A stretch of DNA of 64,000 bases. Origin: Oikopleura dioica. Its lineage: Eukaryota; Animalia; Chordata. The position numbers and the translations under genes are program-made. Positions 1 through 64,000 of the stretch are shown here, piece by piece; the first letter of the stretch is position 1; each line of letters begins with the position of its first letter. The notes beneath the pieces were generated by a model. That model saw only the letters and a list, made by a program, of their open reading frames with translations. It made no database searches and was not told the origin of the DNA. Location: positions 11,098,001-11,162,000 of the forward strand of contig OU015569.1 of the NCBI GenBank assembly GCA_907165135.1, given 5' to 3'.

Positions 1-1645
1 GAGATAGCGGCTAACCCTAACCCTAAATAAAAGCCTCTGATTTTGTAAAAGACCTTTGACTTGTGCATTGCGAAATCGATACAAATCGTCACAACGGATC
101 AGTTCTGTATTTCATGCCATAATTCAAAATCACAGGCACCTCGGCGAATATTTGCCAAAGTTATTCGCACACTTTCTGACAGCCCGAGCAGCTGCGCAAC
201 GGATCAAAATCTCCCTAATCAACTCCAGTCAAGCACGGTATTTCGCCGGTCTAATTGCCGCTAACAATCCTTTTTGGCACAGATCTGAGACCAGCAAATC
301 TGACGCTTTCAATTACACTAATTTCAAGCGATGAGTCCTTCCTCGAAGTTTGAAATTTGTATATTTCGTCTACCGCTCGAAAATCGAAAAAGCACGAAGC
401 ATGTCCAAAATTCTAGGCCTCGGAAAGCAGCTGCCAGTTGGATGCTGGCTCCGATTCGTAGCGCGAGCTTGATAAACGCTGATACAGTGGACGCTTGGCA
501 AACGCACCCGTTTTCCTCATGTTTGAGCTCTTTCCGAGACTCTTTGTCCGTTTTTTCGAGCACACACGGGGCTCTTGTTTAAATTCTCAATTATTACAGC
601 GACGGAACATTCCCACAGCAAAAATACGAAAAGCCAACTAAAATCGAGTCCTTTCAAAGATGAGCAAAATCGGCATTTTGTCTGAAATGACGACTTTCAA
701 GCACTAGAAATACATAATTTAACTTCAATTTAGTTAATATGCTTCTCTGAATCAAGGTAGCCGAAAAAGATATCCAATTCAGGGATGCGTACAAAAACCA
801 TAACTGCGGATTTATTTTGACTTATTTAAATTGAAGTATGATTATCAACAATTTGACTTTAAAATGAAACCATAATCATATGGATCTCATATTGGTGTGC
901 CGCAACGGTACGTCATTCAAACCTACTAAATCCTAACGATAAAAAACTAGAATTTTTCGGTCAATAAAGAACGCGAAATTTTCAAGGAAGGTACTTTCGA
1001 TTTCATCCGCTGGATTAGGAATACGTCAAGACTGAAAGACACTTGTTGGTCAGTTCCTACAGCCATAGCTGTTACCATAACAATTCAGTAAGTTGAGGCG
1101 GGCGTGGCACTTTTTGGCAGGAGCCAGTTTTCGTTGCTTTTCAGAATGGTCGCTGTTTGCGCACGGAAGTCGCCAGGACCGATAACGAAAACCGCTAAAG
1201 GCCCCTTCTTTTAAATTTTGAGAAACCAAAAACCAAATCCTAACAACACGCGCGCTCGAGCTTGTTTGAAACACTAATTCGCTGGTCCAAAGGTCCAAAG
1301 ACTACTGTTACAAAATCGACGCCCTGCTAGGCGCACTCGTCGAAATAAATCGAAAACAATGGAAGTTCGGAAGCGCCCAATCGAGTAATAAACTTAGTGG
1401 GACGTCAATTAGTAGGATACAAACAACTCAACACAGCTACTGTATTAAGGGGGTAGACATCCTAAAGTTGATTTTCTAACAGAGATTTCTCTGAGATATC
1501 ATAACTTTAGTGGGAACTAAAAAAATCCCTCGACTTGGGATTGAACGATGAAGACCATAAATTTATTCAAAATTTTAAAAACAACACGAATCGGAGACGG
1601 GGATCATTGATAAAATGTCGCTTTTCAGCAAAAAAGCATTCCTAC

Positions 1646-2023
1646 CAGAGCTGGAAAAAGTATACTTCCCCCGCACTTCAAAAATCTGCAGGGCGCCCTT
1701 CATTCTTGAAGGGCGGTGAAGTACGAAATGGCTCTGAAGTATACTTCACGCGCTGAGGTATACTTCCGCTATCGGTTCTTATCGAAAACTTTAGCTGCCA
1801 CTTCATCTGTCACAATCAGCGTGATTTAAATTATGGCGCCTGAGAGCCAATAAGCGCAAACTTTGAAAAATTCTGGCGGATGGATTCTGATGGCCGACAG
1901 AACCAAGTTGAAGTAGAGTGAAGGGCGGAAGTACACTTCACGCCCTTCAACGCCCTGAAGTATACTTCACGAAGTATACTTCATTCTGAAGGGCGAGTGA
2001 AGTATACTTTTTTACCAACTCTG
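1646..2023. mobile_element. Non-autonomous DNA transposon (hAT-like MITE) with GAAGTATACTTC palindromes
   Basis: TIRs CAGAG(C/T)TGG-AAAAAGTATACTTC. Perfect 8-bp TSD ATTCCTAC at 1638-1645 and 2024-2031. Confidence 0.85.
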
Positions 2024-2329
2024 ATTCCTACAACGATACTAGTGATTATCCCGGATTATCATGCAAGTCTTGTATCAGAGATTTCGGAAAACAAGCTTTG
2101 TTCGCGACTATTGCATCCCTCATGTTATCTCTGGAAAATCTTCTTTGCTATGAAGACACTGAAACTCGATTTTAATTAATTAAGCATACATGTATTTAAA
2201 TTCGACTGAAATTCAAGAAAGATGAAAGTGTTTTTGGACAGGTCAATGTTTTTTTGTTGTTGTCAGGGGAGAAACACGATGCTTGGGCTGAATAAAGGTT
2301 CTGAAAACCCAGACAGCTTGAACTTGGAG

Positions 2330-2567
2330 TTAGGTCGATTTTCGCGCGTTTTCGCCGGCGACGATCGCGGAAACGGCTTTCTTCGAAGGGTCAGCGTTGG
2401 CAGCTTGCTTTTGCCCTTGCTCGGCCTTTGTTCGGTGCTTGCCTGAATTATTTTATTAATCGCTAGAATTATACAAAGCAGCAGTTACCTCCGCAGCCTC
2501 CCATGAGTTTTTGATCGTCGGCAGTGCCGGCATCGTAGGCCTCGGCCATTTCTTCAGCAGAAGGCAT
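2330..2567 (-). CDS. NUPR1: NUPR1/p8-like small protein, two exons (GT-AG intron 2443-2488)
   Basis: Spliced product MPSAEEMAEAYDAGTADDQKLMGGCGGKHRTKAEQGQKQAANADPSKKAVSAIVAGENARKST. The GxxGKxRTKxE...DPS pattern matches the p8 family. Confidence 0.6.
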
Positions 2568-3179
2568 TTTTTCAGTTGTTTGTTTGTTTTTCCTTGTTTA
2601 CGACTGTCTAAATGAATAAAGAACATTACCTACTGTTATGCGAATAATGCTAAAGTACAGATAATGACTTCTTTTTGCTCTAAAGAAAAATTCTCTTTCA
2701 AAATTTCTGAAAAAAAGCGTAATTTTGAAGCTGAATTGGGCATTTTTTTTCAACAAAACAGATTTTTTCGCACACAGCTGCGCGAAAATCGAAAACCGTT
2801 GGAAAATGAAAACAAAAAAGCAGAAGGAAAATTCCCACACTGAGCATTCCTTTCGTAAATTACGGAAAATAGAATAAAATTCGTAAAATCCTTTTTTTTC
2901 TCTTTAGTTTTGACTCGGCCAATCGGAGCGTTGTTGACTAAAAGTCCTCCAGCAAAGAAACCTCTTTCTTCCAGAAGATAACCTCGGATTCTTCAACCAT
3001 TTTGTAAAATTCAGAAAGAAATTGGGAAAATAACCTTTGAACCGAAAGGAAGGAAACTCTCCTCTATGATTTCAGTTTTCATTTTTTCGGCGAAATTTCG
3101 TTCTCAAATGAGTTTTATTGAGTTTGTTTTCTCTACAGAGGCAGTTTGGTATTTGCAATGCAGGGAGAAAGTGATTTAA

Positions 3180-5512
3180 TTAAGGACCGGGGACCTGTCC
3201 AGGAGCGCAAGTGACAGAGTTTCGGAATCGCTTGGCCATGATGCTCATGTCATCCTTCCACTGGTTGTTGCACTTGTTTCCGACTACTTTGACGAGTTTC
3301 TCGATCCAGCCAGCCAAGTCCTGCTCGTTCTCGACTTCAGCCAAACCGTCCAAAACGGAGCAATTGATCACACCTGAAAACGTAAACAAAACTCCTTTCT
3401 CTCGATTTCTTACCAGCATGGACTTTGCAAGAGGCGACTTCTCGGGCAGTGGATCGTCGTCGTCGATCCTCTTCTTCTGGGATGTAGTCGAGAGCTGAAA
3501 ATTTATGTTAATCGAGAAACAAGAGACTTTCTCTTACCGTCCATGAGATCAGCAAATTCGATGTAGTCTTCAAACTCGCCGGTAATGAATCGAGAAGATT
3601 GAGAACCAAGGCATTGGGTGCCAGTGGCCTGTTCCCAGGTTCGTCCAAGAATCATCAAAGGAGAAATGATCATTGGGAGGAGTTGGACAGACTCGTTCCA
3701 TCGGCAGATATTGGCGTAGACCTTAATTAATCAGTAAATGAATATATTTTTCGCATGAATATTCTACCTTGTTGAAAGTGTTCTTCAAGCATCGACCAAC
3801 GTATTTCAAGTTGCATTTTGGTGGGTTGGTGCCGGGGCAATCTGGGTGGCTCAAGTAGTCATCCTGGGCCCATGGGCACTTGTTGTTAACTGGAGCTGGT
3901 CCAGGGTAGACACCGTTTCCGTCGGGTTTTCCAGTGTAACCGCCTGCTGGTGGAGTGTATGGTGGCCAGTAGGTTGAGGTTGGTGGCTTGTAGGTTGTTT
4001 TCTTAGGAGTGGTGTATGGTTTTTGGTGGTGTATGGCTTTGGTGGCTTGGTGTAGGGATCCTTGGTTGGCTTGTATGGGTCGTTGTTGGGATCGTATGGT
4101 GGTGGAGCCTCGGAAACGGTGTAGCCAGCGTGATCAGGCTGGGAACCATCGTCGCAGAAGAGCGAGTGCTGCATTCGGATCAAGAGGGCCTTGAAGTGGA
4201 CCTGGAATTCGTTGTTGCAGTGTTTCTTGAGCCAGTTTTCGAAGAGAGCAACCATCTTGTAGTGGAACTTTCGAGCAGTATCAACGTCGCTGAAGTCGAG
4301 GAGTTCGCATGGTGGGGCACCAGCTTCGGCGTCGCATCGGGCAACGTCTCGTTCGTTCTCGTTGAGAGCATCGAGGGAGTCTTCGCCGATGAGGTCGAGG
4401 ATGGATCGAGAACCGTAACCAGTGCAGGTCTTGCCGAACTTCTTTTCGAACTGGTTACCGAGTGGGACGAGTTTTTTGGTGAACATAGGAATGAGCTGCT
4501 TGGCGTCTTGCCACTTGCAGACGTCGTTGTAGACTCGGTTGAAGAAGTCCTCGCCACAGACGCGGAAGTACTTGAGGTTGCATTTGCCCTCGTTGCCAGC
4601 GCAATCACCGGTTGGGGAGTTGGTCCATGGGCAGTCGCCGCTTGGCTTGTAAGTGATGTAGTTGCTGCCACCGCCGCCGTATGGGGTGGTGTAGCTTGGC
4701 TTCTTGGTAGTGTAAGGCTTCTTGGTAGTGTAAGCAGTGGTCTTGTATGGCTTCTTGGTGGTGTAGCTTGGCTTCTTTGTTGTGTAGGCGGGCTCTTCAG
4801 GTTCGTACTTAGTAGTGGTGGTCTTGTAGGTAGTTGTTGGCTTGTACTTCTTGGTAGTAGTGGTGGTTTTGTAAGTTGTTTTCTTTGGAGGCTTGTACTT
4901 TTTGGTCGTAGTTTCACTGTAAGGAGCAGCAGTAGTCTTGTATGGCTTCTTGGTTGGGGCGGTGTATCCTGGATCAGGCTTTTCGTCTTCGCCGTAGGAT
5001 GGCTTGTCGTCGTTGCCGTAGCTTGGTTTGTAGTAGCTGCCGACGTTTTCTTTGTAACCGTCTTGTGGAGCGGCTCCAGGAAGGCCTGGGAGGAGCTCGA
5101 AATCGAACCAGAAGTTAAAGTTGAACTTCATGCCACCGTTGTTGGTGTAGACAAGGTCGACCTCGTGGTTGTCGTTGCCAGAGTAGCCGGAGCTGTAGTC
5201 GTAGGCGCCACGTCTGTGCCGACCCTCGTTACAGAATGGACCCTGGACGGAGTCCTCAGTGACCATGTAGAGGGACATCTCGCTGCAGTCGAATTCGGCG
5301 GCCTCGGCGAGGTTGATTTGGATGATTCCAGCGTCCTGCGCTTGAACTCGGTAGATGCAGGCTTCATCTACGTCCAAAGTAACGTCCTCGCTGAGTGATC
5401 CGCTGGATCCATTGAGCATGCCGCAGACCCGGCTGTTCGGGAAGTTCTCTTGGGCGATGTCGAGGGCATTCTGCGCCGAAGCGAAAATGGGAAGAGTGAC
5501 TGACAGCTTCAT
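3180..5512 (-). CDS. Secreted Tyr/Lys/Pro/Thr-rich protein with two homologous Cys-containing domains (oikosin-like); apparent 1-nt frameshift near 4020
   Basis: Signal peptide MKLSVTLPIFASA and a long ORF. A second domain copy (CPW...C...CNLKY..C...FN.VY..IC.W) is rebuilt across GT-AG introns down to the stop at 3180. Confidence 0.8.
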
Positions 5513-6001
5513 CCTACCCAACCTGAAAATATGTTTTAAAGATAGGCCTTTTCTTAAATTAATTCTCTAATGGCTTAAAAAACGCAATGTTTATTCTCTT
5601 ACGTATTGTCGAATGCGGTGGAGCTTCTAGTTTTTCTCCGCCGCGGCGCGTTAAATATCGCGGTCGGGTACCTTTTGCGCCACCAACGGGCTCCTCTTTG
5701 CCCTGACGTGGTGCAGTTACTCCACCGGACGCTGTTTCTCACCGTCAGCACTAACGCCACATCGACACAGTACGTACTTCCGCGGATCAACATCAACATT
5801 GCAAAGTGTTCAAAACAGCAAATTTTAGGGCACGAGGCTACAGCGTGCAGCATAATCGCTTTTTCTACAGAAAGTTTATTAAGAGTTAAACCAGCGAAGA
5901 AGGCATCTCATCGTTAAGGGGGTGCATATCATTAACACCAACTCTTTAAGAGCAGACTTAAATAAAGCGACCTTCTTACTTTGAAAAAAATGATCTTTTT
6001 T

Positions 6002-8273
6002 TTAAGCAAATTTATCTTTTGAAAAAATAACGCTTCTGAAAACACTTATCGTCAGCACAATTTGTACAGTAATGTAACCCAGTAAAAACACCCTGTCAAG
6101 GGCTCGGGCAATTTCGCGCCAATCTTCTACTCTTGCCGAGTACTTATCCATCGATTCGATTTTCGCAGCGATTTCGTTTATCTGCAATTCAGTCTTACTC
6201 CAACAAAGTAAAAAGATACTTTACCTTTTCATTCATTTCTTCGACTTTTTCGTGATTGATTCCTTCTTTGGCTGTCGAATCCGCCGTCGTTTGAGCTTCC
6301 TGGTCGATGAGAGTGCTTCTTTTTCGAATAGTTTCTCTCTGAATACGCGGATTTCTAAACTCCCACTGCTTCTGTCAAATGTCTAAGTATCGCGCCACGT
6401 TTTCCTGAAATGTCCTCCACTTAGCAGCAGCAAAGGCCGACTTCTGAAAAGCGTTCGTCAAGCAAGTGCTGTTGTCACAACCTTTCAAACCTGGCAAGTG
6501 CGCTGCGAGCCACTTCTAATCGTGTGAATCTTCTGTACCACGCTGTAATAACATTGAAATAAAACATGGAAATAAAATTGCACTGCACCTGCGGAAACCA
6601 TCATCACGTTTTGAGCGGCGTTTTTGAGAAATTGCTTTTACAAATGTGATCTTCGTCAGCGTCGCCAGCCAGTTTGGAACTTTGATCATTTCATTCAAGC
6701 AAATAACAAGGTTCTTTTACTAGAAATAAGATAGTGACTCCCTTATTTTGTGGTTGAATGAAATTTCCTGGTGGAGGATCAGAAGGGCCGTGGTGGAGGC
6801 TGAGGACGCAGATGGTGATTAGAATAGAAGTGGAAACAAGCGCCATTGTATACAAATAAAACTCGCCAATGATCGGAATGTCTTCGCTCGGCGGCATTTG
6901 CTCCGCCACCAACAGCTGGAAAACGGTGAGGGAAAGGAGAATCGTTACTCCGAGTGATACCTTCTCCCCAGAATCCGCTAGAAATAGAAATTACAATCAT
7001 ACAGTGCCTCATCAGTATAACGAATCTTTTCATCAAGGCGATCATCGGCCTGCTGATTGGCCAACTGAGGTAGCCTTCTTTTTGCTTACCCGGCAATAGA
7101 AAGACAAAAGGCGAAAGCATGGAAATCAAGATACAAGGCACTAGCAGGTTGTGGAAGTAAAATCGGCTTTTTCGTCGAATATTCAAGGAGTAGTCCAGTG
7201 TCGGATACACATCGTCTAATCAGTGGTTCTTTCCTGGCGCGTTATCTAAGCTTCTTATGCAAGTAAGGCAAATAGCAATTTCCGCGTGTAGATTAACCAT
7301 TATCTGGGCAACAAGAGTACGTAGCATTAAACTGCTCCAGCGGCATGCTTTCCACTTCCCATTCGATGTTGCTGTTCAAATCGTCCAAAATGCCCTTTCC
7401 ATTTTTGTCCACTAAAAGCATATCTCCGCTCGGGTAGCTCCACGAGGCAAAGGTGTACTTTTAGCCGAGGTGCTTATTTTCAAAATAACGACGGCGAAAA
7501 TGAATGAACGTTAAAAACGCGTTAGAATTTAGAAATTGCCATTTTCACGCCTCAAATTCTTGCAAGTTTGCGAGTCGAAAGGAAAGTAACGCACGTTCAT
7601 CGGGCAGCTGGACTTTGTGATCAAGCTCTGGTCCCAGACGATTGTTCCGTCAGAGTAGACGACTATGTTTGCGTCGGTCTTTTCGTCGTGCTTGTCTGGG
7701 CTCGGCAACCTGAGTAGAAAACCTGAGTCAGGGTCTGGAAGAGCAAAGATGAAAAGCCGCGTAACGGCTTTTTTAGAAACGAAGCCGCAAAGCGGCTTCG
7801 CCAGAATTTAGATACAAGATGGAATAATAATCTTGCGAAGCCGCTCCGCGGCTTCTTTTCTAAAAAAGCCGCTACGCGGCTTTTCAACTTTGCTCTTTCA
7901 GACACTGACTCAGGTTTTCTACTCAGGTTGCCGAGCCCAGGTGCTTGTAGTAGTCCACATTGTTCATCAAAACAGTATCAGGAGTCCAGACAAGATCAAG
8001 CGGCAGTCGAATCACCTTGAATCTTTGTCAAACTAGCGACTGAATTTTAAGGCGGTAGACCTTGATTCCAGCGTAGATTTCTTCGTCCCAGCTGAGTCGA
8101 AGATCCTGCCAGCGCTGGCGCATCCAAAGGTAGGAATTCAGAATCTGGTTTCTTTCATCTTTTCTTAGAAATAAAAACGCAAATGCCAAGTTTAAAATTT
8201 ACCTAGGTCGAGAATTTTGTAGAGGTAAATTTCAATAGACACATTCACGGGGCCACTATCTTCAGCAACGGGC
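6002..8273 (-). CDS. CHRNA9/10-like: Nicotinic acetylcholine receptor alpha subunit, alpha9/alpha10-like; 5' exon(s) not resolved; one exon interrupted by a MITE
   Basis: [19 protein letters not shown], Cys-loop [17 protein letters not shown], vicinal YSCCPD, M2 [27 protein letters not shown], and M4 [11 protein letters not shown]. Confidence 0.92.
7696..7940. mobile_element. MITE family A (TIR CTGGGCTCGGCAACCTGAGTAGAAAACCTGAGTCAG) inside the nAChR exon
   Basis: Long TIRs. Perfect 8-bp TSD GTGCTTGT at 7688-7695 and 7941-7948. Confidence 0.95.
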
Positions 8274-8740
8274 CTAAAATAAGAGGTTTTCAACGGACAA
8301 AAAACAGTAGAAAGAGAATTTTTATTCGAATAATCAACTCAAATTTTGTTCGAAAATGAACGAAAATAACATTTTTGCTTTGAATTTTAACCTAATATGA
8401 GCATTGTAGTCCAAAAAGAGATCAGAGTAAAGTTTCTCTTGAAACTTCTGAGTTGTGGCAAAACAAAATTTCAGAGGAAAAAAGAAGGCGACAGGAATTC
8501 TCATTTTTGAGCGTCAATTTCTGTCGAGATTAATCCTCAAAATTGAAATTAAAATGAGCCAGTAAATTACCCATGCCGAGGGATTTGCGCTGACAGGTTA
8601 ACCTGTCGTTGCTAATCCCAAATGCCTTTTCGTTTATTGTGCCCATAAATTGCAGCAAAAACACTGTAAAGCCGCTCTGTAGCCAAAGTCACAACTTCAT
8701 TACGTAATCACTGTTATATGCTTTAGAAATTCAATCGACC

Positions 8741-11240
8741 CCACTGTACTCCTTCTTTGCTTTTTTGCAGCTAAACCTAAGAGTCTCCAACAATAATGCA
8801 GCAATTATGCAGCAAACCTTCAAATAAAATTTATGGTCCGTAGCAGCGACAACTTTCCTGTTACGAGCCAATTTATTCGTAGAAGCAAACTAACTGAAAA
8901 ATACAAAATGAATTCGTGATTCTTGTCAAAATAGCCAATCATAGGGAGCTGTTAGAGCATTTGAAAAAAAGAGAAAAAATGATTATTATGGATGTCTTCA
9001 AATGAAAGCCAATTCATATCCCGTTGGCATTGGTGTGTCATTATGATCATTATTTATACTGTGTCTAAATTATCAATATATTTTACTGAACAATTAATGA
9101 TTTTTAATTCCTGTCTTATGAAAATACGAATAAAATAATTTTATTTTTTAATTTTTTATTTTTTAATTAATTTAATTTTAATTTTATTGTTGATCTTTCG
9201 ACTAAGCGGTCATCATCAGAACTTGAAAAAAGAGGTGTCAAGACCGAACCTTATTTTTACTATCGCAACTAGCAATAATCCTTCAAATAAAATTGATGGC
9301 CCGTGGTAGCGATACATTTCCATTTACGATCGTTACCACTTAAAACTCGTTACAAACTAGTCCCAGTCAATTGAGAAAAAAAAATGATGAGAGAGAAAAG
9401 ATAATTGCAAATATTCCTTCGGAAGATTCCATTATTTTAACCATCACTTTGAAAAAAATAAAATGAATTCTGTATGGCCGTATGGTCTTGTCGAATCGAC
9501 GAAATGTGTTAAACTATTTTAGTTTTCAAAATTTAAAAGAAAATGAAGACATTAAAAACTAACTGTGAAACTTTAAAATGAATTCTGTACTTAATTCTGA
9601 TATTCTTACGTGGTTGATAGTTGTTAAAAAATTATAAAATGAATTCTTTTGATAGTACCCGGTCTACAAGTCTGGTGGTTTCACACTGCAATAAATATTT
9701 TCAAATCTTTAAAATATAAAGAAGCTTTTAAAAAAATTATCGTCGCTTGCTAGCTCGAAACTAAAAACTGAATAATTTAATAAAAAAAAACTATAAAATA
9801 AGAAAAAAAACAATATGAATCACAATTTTTTTATATGAAAGCAAATTGCCGAACTACTGTGTAACAGATCATCATGCAGTGTTTGAACGATGCAATCTCC
9901 AACTTATGTTAAAAACTACCTAAAAAATCAATGTCGATTGAAAAATCTGAAAACTACTCATTCCATTTTGAGATGTGTATCCTTTCAAGGAAGTTACAAT
10001 TGCTCACAGAGAATAAATGAACTTTTTTGAAAAGCGATAAAATGAAAGCCATTATTCTACAAATACCATGTATGTAATCGTTTTGATTTTCTTAAGAATA
10101 ATCAGTAAAAATTTATTCATTAAATGAAAACCGATCCATGACCAAGTGTTTTGTTATTAACTACTGTCTTCGAAAATATGTGAAATAAATAACAAGAAAA
10201 ATTCTTTGATGATATTGTTCTGTAAAAGTCCATCTTGACTGAGACCTCACTGTACTCCTTCTAAATCTTTAAGAGTCTCCAACAATGTAACATTATTAAT
10301 GTTTTTTTTGCCATTTCAAGTGGCAGTAAAACTTCAAGTAAAATTGATGGTCCGTAGCAGCAATAACTTTCCATTCGCGAGCCAGTTTGTTTGTAAAAAT
10401 TCAAAATGAATTCGTGATTTTGGTTAGCAAAGCAAAAAGAATCCTTCAGAGAAAATGAACAAGGAGAAAAAATGACTATTACTGATTCACTAATACTGAA
10501 GTCTTCAAATGAAAGCGAATCCTTGAGTAATTTTATACTTGGCATCCATAACTTCTAAGTCCTGTCTTATGAAATAAAATGAATAAAATATACTGTGTAA
10601 ACTTCAGTTCAGCCAGTCTGCCATAGTTTTTTGAGCGTGAAAGAAATAACATTTTTTAACACTTTTAATGAAAAACTCAGAAGATAAACGTTGATTTGAT
10701 TTGATTGACCTTTCTTAAATGAAAATAAGTGATACTTGTTTGAACTTTATCAATTATTTTTAATAAGCGAAGACCGAGCCGTTTTTTACTATCGCAACTC
10801 GCAATAATTCTTCAAATAAAATTGATAGCCCGTGGTAGCGACAATTTTCCATTTACGATCTTCAGCGGTTGCCACTCGGATATTCTTCAGTCCATTGAGA
10901 AAAATAAAGAATAAGTACTCAAAATGATGCAGTTGGCCAGAACTGTTCTAGGTTCAAAGAGAATCCTGAGATATAAATTATGAAAATTTGAATGCATTAA
11001 AACATACGACTCGCGATTGACAATCGCCGATTGTGGGTTTACTTCCAACTACAATTCATCCGATGAAAGAGAGATTCTTAAAATGAAAACAACAACCCGC
11101 AACTCAGATTCCCGAATAGACGTTCTGCGCTGTTCAAAATTACTACAAACAAGAGTAAAATAAAGTCCCAATAAAAAATAAAATCTGAAAACTACTCGTT
11201 GTTGATATTGTTATATAAAACTCCAACTCAACGTAGCCGC
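8741..11240. repeat. Diverged AT-rich tandem duplication (~1.5 kb unit) containing four copies of a ~100-bp exon-like block
   Basis: CACTGTACTCCTTCT at 8742 and 10248. CCTGTCTTATGAAA at ~9110 and ~10561. TTCAARTAAAATTKATRG(T/C)CCGT blocks near 8820, 9283, 10333 and 10810. Confidence 0.75.
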
Positions 11241-11652
11241 ATTTGTTTTGCTGGAACTCCAAACAAGCATCTCATTTCTGCCGCTTTCCAATTTTCATAA
11301 ACACGTTTGATTTTCATTCAAATATTTTTTATTCAACAGTTTTAGTTAGTGTTTTTCAGTCAACAAAGAAAAATAAAAAAAAAGAGAAAGAAGATGGCGA
11401 GGTTTGGGACTTGAGAGTCTCTCAAGTTAAGCCGCCAAGCTTATCTTCAATCAGGGCTAGAAGAAAAAGGGTTACAGTAAGTTACAGTTACAGGGGTTTT
11501 AAATAAGGGGAATTACAGTAGCCTCTCAGTCGCTAAATCTTAGCAATAGTGGTCGAACTACTCGTTCAGGGCATAAATTAGAAAAGGGTTTGTAGCAGCA
11601 TCACATGTCATGTGACGGAATCTACTGATGCAAGTGGCGGTCAGTTACAGTC

Positions 11653-11841
11653 TCAGCCGAAGAACTTCTTGATGCACTTGACGTTTGATCCGCAACCGCT
11701 GAGAAACGAGGTGAATTCTGAGCTGAAGCCGCCGAAGTTGAAGCCGCCAGCCGATTTGACGGTGGCTGGGGGGATGAAAGCTCCTCTGGGAAAGGCCTCG
11801 CTGCCGGAAACGATGAAAAAAAGAATCTTTGAAAATTGCAT
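11653..11841 (-). CDS. Small secreted Gly/Phe-rich peptide with C-terminal Cx5C
   Basis: A-rich context before the ATG, signal peptide MQFSKILFFIVSGSEA, C-ending codon bias, and ending SGCGSNVKCIKKFFG. Confidence 0.55.
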   Translation of the reverse strand: MQFSKILFFIVSGSEAFPRGAFIPPATVKSAGGFNFGGFSSEFTSFLSGCGSNVKCIKKFFG

Positions 11842-12289
11842 TTTTTTATTCTCGCTTTGTTTTTGTTTTTTTGAGTCTGTGATAATTCGAGATGAGGTTT
11901 GGAGAGGAGCAGGGGAGGATTTTATACGCAGCGGGGGAGCGCTGATTTCGAGCGCTGTAATTACGAAAATAGCTATTTTGTTTTTGTTTTCTAACGAAGC
12001 TAGACGATTTTAAAACGAACAACGCCGTCACGGTACTGTTTCGCATAGCATCATGTGCAATAAGCAGAAAAAACCGCTCCTAAAGATCACATGATCAAAA
12101 TCGGCAAAAAAATTTTTTTTCAAAATTTTTCTTGAAAAACTCATAAAATTATTTTTTTCTAGAATCATAAACAGTAAACGATGATACTGTAATCTTATTA
12201 TTACAGTATATTTTGTCAATAAAAGCAAAGAAGTGCCGAAAATCGAAAAATACGACCATTTTTCCGCTAAAACCGACCTAAAACGAATT

Positions 12290-12360
12290 CGGTACGAAAT
12301 TTCGTCCGCAGTACCAAATTCGGGTACGAGTTCTCGTACCAAATACCAATTTTCGTACCG
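12290..12360. repeat. Small foldback repeat with GTAC motifs
   Basis: CGGTACGAAATTT ... AATTTTCGTACCG, with an internal hairpin GGTACGAGTTCTCGTACC. Confidence 0.55.
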
Positions 12361-12891
12361 ATCTTGATACGAGAACCAGATTTATTCCCGAAAAACTGTC
12401 AAATTGACAGTGTCAATTTTAAACGTGAATGACTTGTTGTTGAATTCTAAGAATTCTCGAATTTCTCTAGAATCGGTCCTAACCAATGATTGTTTTTTGG
12501 CTTTTGTCATTCACTATTTTGCTTTTTTACGAAAAGGGCGAAAAAGTAGAAAAGTCCGAAGCGCGCATAAAGCAGGTAATTTGATTTCGTACTTTTTTTT
12601 TCTAACTCTGACTATATTTAGAGTCTCCAGGCATCGGAATTTCTATTCCAAACGGAATATTTTTGTCCTGTACTTCCGAAAAAGGAAGAAATCGACAAGA
12701 AGGCGATCTGAATAAAATCAATTTTCTTGATTCAATCAAAAGTGTTCTTGTCTCTTTTTTGTTGAATTGAGGTTGTTGTGTAGTCGGTTGTTTGAGTTGT
12801 TGGTTGTTGAAATAGAAATAGAGGTACAGTAGTTAGAGTTGAGCAGTAGAAAACCGGATTCGAAGGGGTAGTTAATGTAGCGATGCCCTTA

Positions 12892-13055
12892 TGGGTGGCG
12901 TCAGGAACCGACAAAAATATTTCGACAAATTTTCCGTGGGGGGCTTAGCCCAGTAATCGGCTTCTGATTGGCCGGTAAGCCGAATTCAGGCTTCTGATTG
13001 GTTAAAAATTCCACGCAAAATTTGTCTGGATTTTTTGTCGGTTCCAAACATCTCC
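12892..13055. mobile_element. MITE family B
   Basis: TIR GGAACCGACAAAAATATTTCGACAAATTTT-CGTGG. Homologous to 17010-17166 and 42128-42268. Confidence 0.8.
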
Positions 13056-14054
13056 CTTTTTTTGCGACCAGAAGAAAGTAGCGGTCAAAATTTTTAATAA
13101 ATTCTTATTTTTCTCCACTAGATGTCATTGAGAATTACCAGAAAAAATCTTAGACAGAAAAATTCAGAATAACAAAAATCAGTCTAGAAAACGTTCTTTT
13201 TTTTAGGTTTTTTAAGATGCTTGTAAAATACCGCAAAATTGCCCTTTCTAACCAGCAGAGTTCTCTTCTGGTCGTCAATATAACTACAGGTCGAACAGTC
13301 ATGGCATGGGTGATGTAAGTCCAAAGCCACGGAATCTGCAGCCGCCAATCAACAAATTCTAGCCACGTTATTTTGACGTCAATTACGCTCCAGCCGTTTG
13401 GGGCAGCAAATCGAGTTATTTCAAAACGATTTTAAATTTGATCAAAAGCAACTTGCTCCTTCTTAATTTACGAAATCGAATGACTACGTAAGTACTTGTA
13501 AGCGAAACGAGAACAGCTTTCTTGAGAATTTTGAATTCAATCGGCGAAGCAGTGAATTAGAAATAGTTGTTGATTGTTTTGCGCTTGCGTCTCGCTTGTT
13601 TGTAAATCTTTGGCGATGCGTTGGGACCTTCATTCCGATCTCACCGTTAGTGACTTCTTTATTTTTCGTAAACAGCGTCAGAAATCAAATTACTTTCAAT
13701 CAGCAATCAAGTTCCATCAAATAAGCCACCTGATCTGCTGATAGCCCCCAAAACAAACGCCACTTTCAGTTAAAAAAGTTATTTTCTTTTTTTTTTATTT
13801 TTTCCATCTGAATTGGAAAAAAATGCTTCATTACAGGCAATCCCAGGCTACAGGCTCTTCTGTATTCCAAATACCGAAATTGCCATCCATTGAAAAATAC
13901 GTTTACAGTGCCAAAATTAACATGGTGATGGTTCATGGTGATTTTTACACCGCACTTCTGGTATTATCAGTAACAACTTTCTGTACTAAGGACTCATATC
14001 TAAGCAAAGTACAGTCATAAAGGTACGAAACTACAGTTGTAAATGACCAACTAT

Positions 14055-14284
14055 CTGGGCTCGGCAGCCTGTGTAGAAAGCCTGAGTCAGGGTCTGAAAA
14101 AGCTGAATTTAAAAGCCGCGCAGCGGCTTTTAAAAACGAAGCCGCAAAGCGGCTTCGCCAAAATTTTTGATAGATTGTAATGGTAGTATTAGCGGCTTCG
14201 TTTTTAAAAAAGCCGCTGCGCGGCTTTTAATTTCAGCTTTTTCAGACCCTGACTCAGGCTTTCTACACAGGTTGCCGAGCCCAG
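14055..14284. mobile_element. MITE family A
   Basis: Full TIRs. Perfect 8-bp TSD CCAACTAT at 14047-14054 and 14285-14292. Confidence 0.95.
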
Positions 14285-14293
14285 CCAACTATT

Positions 14294-14311
14294 CCCTAAC
14301 CCTAACCCTAA
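14294..14311 (-). repeat. Interstitial telomeric repeat (TTAGGG)3
   Basis: CCCTAA x3, starting 1 nt after the MITE TSD. Confidence 0.85.
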
Positions 14312-14871
14312 TTATCCTTAGTTATCCATTCTTATGAAGAAAGACTGTAATTTATCCAGTAGATCTTCCAAAAAGACAAGAAGAATAGCAAAAGAGAGAA
14401 GAATTTTCTTCAAAAAGAAAATGATAATCGAAAACTCGAAAGTGAATTTTCAAAATGGCCCGAAAACGGTCTGTTTTATAGCTGGCGATTTCCAGTGCTA
14501 GCAAAAATATAAAACAAACAACAACACAATTCAACAGATTGAGAGAATTTTGAAAATTGGAAATGTGGACTTGATTCATTTTGAAAAAAAAAGGAAAAAC
14601 ATTTGCGGCGGCCGGTGCTTGAGCAAATGCTGCGCCGATTTCACGAAAACAGATTCATCCAGAAGCGTAAACAACAGAAACAACGCATTCAAACAAATCC
14701 GCCAAACCGCGAAAATTTAAAAGAATCCAGACTCAAGTCCGATCTTTCCTGAACCAACGCAATCGAGCTAGACATTCTATTCGACAAATTTATTTACATC
14801 TCGAGTTGACATCGTAAAACACGATTCTCGAAATGGTGATTCAATGAGAGTTAAAATAGTGACACCCTTAA

Positions 14872-14924
14872 GGTTAGGGTTAGAGCCAGGGCTACTGATG
14901 ACCCAACCCTAACCCTAACCCTAA
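14872..14924. repeat. Inverted pair of telomeric tracts
   Basis: GGTTAGGGTTAG at 14872-14883 and (CCCTAA)3 at 14907-14924. Confidence 0.8.
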
Positions 14925-14980
14925 GAGAAAAGACCAAGAAAAACCCAATTTTCAAGCTGCTTTTTCTCATGATTTAACTT

Positions 14981-15257
14981 AGTGACACCCTTATTTTTAA
15001 CTTACCAGAAGAAAGCTCAGACACTTATCTAGTAGCTCTAAAAGCCTTAATTTCAAATTTCATGAAGATATCTAATAAATAAATTAATTGGAAATCGTTA
15101 ATTTTGATAAAATCGCTACTTTTACTGGAATTTTTTGTTTCAAATTTAAATAGTAAGGGCCGAAAATCTTGGTAAATTTTATCAATCAGGCTTTTAGGGA
15201 AGCATTGAAATTGGTTAAAACAGCTAATAACAGAAGGTGAAAAACAAGGGTGTCACC
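14981..15257. mobile_element. Putative MITE family C (TIR GTGACACCCTTATTTTT)
   Basis: GTGACACCCTTATTTTT ... AAAACAAGGGTGTCAC. A similar pair occurs at 15982-16084, with further single ends elsewhere. Confidence 0.55.
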
Positions 15258-16273
15258 ATGTTAATTTTACTCGCGCTGTTCTCTTTTTGTTGAGTCCGAA
15301 AACACGCTCAACCAAGTGGCAATTTTAATTTCGCATACTTGAAAATTGCTGCTTTGCTCAAATTGTCGAGTATTTAAAATGCAACTGTCTGCCAGTCAAC
15401 TTGTTAGAATGACAATTAGAGTGGCTCTTGTTTTTTGCGATTGTTTTCAGAAAATAAGCGCGCTTTCAAAAAAAAAGAATGACTGTAGCAGTTTTTGGGC
15501 GAGAAACGGTAGTAGCCGTAAAATAAGGGTGTCCTTTGGTTAGCTATTCGAGAAAAATCCGCTTGAGAAGCCGATTTTTCTCTTTGATTTTACGTAATTG
15601 AGTCGCTGCTGAATGCATGAAAAGAATGAAAAGAAAGCATGGAAACCGCATGGAGTGACGAAAAAGCATGTTCAGCGCTCTAAACAAAATCGTTGTTTAT
15701 TTGCCACCTAGTTCTCCTTTGCCTTCTCTTAGTTGCCGCCTCATGCGTCTACTGCGTGCTTTTCTTGCTTTTTTAGATTTTTTTATTTCAAATTTTCAGA
15801 AATTTTTAGAAATACGCGGTTTTGTACAGAGATAATTTTCTAGTAATAGGGCCATTTTTCAAGTCATAAGTTTCAGTTTAAAAATATGTTTAATATTTTA
15901 GAGTCAAAAGAAGTCAAGAGGTTTCTAGAGCCTGATTTCTTACAACTGTAAAAGTCGACTTTTCAACTTACTTTTAATGTAGTGACACCCTTATTTTTTA
16001 CTTCGAAAAGATGACTTTTGGCCTAATAGGGAATTAGATAAGGGCCTAAGCTTTCTTTTGATAAGAAAAAAATAAGGGTGTCATTATGTAAAATTTGGAA
16101 AAAAAGAGGATCAAAGGATGTCGACAAATTTTGAATTAGGGTAGATCAAGTCGAGTTCTTACCTCTTTTGCTTATTATTAGAGAAGAGATTAAATTAAGA
16201 CTTAGGTAAAAGTGTTTTGGCTGGTTTAGAAGTTGGCTTGATTGGAGGTATTTGCGAGTCTAAAGTTGTTAAA

Positions 16274-19200
16274 TTAGGAGGTACAGTGTTTGTCCTCTGC
16301 GGCGCGGCGGCTCCACGTCTCGTGATTAGAAGAGATCTGGCGCTCGATCATCTCGCGGAACTTCTCCACGCGGAGCCCCTGTAAGCCGATCTTCTTCACT
16401 CTCTGAAAATTAACAGACTTAGCTACTTTCTACCCAGCCTAGAATCTAACTCTCTCCCTACTAGCTTATGCAGTACCTGCGCTAGAATCGTTTCTTCCGA
16501 GTTTTGCGCCGAGGAATCTTCTTCCCGGAAACGCTGGAGCAAGCTTTCTGCTTCGCGCAAAAGCATTTCGTTCACGGATTCGAAGATCGACGAAAGCAGC
16601 GTGTACGTAGGAATGATGATGAAGTCGATGAAGCCAATCTGGCTCTGCGAAACCTGCGTCGTTTCTCGATCGCAAAGTGGCGAGCACGGCAAACCTAGGA
16701 GAAAATGATTTAGGGATGGAAATGGCTAGTTTTCTACCTCTTTCCTTCTCCGCATCGCCTTGTCTGAAGAACTCTTCGACCAACCCTGCTGTCCATTTCT
16801 CGTGCAGCTCCCAAGTCTTCGTCGGATGGGAAATGTCAGCGGAATGGACGATGAAAGACATGACAGCTCCCTTGTCCATGGATTTCATGTCGCTCAACGA
16901 TTTCTTCATTGTCTTTACTTGCTAAAATTGGGCTTTTCAAACCGTACCATAAAAATAAGGGTTTCAATGTCTTAAATCGATACCCCCTTAAATCGGGATG
17001 CACCATCCCGGATGGTGTCTGGAATCGACAAAAAATTCGACAAATTTTACGTGGGCGGCTACTCGGTTGCTGATTGGCCGATTTGCCGAATCCAGGCTTC
17101 TGACTGGTTGAAAATTTCCACGTAAAATTTGTCGAAATATTTTTCTCGGTTCCAGACACCACCCCTTTAAAACCCCTTAAAAGGGTTGAAAAGCTGTCCT
17201 GAAAATGAAGAGACATGTCAGTAGCCAAAACCATGTCAATAACTAGCGATCGAAAATCCTAAAAACGATAAACAAAAACTTCTACGAAATGATGAATTTG
17301 CCTTGAATTCGTCTTTCGATAAACCCATCAAAATGTCAATATCCGGGTTTTGAAGAAGCCGGAAGGCGACAGACAAGTGATGGTTTTCTAAAACCGATCG
17401 GTCGTTGTAAATCATCGCCAGTCGGGACTTCGTCTGGACGTGGAAGTTGTTCGTGGTTCCGGTGTGCTCGAAGTCGTGCACGGCGGCGGCGAAAAGCATG
17501 GCGAAAATTTCGATGTCTAAAATGTTATCTCAGTTTTGTTGAAAGATGAGATCAGATAGAGCTTTTCAAAATGACTGGCGACTTCCTCGGCAAGAAAACA
17601 AAACGAGGTTTTCATCGGAAAAATCGATTTTTCAGGTGCTGGGCTCGGAATCTGTGTAAAAACCTGAGTCAGGATTGGAAAAAGCTTCGGGAGAAAGCCG
17701 AAATTTCCAATTTGATCTATTTTTAAGATACTGGCGAAGCCGCGGAGCGGCTTCGTTTTCGTAAAAGCCGCTGCGCGGCTTTTTATAAAAATTCTTTGAA
17801 ACCCTGACTCAGGTTTTTACGCAGGTTGGCGAGCCCAGTTCTGATTTTAGAAGATTGGTTCACTCGAAATAAGGGTTAAATTAAAAGGAAGAAAAGAGCC
17901 TTTTTATTTAAATTCGAATGTCTAACGTTGAAAAGTTATGTCAGTTTTGTTGAAAGAGATAGACTCGTTAAAATAAACGCGGTGTCTTACCTGATAGCCA
18001 GTTGGAAATACCCGAAGCGTGGATGTGATAGTGCGTGGTCTGGAGGACGTCACACGCGTGCAGCGAGTTGTGATAAGGATTCGAGTGCAAATTGTAGCCG
18101 AATTCGAGTTGGTCGGCAAAGCGCACCAAAGTGTCGAATTGAATGTCGAACTTGTCGATGAGACCGTAAGCAGCGAGCAGTTCTCCTAGCAAGTAGCGCA
18201 TTCCCTTCCCGTTCCCAGCTTCCGTCAAATCAAAGACGTTGAAATGATACAGGTTCACCGTCGCCATCACTTCCGCCACGGAGTCCGAGTTCAGCGCGAA
18301 AACTAAATAAAAGAAGTAGATAACGAGAATCTTCAAACCGTTTCCTTCTTAGAATTCAAATTTTAAGGTCCTGCCTTAGAGACGGTAAATCGCTCTCTCA
18401 AGTCAGTGAAGATAAGTAAAATTGTATCAAAAAGTAAAATATGACTATTTATCCCTCTACAATGGGGTATATGTCCTTTATGCCGTAAAGAGTCATTTTT
18501 TCGAACTATCCCCATCTCAGAATGACCTGAATTTTTGAATGAGAAACAAAATTATGGTGTTTCATTTTTTTGAGTAATACTTCATATTCTTATTTTTTTC
18601 TCCGCCTTCATATTACTTTTAAGGAGAAAAAGTATGTTTTGAATGATTCATGAAGCATTATAACATCTTGAGCAAAAAATAATTTTATCGCTGTCATAAT
18701 CTCATCTGCTGGAGAAAAAAATAAACTCCTGTTCTCGTTTGTTTCTTACTTTTACCTGACTGATGAAGCGACATCTTCTTCCCCTTGAATCCATAAATAA
18801 TCCTCATAGCAGCAACAACTCCCCGGAAGGTCCGTTTCTTGTCGGTTCCGGTTTCTGTCTTTTCCTGGCCAAAAGTTGACTTTAGCCAGGTCAGGATTTG
18901 CTCCGGAAGAACTTTCATTTTTTCTTCCTTCGGACTTGTCTGTAATCGTTGGTAGTCTTTCTTGAGTAGTTTTGAAAAGGCTTCGACGGCGGTGTTCAGC
19001 GTCGTGTGAAGTACTTCTTTTGGAATGTGATACTAAGACACCTGTTAAATCATCAGAAAGGTCGATTTTTCCTACCGGAGTTGAAGAAGAAATCTGCTCG
19101 AGTTCGACTAACCGATCGCGTATTTCAACTATCCAATTCATCGTGGAATTAAAATCATTCAGTTGCGCTAGAATAAAGCTCCAAAAATCAGTTCATTTGT

Positions 19201-19912
19201 TTAAAATAAAAGTTGCTTTGGAGCTTTTCCTTGTTTGAGAAAATCATTTAGCTGAGGATACTCCGAGTACATTCTCCGTGTTGTTTCAGGCACCAGCTCT
19301 GGCAAATCAAATCCATGAAGAGAAAATGATTTTTCTTTATAACATGTTAAGAAAACGATGTGGATGTAATGTTCTACCCGGGGTTTCAATAGAATGTCTT
19401 CTGTACGGCGCGATACTCTTCGTTGTCTCCACCACCGGCTCGAGAATGACCTTGTATCGTCTGCCATTGCGCTCGACGTAAGATGTGTTGGCGAAGGGCC
19501 CCGTCGTGGTGGAATTGGCAAAGGGGCAAGTGCACTCGTTCACTGCCTGGCCACACGAGCTGCGAACGGCCAAATGCGAGCTGGAAACGGCATCCAGGGA
19601 TCGATTTACCGGCTCCGTGCCCGGCCCCTTCCGACGAGAGGACATGGCACGCCACCGCTAAACCACCCGCATTAACCAAATTCTCACAAAAGAAACTATC
19701 TATATATTCAATCGCACAGACGAAAATATAGCTTTCTTGTAATTTTCCGGTAAACTTACTCTTCTGAAGACGTGTCGTTTTACTTTGGCACTTGATTCGG
19801 AATTTGCAGAATCTCTCGATCCATTTTGAGCTGGTGGCTCATCGCTGACCACGACGTCAGTTGAAGAGAGTTTGGGAAGGCGTTCTTGGCGGTCCTTTTT
19901 TTCTTCCGTCAT
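16274..19912 (-). CDS. PDE1: Ca2+/calmodulin-dependent cyclic nucleotide phosphodiesterase (multi-exon)
   Basis: CaM-binding region WLKSTFG...TFRGVVAAM. Catalytic motifs NPYHNSLHACDV, HDFEHTGTTNNFH, SVLENHH, LATDMS, HSADISHP and SQIGFIDFII. Confidence 0.95.
17010..17166. mobile_element. MITE family B in PDE1 intron
   Basis: GGTGTCTGGAATCGACAAAAAATTCGACAAATTTTACGTGG ... CCACGTAAAATTTGTCGAA...TTCCAGACACC. Confidence 0.85.
17639..17838. mobile_element. MITE family A, older copy in PDE1 intron
   Basis: Diverged TIRs CTGGGCTCGG...GCGAGCCCAG. Flanks match only 5 of 8 positions. Confidence 0.85.
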
Positions 19913-20572
19913 TTTTCCGTTTATATCCTCTTTTTCTTCTTTTCAGGTTATTCGACATTGACCTCAAAAGGGCGGAAATACTAACGCATCGATTTTTCAA
20001 GAGAGCTTTTGTCCTTGAATTAAGATGCTGACCCCCTTAATTTCTCTAGCAATAAAAAGAGAAATTCTTCTATCTTCCCCCTAGACAGTTTCTATGAAAA
20101 AGGGTTAACCCGTGCCTACAAAGATGGGCTCGACAACGTTGGTGAACCAGTGAAAGCAGCAACAGGCCATCTCATTTCACAGGCACTCGAAAAGACCCAG
20201 ACACATTTCTTTTCTCTTCCTCTTTTTTCTATCTCTCTCTCTTTTCTGAGACGTCTCCGGATTCTCCTGGGCGCGTGGCGATTTACCTAGATTTGCGAGA
20301 AAAAAACAACGTATCTCTTTCTGTACTCGCCGCAGCTGCAGTAGGGAGTAGCGCCCGTCTGGATCTATATTCTCAACATGCGATTATTGGCTCTGCACTA
20401 CAGTAAATTTCGGATAAATGTCGGCTTAATCCGCTATCACAGGGACCGATTCTCTTTCAACCAACGAGCTAACTTCTTTTTCAACTGATTTTTAGAATGT
20501 ATTTTTTTTCAAAGTGGGAAATTATTTACAATAAGAAAAAATGTCAATGAGCAAGCAAAAATTACAGATAAA

Positions 20573-22892
20573 TTACAGATGCTCGGAAAACTGGCCAAAG
20601 TCGATTGTTGAGCGAGGCATGGACGTTTTAGCGTGAGTTGTTGTCTTTGAAGTGAGCAGATTTACGCCGCGCTTCAATTCTGCATCAGCAACTGGAGGGG
20701 CTTCGACGTCTTCGATGATGGTTTTTGGGAGTGTGTTGACTGGCTGCACCCAGTTTTTGGAAGACGTTTTTTTCTATTTGGAAATATTCGTTAGCCCTAA
20801 ATCCTTCGTTATTCTACCTTTTTCCAAAAATACGCGGCAGCAGCAATAGCGCCGAGAACAATGATCCCGCCACCTCCAGCAGCGCCGTAGACAATCACAG
20901 ATTTGCTGAATCCAGATGATGAATTGTTATTCGTCGTGTTCTGAGATGTTTCGTTGGAAAAGCTGGAACTGATGCTGCTAGAAGTGTCTTCAGATTCTTC
21001 AGAAATAGGCTGGTCGCAGAGGAATCCTTCCCAGCCAAGGCAGAAGCAGGTGAACTCGAGTTGACGGGATTCGCATGCGCCTCCGTTTCGGCAAGGGTTG
21101 GGCTGACACGGGTCGCGGACTTGAAAAAAGGGATTGGTTTTTCAGAATAAACTAGAAAATGCAAACTTGTTTGGCAGCGAGGACCAGAAAAACCAGCGGG
21201 GCAGATACAGTCAAAATTGTTCAATCTAAAATCGTAATAAATAATGAGATCATCTCTTGAAAATAACTAACCTATCAATGCATTGGCCCCCATTTTCGCA
21301 CAAATTTATACGGCAGTTATCTTCATTCGTTTCGCAAAACGGGCCCACAAAGCCAGGAACGCATTGGCATGAAAAATCATCGTCTCCGACTCCAAGTGCT
21401 GTGCAGTAAAATCAAAGTTCAACAACGATTGAAAAAAAGGAAAGACAAAAGCTTTCGAACTTTTACTGAGCGCCGTTTTGGCAAGGCGAGTTTGAGCAGG
21501 GATCGGAGCCAATTTCGCAGAAATCGCCAGAGTAGCCGTCAGTGCAGAAACAAATCACATCGCCTCCTCCTAAATCGAGGCATTCAGCCCCATTCTGGCA
21601 TGGTTCACTGGAACAGCCAGCACTTTCGCCAGAGGTGATTTCGTATCGAAGTCGAAAGCCGAGGTATGCATCCCCAGCGTCACTTTGGAAAACGATCTGA
21701 ACGGAGCCAGTTGTTGTCAATTGCCCGCTTCTATTTTCGCCAAAGTTTCGGGATGTCCGGCCACAGTATCGTTCTGTAAATGTCGAAGTCTGCAACTCTA
21801 CATAATCAAAGAGACATCCTTGAGCAGGCTCGACGTTGAATCCTTCCGCGCTGATTGTTACAGTATCTAAGAACAGTCATTTCCGATCAAAGTTTTAAAT
21901 CAATAATTGTTTCCGCCTGCGCCGCCAAAAGCTGACTTCTTTGACCATCTGAAAGCGCCAGATGGCAATTTTTGAACATATAAGTCGACAAAAAGTAAGC
22001 CAAAGACCAGTTATTAAAATGAACACAAAAATGAAGAAAAATTTATTATAGCGAAATTCTTTATTTTCGGTATAATAAACTTTTATTAATATTTTGATTA
22101 CAGTGGCATGCGCGGGTTCCGCCCTATCAAATTCACAGCGGAGAATTTCATGGAAACCGAAGAATTTACCTATTATTTATCCCAAAAACACCTGCTTTCT
22201 TGATCTCAATCCCTTATTTATTCTGGTGATATCTTGTTTTTTTAACTTGAAGAATACATATAAATATATGCAGTAATAAACCTCTTGACAATTACATCAT
22301 GCATTTTTTAAACATCTTGTTCATGATCTTGTCTTTTCATATGAATTCAGATTATAGCCCATCAGTGATGTCCAGGTCCACCACTACCTAAGATGGGCTT
22401 CAAAAACTTACGAACTATTCTTTAGTTCCTTTCACTCATGATATCAATGTGACCATTGATACTGACAGTTACTGACAGTAATTCCCTAAACGATCATCAT
22501 CGTAACATGCATAGTGCAAGTTGAAGGTCAACCAATCAAAAAAGACCCAATTAGTCAAACGAGTCTGACAGTTATGGTTCCTAAATTTCATTAGAATTTC
22601 GACTCGAAAAGTTTGGGGCTAATGATAAGCACGAAAAAAGGCATTTATAGAGCGATTTCTGGACCAATCACGCGGCTCGATGAAACTGATCGTTATTTGG
22701 GGGTCGGTCGGTAGAAAAAAAAATACCTGTAGGAGAAGCTCCAATAATCCAGCTGCATTGGAAATTATTCGGATAGGGAGTCGGATAATTCGGCGATTGA
22801 ATGAATCCAACAGGCTCTGTCAGTCTTGATCCGCATTCCTGAGCGGAAACGAAATATAGAAAAAGTAAAAATCGGCGTTTTGAAACTTTCAT
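20573..22892 (-). CDS. Type I membrane protein: signal peptide, CUB, four EGF repeats, TM, cytoplasmic tail
   Basis: CGSRLTEPVGFIQSPNYPTPYPNNFQCSW and GCLFDYVEL...RYCG, EGF repeats, TM VIVYGAAGGGGIIVLGAIAAAAYFW. Confidence 0.88.
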
Positions 22893-23109
22893 TCGACGTT
22901 CTCTTTGAATGAAACTTTTGACTTGTTTTCGTCATTCTGAAAGGTACAGGGCCACTTTGGCCGACATCTCGGAAGTAATCGGACTCGTCCGTTCTCAGCC
23001 TATTAATTTAATAAACGCACAAACAAAGCAGGACAAGCAATGACGCTTGAATCCACTTGAGTGTTTCAACTCGAGTTAATCAAATCGAAACAATAAGAAG
23101 GGTCGCTTT

Positions 23110-25841
23110 TTAATTTATTCCGTAAAAGTCAGTAGAAAACCAGATATCCAGAACAAAGCGGTCTTCGAAGTTTTCTGTGTTGAATCGCGTGAATCGGCCG
23201 CAGCGGAAAAGACTGAAGTCCTTGTGATCTGAACGAGTTAATCATAAGAACAGTCATTTTATCTTATCACTTACCAGTAAAAAACGAAACTCTATGATTT
23301 TGCAGCTCGCTTGGGCCGCAAGTATTTGCTTTCTTGTTTTTGTTGTGGCAGTCAAAAATGTCCCCGTCGTAGAGATAAATGTTCGAGTACTGAGTGAAGC
23401 CCATCGGCTCGCTTGAGCTCTTAGAGTAGTACCAGAAGTAGCTGCTTCCTTCTACTGGCAGAGCTTGTTCGGTGACTGGGAAATTGGATTAAAATTGGGC
23501 TTGAGTTCTTTGAATTAACCTTTGCAGTAAGGTTTGCACGCGTTGGCGCAGAAACGTCTGCAGCTAGACTCGCACTGCTGCTGGCAAGTCTTGTACTTCG
23601 GAAGCGATTCCATTTTTTCCCACTGTTTAATCGTTGCTTCGTCTCTGTTGCATTCTTGCTCACATCGAGGAGGGCACAAAGTTTCTTTACACTCAACAAT
23701 GTCAGGCTCCTTTTCGCACTCTTTCAAGCACTCGTGGTCAAGCTAAAATGGCAGATAATTATGAGCGATTGAAAATTCTGAAAATATTTACCTTAGTTTT
23801 TCTACTGAAAACAGTCTGATTGAACAAGACATTGATCGGACCAACCACTCCTGCTCTGTACTTTTCATCCCCTTCTTCTTTGCAGCCGACGAAAAGCGTT
23901 GTCGTATTCGGATTTGGAGGTTCTAGGAAGCGCCAGATAGAAGGAGTTCTTCCTTTGTAGGAGAAATACTTTTCAAAACCGTTGGAGCTTTTTCACGAGT
24001 CATGAAACAACCTTCTTTTTTCAACGATTTTGATAATCCTTCTTTTGAGCTTATGAGATAAATTTTCAACTCGGTCCTGAGAAGATAGTCATTGACATGG
24101 TTGATCATGACGTCATCGCGGAGAACATAGGGAGTTGTCGTCGTTGTTGTAGTTGTAGTAGTTGTGGTCGTTGTGGTCGTCGTAGTAGTTGTCGTAGTAG
24201 TAGTCGTTGTCGTAGTCGTTGTCGTAGTTGTCGTCGTGGTGGTCGTCGTTGTAGTTGTGGTAGTCGTTGTGGTGGTAGTCGTCGTTGTCGTAGTTGTGGT
24301 AGTTGTAGCGTCGAAATCAGCACATGGGCAAAGATGGAGACAAAAGGGAAAATCCGCATAGGCACATTTATCTCGACATTGCTCCTCGCCATTTCCTTTA
24401 TTGTGGCAGACTTGGAGGCAATGGAGAAACTCTTCGTAGCAAGTTCTTTTGCAAGCGCGGATTTCGTAGTAATGCTTTTCTTCGCAGCTTAGCGGCGGTT
24501 TTGTAGTTGTTGTCGTCGTAGTTGTCGTTGTAGTAGCTGTGGTCGTTATGGTCGTTGTTTTTGTAGTTGTAGTCGTCGTGGTAGTGGTCGCAGGAGGCGC
24601 GCAAGGGCAGTTTTTAACGAGGCAGTTGTAATGATCCTGCATCAAACATTTTTCAGTGCATTTTTCATCGTGCTTTGGACATTTTAGCATGCACGTTCCA
24701 ACATCTTCCCAGCAATCGTGTTTGCACTTTTTCATTTCTTGAGCATGTTTCTCTTCGCAAGAAACCGGCTTCTTCGGGCCACACTTGTAATACAACGGAT
24801 TTGGACAAGGACAGCCCTTTGGACAATTGTGCTCGCAGGGACATTCGTTTTCGCAAAGTGTCAAGCGATAGTCGCAGTTGTTTTCGCAAGTCATTTTTCG
24901 CCCGCAAGTTGAGTGGCATTTTTCATGAAGCGCTTTGCAAAAAGACTTGCATTTTTTATTCTCTAATTTTGAAAAATCATCGCAGTGGCCATTATGATGA
25001 CCTTGTGGCGATCTTGTTGTTGTCCTTCGCGTCGTGGTTGTTCTTTTCGTCGTTGTAGTTTTCTTTGTTGTGGTTGTTGGCGTCGTTGTTGAGCGATAAA
25101 CAGTTGTCGTCCAAGCATAAGTAGTGTACTCTGTTGGTCTTGGTCGCGTCCAAGTCCACGGCCCCTTCAAAAGTTGCGAATTTTCGGAGCTAGGTTATTC
25201 TATAAACAACAGCAGTAAGTAGTGATACCGATGATAGCAGACTCAAATCCGGGGTTACGCCGCCACTAAGAGAATCCTGTCTTGTGATTGGCTGACCGGA
25301 TAACCTGTTCGCCATCCGTGGCGAACAGCTTCAAATCCCGGACAAAGGCCTGCTATCATCGTTACTTTCGTTGTTATTCTAGTTTGTTATCCTGAGAAAT
25401 CCAAAGAATTATGACCAGATCGCGGTCAATCATGAGTAGTTTTTAAAAGTATAAAATGCCAGAACGGACTCATTTTCTGTCAATCTATAAAATGCTGAAC
25501 TGTATACTTGACGATGATCGATATATACATCTTTCAACGAAAATAAATGAAACTAAGAGACGTTTTGTTTTGATTTTCTTACAAGAGATAAATGATACTT
25601 TGAATATGTAAGCTACAGACTCCGAAAACGAATGTCTTGCTTTTCATTTCAGAGAAATTTGCAACTTTGGTTCCTTAGTTTTGTCCGGCGCTTTGGTTTT
25701 ATTCGGATCTCTAGTTTTGTTCGGGTCTCGAGTCTTGTTCGGATTTTTCGTCTTATTTGGATTTCCGGTCGGAGCTGTTCCCCCGTGCCAGGCGCTAACG
25801 GACACCAAAAATGGCAGAAAAATAGAAAATGTCGGTTTCAT
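23110..25841 (-). CDS. Secreted Cys-rich poly-Thr mucin/oikosin-like protein; exon 25841-~25664 is the probable first exon
   Basis: Repeated C..C...C...CPC modules, CPCEHNCPKGCPC, and a run of more than 50 Thr. The signal-peptide exon joins in phase 2 to the acceptor at ~25196. Further exons run to the stop at 23110. Confidence 0.72.
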
Positions 25842-26187
25842 TTTCTCTCCTCTGACCCGTCTCTCGCTACTGAAGAAGTTGAAAGAGTTAGAAGTGAGTA
25901 CTAGCTAACAGTCAGCTGAAGATGAAGTTGTTCGACAACGCAGCTGTTTGTCGAGAGCGCGTGTCCGAGACACCGTCTGAGATGTTGGCCATCTTCCGGT
26001 CCGAAGTGATAGAATTAGAATCAGACAGTTATCTGTCCGATTTCAGTATCTACTATTCAATAATTTTTTCTAACTTACGTGGATTGGCTTCATTTAGCGC
26101 CCTCCGCCGCGCAGTTTTCTCAAATGAGCGTGAAATTAGTGATGCGCAGCTACAAAACGACCTCGAAATCGAGCACCTTAATTCAGT

Positions 26188-26280
26188 ACTCATCCCATTT
26201 TTGAGTCCGATTTCGATTGTCTAACAGGTAGGAATCGTAGCCAAGCCTTCTCTCTCTTCCCTCTCGCCTCTCAAAATTCA
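26188..26280 (+). ncRNA. SL RNA: Spliced-leader (SL) RNA gene; 40-nt exon 26188-26227 followed by a GT donor; 3' end uncertain
   Basis: ACTCATCCCATTTTTGAGTCCGATTTCGATTGTCTAACAG|GTAGGAATCG matches the known O. dioica leader. Hairpins ACTCA/TGAGT and CGATTTC/GGAATCG, the latter spanning the donor. Confidence 0.92.
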
Positions 26281-26449
26281 CGAAGCGGTCCGAACTTGCA
26301 GTTTTTCAGTAAATAAACGAATTTAACTATAAATAGACATAAAAAACGACTTCGGAAGTTTTTTCTTTTGAAGAACTAAGTAGTACAGTAAAGAACAGTT
26401 TGTACCACAGACTGCAAGTACGAAAAACTAGTGTATTTTCGGCAAAACA

Positions 26450-26521
26450 AGGCGAGACCGGGGTTCGAACCCGGGACCCCTTCATTACGAGTGAAGTGCT
26501 CTACCACTGAGCTAACCCGCC
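26450..26521 (-). tRNA. trnT-CGT: tRNA-Thr(CGT)
   Basis: Cloverleaf GGCGGGT-TA-GCTC-AGTGGTA-GAGC-A-CTTCA-CTCGTAA-TGAAG-GGGTC-CCGGG-TTCGAAC-CCCGG-TCTCGCC-T. A and B boxes, T4 terminator, one T7:T66 mismatch. Confidence 0.93.
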
Positions 26522-28664
26522 CTTGTCTCCCTCAAATCACGGTTTCATTATGAAATTCTCACTTTCGCGCCTTCCCAATCGTCAATTTTACCCTCCACTC
26601 TATCTACGTGACGAAAGTTCCCAGTAAATTCAGTAAAAAGACAGTAAGAAATGTAGCACCATCGATGATAGTGCTGTCCATTGAATGATGATGTACAGTG
26701 GTTCATTTTATAATTAATAAATTCATTAATTAATGACTTGATTGGAAAAAAAATCTCTAAAATGATGATTCGACACTCCAATTTACCAGTTACTGTATAT
26801 CAGATACAGTATATTTTTCATTTTAAACGATCTTGGAGCTCTACCAAAGTTGTCTTGATGTTTTAAGAGAGAAGACAATAATCTAGGAAGACAATTGAAA
26901 GGCAGGGCCCTTAATAAGATAGGAAGATGATTTATGGGGAACTTTGTGCCGATTGGAAATTGATTAAAAACTTCGTCTTCGGAGGATAATTACATCGATC
27001 TAAGCGGGGCTTATTAGAGAGCTATTCCAAGTGAAGTGAAGGGCACGCTGCCGAAGATACCTCGCAGAAGATAGAACACTCGCTGAAGCATAAGTTCAAC
27101 TGTCAAAGTATCGAGGAAGAATGATCATAGACCTGGCTACTCAGGTACAGTCGAAATCCAACTTGAATTTAGAGACAAAAAAGAGAGCCCTTTTTGATGA
27201 GATTCTAGTTTGGAATTTCTAGAGACTATTTTTGAAGACCATAATTCTTGTGAAAACACCCCCAGATTGATATATAATTTACAAATGGCAGTCGAGAATA
27301 TACGTAAATTTGTATAAAGAACTGGAATTAAAAGCTGAGTTGATATTTCTAGCGTGATCGTAGATAACTAAAAAACATGATTAATTTAGAGACACATCGA
27401 CAGGGAATCCGTTTTCTTCTACATTTGCGTCATTATTGTTGGATGCTCGGCAGTTTGGGGATGCGTTGCTTACACCATTTTTTGCATTTGGTATCACATG
27501 ATTAAACACAAAGTAAGACCATTTTGGTGCTTAGAGAAATGAATTATTGAAGTACCTTTTCGATTTCGGATATCACGATGACAATCAAAAAGCGATGATA
27601 AAGAAGCAGGCCAAGCTAATAGAAAAAGAACCAGGAAAAGTCCTAGGTAAGAACTTCTTGTGCTTTTAAAATGCCGGTATTTCGATGGCACTTTTGATCC
27701 GCCGAAATACTTGAAAGTAGGGGCATCAAAGATCAAATTTGGCGCAACTGCTATCCAGCTGTTTCTATGGAATATAAAGCCGAAAAACGGAATAGATATT
27801 CATAAAATGAAACAAAAAAAAGGTCAAACGTTTTCTGAATAAAATTCTCGAATGTTTTTATCATTTTTCTTGTGATTTTCTTTTGACTTGACTTGAATCT
27901 GACCATAAAAAATATACATTTTTACTTCTAAATCGATTTTCATCGCAAATTCTTCCTAAATTAGAAATTCTAGTGTCGCTCTTTAACATTTCAATTTAGT
28001 TTGTTAAATATGGTTGGTCTATATAATGTATATAATTTTCTGTTTTAAGCTCATCCTCGGGCGGCAGTAGTGATTCCCCTAACCCCTCATATTGGAATGA
28101 AGAGAAAGTTCGAGAACGGAAACGACATGGCGAAAAAACTCGAGGGAGATGTAGACGGCGGTTTTGAGCGATCAGAAATGGTTGCTTGATGCTGCTTGAA
28201 TTCTGCTTTTGAACAAATGAATAAACAAACAGAGTAGTTTTTAATTTAAAGCATGATGCTTTATGAGCTTTATTTTCAATTGAAATTTTCAAGTGTTGAA
28301 ACGATGACCAGTGGACTGTTGAAAGTTCAATCTCGACAGTGGATTTTTTTATTTCTCAGGCAGTACACGATGATTTTTATTTCGCGTTGTGTTTTAGTTA
28401 CAGAAGTGTTGTTTTCTTTTTATATTAGCTTTGTTACAAAATTCACAGAATCATTTGCATTTACGGAGTCGTTTTTTAGTTACGGAATACCTCGAAAGAT
28501 AGCGTTGTGTTTAGCAAGTACAGTAGTTTCTCGTTCTCTCCTTTTCTGTTTAAAAAAGAGTTGTTATTTTTAAAAATAGGGTCAAGCTGGTACAGAAATT
28601 GTAGATTTTAGTTTTCGTTGTTGCATTTTTGAACGTTTTTCTTTTTAGTTTTGAGTTTGATAAG

Positions 28665-31581
28665 TTAGACTTGCGTGCCGTAGAAACTGAAATTGTGGCT
28701 GCTGAAATTCTGATGCGTTCTGTGCGGCGAGGGCTTGTGGTGGTGCTGATGGTGGTTTGAGTTGTTAGTTGAGTTGTGATTGCTGCGGCCGGGGCGCTGT
28801 TCTTGACGCTTGACTGGCGAGAAGTTAGCGTTTTCGACCAGCGGTTTGCGATGATTGTGACTTCCTCCGCTGCGGTTTTGGTTGCGCCCGGGGTAGAATT
28901 TTACGTCCCAGTCGGACATGGCGCCACGGTCGTCTTGGATCACAGAAGCCGTCACTAAAAGACAGTTAAGACAATGGAGAATACTAGCGACTACCTGGTA
29001 GAGGTCCGACCATGCCCGCTTCTTCCAAATCTGTGGCAATTGCTCTTTCTATTCTATCGCGTCTTCTTCTCCTCGCGTTCCCGGAATTGACCCGCCCGGT
29101 CGAACCGTATTGGGAGCTTTGTTGATGGCGTTTCTGCTTTTGCCTAGTTTTTTTTTTGTTTTAAAAAGTCGCGTTTTTAATGATTATTGTCTTACCTTGT
29201 CGTTGCTAGTGGATTTCCCTTCGTCGTGACTTCGACAAAAGCAAGGTCTTCGATGCCGTTTTGTCCGGGCTCGATCAGTTCCTGGATTTGGTCAAGAAAA
29301 GGAAGGGAAGAAAAAGGGTACCTTTTCGATGTTCTTCCAAAGCTCAGTTTTCGCTTCTTGGTCAGCTCTTTTTGAACGGGCAGGGACTTGGAACGCGCTC
29401 GATGGAAATTGCGGCTGGACGAGTTTCTCTGTTGAAGCTCGAGCGTTTTTGCTAAGAAGGGATTCAGGTAAAGCGCCAACTGAAATTTAAAAGAGCTAAC
29501 CTCAAGTGAGGATCATTTCTGATCGCTTCCGTGTCCGTCATTGCATTTCGCACTCGCTCGCGTCTTCGCATTCTCTTTCTTCGCGAATCCACTTCGGACT
29601 CGTCTCCAGATGTCTTCGCTCCTGAAAGTCGAACTTATGAAAATGTCTTTCTGACTTGATTGAATCTGGCGGGCGGAATTTATTTGCCCGTAAAAAGAGG
29701 TCAGCTGGTCATAGAGCAAATTGACTTTTAGACAGCTGGAATACTGCTCTCTTCACTTTTTTCACTTTCAATATTCAAGACAGAAGAGAAAAACTACTGT
29801 ACCTCTTTCTCTACTGGCTCTTCTTCGTCCTTTAGCGGGTGGGAAACGGCTAACTGATCCAGTCGTCGTTCGCCCGGCCACGGATTCGACATCGCTTTAA
29901 AAATATGTAATTTTTTGAACAAGTGTTTGTTTTTACCTCTTGTCGGTGAACATTCCCAGCTCGCGTTTGCTCGCTCGTTGAGATTGATTTGAACGGTCGA
30001 AGTTGTTCTGGAGGGAGTATTTTGACGCATCACGGTCGTGTTCTCGCTCTTTGTAGTGCCTTTAGGAAAAGAGTACTGTTAATACTGTAAATACTCAAAG
30101 AAGAGCTTGACAAAAGGTTAACCCTCGGCATGGCGATCCGAGTCAGACCCTAGAAGTGCTTAAATGAAAAGCCGCACAGCGTCTTATATTAAATCGAAGC
30201 CGCCAAGATTAAGGATTCATCTTCATAAAGTTCCTAAAACGTAGCTGACAGTACCTGAATAGACTGTGATGACCCGTCGCTTGCTGAAAAAGCGCTTTGC
30301 ACGAAGCTCTATCGATCGTCTTTGCGGGCATGATCATCCCGTTCTGACTGCGCAGCTCAAACGTCTTTTCGCGATAATCGAGTTGTGTGATGTGTCGCCA
30401 GCGGAAAAACTGACTCTGAATTGAATTCTTTGAAGAAAGCGAGCTTTTACACGGCTAGGCCGGAATCGAGAGTGTTTGACTGTTCAATAAGTTTCACTTT
30501 GGAAAAGAAAGAGAATTCCATTTGAGAATTTGGAAAACGCAAATTTATCGTTCTGTCCAAAATTGACGACTAATTCGCCAAGATTGTCGATAAATCTGTA
30601 GAAGTTAGAATCTTGGAATTTCGGACTGAGAAATTTTCAGGTTTCGAATACAAGAAGCTATAATTATTATTACTAACCTGTCCGTCTTCTGGGTTGCCGA
30701 GGCGTATCTCAAGTCCCCGTGCACTAAGAATCGCTTCTCCTTCTTTCGTCGATCCGGCGAGTGGCTGCAGTCTGAAGCGCTGTTCTCCATATTTCTCCAA
30801 CTTCCTGGCTCTCCACAAGAAGCGTTGTTCGGATTCCTGTCGGCTCAGTTGGACCAGTTGGCGGTGACACGTTTTCACTTCTTCTATCCATCCTTTTGGC
30901 ACTTGTCGTGGGACGAGTTTCAGTTGGTCGTATTCGCCGTCTTTGATGTTTCCGTAATCGCCCTGTTCTGCCTGGGCGGCGTAAGCAGCTAGTTCCGCTG
31001 CAGCGTCGTCGGTAGCGTCAAGATCGCCGTTTAGCAAATCAGAGCGAATTTGAAGATAGAGCCAGTGCCTCGCCGCTTCTTCTTTCAATCGCTGCGGATC
31101 GGGCGGGTAGTAGCGAACTCGGAACTTGAGCGCTGGTTTCTGCTGATTCTGCGCAGTTTTGGGTAGTTGCTCGTAAAGAGTCCGATTCGGGTCCAAGTAG
31201 TGGTCGCAGCCGCCTTTGCCCTTGTAAGCGAGGCCGAAGAACTCACCCTCCCGCTTCAGTCGTAAATGGTCAACTGCAGAAGTTATCAGCTGACGGGTTC
31301 GCGCCGTTCGCTACAAAACGGATCGTTCGAAAATTGATAAAATAGATATTCAAAAAAGATATTTCCAAAATTTCATTTTTCGAAATAGTTGTGAATTTTT
31401 CTTGAATTTGGTAAATTTTAAAGAGGATTTCCGAATTAAAATTAGCTCGTGGCGGATTAAACTGGCGCGATAAACAGGTGCTTACCGAATAAGTGATGGT
31501 GAGCCTTGAAGAGTCGGGAAACTTGATTTCTACGGCGACGGTGCGTTTCGCTGCTCCAAAGCAGCCAGTCAGCCATGACAT
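28665..31581 (-). CDS. Band 4.1/FERM-domain protein (EPB41L4-like) with C-terminal PDZ-binding motif TQV
   Basis: EFFGLAY...HYLDPNRTLYEQL, LKFRVRYYPPDP.RLKEE, LYLQIRSDLLNG, C-lobe FRWRHITQLDYREKTF. Confidence 0.9.
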
Positions 31582-32409
31582 CACTCTGAAATCGAAATAA
31601 GAAAAAAGGAAAGAAATTCTTCGGAATTCGAATTTTGAAAAAAGAAAAGCTGAAAATTGAAAATTGAAAAGAACAATGGAAAAATGCTCCTCGAGAGCAA
31701 ACTCGGCTCCTCGAATCGAGCAGAATAATCAGAAAAAGATAGCTCGAAATTTCGCCTTGATTTGACATAGAGACACCCTTATTTTTTGGGCTAATTATGA
31801 AGTTCGGACACTTATCTAAATTCTAGGAGCTTAAAATTAATAGATTTTCTCTTCAGAAAATGGCTTGAATTGATTGTTAGCGGAAGAATTAAGGGATTCA
31901 CTACGATAAGTCGAAGAGAAAAGGCTGTTCGAAAATCAGTCTCAATCCTGGTCTACCCCCTTAAAATTAAGTATTTGAAGTCGGTCAAACCTGAAGAACC
32001 CTTCAAAATGCCCGGTGTATCGCTCGATCTTCATATTTGAAATTCTAGCTCTCAAATTCTGCCTTGTTTTTTTCCAAAGAACTCAAACTCTCGCTTCGGG
32101 CAGGAGAACTAAGCAGGATAAAAAGTGCTTTGTTTGAAAAGGCGATTGTGTTTTGGGCACACCGAAAAGAAGCCTGCAGAATTTCAAAAAGAAAGGCGAT
32201 TTTTTCTTTGAGTTTGTTATTTTAAATCCGTCAGATTCAAAGTAAAGAAATCTTCATTTTTTCACAAAAAGCATTGATTCGTTTTTTAATTCTCAATTGT
32301 AAATATTTGCCGAATGAAGGGGTACCGCGCAGGAAAGAGAGACCGTTCTAGTCAATATTTGAATTCGGAAGACCGGAAAAGCTTCCGAAATCTGCGAAAA
32401 AATGAATCA

Positions 32410-32738
32410 TTATTGCTTTAATAATCTTTAAATGGTTGTTACACCCTTAATATTTGCTCACAATTTAAGGGGATCAGCTGATTAAAACCCTTTTTTTTTC
32501 CTCACCATTCTGAAGGAACGGCAAAATTAATGGGTAGGAATGAGTTTAAGGAGATACAGTCAGATTAAAAACAGAGTTTTTTCTATTCACTGTCTCTCCT
32601 TTAACTCGCTCCATCCCCTTTATTTTGCCGTACATTCAGAAAATTCAGGAAATTTAAGATGGTATTCAGCCGATCCCCTTAAACCTTGAGCAAATATTAA
32701 GGGTGTTAGAACCATTTAAAATTATTAAATTAATAAGC
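32410..32738. mobile_element. ~330-bp foldback element
   Basis: Imperfect inverted arms of ~150 bp (TTTAAATGGTTGTTACACCCTTAATATTTGCTCA / TGAGCAAATATTAAGGGTGTTAGAACCATTTAAA). Confidence 0.75.
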
Positions 32739-33476
32739 GATAATTAGTATTAAACTATTTAGTTTTCACTCAAAACTTTCGAGTCAAAAAATAATTCGCA
32801 GTCCCTTCATAATGAATAAAAAATATTAAGGGTGTCTCAGTCAAAATTTATTTCCCCAATTTTCAAAGCTAAAAATTCCTTTTTTTCTTTTTTTTTTTTA
32901 ATTCTCAAAATCAATTCTCAATCTTCACTTCTCAAAACTAGAATTTCTCACTTACCACGTGACTATTCTTTTTTTCTTAATTTTCTTCGTTTTCTTGTTC
33001 TCTCTAAAAAGTTTTCGTTTCTTACAAATCGTTTCTATTTTTTATGCAATTTTGCGCAGTTCAGAAAAAAGGGGCGAAAGTGGGTTGATTTTGAAATTTG
33101 GCAAAAATCGGAAAATTAGGTTGTTTGAAGCAAAAGGAAAAATTAGGGGTGGTCGATTTGGCTCTCTGGTTTCAAAGGGACATGGGCGGCGGATCAAAGC
33201 GGCTCTGGCTCTCATTGTTTTGACCGCAGCCTGTACCCCACCGGAGGATTTAGCCCCGGGGCACTCCACCAAAAGAACAAAATAACGAACTCAACCGATT
33301 TCCAATAAACACAAAATACAAAAAGAAAACTACTCAGACTCGAAATCTTCGAATTTCTCATCTCTCATCTCCGCAGAAACCAAAAAGAATTGATAAGAAA
33401 CGCAACTATCCAAACTATTTGCACAAATAGAAATGAAACGAAATCAAAAAAGACAAAAATTGATTTGCTTTTCATT

Positions 33477-34256
33477 TTATTTTCGATAAACAGTTTTCGA
33501 AATTGTGGGAAGAGGAGGATACTCCTTCGACTCCATCATTCCTTCGGCTCCCTTTGGATCGCTGGCAGGCTTCTTCGCGGATCCGGACGGAAGTGGAGAA
33601 AAAATACATCGGACGGTTTCTCTGAGGTCGCCGTCGAGAACTTCGTTTATGAGAGCGTCTAGCACCTTTCCATCCGCGTCGAATTGCAGGAATCTTCCAA
33701 TCGTCTTTATTTTTTCACAATTTGTCTTGTTGCCAAAAAATCTGTTGCGAATGACTTGAGCGGTGAATAACGGTTCGTGAATAAGCTACAAGAGGGGGTC
33801 CCTACGAATATGAACAAATCTCTAAGACCACGATTTAGCAATATTCTCGAGGACTAACGGTTGTCCACATTCGTAGGGACCCCCTCTTGATCTGGTAGTT
33901 GTCTCGCTCACGATTCCCCATCGTAGATTTCATTCTGAATTATTCATTACCAAATCAAAAAGTCAAAAATATCAATTTACTTTAAGAGCATCTCCAGTAG
34001 TTCTTCGCTCAATTCAGCATTGTAGAGTATCCCGCACTTGATTATTGCAAATAAACTTAAGTTCCGGACAGTCCAATGTTTCATCGCCGCTTTCAGTTGT
34101 GGCTCAGCCAAGCCTTAATTGTTTGTCGAATAATAGTTTTATAATAATAAACTAACCTAAGGCCATTTTTTCGCCGAAGCAGTCTTTACTGTCCAGGCAC
34201 TGCCAGACATACTGTTTTACTAGCCAAGGAAGATCACTGAACGGAAAAGGCTCCAT
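33477..34256 (-). CDS. F-box protein (multi-exon)
   Basis: N-terminus MEPFPFSDLPWLVKQYVWQCLDSKDC fits the F-box pattern. Downstream open exons (NRFFGNKTNCEKIK...LDALINEVLDG). Confidence 0.55.
33789..33889. mobile_element. 101-bp MITE-like foldback
   Basis: Perfect 21-bp TIR CAAGAGGGGGTCCCTACGAAT. No TSD seen. Confidence 0.75.
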
Positions 34257-34584
34257 ACTCTGTTCTGCTTCCTTTTTTCGAGTTTCAAAACTAATTGGAA
34301 AAATTCTAGAGAAAGTCGGAACTAGAGAAAGTTCCATGCTGAAGCTACCAAATAGAAACATCAGGGTCTAATTGTCAAAAAATGGAAATAAAAGCAAGTG
34401 CAAGGAATTAGCGGCGCAATTTCTTTGACTGAAAGCGTAACCGTCACAACTAATGATCGTTCCGGCTTGAATTTCGGTGTAAAATCGCGTTAGAAAAATT
34501 AATCAAGTGGATGCGTCCGATCCCGTTATGAGCATTTATAAGGCAATTGCTGTGCATGGGATTCTTCAGAGTCATTTTTCCACG

Positions 34585-36147
34585 ATGATTTTTTCGCGAC
34601 TTTTTCCGCTGCTTCATTTTATTGTGGGCATTTACATAGTCCCACAAGAAGAGATAGAAAATGAGACTTTCGATTCCAACGAGCCATCGCTTTCGCAAAT
34701 TCCAACAACAACGACAATCACGGTTTCTCGAACTCAATCGACAAAAGCTCCCAAGTCTCGCTGGTTAAAATGCAGTGGAAGATGGTTGTACGGCTTCAAA
34801 TGTCCGGCAAAATCTAGTCAGCAAAGAACGACCACGAAGACAACAACAACCACTTGCACGACGACAACGACAACTCGATCAGGATCAGGATCAAGATGGC
34901 AAATATGCAATGGAAGGTGGTTTTTTGGCGAAAAATGTCCTTTTCAGAAAACGACAACAAGGAGGAAAACATCAACAACAACTACTACTACAACTACGAC
35001 AACAATGACTACGACAACGACAGCGGCTCCACCAATTAAATCCTATAAACGATGGCTTTTCTGCAACAGAAAGTGGATTTTCGCAACCAATTGCCCAATT
35101 CCAACTCCAACAACAATAACGACAGTAACAAAAACAGCAGCAGCGAAAATCGAATGCGGAGTGTCCGTCTTTTCAGCTCAACAAATTTCAGAAACGAAAT
35201 CTTCGATCGACGATTCTTCTTCTTTCGACGATTTGCAGATTCATTTCCTCGTCTCTGGCCAAGAAATAGAAGATGACAATCGAACACTATCTGGCTCATT
35301 GGTCGAGCTTTCTTCCAGCTTCACAAATTTCAGCGCTACAAGCATCGTCGCTGGCGGACAATCCGTCAACACCGCCGAAAAGCATCCCTGGCTTGTGTCG
35401 ATTCGAACAAAAAGTGGATTTCATTTCTGCGGCGGGGGATTGCTCAACTCTCGCTGGATCCTCACTGCTGCTCACTGCAAAGTCGAAACTACCGATCAGC
35501 TAGTTTTTGGAACGGTCAGTCGAAGCAGCTCGATTAGCGCAGAAGTGCGCAAGATTGAGCTAACTAAGCGTCACCCGAAAGCTGCGCAGACGCGTTTTAA
35601 AACTTGGACTTACGATTATGAGCTTGTCAAAAGCGAAAGCGCGATTTCTTTCAACGAAAGAATACGGCCAATTTGCTTGCCTCGGCTGAACCAAGTCTTC
35701 TCAAACGAACACTGCAAAATCGCCGGCTGGGGGAGAATCAAAGCCAACCCGGTTGAGTATCACGAAAAGCTGCAAGAAGCAGAACTCAAGATCGCTGATG
35801 GTAATCAGGAACGGGCTTATTTTCAATTTTTTTCTCAGGCAAAAGTCTTTAATTTTAACTGTTTTATTTCGCCGTAAAACAAGAAATAGTTTATGAGCTC
35901 GAAAAAAAAGTGCGGCCAATACTCTGTTCTGATAGATTCTTTGACCCTCTGTGTTGGTTACGGCGGCCGGGCTTCTGCTTGCAACGGTGACTCTGGCGGC
36001 CCACTAATCTGCGAAGACGAGCAAGGGAGAGCCACGATGGCCGGGGTTGCATCCTGGGCGAGCAGCGATTGTCGAATTGGGGCACCTAGCGGATACGCGA
36101 GCGTTGCTCGGGTCCGAACCTGGATCGACAGTGTTATTTATGAGTAA
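34585..36147 (+). CDS. Secreted chymotrypsin-like (S1) serine protease with a Thr-rich N-terminal region
   Basis: Signal peptide, HFCGGGLLNSRWILTAAHC, YDYELVK and SACNGDSGGPL (intact catalytic triad; Ser at the S1 position). Confidence 0.92.
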
Positions 36148-36589
36148 CTGTAACTTCTTTCTCCTGCGAATTATATTTTTGCGAAGTTATGTTAGATGAT
36201 ATGGATACTTTTATTCGTGAGCAAATTCTACGACTAAATGATAAGCTTAATTTCTGATTATCAATGAATAGCGAAAGATAGAAAATTTTTATTCAGCTTA
36301 TATTGAAAGCGAATTATGGTTTTCGAAAATCATATCTAGAAAGTTTTCCTGCAAAGTGAAAAAATAACAAGAATCGATTTTATTTTGCTTTTTACAATTT
36401 ATTTTCTGAGAGAATAGGATTTTTCGCACTTTATTTAAGTTAGAGAAGGACTCCGAGGGTCGACTGTGTTTTTTATACTCAGTTAAACATACTGTACAAT
36501 ATTTAGAGGCAACATTAAGGCACGTTTTATAATTACAAAGTATTTGAAATTAACTATTTGAAGGTTGATCTGTGAAATCGGTGGTGTGT

Positions 36590-36745
36590 TTGTTTGTTTC
36601 AAACAATGTTTAAAACAACGTTTCAAACAGCGTTTCTAACAGTGTTTCAAACAATGTTTCAAACAAAGTGTGCTTGTTTGTTTTAAACAATGTTTGAAAT
36701 CGTGTTTCAAACAGTGTTTCAAACAAGGTTTTGTTTGTTTGTGTT
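36590..36745. repeat. Tandem ~12-bp units built on the quasi-palindrome TGTTTCAAACA
   Basis: About ten degenerate units downstream of the channel stop codon. Confidence 0.8.
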
Positions 36746-36819
36746 TGATGTGGTGAAGTTTGTTTGGATCCAGTAGGGTTGAGGCTGAATGAACAGAAAA
36801 GCAACAGTGAACTTGGTTT

Positions 36820-39800
36820 TTAAGAAAATTGGGTGGATGAGCTTTCCCCAGCTTGAGAGCTCCTTAGAGAAGCGCAAGAGACGACGTCGGACGCGGACTC
36901 GACGGCTGAAGCGGAGTCGTAAGCGGATCCACAATCGGACTCGCTTGTGGTTGTTGTTTCAGAGGTCGGGACGGGCATGTTGGCTTGAGAGCATGTTTGG
37001 GCATTTGGGTTGGATAGTGAACGGTCGATCTCTTCGATAACTGCCTCCAGCTCAATCAGATTGGGCCTGTGGCGCGTTTCGATCGTACGCACTGGGGATC
37101 ACTCACTTGGTTAGCTGCACACGGCATTTCAATCACTTTCATGCATTTTATTAGTTTTTCAGAGCTTAAATTTGAGAAACGCCGTTCCTTTCGAATTGGT
37201 CGCGCTCCGCAACTTCTCGTAGAGGATTCAGCGGCTCGAGCAGCTCGGACTCGAACACTAGCGCTTTGGATGGCACGGAGGCGGTCTGCGAGACGTTCGC
37301 CACGGGTATCGACAAGGCGTTCACTTTCGCCCGACTGACACGGTCATGCCAAGCTCGGTAAGCACGCTGGATCACCTGGGGGAAACGAAGATCGTTATAA
37401 AACTCGAGAGAGCCAAAAGCTTACCGTCGCGGCCTTGAGTTCTTGTCTGATTTCGAGAGTGGTTGTCACTGGGAACAGTTTTCTCCTGTTGGGGAACACC
37501 TTCTCCAACTTTCGCTGCACATCTTCAAGCATTTCTTTCTTCACCTGAAGCAAAAATAGAGAAGAGAAATTCTGGAATTTGATAATTCTAGATGTCCGAG
37601 AACTTACCTCTATGTCTCCTAAAAGACGCTTTGTAAGCGCATAAAGCACGTCCAGACAGTGGATTCTTCCACCGTCCATGACGGGCAGCTGTAGCGCCGC
37701 GATTTTGATTTCATTTGGCTTTTTGACTTTGAACGGTTTCGGAAGCTCATGGAGCAAGTCTGACATCAGATGAACGTCCACGAACTGCGTTGCCTTCGGG
37801 TCATATTTACCCCAGACATTGTAGAAGAACTCGTAGTCTTCGTCGACGATTCCGACGCTCTCCTGAAGTTAGAAGTAAAATTTGACAAAAGAATCGGCTT
37901 GTACCTGAGTGAAGATTTCATCAAATCGCTCGAGAATGACCGCAATGTACATGTTAATAATAATTAAGAAGATGATGATAATGTAGGAAATGAAGAAGAT
38001 GATTGCTTTGGAGGGGCTTCCGCAGTTGCCAGGGTCGCCTTCCGCCGCGCTGTTGGGCGCGATGCAATCGTGCTAAAGAGATTGTTGAGCTATAGGAAAT
38101 CGACAATATGCGAAACTTACATCGTTCATCAAAGGGTCAAGGATATCGTTCCAGCCGGCAGAGGTCATGAGGCGGAAGAGCAGCAGCATTGAGTTGGGGA
38201 AGGTCTCGAAGTTGACCATGTCGTTGAGCGCGTCTCGCTTCTTCACGTGCATGAAGGAGGACATGCCAAGGATGGCGAAGATCACCATGCCGAGGAAGAG
38301 AAGAACGGCGATATTGAGCAGGGCGGGGATCGAGGTCAGGAGCGTGATCATCAATCGGCGAATTCCTCGCGCCGCTTTGATGACCCTCAACACGCGGAAA
38401 ATACGGAAGACTCGGACGACCCGCAGCAAAGTGGGCGAAATGAAGAAGTCGAGGAATTGCTCAAGGATGATGCCGATCGAGGAAAGCATGATGACGATGA
38501 AATCGAAGTTGTTGAAGTGATCGCGGAAGTAGTAAGCGCGCAATCCAATAATTTTTATAGCGCACTCTAAACAGCGAGATGAAAAGATGAAGTCGAGTTT
38601 AACGACGGCGGTAGTGAAGCTAGTCTACCGGTTTCATACACATAAAACAAACTTGATACTATCATAAATATACATTTATGGTGGTAGCAGAATGTCGTTA
38701 TCGAAATTAGGAAAGCCAAAAGGCAATTTTCCACGAGCAACTTACCAAGAAGGAAAATGATGGTAAAGACGATGTCAGCGAGTCTGAGACCATCGGCCCA
38801 TTCCTTGCTCATTCCGTAGTGCTCACAGGCGAGCACGAGCATATTGAGACAGATCAAGCCAAAGACGCAGATTTCAAAGTACGGCTTGCAGACGATGTCG
38901 TAAACCATCTTTTGGAAGTGATTGTGGGGCTTGGGCGCGTGCTTCTTCGGCTTGGTGGAGAAGAGCGTCTGCATCGTGCTGGAAAGAAGCGTGAGTCAGG
39001 CGAAAGTAAAGAGGAAGTAAAGGTCATTGGAGTTGGAAATTACTAATTTGCGAAAAGAGCGACCTCTTGATTTACATTCTCGGATCACCACTCCCAAGTG
39101 TTAATCGCCAACGATACTGGGCATAAATTATTGCGGGCTACTTTGTACAATTTTAGTGTACGTATGCCATGTCCACTGCCACACAAACTCGCCCTCTTTC
39201 GAAGGTCGTTTATGATTCTATGAAGAATAGATTTCAAGATAAAGGGAGTTCAAGTTAATGCGCCTGATAATCTCCTCGTTTATTTTTTCTAGTGCCTCGA
39301 AATTGACTTTTCGGACTAAAATGACCATCTCGATTAGTCTTCCTTGTTTTCAATTCTGGCAATTTTTGCTAAAACATTAAGAAAAATTCTAATTTAAAAT
39401 TTATTATAAGTTTTATGAAGACGAAAATTTCAAATTCGCTCAGAATAGACCGTGTCGTTCATTTGCCAAGTTTAAAGATTTATGGTTGATAATCGCCTGG
39501 GTTCGGGAGAATGGGCCTTACTTGACATATTTTTTCTGTTCTGGGGTCATGATTGTATCACACGCCGAAGTGCTTCCTTTCTTTTTCTTCAACGTTTGGA
39601 ATGATTCGATAATGACACCAACAATGAGGTTGAGAATGAAGAATGCACCAACAAGAATGAAGATCATAAAATACCAATAAGCAGATTTGTTAGCGTCGCG
39701 AGAAGGTTGCTGTCCGACCTCGCGGGAATCAGTTGCAGCTTCCATAACTTCCATCCAACCTTCGAACGTTGCCACCTGGAATGTTGAGAAAATGATATTA

Positions 39801-42800
39801 TTTCTTTAAAATCTACCTGTAGGAGCGCAAGCATGGCCATGGCGGAGTTGTCAAAGTGGATTCCAGGTTTGCTCCACTCGAGCTGTCCTTTCGGGAAAGC
39901 AACTTCGTCGACGCCATCCTGAGGCTTGCTCTTTGTGGCATAGGCCCAGACCAAGCACTGGTCTACCCATTCGACTTCTCCAAATGATAACTCCTCCTCA
40001 TCCACATCGTAGTCTCGCTGACAGAAGTCTACATTCTCTTTTATAAAAAGTCTCTTGGATCAATAACTCACCTAGCGTTCCTTGATGCAGCTGCGGAGTA
40101 CCATCATCATTGAGCTTGATCGACTTGCCAAGATGGTTCGCAAGAATCGTCGAAATCGTGGTCATGTTTCCTTTTCCATCGAGGCCGCAGATTTCACTTC
40201 GCTGGACGTGGTCGATCGTGCATTTTGCCGAATCACAACCATCGAAATCCATCGAACTGAAGGTGAAGTTTCCTTCCACTCGTTCGTGAGCAGCGTCATG
40301 GTTTTCCGTGAATCCGCAGAAGAAAAACTTTCCAGCGAAGAACTAGAAACGAGTTTTAGTTATTTATATTTTTTCTGTTAACATTTTTCGCGCAAGCGAT
40401 TGAGACGCAGGCACAGACGGGAGTTAAAATTAATGTACCTGAACGCCCATGATTCCAAACACGAGCCAGAATAGAATGCAGACAGTGATGACGTTTCCGA
40501 TTGCGGGAATGCAGTGGATGAGCGCGTTGACAACGACTCGCATTCCTTCCCATCTCGAGATCGCTCTCAGCGGTCGGAGGGCTCTCAACGTTCGCATAGA
40601 TCGCAGCGAAGTGACACCTGAAGCATTAGCACCAATGCCGACCCAACTGATGCACACGATGATGAAATCAAGCACCGTCCAGAAAGAGGTGAAATATTCC
40701 CAAAGACCAAAGCCAACCCATTTCATGCCCATTTCCATGGTGAACAAAACGGCGAAAATAAGCTCCAGGCAGTCGAGAATTTCCTGAATTAAATTATTTA
40801 CATTGATCAAATTCGTTAAAATCAGACCTTGAGAGCGCCATTCTTTCCATCATTGAGGTTCTTGTCTTCTAGCGTCAGGCAGACAGTCGAGGCAGCGATG
40901 AGGAAAAGGATGAAACCTTCGAAATAAGGATGTTTGGCGACAAAATAGACTCCAGCGCGGAACTTGTGCCAGCTCTTGCCCAGCGAGCTCGTGTAGCAGC
41001 AGCTTTCGTCGCAGCTCTTCCAGCTGGGCCCGCAGCTCGGCGGCTCGATGTTCTTGAGCTCTTCCTCGAGGCGCATTTTACGAGCTTGGTCGTTTTCGAA
41101 GTCGACTTTTTGTTTCTTTGTCTTGGGCTCGTCCTCGCGATTGCCAATGCCATCTGAATTGATTCATTAAAAGTCGCAATCAACAACGATAGCGAGTTAA
41201 TTACCAATGAGCATGTCAACCGAGGCGTACGAGCACTTTCGATCGTTGGTGATGCTCAGGCTATTCTCGTCGCGGTTGTTGCGGCTGCGGTATTCAGTTT
41301 CTGACATCACTACAGCTGAGTTGCCGCCCATATCCTCAAGTTGCATCGCAGAAGTATCGTTTCCATTTTCGGTCAAATACTCCGCCTGAATTAAAAATAT
41401 CAAACCTGGTCAACTATCATTCATCATTAAATCTCATAAATGAGCTTTGAAAAATGATGATTTCGCACATTATAAAGGCCTCGTCGTCAATTCTACTAAA
41501 ATCGCAAAGCTCCAAAAGGACAAAACCGGAGGAATTACTCTTGAATTTCTAGTTCTTTGGCTCAATTTCTTACATTGGTGGCTGGTTGAACATGGACTCC
41601 GTTGGTCTCCGCGGTATCCTTTCGTTTCGATTTTCGCAAACTAGTCGGAATGGTGTTTTTGACTCTGCTTCCGATGCGCTTGATTCCGTCGAAGATTTGC
41701 TTCTTCGCGGAGGCGGTCTTCTTGTCGTCTTTGTTGAGCTCGTCGATGTTGAAAGCCTCGAGCAAGATGGCGACGAAAAGGTTGAAGACCATGAAATTAG
41801 CGACAAATGTGATCAGCAAGAAGAAGGGAATACAGGTGGCCGGATCAGCGAGCTTCATACAATCCCAAAGTGGCTCGACCCACTCTCCACAGAGGACGCG
41901 GAAAACCTGAAAATCTCATTAAAACGCTGCTCGTGATTGAGAAGCATAAATATTTATTCATTTTTTTAAAGCCTAATTGGTCACCAACTTGTCTCTTTCT
42001 TTCAAACTGTTGTCAGGAAATTGGACCAGAGTTATCTTGTTTATTATCATAATTAATAGGGAAGCCTTGAAGAAAAAACTTAACAAAGTGACACCCTTAG
42101 AAAATACCTAAAGGGTTAGGGTTAGGTTAAAAAAATTTCGACGAATTTTGCGTAGGCGGCTACTCGGCTGCTGATTGGCCAGTTTGCCGAATCCAGGCTT
42201 CTGATTGGTTGAAAATTTCCACGCAAAATTTGTCGAAATTTTGTTGTCGGTTCCAGACACCTCCCCATAAATTAAAGGGGTCTCTATCAAAGTTCACGAA
42301 GACAAGTCTGCTCAAAATCACGTCTGGCCTGATCAGACTTACCATCAGGAAAGAGAAGACAAAATCGGTAAAGTTCCATTTGGGCGCCTGATCCATGTCA
42401 ATTTCACTCAACTTGTCGATATCATTGTACTTATCCGCGAAGCACTGCTTTCCTATCAATCGCGGTTACCGACAATTACGAAAAAAGAACTAATTACCGA
42501 TGACCGCGAAAATGTAGAGAACGATGAATAAAACAAGCGTCAAGTATCCAACATCCATAATGGATTTGTAGATGATAGAAAGCAAGCGGCCCATTGTCTT
42601 CCACATTTGAGCAAGTCGGAAGACACGCAGCAATCTGAATGTCATGTTATCTCAAGTTGCCAATTACGCCGATGGTGACGTCTTGTCTGACTCGTTTTAA
42701 TGGCGAGAAATTAAAGGCAACAATTAAGGATACCAACAAACGGTCGAAAATGAAATTACTTTCGAAGAAAAGATAAAATTTCGCGACAATGATAGATGAT

Positions 42801-45800
42801 AAAAGATTTAAATTTTAAATAAGGGGCTTTTCATGTCAATTTTTCCGAAAAATCGGCGAAATTGCTCTGTTTGATTTTTGGTACAGTTGTAGCCCGAACG
42901 ATATTCAAGGTCATTTTACATCGAATATGTAGGATACAGAAGGGTTAGCTTACCGAAGGGTTCGAAGAACATTGAGTCCGGATTGCTGAGAGCCTTCATC
43001 GACACTTCGCATGGCCAGAATCACATCGGAAACAGAAATGACAACGATGATGAAATCAAAAGTGTTCCACGGGTCCTTCAAGTACGTAAAGAAGCCATAA
43101 GAGGTAATCTTCAAGATAGCTTCGCAGACGAAGATGTAGGTGAAGATGGAATTGCCGAGAGTCAAGATGTTCTTACAAAGGTTTTTTAAGGGTTATCATT
43201 TCAGTTTAATTTATTCCTGTCTTCTTGCCTCGTGTTATTTCTGATCAATATTCCATAATTTAAAATAGAAAAAAAAACCTTCCTTGAGATCTTGATCCGC
43301 GTCGTGATGATCGGCAGCCAAGAAGATGGTGTTGGTAACGATGCAAAGGACGATCATCACGTCGAATGCTTTCTTGCTGATGATGCTCTCCAGTCGCTGC
43401 TGGAATCGGATAAAGCCAGTTGGACACTGCCAGTCGCAGAAAGTCTTGTTGAACCATTCGTTGGCGATCTTTAGCTTTTTGATAAACTGCTCGTCGGGGC
43501 CTGGAAGGGATGATTTAGTATTGGTTAGAGTTTTGGGAAGATTGGGAAAAATTCGGGAATTTTTTCGCTGGTTTTTAGCTACTTTTGACTTTTGGAAATT
43601 TTGGAAGATTTCAGGTCTAATTGTAAATGAAGTAAGTTGAAATCTTCTTGAAATCTACGATGATCGAGATTTGAAGTGCATTACTGTTACAGTCAGAGCT
43701 CACGAAACTGATTGGTTTTCGTGAACTAAGCGTTAGCGAGCTTTGATTTTGCTTGAAATCAAATGGAACAGTAGCTGTCCTAATTGACTGCGACTCGGAT
43801 TTGCGTGCATTTTGTTAATTGATGATTTTACTACTTCTAGCTATAAAAAAAAGTCACCGCGAAGACCCGTTTCCAGGAAGAGAAATCGCCCGCTCGGAGT
43901 GACTGAGTCAGATACTTACTTTCATCCATCTCGATCGAATCTTGTGGACTCAGTTGATGGGCGTGCGAAGTGGCTGGTGGGGTCGAAGCCGACTGCGGCT
44001 GCGCGCTGACAGCTTCGGACTCGCCGAGGCTCGACCCACCGTACGCGCCACCCGCGCCACCGGGTGACTCGTCTCGCTTCATAGCGATAACGACACTTCC
44101 ACCATCCTCATCATCTGGACTTGCTGCGCCTGAATTAGTTCTTGAGCTGATACCAACGCCGAGACCGATTCTGGTCGATGCGATTGTGGCTGCCCACAGC
44201 TGGCTACCTCTGCCGTCGGCTTCTTCAGCCTGTTTCAGCTGCTTCAGTCGTTTTAAAGCCTTTTTAATAGGTTACGTAATCAATTAAAATAATGAAAATT
44301 CAAAATATAAGAGCATGGCTCCGCAAAATCAGTTTTCTAAGAAGTAAAGTTAGGTAACCGTTCCTTCTTCTTTGCGTTCTTCTTGGCTCTTTCGCGCATC
44401 GTCTTGAGCTCTTCTTGCTTCTGATGCTCTTCGGCGTAGGCCATAGTGACGACAGCGAGGAGTAAGTTCAAAAGATAGAAGGGACCAAGTAGGATAACGA
44501 GGATAAAGTAGATGACGTTCCAGGCGCCCGACGCTCGCAAGATCATGTTGTAAGTATTCTCCCAAAAGTCGAGTGTGAGAAGCTGGAAGGAGGAGAGCAT
44601 CGCCCATCCGATGTGATCATAGTTAGTGTATCCGTAAGTGTTGGCCGGGTTGCTGCCCGTGTGGCCGTAGCAAGTGTAGCCCTCTGCGCAGCGGCCGGCA
44701 CCAGTCGAGTTGCCGCAGAGGATCGTGTCCGGATCGCCGTCCATCCAGTTCGCCTCGTCGGCGATCCACTGCTTGAAGGGCGTGTCGGGACTGCTGATGT
44801 CGTAGCTGATATTCGCCGGCGCGGTGAGGACGCACTTCTGCTGCAGCACGCCCGAGTAAGCTTGCAGGCCGATCAAAGAAATCACGATCAACAGAAAGAC
44901 CATAATGAATAACACCTCAGAAAGAGGCTTCATCGATAGGAAAAGGGCGTTCACAATAGTTTTCAGACCTGAAAATCGAATGTGAGAAGTTCAAAATTAA
45001 GGGTGTCACTATTTTAAGTCTGCTGAAAATGACCTTTTTCCTTTAATAAGTAAATGCGCCTAAATAAGCCCGAATAAATCCTTAATTAATTCCAAACAGC
45101 CCACGTGTTTCTTCAGCTTTTCTTTTGTCTTTTGCACTTACCAGGCACGATTGATAAAGATTTGAAAGCACGCAAGACACGGAAGGTTCTAAGGCCGGAA
45201 ACATTTCCAATTTCTGGAGTCATCATTGTTACGTAAGCCAGGACGACGACAATGAAATCTAACCAGTTCCATGCGTCTCGTAGGTAGGTGAATTTGTTTA
45301 AAATAAATCCTTTTGCGATAACCTGAAATTTGAGATTGAAATTCAGGAAGATTCTAGAGCGGCTTACCTTGATGACAACTTCCAAGGTATAAATGGCAGT
45401 GAAAACATATTCTAATTCATCTACAGGGTCATCAAGAGCAAGAAATACGCAGTTTATCAAAATGGTGAGAATAATTACAACATCGAAGCCTGAAATAGAA
45501 TAGTGTTGTTCATTTGCGCTTGTTTTTTATTACCTGGATTGATGATAGCTTTGATTGCTGCCCTTCGAACAGGATTGAACGGAGAAAATAAATAAAGGGA
45601 CTTTGATGCAGAAAAGCGGTTGATATACCGCTTTCCGAAACGTCTGTTGATGACGCAGAACGTCTAAAATTACAGTTACAATTACAGTTTTTCGTTTTTA
45701 AGGGTTTAGTCGTCGATTTGCGCGATTTTCTGATTCTTAAAATTCAGAACTTAACCCTTTGTAAGCAAAATAAACGACTAAGCCCTAATTCAAAAATTGT

Positions 45801-48800
45801 AATTAAAAAAAGGCAAACCTCATCATCAATTAAAAGCGGCTGATTCAAAATAGTTGAGTTAGTTGAGCTGCGCTCAGCGCGCTCGCTCATACTTCTTTGT
45901 TATCTCTACGGTGGAATTGGTCATAGCACAACGCCGACTCCATTTTTTTAAAATTATAGATCGCCTCAAGGAGAAACAATTTAACAAATGCCGCCATAAT
46001 TTTCTATAATCATTTTTTGAACTTGAGAATTTTGTTTTTCATTTCACGCTCAGAGAAGAATGACTAGTCCGAATCTTTGTGAAAGATGTGAAAAATCATC
46101 AATTCATGCAAAATAAATTACAGTAACTATTCAACTATGATAGTAGTTCGACAAATATTGATAGCTCAATAATCAAGATAGCGAATAATCAAAACAGCGA
46201 TTTCGTTGCGATACCCTTAATATTTTTAAAAGAATTTTCAAGAATTTGGTGGTAAAATAATCGTCCTAAAATATTACTTATTAAAATTAATGCACAAAAA
46301 GCTCTTATTTACAAAATATGGGACTTTCAAACCATCTGATATTCCTCTTATAAGATCAAAAAATCACTCTAACCCTAACCCTAACCCTAACCCTAACCCT
46401 ACGTCCTAGATTGTCGACATTGAAACTTACCCCATATTTGGCTTCATTTCTATTAACTTCATCTATATCGGGAGTAAATCCAGTAATATCCTCTTGCGCC
46501 GAATCGATGTTAAAATATCTCTCATCGTATGGAAGGTCGAAGGGAATTTTTTAGAAAAAATTTTGAAAACGTAGCTATTTTCGTCTTGTGCAAGAATCGG
46601 GTTGATTATTAGCGCGAGCAGACCGGAGCGCGAAAAAATGAGCGAAAAAAAAGGAGGAGAATCTCTCTGTCTCTCAATGGGCGAGTGTTACATGTGCTCG
46701 GATGCTGTGCATTTATTCATGCGCAGCCATGGAATAAGCTTGTCCAATTGCACTTCTCCTGGAGCACATTTCTCCTATCACAACGGAATTAAACTTTCAA
46801 AGGCAGATTAAAGCCTCTCCAAGTTCAATTCCGCCCGCGTTAAAGAATAATGATGAGGAGCAGCCTTCTTTTCTATTTTCCAAAAAAACGACTTCCAAAC
46901 TCACCTTTTTGTTACGGTAGTAGTAATCAACGTCTTCGATCTGTTTCCCCAGTAATTCAGGCGGGAATTTTCCAAACATGGTCGTAAGACTTTGTCCATC
47001 TACCAATGTCGGGTCGGGCTTCCGGTACAGCTCCAAAAGAGGATCTTTCAACAAGGTTACAACAGGTCAGTTTAAGCCCAACAGAAGGCGCTTATTTTAA
47101 GGGGGGCGTCGACAAGAATTTTTTCAGGGGTGATCGTAATTTCGCTTATACGCAGAGTTGCAAATTTGGCTTTATTTTCGCTGAGCTGAGCTGAGCTGAG
47201 CTGAGTGAGAAATTCTCTGAGCTGAGCTGAGCTGAGCTGGCCTATTTCGGAGCTCACTGAGCTGAGCTGAGCTGAGCTGGCCATTTTCAGAGGTCATTGA
47301 GCTGAGCTGAGCTGAGCAGACCTTTTTTTAAGGTAGGTGAGCTGAGCTGAGCTGAGCAGACCCTAATTAGAGCTGAGCTGAGCTGAGTGAGCTGATTTGA
47401 GCTATTTTTTACTGTTTTTTAGTGCTGAAATTGTGTTAGAATCATTGAGCTGAGCTGAGCTGAGCTGAATGATACTTGTCTGAGCTGAGCTGAGCTGAGC
47501 AGAACAGATCATGTTCGAGAAGAATTGAGCTGAGCTGAGCTGAGCTGAGTGATTATTGTCTGAGCTGAGCTGAGCTGAGCAGATAAATTCATTTTCGAAA
47601 ATCAGTGAGCTGAGCTGAGCTGAGCGACTGCTCAGCTCACTCAGCCAGCTCAGCTCACTCAGCTCAGCAAATTTGCAACTCTGCGTATAAGTTATACGCA
47701 TAGTCAGGATATGAATCTTATATTTTTCGAATCTACAGATTCTCCCAAATCTGTTGAGCCTAAAATCATTTGATAAAAATTAGATTTAGGGGTCGAAATG
47801 AACAAAATTGTAAAAAAATTGACCATTTTTGGTGCATTTTCGCGAAAATGGCCCTACTTTGACGGGATTTTTGACCGATTTTTTCTGGCCAAAATTTTTT
47901 CTAGTTTTCGCAGCCTGATTTTTACAACCCTTTTCTATCCACCAGTAAAATCAGATTTTGCCTATCTTATCAGGTTTTCCCCCGTTTTTGGTCACGGAAA
48001 TCCCGATTCTCGTCGACCCCCTCCTTAAGCCCAACAGACGGCGCTTATTTTAAGACCAGGGAAAGATCTGAGTAGAAACCTGAGTCAGGGTCCTGAAAAT
48101 CGCCATTGTGGCCTCTGACGACCCTGACTCAGGCTTCAACACAGGTTTTCAAGCCCAATGTCCACCCAGAATTTACAATTAGTTATTGTCAATAAGCTAA
48201 GTTTTAATCAAGGGGTAAAATTATTTAATTATAGAGTCCGAGCCATTTTTTTATGTTTTATGTTGCTTTTGCCATTTTTTTTATAGTGTTATAATAATTG
48301 GGCTTTGTAAATGTAACTATTGCTTGAAATGGTCTTTTTAAGGCGTGCCCGGTGCTTTTGAGAAACATTTATTGCTATGGCTATTTTAGCAGCATCTAGG
48401 GCAGATTGAAGGGTATTATCGAGACATTCGTGTTTATCCATGGACCATTGCTTGTCCTGTCGCGGGAAAAGAGCCAGTTAACCTAGTTTGTTTCTTTCGT
48501 AAAAACGCCGTGTTTTCCGTGGCTCAAGTCTGGTCGATCTATCACTCGCTCGGCGGGCAATAAAATATCCGTACCGTCGATTAATTTCAATTTTCTACCT
48601 CTCTCTCTTGACCTGCCGCTGTTATTTCCCCTAGAATCCTCGTTTCTTGCTGTAACCTTTCCTTGGAACATGCCATCCTCTTCTGGAGACGGTTGAATTT
48701 GTTGATCGGCGCGGCGCTGCCTGATTTCCTCAAGCATTTGCCGGTCGAACAACCGGTGATTCCGATCATCCTTCATGATGCTAGCCGCATTCTGAAGCAA

Positions 48801-49241
48801 ACATTAGTCCTTCGTTCAAATTAAAGTTTATTCAAGAATTCAAGAATTCAAAGAAGATATCCTTGTTAACAAGAGCTCGTTAACATTCTTATTTTTTATC
48901 AATATAACATAACTTGGATGGACCTTATTTCTAATTTTCCAAAAGAAGTTAGTATTTACTAACTAGGGCTCTTGTGAGATTCCCTAGTCTTTTCTGATTG
49001 GCGGAGATAGAAAAAAGTCGCTTCTTATTGGACTAGAGCCCCCTAGATTCCACAAAGAAATATTGCATTATGGTTTTTGAAAAACAACGATAATGAAGTT
49101 ATCTTTTTAATTCTCAACCTTTTTCTCAACCCCATTTTGAGTCAGATTTTCTTGGTTTTGATTTAGCTGATCTTGCAGCTGGACAAGCCTCTGCAAGAAC
49201 GCCGCATTCGGAACGTTGCCTCCTTCCTCCGAAAAACTCAT
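36820..49241 (-). CDS. Nav2: Four-domain voltage-gated channel, Nav2 type (DEEA filter); start at 48776 or via an upstream exon at 49241
   Basis: Four S4 helices. Pore loops TLDFWE, CGEWVE, TFEGWM and TSAGWN. III-IV linker [11 protein letters not shown]-terminal IQ motif VIQRAYRAW. Confidence 0.96.
42113..42268. mobile_element. 5'-truncated MITE family B capped by GGGTTAGGGTTAGG
   Basis: Right TIR intact. Outer part of the left TIR replaced by a telomeric tract at 42113-42126. Confidence 0.8.
46369..46401 (-). repeat. Interstitial telomeric repeat (~5 units)
   Basis: CTAACCCTAACCCTAACCCTAACCCTAACCCTA in a channel intron. Confidence 0.9.
47101..48024. mobile_element. TTAA-flanked non-autonomous element (Kolobok-like RR..YY ends) with a nested insert
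   Basis: TTAA|GGGGGGCGTCGACAAGAAT ... ATTCTCGTCGACCCCCTCC|TTAA. Confidence 0.75.
47145..47691. mobile_element. TIR element filled with (CTGAG)n blocks
   Basis: Perfect 24-bp TIR CTTATACGCAGAGTTGCAAATTTG. Pentamer blocks, the last ones inverted. Confidence 0.85.
48063..48157. mobile_element. Short derivative of MITE family A
   Basis: CTGAGTAGAAACCTGAGTCAGGGTC ... GACCCTGACTCAGGCTTCAACACAGG. Confidence 0.7.
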
Positions 49242-50114
49242 CTTTTCTCATATCATAAAATCTCTCCTTCTCTCTCTTTTTCAAATTTCGCAAAATCAAA
49301 AAATAGCCATGTTTTTCGGCAATTATCTGGCTAAGAAGAAAAAAAAGATAGCTAGACGAAGTAGGTTATTGGTGCGTGCCACACCAGTTTAAACGACCAA
49401 AATCATAAAAATTCATCTCCGATGGTCCCTAGTAGATCAAGACCTGTGTGCTATTCACTGAATAACTCGCTTTGCTACTTAGGCTTTTGGACTTAAGCCA
49501 CCTTTTGCTAGCTTTGCTTCCCCAATTTTAAGAGAAAAAAATTAACAATTTTACAAATTTTTTTTTGGTCATTGAAAAATTGAAGCATTCTGACTGTAAA
49601 AAGACGAGAAAAATGACACCCTTGCTACTAGTGCTCTGAAATGAAGATCCTGAGCATCTGAAATTCAGAATCAGAATCGTCTGATTTTCAATAGAGAAGC
49701 TCTTTTTATTGACAAAAAGGAGGCGCTAATACTAATAATAAAGCCGTAAAACACATCTAGTTTGAATTCATCAATTGATAAAACCAGATCTCGATTTGAT
49801 TGATAAAAATATTGATATCGCTCATAATTTATAAGTTATCCTAAAAAAATCGTCGTAAACTAGGATTTTCTTGAAGAACAGACCTTTCTCGATGGTTTTT
49901 TAGCCACGATTCTGACCTTTTTATAATCAAGATAGTAAGTCGCTGAATCTCAAGACTCGATTTTCTCACGCACCTCATTTAAAAATTGCGACACACTTAT
50001 TTTACTATCGAGAATTTTAATAAAAAAGAATTCCAGAGAATTATTATTTTCCAGTCTCAGACGCAACAAACCCCCTAAACCCCCTTAATCTTATTCTGAT
50101 AGAAGAGTTCTGAA

Positions 50115-50293
50115 ATGGGCGCGAGAACCTGTTTAAAAAACCTGAGTCAGGATTTGAAAGGATTTAAATCAAAAAAGATTGATTAAGGGTGTCAACATCG
50201 AGTTCGGCAAACTTTTGGCAACCAAATTTGACACCCTTAAAATGGTTATTTCAGATCCTGACTCAGGTTTTCTAAACAGGCTGCCGAGTCTTG
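50115..50293. mobile_element. MITE family A ends enclosing a family C-type inverted repeat
   Basis: Diverged family A TIRs, 6-bp flanking repeat TCTGAA, inner TAAGGGTGTCAA/TTGACACCCTTA. Confidence 0.75.
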
Positions 50294-52317
50294 TCTGAAG
50301 GAAAGTTTCTCTATTTTTCGTCTAACTAACCATTCATTCGGTTATTTCATCTTTCTGATTTGGTGATTTTTGATTTATAATTAAAGAAAGTGAGTAAAGT
50401 AACGCTTAACTGGAGGAGCTGAACTGTCCTCATTGAGTTCGTAAATCTGTCATTGCTCAAAACAATTTTCAAAAGCTGATTTCAAAAGATCACGATTTCA
50501 AGATCCGGGGCTGTACCTCCCTGGCTCCAATTCGCTAATTGCCCATTAGACTAAGTGAGTTTGGCTAGTTTTTGATTCTTATTCAATTCTATTTGCTAAT
50601 AAATCTTTCTTCAATTTTCTACGGATTATCGGACTAAATCTAAATCTAACCATAATGGTTAAGGGGGTGGTGGTCGAGAATTAGGATTTTTTCAACCTAA
50701 AAAACTCAATTTTTCGAAAAAAAATTTTTTTGTTCTCAATCTAAAAAAGTTAGAAAGGGTTGAAATTGTGTGGGCCGCTTGGTTTAAAAAAAAAATTTCA
50801 AGGGAAAAACGACGAAATCGAGCGTCGAAGTCGACCTGAAATCGCGTTTTTAGCTATTTTTAGTCGACATTTTCCGATTTTTGGTCATTTTTGGCCATTT
50901 ATTAAATGAATGTTTTTGATTGGCAAAAATAATTACGCGGTGTTTTTCGGAAATAACGCGACATTTGATGAAATATGATTTTTATCGCCCTAGATACTAT
51001 TAACCATCCATTTTATAGATTTCACAGCGTGGTCAATATGTTGGCTGTAAAATAAAAATAAAGAAAGGAGGCTATCGAATAAATAAATACCGCAGCGCTG
51101 AGAAAACGAACAGTCTGACAAGCCCTTTGACACTTTTAAAAGGGCTGGAAGCTTTAGCCTTAAAAGGATTCATGCTCAAGCATTGAAGGGCATTTCATAA
51201 ATAACTTCATGGAAGATCAAATGCGCAGGACTCTCCAGCGTCGTTAAACAAGCCGGGTTAGTAGCAGCGGCGGGCCGAGTTATATTTTTAAAACTGGCTC
51301 TCTTCTCTTTCTTTCTCGCGGGGAGTGCGTTCTTTTTACCTTGAACTTGAGTTCTTCACTGGTCGAATATTTGGTCGAAAACTTTCTCTTGATAAAATCT
51401 GGTGGGACAAAATCTTCGCCGTATTGCTGCTTGATTTCGGCCATCTATCCATTTAGTTGAAAAAAATAATTTTCCAAAAAATTATTAAAAAAATAAAAAA
51501 AAAAATTTGATATTTTTCTTGTTAAAAATTTTTTCTTTTATGTTTTTTTTCAAAACTAAGCTTAGCCTGTTGCCGGCGGTGCTCATCTCGGCGTTCTTTG
51601 GATTTCTATTTTCACGGTTTTCAAATTTTCTCTGTTAAAAAAATGGAAAAAATAAGGAGGGTGGACCGGTGGCTTAATGTAATCTTCTTCTGACAGTTTG
51701 GTCAGCTCGGAAATGTGGTTGTCCTCCATGATTTCAGGGAAAAGGGAGCTTCCTTTCCTTTTTCCCGAGGATCTGTTTTGTTTTGCTCTGTATTTTTTGT
51801 TTTGTGGTTTTTATCAGGAGGCTTTCTTTTGCAAAAACGTAAGTAGACTTGGGCAGCGTTGGCCATCGCCCTGAGTACTGCTGAGAGCGCGCGTCGCAAA
51901 CAACCAAATTGTAAACGGAGAGTTTTTACAGCTTTTTACAACCGTCGGATATTCGAAAATTTTCTTGTAGCTGTCGCCCACCGCCCAGGCGATTGTCAAT
52001 TAGACACAATTATCGTGACATTCGGTCGGTCAAAAAATCTTTTCCTCAAACTTCACCAGAAAAATCCACGATAAAAAAAAATGAGTAAGTATCGGAGAAA
52101 AATCACTAGTTCCTCGTAAAACCGAGACGAGCCTGCGGCCAAGCGCAAGTTCTCAAAATTATTCCCCTTCTTTTGCTTTATGGGGTCACGACCCCGGAAT
52201 TTCTCGTCGACTTTTCGGCAGTTTTTTAACAAAGTGACACCCTTAAATCAAGACTAAGACCTTCATTTGCAACCAAAGAAAGAGAAGATCGTAGCAAATC
52301 TGAGTCAGGTTATGAAG

Positions 52318-52537
52318 CTGGGCTCGGCAACCTGAGTAAAAACCTGAGTCAGAGTTCATATGATTGCAAATGAAAAGCCGCGTAGCGGCTTTTAAAAACG
52401 AAGCCGCGAAGCGGCTTCGCAATATTATTCATCAATCTTATTTTTAACTGCTGGCGAAGCCGCTTCGCGGCTTCGTTTTTAAAAGCCGCAATCATATGAA
52501 CTCTGACTCAGGTTTTTACTCAGGTTGCCGAGCCCAG
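52318..52537. mobile_element. MITE family A
   Basis: Near-perfect TIRs. 6-bp flanking direct repeat ATGAAG. Confidence 0.92.
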
Positions 52538-55500
52538 ATGAAGAGAATAAATGATTTTTAAAGACGCGGCTTTTCATTGATGCTCGTGGAAACCTGACTC
52601 ATGTATCCTGATTCTGAGCGAAGAAAATAAGGGATGTACTAAGTTAAAAATAAAAAAATAGTTTCGCCGAAAATAGTGTTTGCAAAATTGACGGGCTCAA
52701 GTTATCGCGAGGAGGAGGAGGAAATCAGGCTCAAAGACAAATTGAAAGGATTTCTGGATTATTAATTGATGGCGGCGCGGGAAACTCCAACGCAGCCTAG
52801 CACTGATCAGCAATTGACATTTCAACGTGGCCCGTCTAATAGCTACACCGCAAATTATTTCTATGCCTCTTTCTTGCCTAACTTGTTTAGCAGCGCGCCT
52901 GGGCGAGGACAGAAAATAAAGCAGAATTCAACCTCTGCCCCGTCGCCATAAATTAAGGACGCCTTCATCATCGAGTTTATGGGCCATAAATTATGGCGCT
53001 TGGGCATCAATTGCGGGCGATTTCGCAGTACCCCCTTAACTCTTTAACTCATTCTTCGAACGAGCGCGCGGAAGAGTTTTAAAACTCAGTTGATATATGA
53101 TGAAACTTAGCGGGCGGGTGAATTATTGATAAGGAAAGGGGGAGATAATGGATCGTAGAAAAAAGTGGGGATTGCAATTAACACGCGCCGCTAATTAACA
53201 ATCAGCTAATTCTCAACGGGCTCGATCAGAAAAGAGCATGCTTCGACTTTAAAAAAGATCGAAGTCGGATTTGCATATTTAAATCGACCTTTCTTCAGAT
53301 CCAAATACAACAAACATCTCCTTTTCGACTCGAAACTCTTATCAATTCATAAAATAGCACTCACTCTTTATCAATTACTTAGTATTAAATTTTAAGTAGA
53401 TTAAACATCTTATTTTTATAAATTTATTGAATGAAAATTATTAATTAATAATAATTAATTTTAAAAATATATAATTAATTATTATTAATTAATTTTATTT
53501 AAAATTGTCATTCAATAAATAAATAAATATAATAGTTTGAGTCAAAAATAAATTTAATATAAAGTTTAATTCGATTATTTTTAATAATAATTTAAAAATC
53601 GAATAATTTATTATTTATCAAAATCGATTTATTAAATATAATTTTCTAAAATATTCTACGATTTATTATTATTCATAAAATTAAATCAAATAAATCAAAA
53701 AATTTTTTTCTCGTGATTACTCATTTTAAATATTAAAAGACAACGAAAAAAAAATTGTGGTTTTCTAATTGCGACGCGCTCCTGTACTCGTTTTCTTTTT
53801 TATATTTTTTAGGCTTTCGTCTTCTCTTATTTTAAAATTTTCTTTCCAGTGAATATTTTTTTTCTGATGCGAGAAAAAAAAGGGTAAGGAGAAAGAGATC
53901 GTAAATGACACGATTACGATGCGTGTGAGAGGAGGCATTATGAATTTCGCTTAATTGCCCTAGGTTTTTTTCCTGAGACTGTGTGTTTTAAAAATAGTTT
54001 TCATGATTAAAATAAAAATCAGAAAATCAATCTACAGAGAGAAAAAAAGGGGAGAAGGAGGTAGTAATTGATATTAATCGCAGCGGCTAGGAGCCCTTTT
54101 TCCTTGTTTTTTGGACATATTCGCCGGCTAATTATGAGCGATGCGCCCCATATGGGTTGTACATCCTAGCTATCACGTGACGCTGCTGAACGAATTTGCG
54201 CTTGACGAATCTTTCGAACGTACCCGGCGGTGAATAGTGATAGTGCCTCCATCAGAAAGAGGACGACTTTCTTCCAGGAAGAAAACGTATTCGTAGCGAC
54301 CGTTCTTCTCGGAATACTCGATTTCTACCCTTTTTGGGAACCAGGGGTACATTCTCTCTCTCTTTGAATTTGAGCTACTGAGCGAATCTGAGCCGGCTTA
54401 TCCCCAAAAATCAGCTAACCGTGAGGATTATTGATAACTTCATTATCATAAAAAGTGGAAAAAGGATCGAGGAAAAAGACTAGGGGAGGAAATTCAAAGA
54501 AAAAATTTGCGAAAAAATTGAGAAAAAAAGAGTACTTACATCAGTCATTCGCAAATCGGCAGCTCCATCAGCGTACTGTTCCTATTTTCGGCACCACAAG
54601 TGTTTAGTAGTATTGCTTATTGTTAGTAGTAATTACCATTTAATTTAGAATTAGAATTAGAATTAGAATTGTGAAAAGTGAAAGTCACGAGGTTTGATTT
54701 TCGAGACAATTGGGCGGTTGGATTAATTGCCATAATATATCGCCCGCAATCAAGGAAGACGATTTCCATAATAAAAAAGGCGGAATTTATTTGATTTAGC
54801 AGCAGCTTCTCCTGGAAGGGGCCCTTAACGAGCGGCCTTTTGAAAAGGCCCTTTTCGACCCTTTTAACGTAAGTTAGCTCCTCCCAGGCGAGCATGAAAT
54901 CTTTTAACCAATTAGCCCAGCCCTTAGAGGCCATAAAACACATTTTCGAGTTCATTAATCCATCTGCAAGATTAAAAAAAAGGGACTATATCATTTTTAA
55001 ATTGGCAACTTTCTTCTGTGGTGCACGATTCCTGACTTCCCATGCCGTCTTCATTACCCATGATAGTCGGCTAACGCAGCCCCATCAGTTCTAAAACGAC
55101 TGTAAGATTTCTGTTTTGAAAGGTCCGCTCCAAAGGTTCATTATTAGATGATTATTTTCTGTTTGTGGAAAGGAGAATAAACGCTGGGGCGGGGAGAAAG
55201 AGGGGAGAGGGTGCACTGAGGGGCAATTCCTATAAATCAACTCTATGGTAATTTATAAGCACCAAAAATCCAGCAGCTCCTTGCTCGAATTAATTTGAGG
55301 CTAGGCAGCGGTCGGCCCTGGGCTTAGACATACGCAAGAGCGGCTTGCCACTGTCTTGGCTCTTTTTCATTTTTCTCGAAAAAAAATGGATGAATCAAGG
55401 CAAGAATGACCTTTTTTCTCTCCAAAAAGTACCTTTTTCTTGTTTTCAAAAATTGGCATCTCGGCCAAAAAAATGTCACTTTCGATCATTTTCAAAAGCA

Positions 55501-58500
55501 ATTTTTTTAAACCCCATTTTCAACAATCTTTTCTCATCCCTTATCTAGCTCTAGAATTATTCTACAGCGGTTATTTAAGGCTTACACATACGAAAAAGCA
55601 GCTTGGCGGCTTTCTTTTTTGCATTTTGAAGATGATCCAAAAGTGCGAAATTTCTTCTCTCAAAAAATACATAAAGCGTAATTATTACTAGGTTCATCTG
55701 CCTGTTCATTGTTATGTTTGTTTTTTTCGAGAGCAGATGGGGGGAAAGAATCGGGCCCGGATCTCCGGCTTTAGGGCAGCGGAAAACAGCGACGAGAAAA
55801 AATACATTTTTTATAAAAAATTGACGGTTATGCCGTGACAGTGCGAATCAATACTTGTCGAATAGGTTCTCTTGGAGTTGGCTGCACTCAAATTTGGCTG
55901 CCCGTGGCCTCGTGCAGATTCGACGATTATATATTGGCCGATATAAAGTTATCAGGGCAATCACAATTATTCCCATCATCCGACATTCCGTAGCTGTCTC
56001 TCCCGTCCAAAACATCCCCCTCGCCCCCGATTCGCTTGTCTCGAAAAAAAGGGATGAATCGAACGAATTCGAAGATCAAAAAAAACAACGGGCGCGAATT
56101 AAAATACCAGATGGGGCAAGCGCCGTTGCCGCTTAATTGCCGTCTCCTTCTGATATTTCTTGCAGGAACAGCTCTATCATCTCTTTCGATTGCCTCTTTT
56201 TTTCTTGTTTCTCGAAAGTTTAAAAATTCAAAAAGCGTAATTTCGCCCCTTCGGGGCGTTTCTCCATTAGGGGGCGGCGGAGTTCGGGCACACGCAGATA
56301 GCAATCCCGGACCGGCCCTCCAGCTCCACCCTCGGGGGAATTCATTTTTATCCTTTTGGGAAAATGACAAAAGCGAATACGAAAAGAAGGGAGAGTTAAC
56401 TTCGCCGCGAAATGGGATGGACTGTTTCAGTTGTTTTCCGTGTACCGGATCGCTTGTATTTCGAGTGAGAGTTTAATTGTCCAGATTAGAAAGTAGATTC
56501 GAGCATACCTGAGTAATTAGATAAGTAACGCTAGTAGATGTTATGAGAATCAGCCATAACCGTAGTCAATCTTCTCTTTTTTTTTCTTAATAGAATCTTT
56601 TTTTTCGCTGAAATAATCTCGATGCCTTGAAAGCCAAAACGGGCTTCTATCCCCTTAACAACAATAATTTGGGCGGCAACAATGGCCGTGCGTGGGGGAA
56701 CCGCAACTAGTGGCTACAGACAGAACATTAGCTATTTCGGGACCAGCTGCTTTCTCTGAGGACGGGCTGCCAGACGACTAAGAAGGTTGGTGTTCCCTCA
56801 GGGGGGGTCGATCATTTGGGGGAGTCGAATTAGGGATCACTTACCGCGGTATTGCTCTTTACCTTTTCTATTTGTGCTTCAGTGGCCGGCTGCAATCCCC
56901 GAGCCTTGGTGACAATCCTCTTCACTGTGTGCTCCTCTTCAAAGCGTGTGCCCAAAGTGCTCATCCCATTCCTTATCCAACATCAAAATGTTACAGTCCC
57001 AACACTCTGGATGATCCTTTTCTTGATACAGTATAATGCCAGTAAATTCTAGTGCGCAAAATCAACACCCCACTCGATGAACCCAATCAGACTCCAACTG
57101 CCAAAAAATGTGACGCCTCCGTCCACTCATCGTAAAACTCCGGATCGAGGAATCGAGCACCACCACGAAATCGAGCAGCCCATGGAGGCGCTCTTCGGGC
57201 GTGAGAGATCGAAAACAGACTTCGCGTCCTGGGAAACAATACGGCTCATGCAGCAGCTTCGGAAACAATGCAGACGTGCCACGGCATTAATCGTTTATCG
57301 AAATAAACAGTTTGTTGATTTCGATCATTTTGATTGCTTGTCTCGTCAAAACTACTGTCGATCGTTGATTACTGTTTTGTCCTGAAATTCTTGACAAACA
57401 AGCACGGGACTCAGAAAATACCTTCCAAAACGCCACCTATCTTTTTTGATTTATTCGATCTTTTAGTTATTTTTTGGCTTATTTCGAAGGCTAGACCCTT
57501 AAAATGTTATGTTTTCTTGACGTAAATATCTACCGCATTTTATTTCCAAGCGCATTACTCAGGTACCCCTGGCTTAGTTTCCTAATTTGATAGTTTTTAA
57601 TACTTCCTTGACGAGTCGTTTCCAAGAGATGTCGAAGATCAGCACTTGTTGCCCAGGGCCCCCTTGATTTGCAGCGATCCAAAGCGCTTTTTATCCTTGG
57701 GCTTTAGTTTTAGGCGAATAATTCGACCACTTGTCGTTTCTTGTGGCGAGGTGGCGACAGTCAAGGGAACAGCTGAAAACGAATGGGCCCAAATTATTTC
57801 TGCGATAAGTTAATTTTCTAGCGATTTACTTGTTCAGCAATCACTCATGAAACCGGATGCTTCATATTTTAGTTATTTCTTCCAGAAAAATCTCCAATTT
57901 CGAGCGTTTCCAATTTGGCTGATGATTTCCGCTTGTTGCTAGTCTTAGGAGGCAGCCTGGAGCGTCATTAAGAAAGAGTGTGTGCCTTGACCCCGCCCCA
58001 GGGCACGTTCCTACATTACTAGTAAATGGATTAGACTCTCACTTTGAGGAGCTAGAGGCAGCTGTTGTCGCCACCACTGGACTCCCTAATTTACGATTGG
58101 GAGTTTGCACTGGCCCGTAAAGGGCCCTTAGCTCAACATTATCAACATAGAACATGAAGTGAGGGCGATTTGGGGCGGAAGCAAAGCGGATATGCCTTTA
58201 TAGCAGCGCTCAAAGAAGCATGACAGCGCAAATGCCAAAACCTGGCCAGTCGCTAATCCACTCTCCCTTTACCAAGGTCACAGTCGACAAGTTTGATCCA
58301 TTTGTTACCCCTATATTATAAAAGGACATAAATCACCGCCCGATGGCCTTACTTCTTAATTAGCGCAGTTCCTGTTGAATTTTACGTGAAATTTCAATTC
58401 ACCTAATTAAACACACCCTACCACACGCCGTCTACTTTGAGATCGACCCGCTTCTCGTGTCTTCCCTTTTGCATCTTTCGTGGTCGCCCATCTGCCCGAA

Positions 58501-58692
58501 AAAAAATAAAATTTGCGGTGTTCATCAATAAAAATAAAACGCTCAACTATCAATACCACAGAAATGTTCTTTATAATCACTTCTCAAAAATGACACAAAT
58601 AAACTTCATTTGCAAGAGAACAGAAATTTTTGAGTGTTTCAAAAAGAGATATGTCGAAAATGTCTAAAAATAGATCAGATAGGTAAAATATG

Positions 58693-58797
58693 CGAAGCCG
58701 CTTAGCGCTCAGGTTTTTGAAAAAGCCGCTGCGCAGCTTTTCTTTAAAGATCTTTCAGACCCTGACTCAGGTTTTCTACACAGGTTGTCGAGCCCAG
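58693..58797. mobile_element. Right half of MITE family A
   Basis: AAAGCCGCTGCGC...CCCTGACTCAGGTTTTCTACACAGGTTGTCGAGCCCAG. Confidence 0.8.
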
Positions 58798-60185
58798 GAT
58801 CCATGATTGTCAGTGAAATATTCGAAAATGGGCCCAAGATTGTTTCTTACTGAAAATATTAAAAAGTAAGTCTTTGAGTGGTCGGTGTGCCTTTCTTGGT
58901 CTAAGTTGTTCTTTTAATAAAAAACTCTGAAGAGAATAGCTGAAGAAGCGCTTATTCCAAATTCAGAAAAGAAGACATGTTTCAAAGACAGATATCGAGA
59001 AAAAATTTGTTCACACGCTGTGAACAATTTTGCGAAATTGATTGATAAAAATTTAGTTATTGACTTAGAGACTTGGCCGATGGAGTTTGAATGAGTTGAT
59101 TGTAGTTTTATTTACACAAACAGTAGAAATATACGGGCTGCTGAGGGCTCAGTTCTCCAACTCTCGAGAGATGAGTCGCGAAGCTCCGACCGAATTAACG
59201 CTGAAAAAACTTAATCAGACAGGGTGAATTGGCAACAGTCAGCCGAGAAGTAGTAATTTGATCAATTTAGGCGGGAAAGGAAGAAGGATGAGCTCAGAAC
59301 GCCGACTACTCCGGGCGAGCCGAGAAGGGACCCTTTTCGGCCGCGGGTTAACACCGGCACGAGCATAGGCACAGGTCCCGACTGCTCCAGAGGTTCAGTG
59401 ACCAGCTTTAGGCAGAGGTGCAGCATCGTAAATCGGCTCGGCGGAAATATTTTTTCCAAAATCAAAGCTTTTATTTATTGCCTATAAATATCCGTTTTTA
59501 TTAATGATCCTTTTTGATTTACATCTCGTCATTTATTGATTATCGTAAAATCGTAAAATAAAAATAATCAAAAACATCAAAAGCTTGAATTCAAAGTTTT
59601 TCTTTAAAAGTTCACTTTTTCTTTCTTTTGATTAATCGAATATTGAGGCGCGTTAAATAATTAAATTCGAAAAGGAAATAAAAATGATTTGCACCTCTTT
59701 CAACTTGGGGTCGCAAAGATACCGCAACCAGTCGACTTTCGCTCCATGGAGTTTCAGCGTCAATGCAGAGCATGTCTCGCAAGGCCTACAACACGGTGTC
59801 CTCTTCCATGATTTCAATCAAGAAAGAGTTAGCGAGACTATTTTTTTCTCTGAAAAAAATGAAGAGTATTCATCAAGACTTTCTTTCATAAAAAATAAGG
59901 GTATCCACGAAGGTAAATGTCGTTAACTCTGTTCAAGGAAAATTATCACCACTCAAGACGAAGCGGTTCATTTTACGCGGTTGAAGATTTGCCCAAAACT
60001 GTTGGATCTAAGGGTCTTAAATAATCCCAGCTTATCAAGCGTTGGAAAAGTTAAAGATCCGAGTGAAAGAACAAGTGTTGATTTTGGAGTGATGCTCGGG
60101 TCAACCGTTTCGATCAGTGGACAAAAGCTGCGCGCGCCAATCGAGTAGGACAGCTTTACATTTATTCACTTTCAGAGCTTTCTAG

Positions 60186-63100
60186 CGTCGAATCTTCGGG
60201 GAGATGCATCGAGTGGGGTGCGCCGAGTTTGAAGGCGATCAGACGAAGAATCGGATGCGTTTTTATCATGGGCATTATTTGGAACTTGCTCTACGCAGCC
60301 CCGCTTTTTGGATTTTCCTCACTTCGGTACACTCACTTATCATTTTTGCTTGTTAATCATCATTGAAAATAAGGCCTGTTCTCCAGGAAGAAGGCTTCTT
60401 TTCTCACGTCTGCCGTGAAATGTGCGAAGATGCTATTAATCACGAGGAGTTTGGCTGTTATGATGGATTCGTTCAAAAGGCTTTGGGTCCAAAAAGAGAG
60501 TCGATTCTAAGTTCTAGTTGTTTATCTTTATGTTATTTACAATTTTCCACTTTTACGGTTGCATTTTATTTTATAGTCGGATGTATCATAAATTCTGATG
60601 GACCGGAAAGATGAATCAAAATGACAAGTACCGTAAGATATTTTCGTCGCAGCGTTAAAAACTCGTAAACTTACAACGAATTAAAAGCTTATCTAATATT
60701 TCACTTTCTCTCAATATTTTATTACGACAAAAGAAGAAGACCCAACTGAAAAGTATCCAAATGGAACTCGTTATCGCATGGCTTGCAAATTGCAAGAAGA
60801 CACGTTAAATCAGTACTATACGATTGGAACTTCGATTTTATCCGGCTCGACTATGCTTCTTGGAATAATTATGGACGCACATGGATCGAGAATACTAAGG
60901 AATGTTTTAGTCCACTCAATTTTTTTCAAACGATCGCGCTTTTCTAAAGCTAGAAAGAATAGTCGGAATGATCATGTTCCTGCTCTCCACAATAACCTTC
61001 ACTGCCATTTCATATTTCCCAGAAGATTTATCCTGGGTAGCGCATCATTCATTCGATTCTTCTCTTTCCATCCATTTTTAGCTTATGCTTCCAGCTGTGA
61101 TACTCAACGGTGTCGGCGGCATCACCATCGTTTTTACTTCATTTCAATTCGGCAATTTATTTTCCGCGGCAAGAAGCACTGTTATCGCTGTAATGATTGG
61201 TGAGAAAGCAAGTTTATTTTTTTAGCTGAGCTTGAAACTTTAGGATCGTACAATGCGTCGTCATTTGTTTACACGCTGTTCTTGAACTTGTATCGAATGG
61301 GCGTCAGTTTTCCCGTGCTGATGCTCGTTCACGGAGGGCTTTTATTCATCGCTCTTGTTGAGAGCTGGTTCAATGTTCCAGTAAAGCCGATTCCGACGCT
61401 AGAAGAGCAGAGGAGCAAAAAGTCTCCACCACGCACTTCTGTTCGGCGGCACACCACTGCTCTCGCTGTTCAGAATAACGCCTTTACGATTGAAGAAGAA
61501 AGTGATGTCAACGAGTCGAATGAAGGATCAAACACGGAAGTTACTGCTCAAAAACTGTGAGTTTTAGCTTCAGGTCATTCCAGCTTACTCTTTGATTTAG
61601 GAAGATACCTGCGCCTAGACGAGAGTCCATCTTTGCTGCGGCGGAGCAAAACCCACCGGTAAAAATCATGAGTTTTAGGTTAAGGATATAGCCGTTCTCA
61701 AGGCACTTTCGTAGCGCCAAAATGGGACGATAATTTTTTTTCATTCCAAGATAAATCTTACCTAAAATTATCCCTAGAATTCGATTATGGCATTTTTAAA
61801 AATTTTTTTCAAAGAAAATATCTCTCCCGAGCGATTTGAAATCTTAAGATCACTTTTTCTCGAAAATTTTCCATTAAATCGCTCAAACAAAACCGTGTTC
61901 TATAGTTAAAAACTGCTAATCTAACTTCCTAGGGCTTCAAAATCACAAAACTAGACTAAATTTACATTCTAGCGCCTTCTTCTTTTTGGCTTTTCTTTTT
62001 CATTAATGCTGCGTTCAGAGCCGTCGGCCAATCAGCGCGCTCTTTCCCATGCCCGCCTCACCGCGCGATGGAGGAGAGCGCCCAGCGCAGCAAACCAGAG
62101 CGCTGTCTGGCGCTTCAGCTTACTCAAGTAAGCCTCACAGAAATGGCTCTAAAACCATAAATATTGAGAATCTATTAAAACCGAGGCCCTAGGAATGTAG
62201 ACGAAGGTCTAAATTATTAATTTATCAAAAAAATTCGACCGATTTAATGGAAAATTCTTGAGAAAAAGTGATCGTAAGATATAAAAATGCTCTAGGGAGA
62301 AATTTTTTCGTTAAAAATTTAAAAATAACACTAGAATCGGATTTCTTAGACAATTTTAGGTAGGGTTCCTTTTGAAATCAAAGAATTTTATCGTCCCATT
62401 TCAGCGCTACGAAAGTGCCTTGAGAACGGCTATATGATATAGCCTATATCCTTAAGAAAATTAGTTTATAACACGATTTTTCTTGGCGTCTCTCGGTGGC
62501 GGCTTGGTTTGGTGGTCCAAGTCGAGGGCAAAACCCGAGCTATTCGCGATAAATCTTCACGTGTTGTTCGAATCGCAGTAGAGGCAGCCTCCATGCGATT
62601 AAAAACTGTTGATGGAGATTCACCAACTCCGGAGGTTCTTTCGAGTTCACCACGGTAGAGTACGGCCGACTCTAACCTTGCCCTGCTCGAAAGTTTTTAT
62701 CGAATTTATAACTTTTCTTGTCAAACACTTTTACTAGAGTTTTTTGGCAGTGATTATTTCTTGGCCCTGTCTTCTCTCATTGTTGACGATGTGCATCACT
62801 CAACTCCGAATCGTCATGTTCATCGGACAACTTGCTCTTTTCCTTAGGTTTCTTTCAAAAATATGGCCACTTTAAAAATTTTCAGATCGTCTCCTGACTT
62901 TACGGACGAAACTCCAGTCGTCGACCGAGAAGACAAAGTGACGTTTTACGTTACGATTTTTGGCTGGATGCAGCTTTTCTGTCTCCTCGTTGCTCCTGTC
63001 ATCGGAAACGTCCTCGACAAGAATCTGGAAATCTGCCGGGACGATCCAATCGCCGGCGTCAGAAGCAGAGATTCCAACTCGACCCAAGCGTTCAGAAGAG

Positions 63101-63650
63101 TCCAGGCGTTGCGCAACACCAGGAACGCCTATCTCATCACAGAGGTGATTTTTCAATGTCTTCCTTGACTTTTATCCTCTGAAGGCGTGCCTCCTCGCGA
63201 TTGGAATTCTGATGGTTCTTCCCATTCCAATCTGGGCGCAGTACATTACATTTTTACTCGTCACTTGGATTCGTACTTTTCTTCACTCTACTGCAGGTAT
63301 GAAGCGACTACTGTAAAAACCACAGTTAACTGTTTCCTTAGGTGGTCTTTATGTGAATGTGTTTCATTACGCTCATTTGGGAAAATTAACTGGCCTGGGC
63401 TCGATAGTTTCTGCGATCTTTTGCCTGCTCAATGATCCGCTCTTCAAAATTGTTAATAATATTCTCGACCAGGATCCTTTCTGGGTAAGTTGAAAAAAGT
63501 ACTTGTATGGCAAATCGCTCTTAGTTGAATATTCTGGTGCTGGTCCTGTCTTTGTTGGGCCTGCTGCTTCCTTTATATCTGACTCGATTTGCGAAGAAGG
63601 TTGAGAAGACGTTGAATGAAATTGATAAGAGCAATAAACTGTCGAAATAA
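60186..63650 (+). CDS. SLC43A-like: SLC43 (LAT3/LAT4-like) amino-acid transporter; 5' end unresolved
   Basis: APSLKAIRRR, LYAAPLFGFSSLRPVLQEEGFFSHVC, LGIIMDAHGSRILR, IFGWMQLFCLLVAPVIG. Stop at 63648-63650. Confidence 0.88.
61684..62451. mobile_element. ~770-bp TTAA-flanked foldback element in an SLC43 intron
   Basis: TTAA|GGATATAG ... CTATATCC|TTAA, inverted arms of ~200 bp and a GC-rich core. Confidence 0.85.
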
Positions 63651-64000
63651 ATAGAATTTCAAATTGACGAAATCTCGTCCGGGGAAATTTGGGGCGTTCT
63701 TCCCTCTTCAGCGGGATATCGTGCAAATACCGGCGGTTTTTGGATGGTTCGATATCTAAAAACCGCCACAGAAGTGGTTCTTTTCGTAAAACTTCGAATC
63801 AGAATGGTTTGATTAATGGAAATTCTATTTTCAGCTCCGAATTAGGCCTACTTATTAGAGCATAAAGCGCGCGCCCTCCCAACTTGCAGCGGAAGCAAAA
63901 TTTTTATTGGCTTATTGAAGATAAATATTGACAAATTTGAAATTTTTGAATAAAATTTGAGAGAAAATGGTCCGACATCTCGACGACTACATAACTTCTT

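Follow-up and report, generated by a model that had tools for sequence, protein, structure and literature searches.

Oikopleura dioica has been described as having a single spliced leader (SL), the length of which is 40 nt (PMC1488885). The 5S rRNA genes of this species were found to be 'frequently associated' with an SL gene (PMC8008620), and the same source presents the canonical 5S/SL cassettes as inverted repeats. Since the whole 5S/SL pair served as the query in that work, single SL copies would be missed by the published count. A comparable organisation is known from the nematode Caenorhabditis briggsae, in which SL1 resides in the 5S rDNA repeat and the SL2-type genes are dispersed (PMC7986045). 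The likeness of O. dioica to the nematode consists in the occurrence, within one organism, of 5S-linked clustered SL genes and of dispersed SL genes with promoters of their own, presumed as such in O. dioica; however, the dispersed nematode genes encode other leaders and have a specialised function in operons, whereas the exon of the dispersed O. dioica gene studied here is the same as that of the clustered ones.

The gene under study lies in the genome of O. dioica of the Okinawa lineage (assembly of 64.28 Mb, i.e., 64.3 Mb, in 19 contigs). The window, that is, the whole stretch of DNA analysed, comprises 64 kb (C2:11098001-11162000), and the positions given below without a contig prefix are counted from its first nucleotide. 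The features are as follows:

26092-26187, plus strand: upstream block (-96 to -1), the presumed promoter, common to all SL RNA genes in the alignment of 55 copies
26146-26176, plus strand: core promoter-like element of 31 nt (-42 to -12), the best-conserved upstream part
26188-26227, plus strand: spliced-leader exon of 40 nt, equal to the family consensus (0/40 differences, 55 copies)
26228-26275, plus strand: SL RNA intron half of ~48 nt, with 9/46 window-specific changes
26208-26237, plus strand: predicted donor-spanning hairpin (RNA positions 21-50, ViennaRNA)
26449-26522, minus strand: tRNA-Thr(CGT), predicted by ARAGORN and by Rfam (64 bits, threshold 29, E 1.4e-11)

The full 40-nt leader with a GT donor, noticed earlier in a sequence-only reading of the locus, was confirmed, the donor dinucleotide following the exon directly at 26228-26229. 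The upstream block opens with an AGCGCCC box (26096-26102), and its core element is identical at 29 of 31 positions, with 2/31 differences, when set against any other copy. A T5 run (26198-26202) is contained in the exon within the AU5G motif at 26197-26203. The intron half has both a pyrimidine-rich, diverged Sm-type tract (26247-26266, shortened here by a 2-nt deletion) and the YGCCTC block, with the invariant CCCTCTCGCCTCT block intact at 26259-26271; the states specific to this locus are G at 26231 (intron position +4, where A is usual elsewhere), AG at 26239-26240, A at 26244, the 2-nt deletion near 26257 and those of 26272-26276. In blast of 25000-27500, the matches between the window and the other SL loci all start at 26091-26096 and stay within 26091-26285; with the whole unit from -96 to ~+89 present inside these limits, the locus represents one complete promoter-plus-gene unit. 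The window copy is a real, intact-looking O. dioica SL RNA gene. Its reading as a fragment was ruled out by the presence of the whole promoter-plus-gene unit, and its reading as a retrocopy of a trans-spliced mRNA by the presence of both the SL intron half and the upstream block. The window span contains one SL site, with no second inverted SL copy nearby and no long inverted repeat around the gene. The tunicate SL RNA is not covered by any Rfam model, and the tRNA alone was found with Rfam, both at the gathering threshold and at E<=10.

The place of this copy in the family was determined by a genome-wide census. The 25-mer core of the leader was found at 58 genome sites, whereas the reversed control pattern had none; the leader match is therefore not a matter of chance. 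The Rfam 5S model yielded 47 5S genes in the genome, and the loci were assembled into 30 islands and then annotated. SL RNA genes with an intron half account for 55 of the 58 sites. Of the other three, one is a leader fused to coding sequence (C4:14061054), one is a fragment of 25 nt, and one is a copy truncated at +36 by a repeat element. A same-strand 5S gene of at least 100 nt is located 208-425 nt upstream (median 258) in 41/55 copies, mostly arms of inverted pairs, the upstream-flank census taking in the SL copies other than C1:13736177. The canonical 5S is absent from 14/55 copies: nine of these sit inside 5S/SL clusters, including three in which the upstream 5S is represented by a 28-37-nt fragment only, and five are isolated (C1:2021266, C1:7555039, C1:10277242, C1:14176434 and the window copy). 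Among the isolated copies, C1:14176434 is clearly decayed (two exon changes and 15/48 intron changes), and no Rfam family was detected within 1.5 kb of the four copies other than that of the window.

The lack of a recognisable 5S gene in the flanks, as stated by the sequence-only reading, held at every level of search: no 5S rRNA gene is present in the whole 64-kb window at the Rfam gathering threshold, none was recovered from 24500-28000 at Rfam E<=10, and the relaxed blastn search of 22000-30000 for 5S remnants returned chance 7-11-mers alone. The window copy is free of 5S for 26 kb on its upstream side and for 37 kb on its downstream side, the furthest distance from 5S shown for any copy. 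The suggestion of a dispersed and possibly variant locus stood in that 5S is missing and the sequence is indeed a variant, with ~20% divergence outside the exon from each of the other copies and no close sister, but not in the implied singularity, since 14 of the 55 copies likewise lack the canonical 5S. For the 5S-less copies, a minority class, no explicit description was found in the literature consulted, but their occurrence is unsurprising.

In comparison with the canonical O. dioica inverted-repeat cassettes, as presented in PMC8008620, the window copy has the same exon, GT donor region, intron half and -96 to -1 block, but it has neither a 5S gene 208-425 nt upstream nor an inverted partner, shows no homology past ~190 bp, and at ~20% divergence is apparently outside the concerted evolution of the arms. 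The other 5S-less copies (among them C1:2021266, C1:7555039, C1:10277242 and C1:14488948 in the genome, and those on the environmental contigs L084, L095 and L110) likewise consist of the autonomous unit; they have kept the core element, lack an intact 5S, and differ from the window copy in that the latter alone has a tRNA neighbour.

Several sites of the census are of separate note. In the palindromic 5S-linked pair C4:11763805/11764532, counted among the 55, other sequence has taken the place of the core promoter and of the leader's first ~10 nt (6/40 differences in the exon, 12/33 in the core), and these are probably dead chimeric copies; they are flanked by an outer pair of intact SL copies with 5S on the wrong side. 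At C4:14061054-14061093 the full 40-nt leader is genome-encoded, with neither the upstream SL promoter nor the SL intron, and 3 bases further on an ATG begins an ORF whose start resembles a signal peptide. The site is a candidate for either a retrocopied trans-spliced mRNA or a gene with a built-in leader.

The alignment of all copies from -420 to +130 reveals conservation in two stretches, the 5S gene and the segment from ~-96 to ~+89, with a variable spacer between them. The latter, a unit of ~190 bp common to all copies, includes the 31-nt core at -42 to -12, the exon and the pyrimidine-rich intron half that ends in the invariant CCCTCTCGCCTCT block; beyond +89 the SL copies diverge freely. 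Uniform palindrome ends were not found among the loci, the arm lengths and outer limits varying from one locus to another, and the reading of the 5S/SL palindrome as a transposon was rejected on this ground. A MITE-like dispersed repeat of ~600-890 bp, with terminal inverted repeats of ~217 bp, is represented in the genome by over 150 matching pieces and occupies the central part of at least five 5S/SL palindromes. It occurs in the SL loci far more often than their tiny share of the genome would predict, and it interrupts three SL RNA genes, those of C2:5493491/5494523 at +73 and that of C4:12016045 at +36. Sites of this repeat include:

C2:5493564-5494450 (L054:1948-2834): MITE-like repeat
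C4:12014113-12016009: MITE-like repeat
C5:13102350-13103966: MITE-like repeat
C1:13724886-13726343: MITE-like repeat
C5:15481292-15483020: MITE-like repeat

The Sm-binding region and the RNA structure bear the characters of the family. According to PMC6053224, citing Ganot et al., the Sm site of the O. dioica SL RNA is strongly diverged and pyrimidine-rich, and its counterpart in the window is 26247-26266. The earlier remark that the intron half carries no canonical Sm site, the only A-U5-G being that of the exon, was correct as an observation; it does not describe a feature of this locus, because no canonical Sm site was found in the intron half of any genome copy or on the environmental contigs, and all copies share the same pyrimidine-rich tract, so the deviation is a known trait of the family. 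With ViennaRNA, a 5-bp hairpin within the exon and a hairpin across the donor are predicted, the latter having 7 bp in the window as compared with 6 bp in the consensus, due to an additional C-G pair formed by the G at +4. The donor-spanning hairpin of the sequence-only reading was thus recovered as a prediction, but it is modest: the folding energy gives z = -1.64 for the first 53 nt and ~0, no better than shuffles, for the whole RNA, and no compensatory changes or covariation occur when 15 diverse copies are folded to a consensus, so that the hairpins are predictions from folding energy.

For the estimation of constraint, the changes of the window copy were polarised by the consensus of 13 O. 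dioica-like environmental copies. The exon shows no window-specific change (0/40) and the core shows two (2/29); the counts are 8/30 for the distal block, 9/46 for the intron half and 3/7 for the spacer, or 20/83 for these three together. An unchanged exon has a binomial probability of 1.6e-5 under the pooled rate and of 1.7e-4 under the intron rate, and that of two or fewer changes in the core is 0.017 under the pooled rate. With so few changes in the exon and core as compared with 20/83 in the rest of the unit, the copy looks maintained and not decaying, and the pattern fits continued selection on the leader and core promoter, although the identity of the exon could be produced without selection at this locus by short-tract gene conversion from the ~50 other copies. 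At -96 to -79 the window has the states of the environmental consensus and not those of the main family in this genome; these older states indicate that the copy is old and has escaped homogenisation. The arms of the palindromes are 97-99% identical to each other.

Taken with the anatomy, this makes it likely that 26092-26275 is a complete, self-contained and probably active SL RNA gene with its own promoter, an old copy situated outside the palindromes. As an old copy of the Okinawa lineage lying apart from the 5S/SL palindromes, it would have escaped their homogenisation, and with the exon and core promoter kept it most likely still yields an SL RNA whose ordinary leader would be donated in trans-splicing. 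Against this explanation were counted the ~20% divergence outside the exon, the changed spacer before +1 (7 of the 11 nt preceding the start differ, including the usual CTTT), the 2-nt deletion in the tract and the G at +4. The same four points favour the reading of the copy as a dead relic, i.e., a fragment of a former 5S/SL cassette that has lost its 5S by rearrangement and decays slowly, its exon being intact by chance or by ectopic gene conversion; the evident decay of the isolated C1:14176434 lends this further credit, as do the 28-37-nt 5S fragments upstream of three other copies, which indicate that 5S loss by rearrangement does occur. However, the exon and core have stayed nearly free of changes while 20/83 accumulated elsewhere on the copy's own branch; the changes of the intron half fall mostly at positions that vary in the 5S-linked copies too, with the invariant blocks intact, and no remnant of 5S is present, the homology stopping exactly at the edges of the promoter-plus-gene unit. 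The relic is therefore considered unlikely.

The divergence of the intron half and the G at +4 might alternatively mark a specialised SL RNA isoform, in which the same leader is combined with another intron half and promoter and hence with another regulation or snRNP assembly. The GTAGG donor is found in 5/14 copies lacking the canonical 5S as compared with 1/41 copies having it, a skew that may merely mark an older subfamily, as the copies are not independent. This distribution, the lengthened donor-spanning stem and the status of the window copy as an old independent lineage would agree with an isoform; but two of the five +4 G copies are arms of one palindrome, the changes affect positions that are freely variable in the family, and the isolated copies share no derived signature, so that a specialised isoform appears very improbable. 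It is hardly more probable that the copies outside the 5S palindromes form a separately regulated class, with the same leader, an older promoter version and the longer donor stem brought about by +4 G; if they did, such copies could serve as a source of SL RNA in tissues or conditions that do not use the 5S-linked ones.

One marine metagenome scan with the leader-plus-GT pattern gave 39 contigs. About 13 of the 39 carry 5'-terminal matches resembling trans-spliced transcripts, and the others are genomic SL RNA genes. The core element is retained on the O. dioica-like contigs. Around 10 of the 14 O. dioica-like copies with at least 400 nt of upstream sequence have no 5S, a proportion that is probably inflated because copies with unique flanks assemble better than repeats. 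The contigs of other lineages show direct SL-5S tandem repeats of ~600-730 bp with a different upstream sequence. Three contigs (L091, L107 and L090) belong to an Oikopleura-like lineage with the same leader and a 5S 92% identical to that of this genome, arranged in tandem repeats and not in palindromes, with only a short CCTCGAAA-like motif kept upstream.

These data indicate that the 5S linkage is a matter of genome organisation and no requirement for an SL gene, since the 5S is missing from 14/55 genomic and ~10/14 environmental copies and the other isolated copies have no ncRNA neighbour. The window copy and the other isolated copies define the smallest natural Oikopleura SL RNA unit, of ~190 bp from -96 to ~+89. 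This unit is useful for annotation, because stand-alone copies are missed by queries with whole 5S/SL pairs, and may also be of use in the design of constructs for the expression of SL RNA or small RNAs. The diverged intron half offers a locus-specific tag by which the expression of dispersed copies may be followed. The picture of trans-splicing in O. dioica is not changed by the window copy, and the earlier interpretation of the locus as a whole was partly supported.

The convergent tRNA-Thr(CGT) near the SL gene, likewise pointed out from the sequence, was recovered by both ARAGORN and Rfam. It possesses a T4 terminator of its own (26444-26447, minus strand) and lies 222 nt past the end of the exon and ~175 nt past that of the conserved SL RNA body. 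It had been proposed that this gene plays the role of the Pol III neighbour, i.e., that tRNA-Thr replaces 5S in giving the Pol III/TFIIIC environment needed by the SL gene. The closeness of the two 3' ends is in line with this proposal, and the nearest neighbour is a Pol III gene (5S) in 41/55 copies. However, apart from the window copy, no tRNA was found beside SL genes in the fetched flanks of the 55 copies or on the 39 environmental contigs, and the survey of loci thus shows the SL-tRNA linkage to be a one-off and not the norm; the four other isolated copies do without any neighbour detectable by Rfam within 1.5 kb. The 5S invariably precedes the SL gene on its own strand, whereas the tRNA follows it and is convergent. 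It is essentially a single-copy gene, with one partial relative elsewhere in the genome; it belongs to no SL-associated repeat, and blast of its flanks against the other SL loci found nothing shared. The T5 run of the exon is, moreover, incompatible with Pol III read-through, and it argues against transcription of the SL gene by Pol III. The proposed neighbour role is thus not borne out, a substitution of 5S by the tRNA being extremely improbable, and the adjacency looks coincidental, the tRNA lying outside the SL unit.

A run of five T residues terminates Pol III in chordates. No T-run follows the conserved 3' end in the SL family, and the O. dioica SL RNA is reported by Ganot et al. (2004) to bear a trimethylguanosine cap and to associate with Sm proteins. 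The exon T5, the missing 3' T-run and the reported cap together point to transcription by Pol II, starting from the upstream block of the gene itself. For the likely self-contained gene of the window, transcription would most probably start from this block by a Pol II route of the snRNA type, in which case neither the 5S nor the tRNA neighbour would be needed. The snRNA-type route is not demonstrated, as the local alignment scores of the SL upstream block against the upstream regions of five U2 snRNA genes fall within the shuffled range, i.e., there is no significant similarity to the U2 promoters; the idea of a shared snRNA promoter, raised by short common boxes seen by eye, was dropped after these scores. 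The genome contains seven U2 genes (the L077-L080 and L069 loci), and the upstream regions read for six of these (five distinct) have in common an ACCATAAMG-like box at ~-55; two U2 genes flank the 5S/SL palindrome C5:15481189/15483192.

On its upstream side, the SL gene of the window is adjoined by an ORF of 415 codons (23926-25170, minus strand) with long poly-Thr runs between Cys-rich modules. Among seven neighbouring ORFs searched with Pfam, this Thr-rich protein alone had a match, a weak one to New_glue (E 2.5e-5, below the cut-off), and the product looks like a mucin- or house-protein-like secreted protein.
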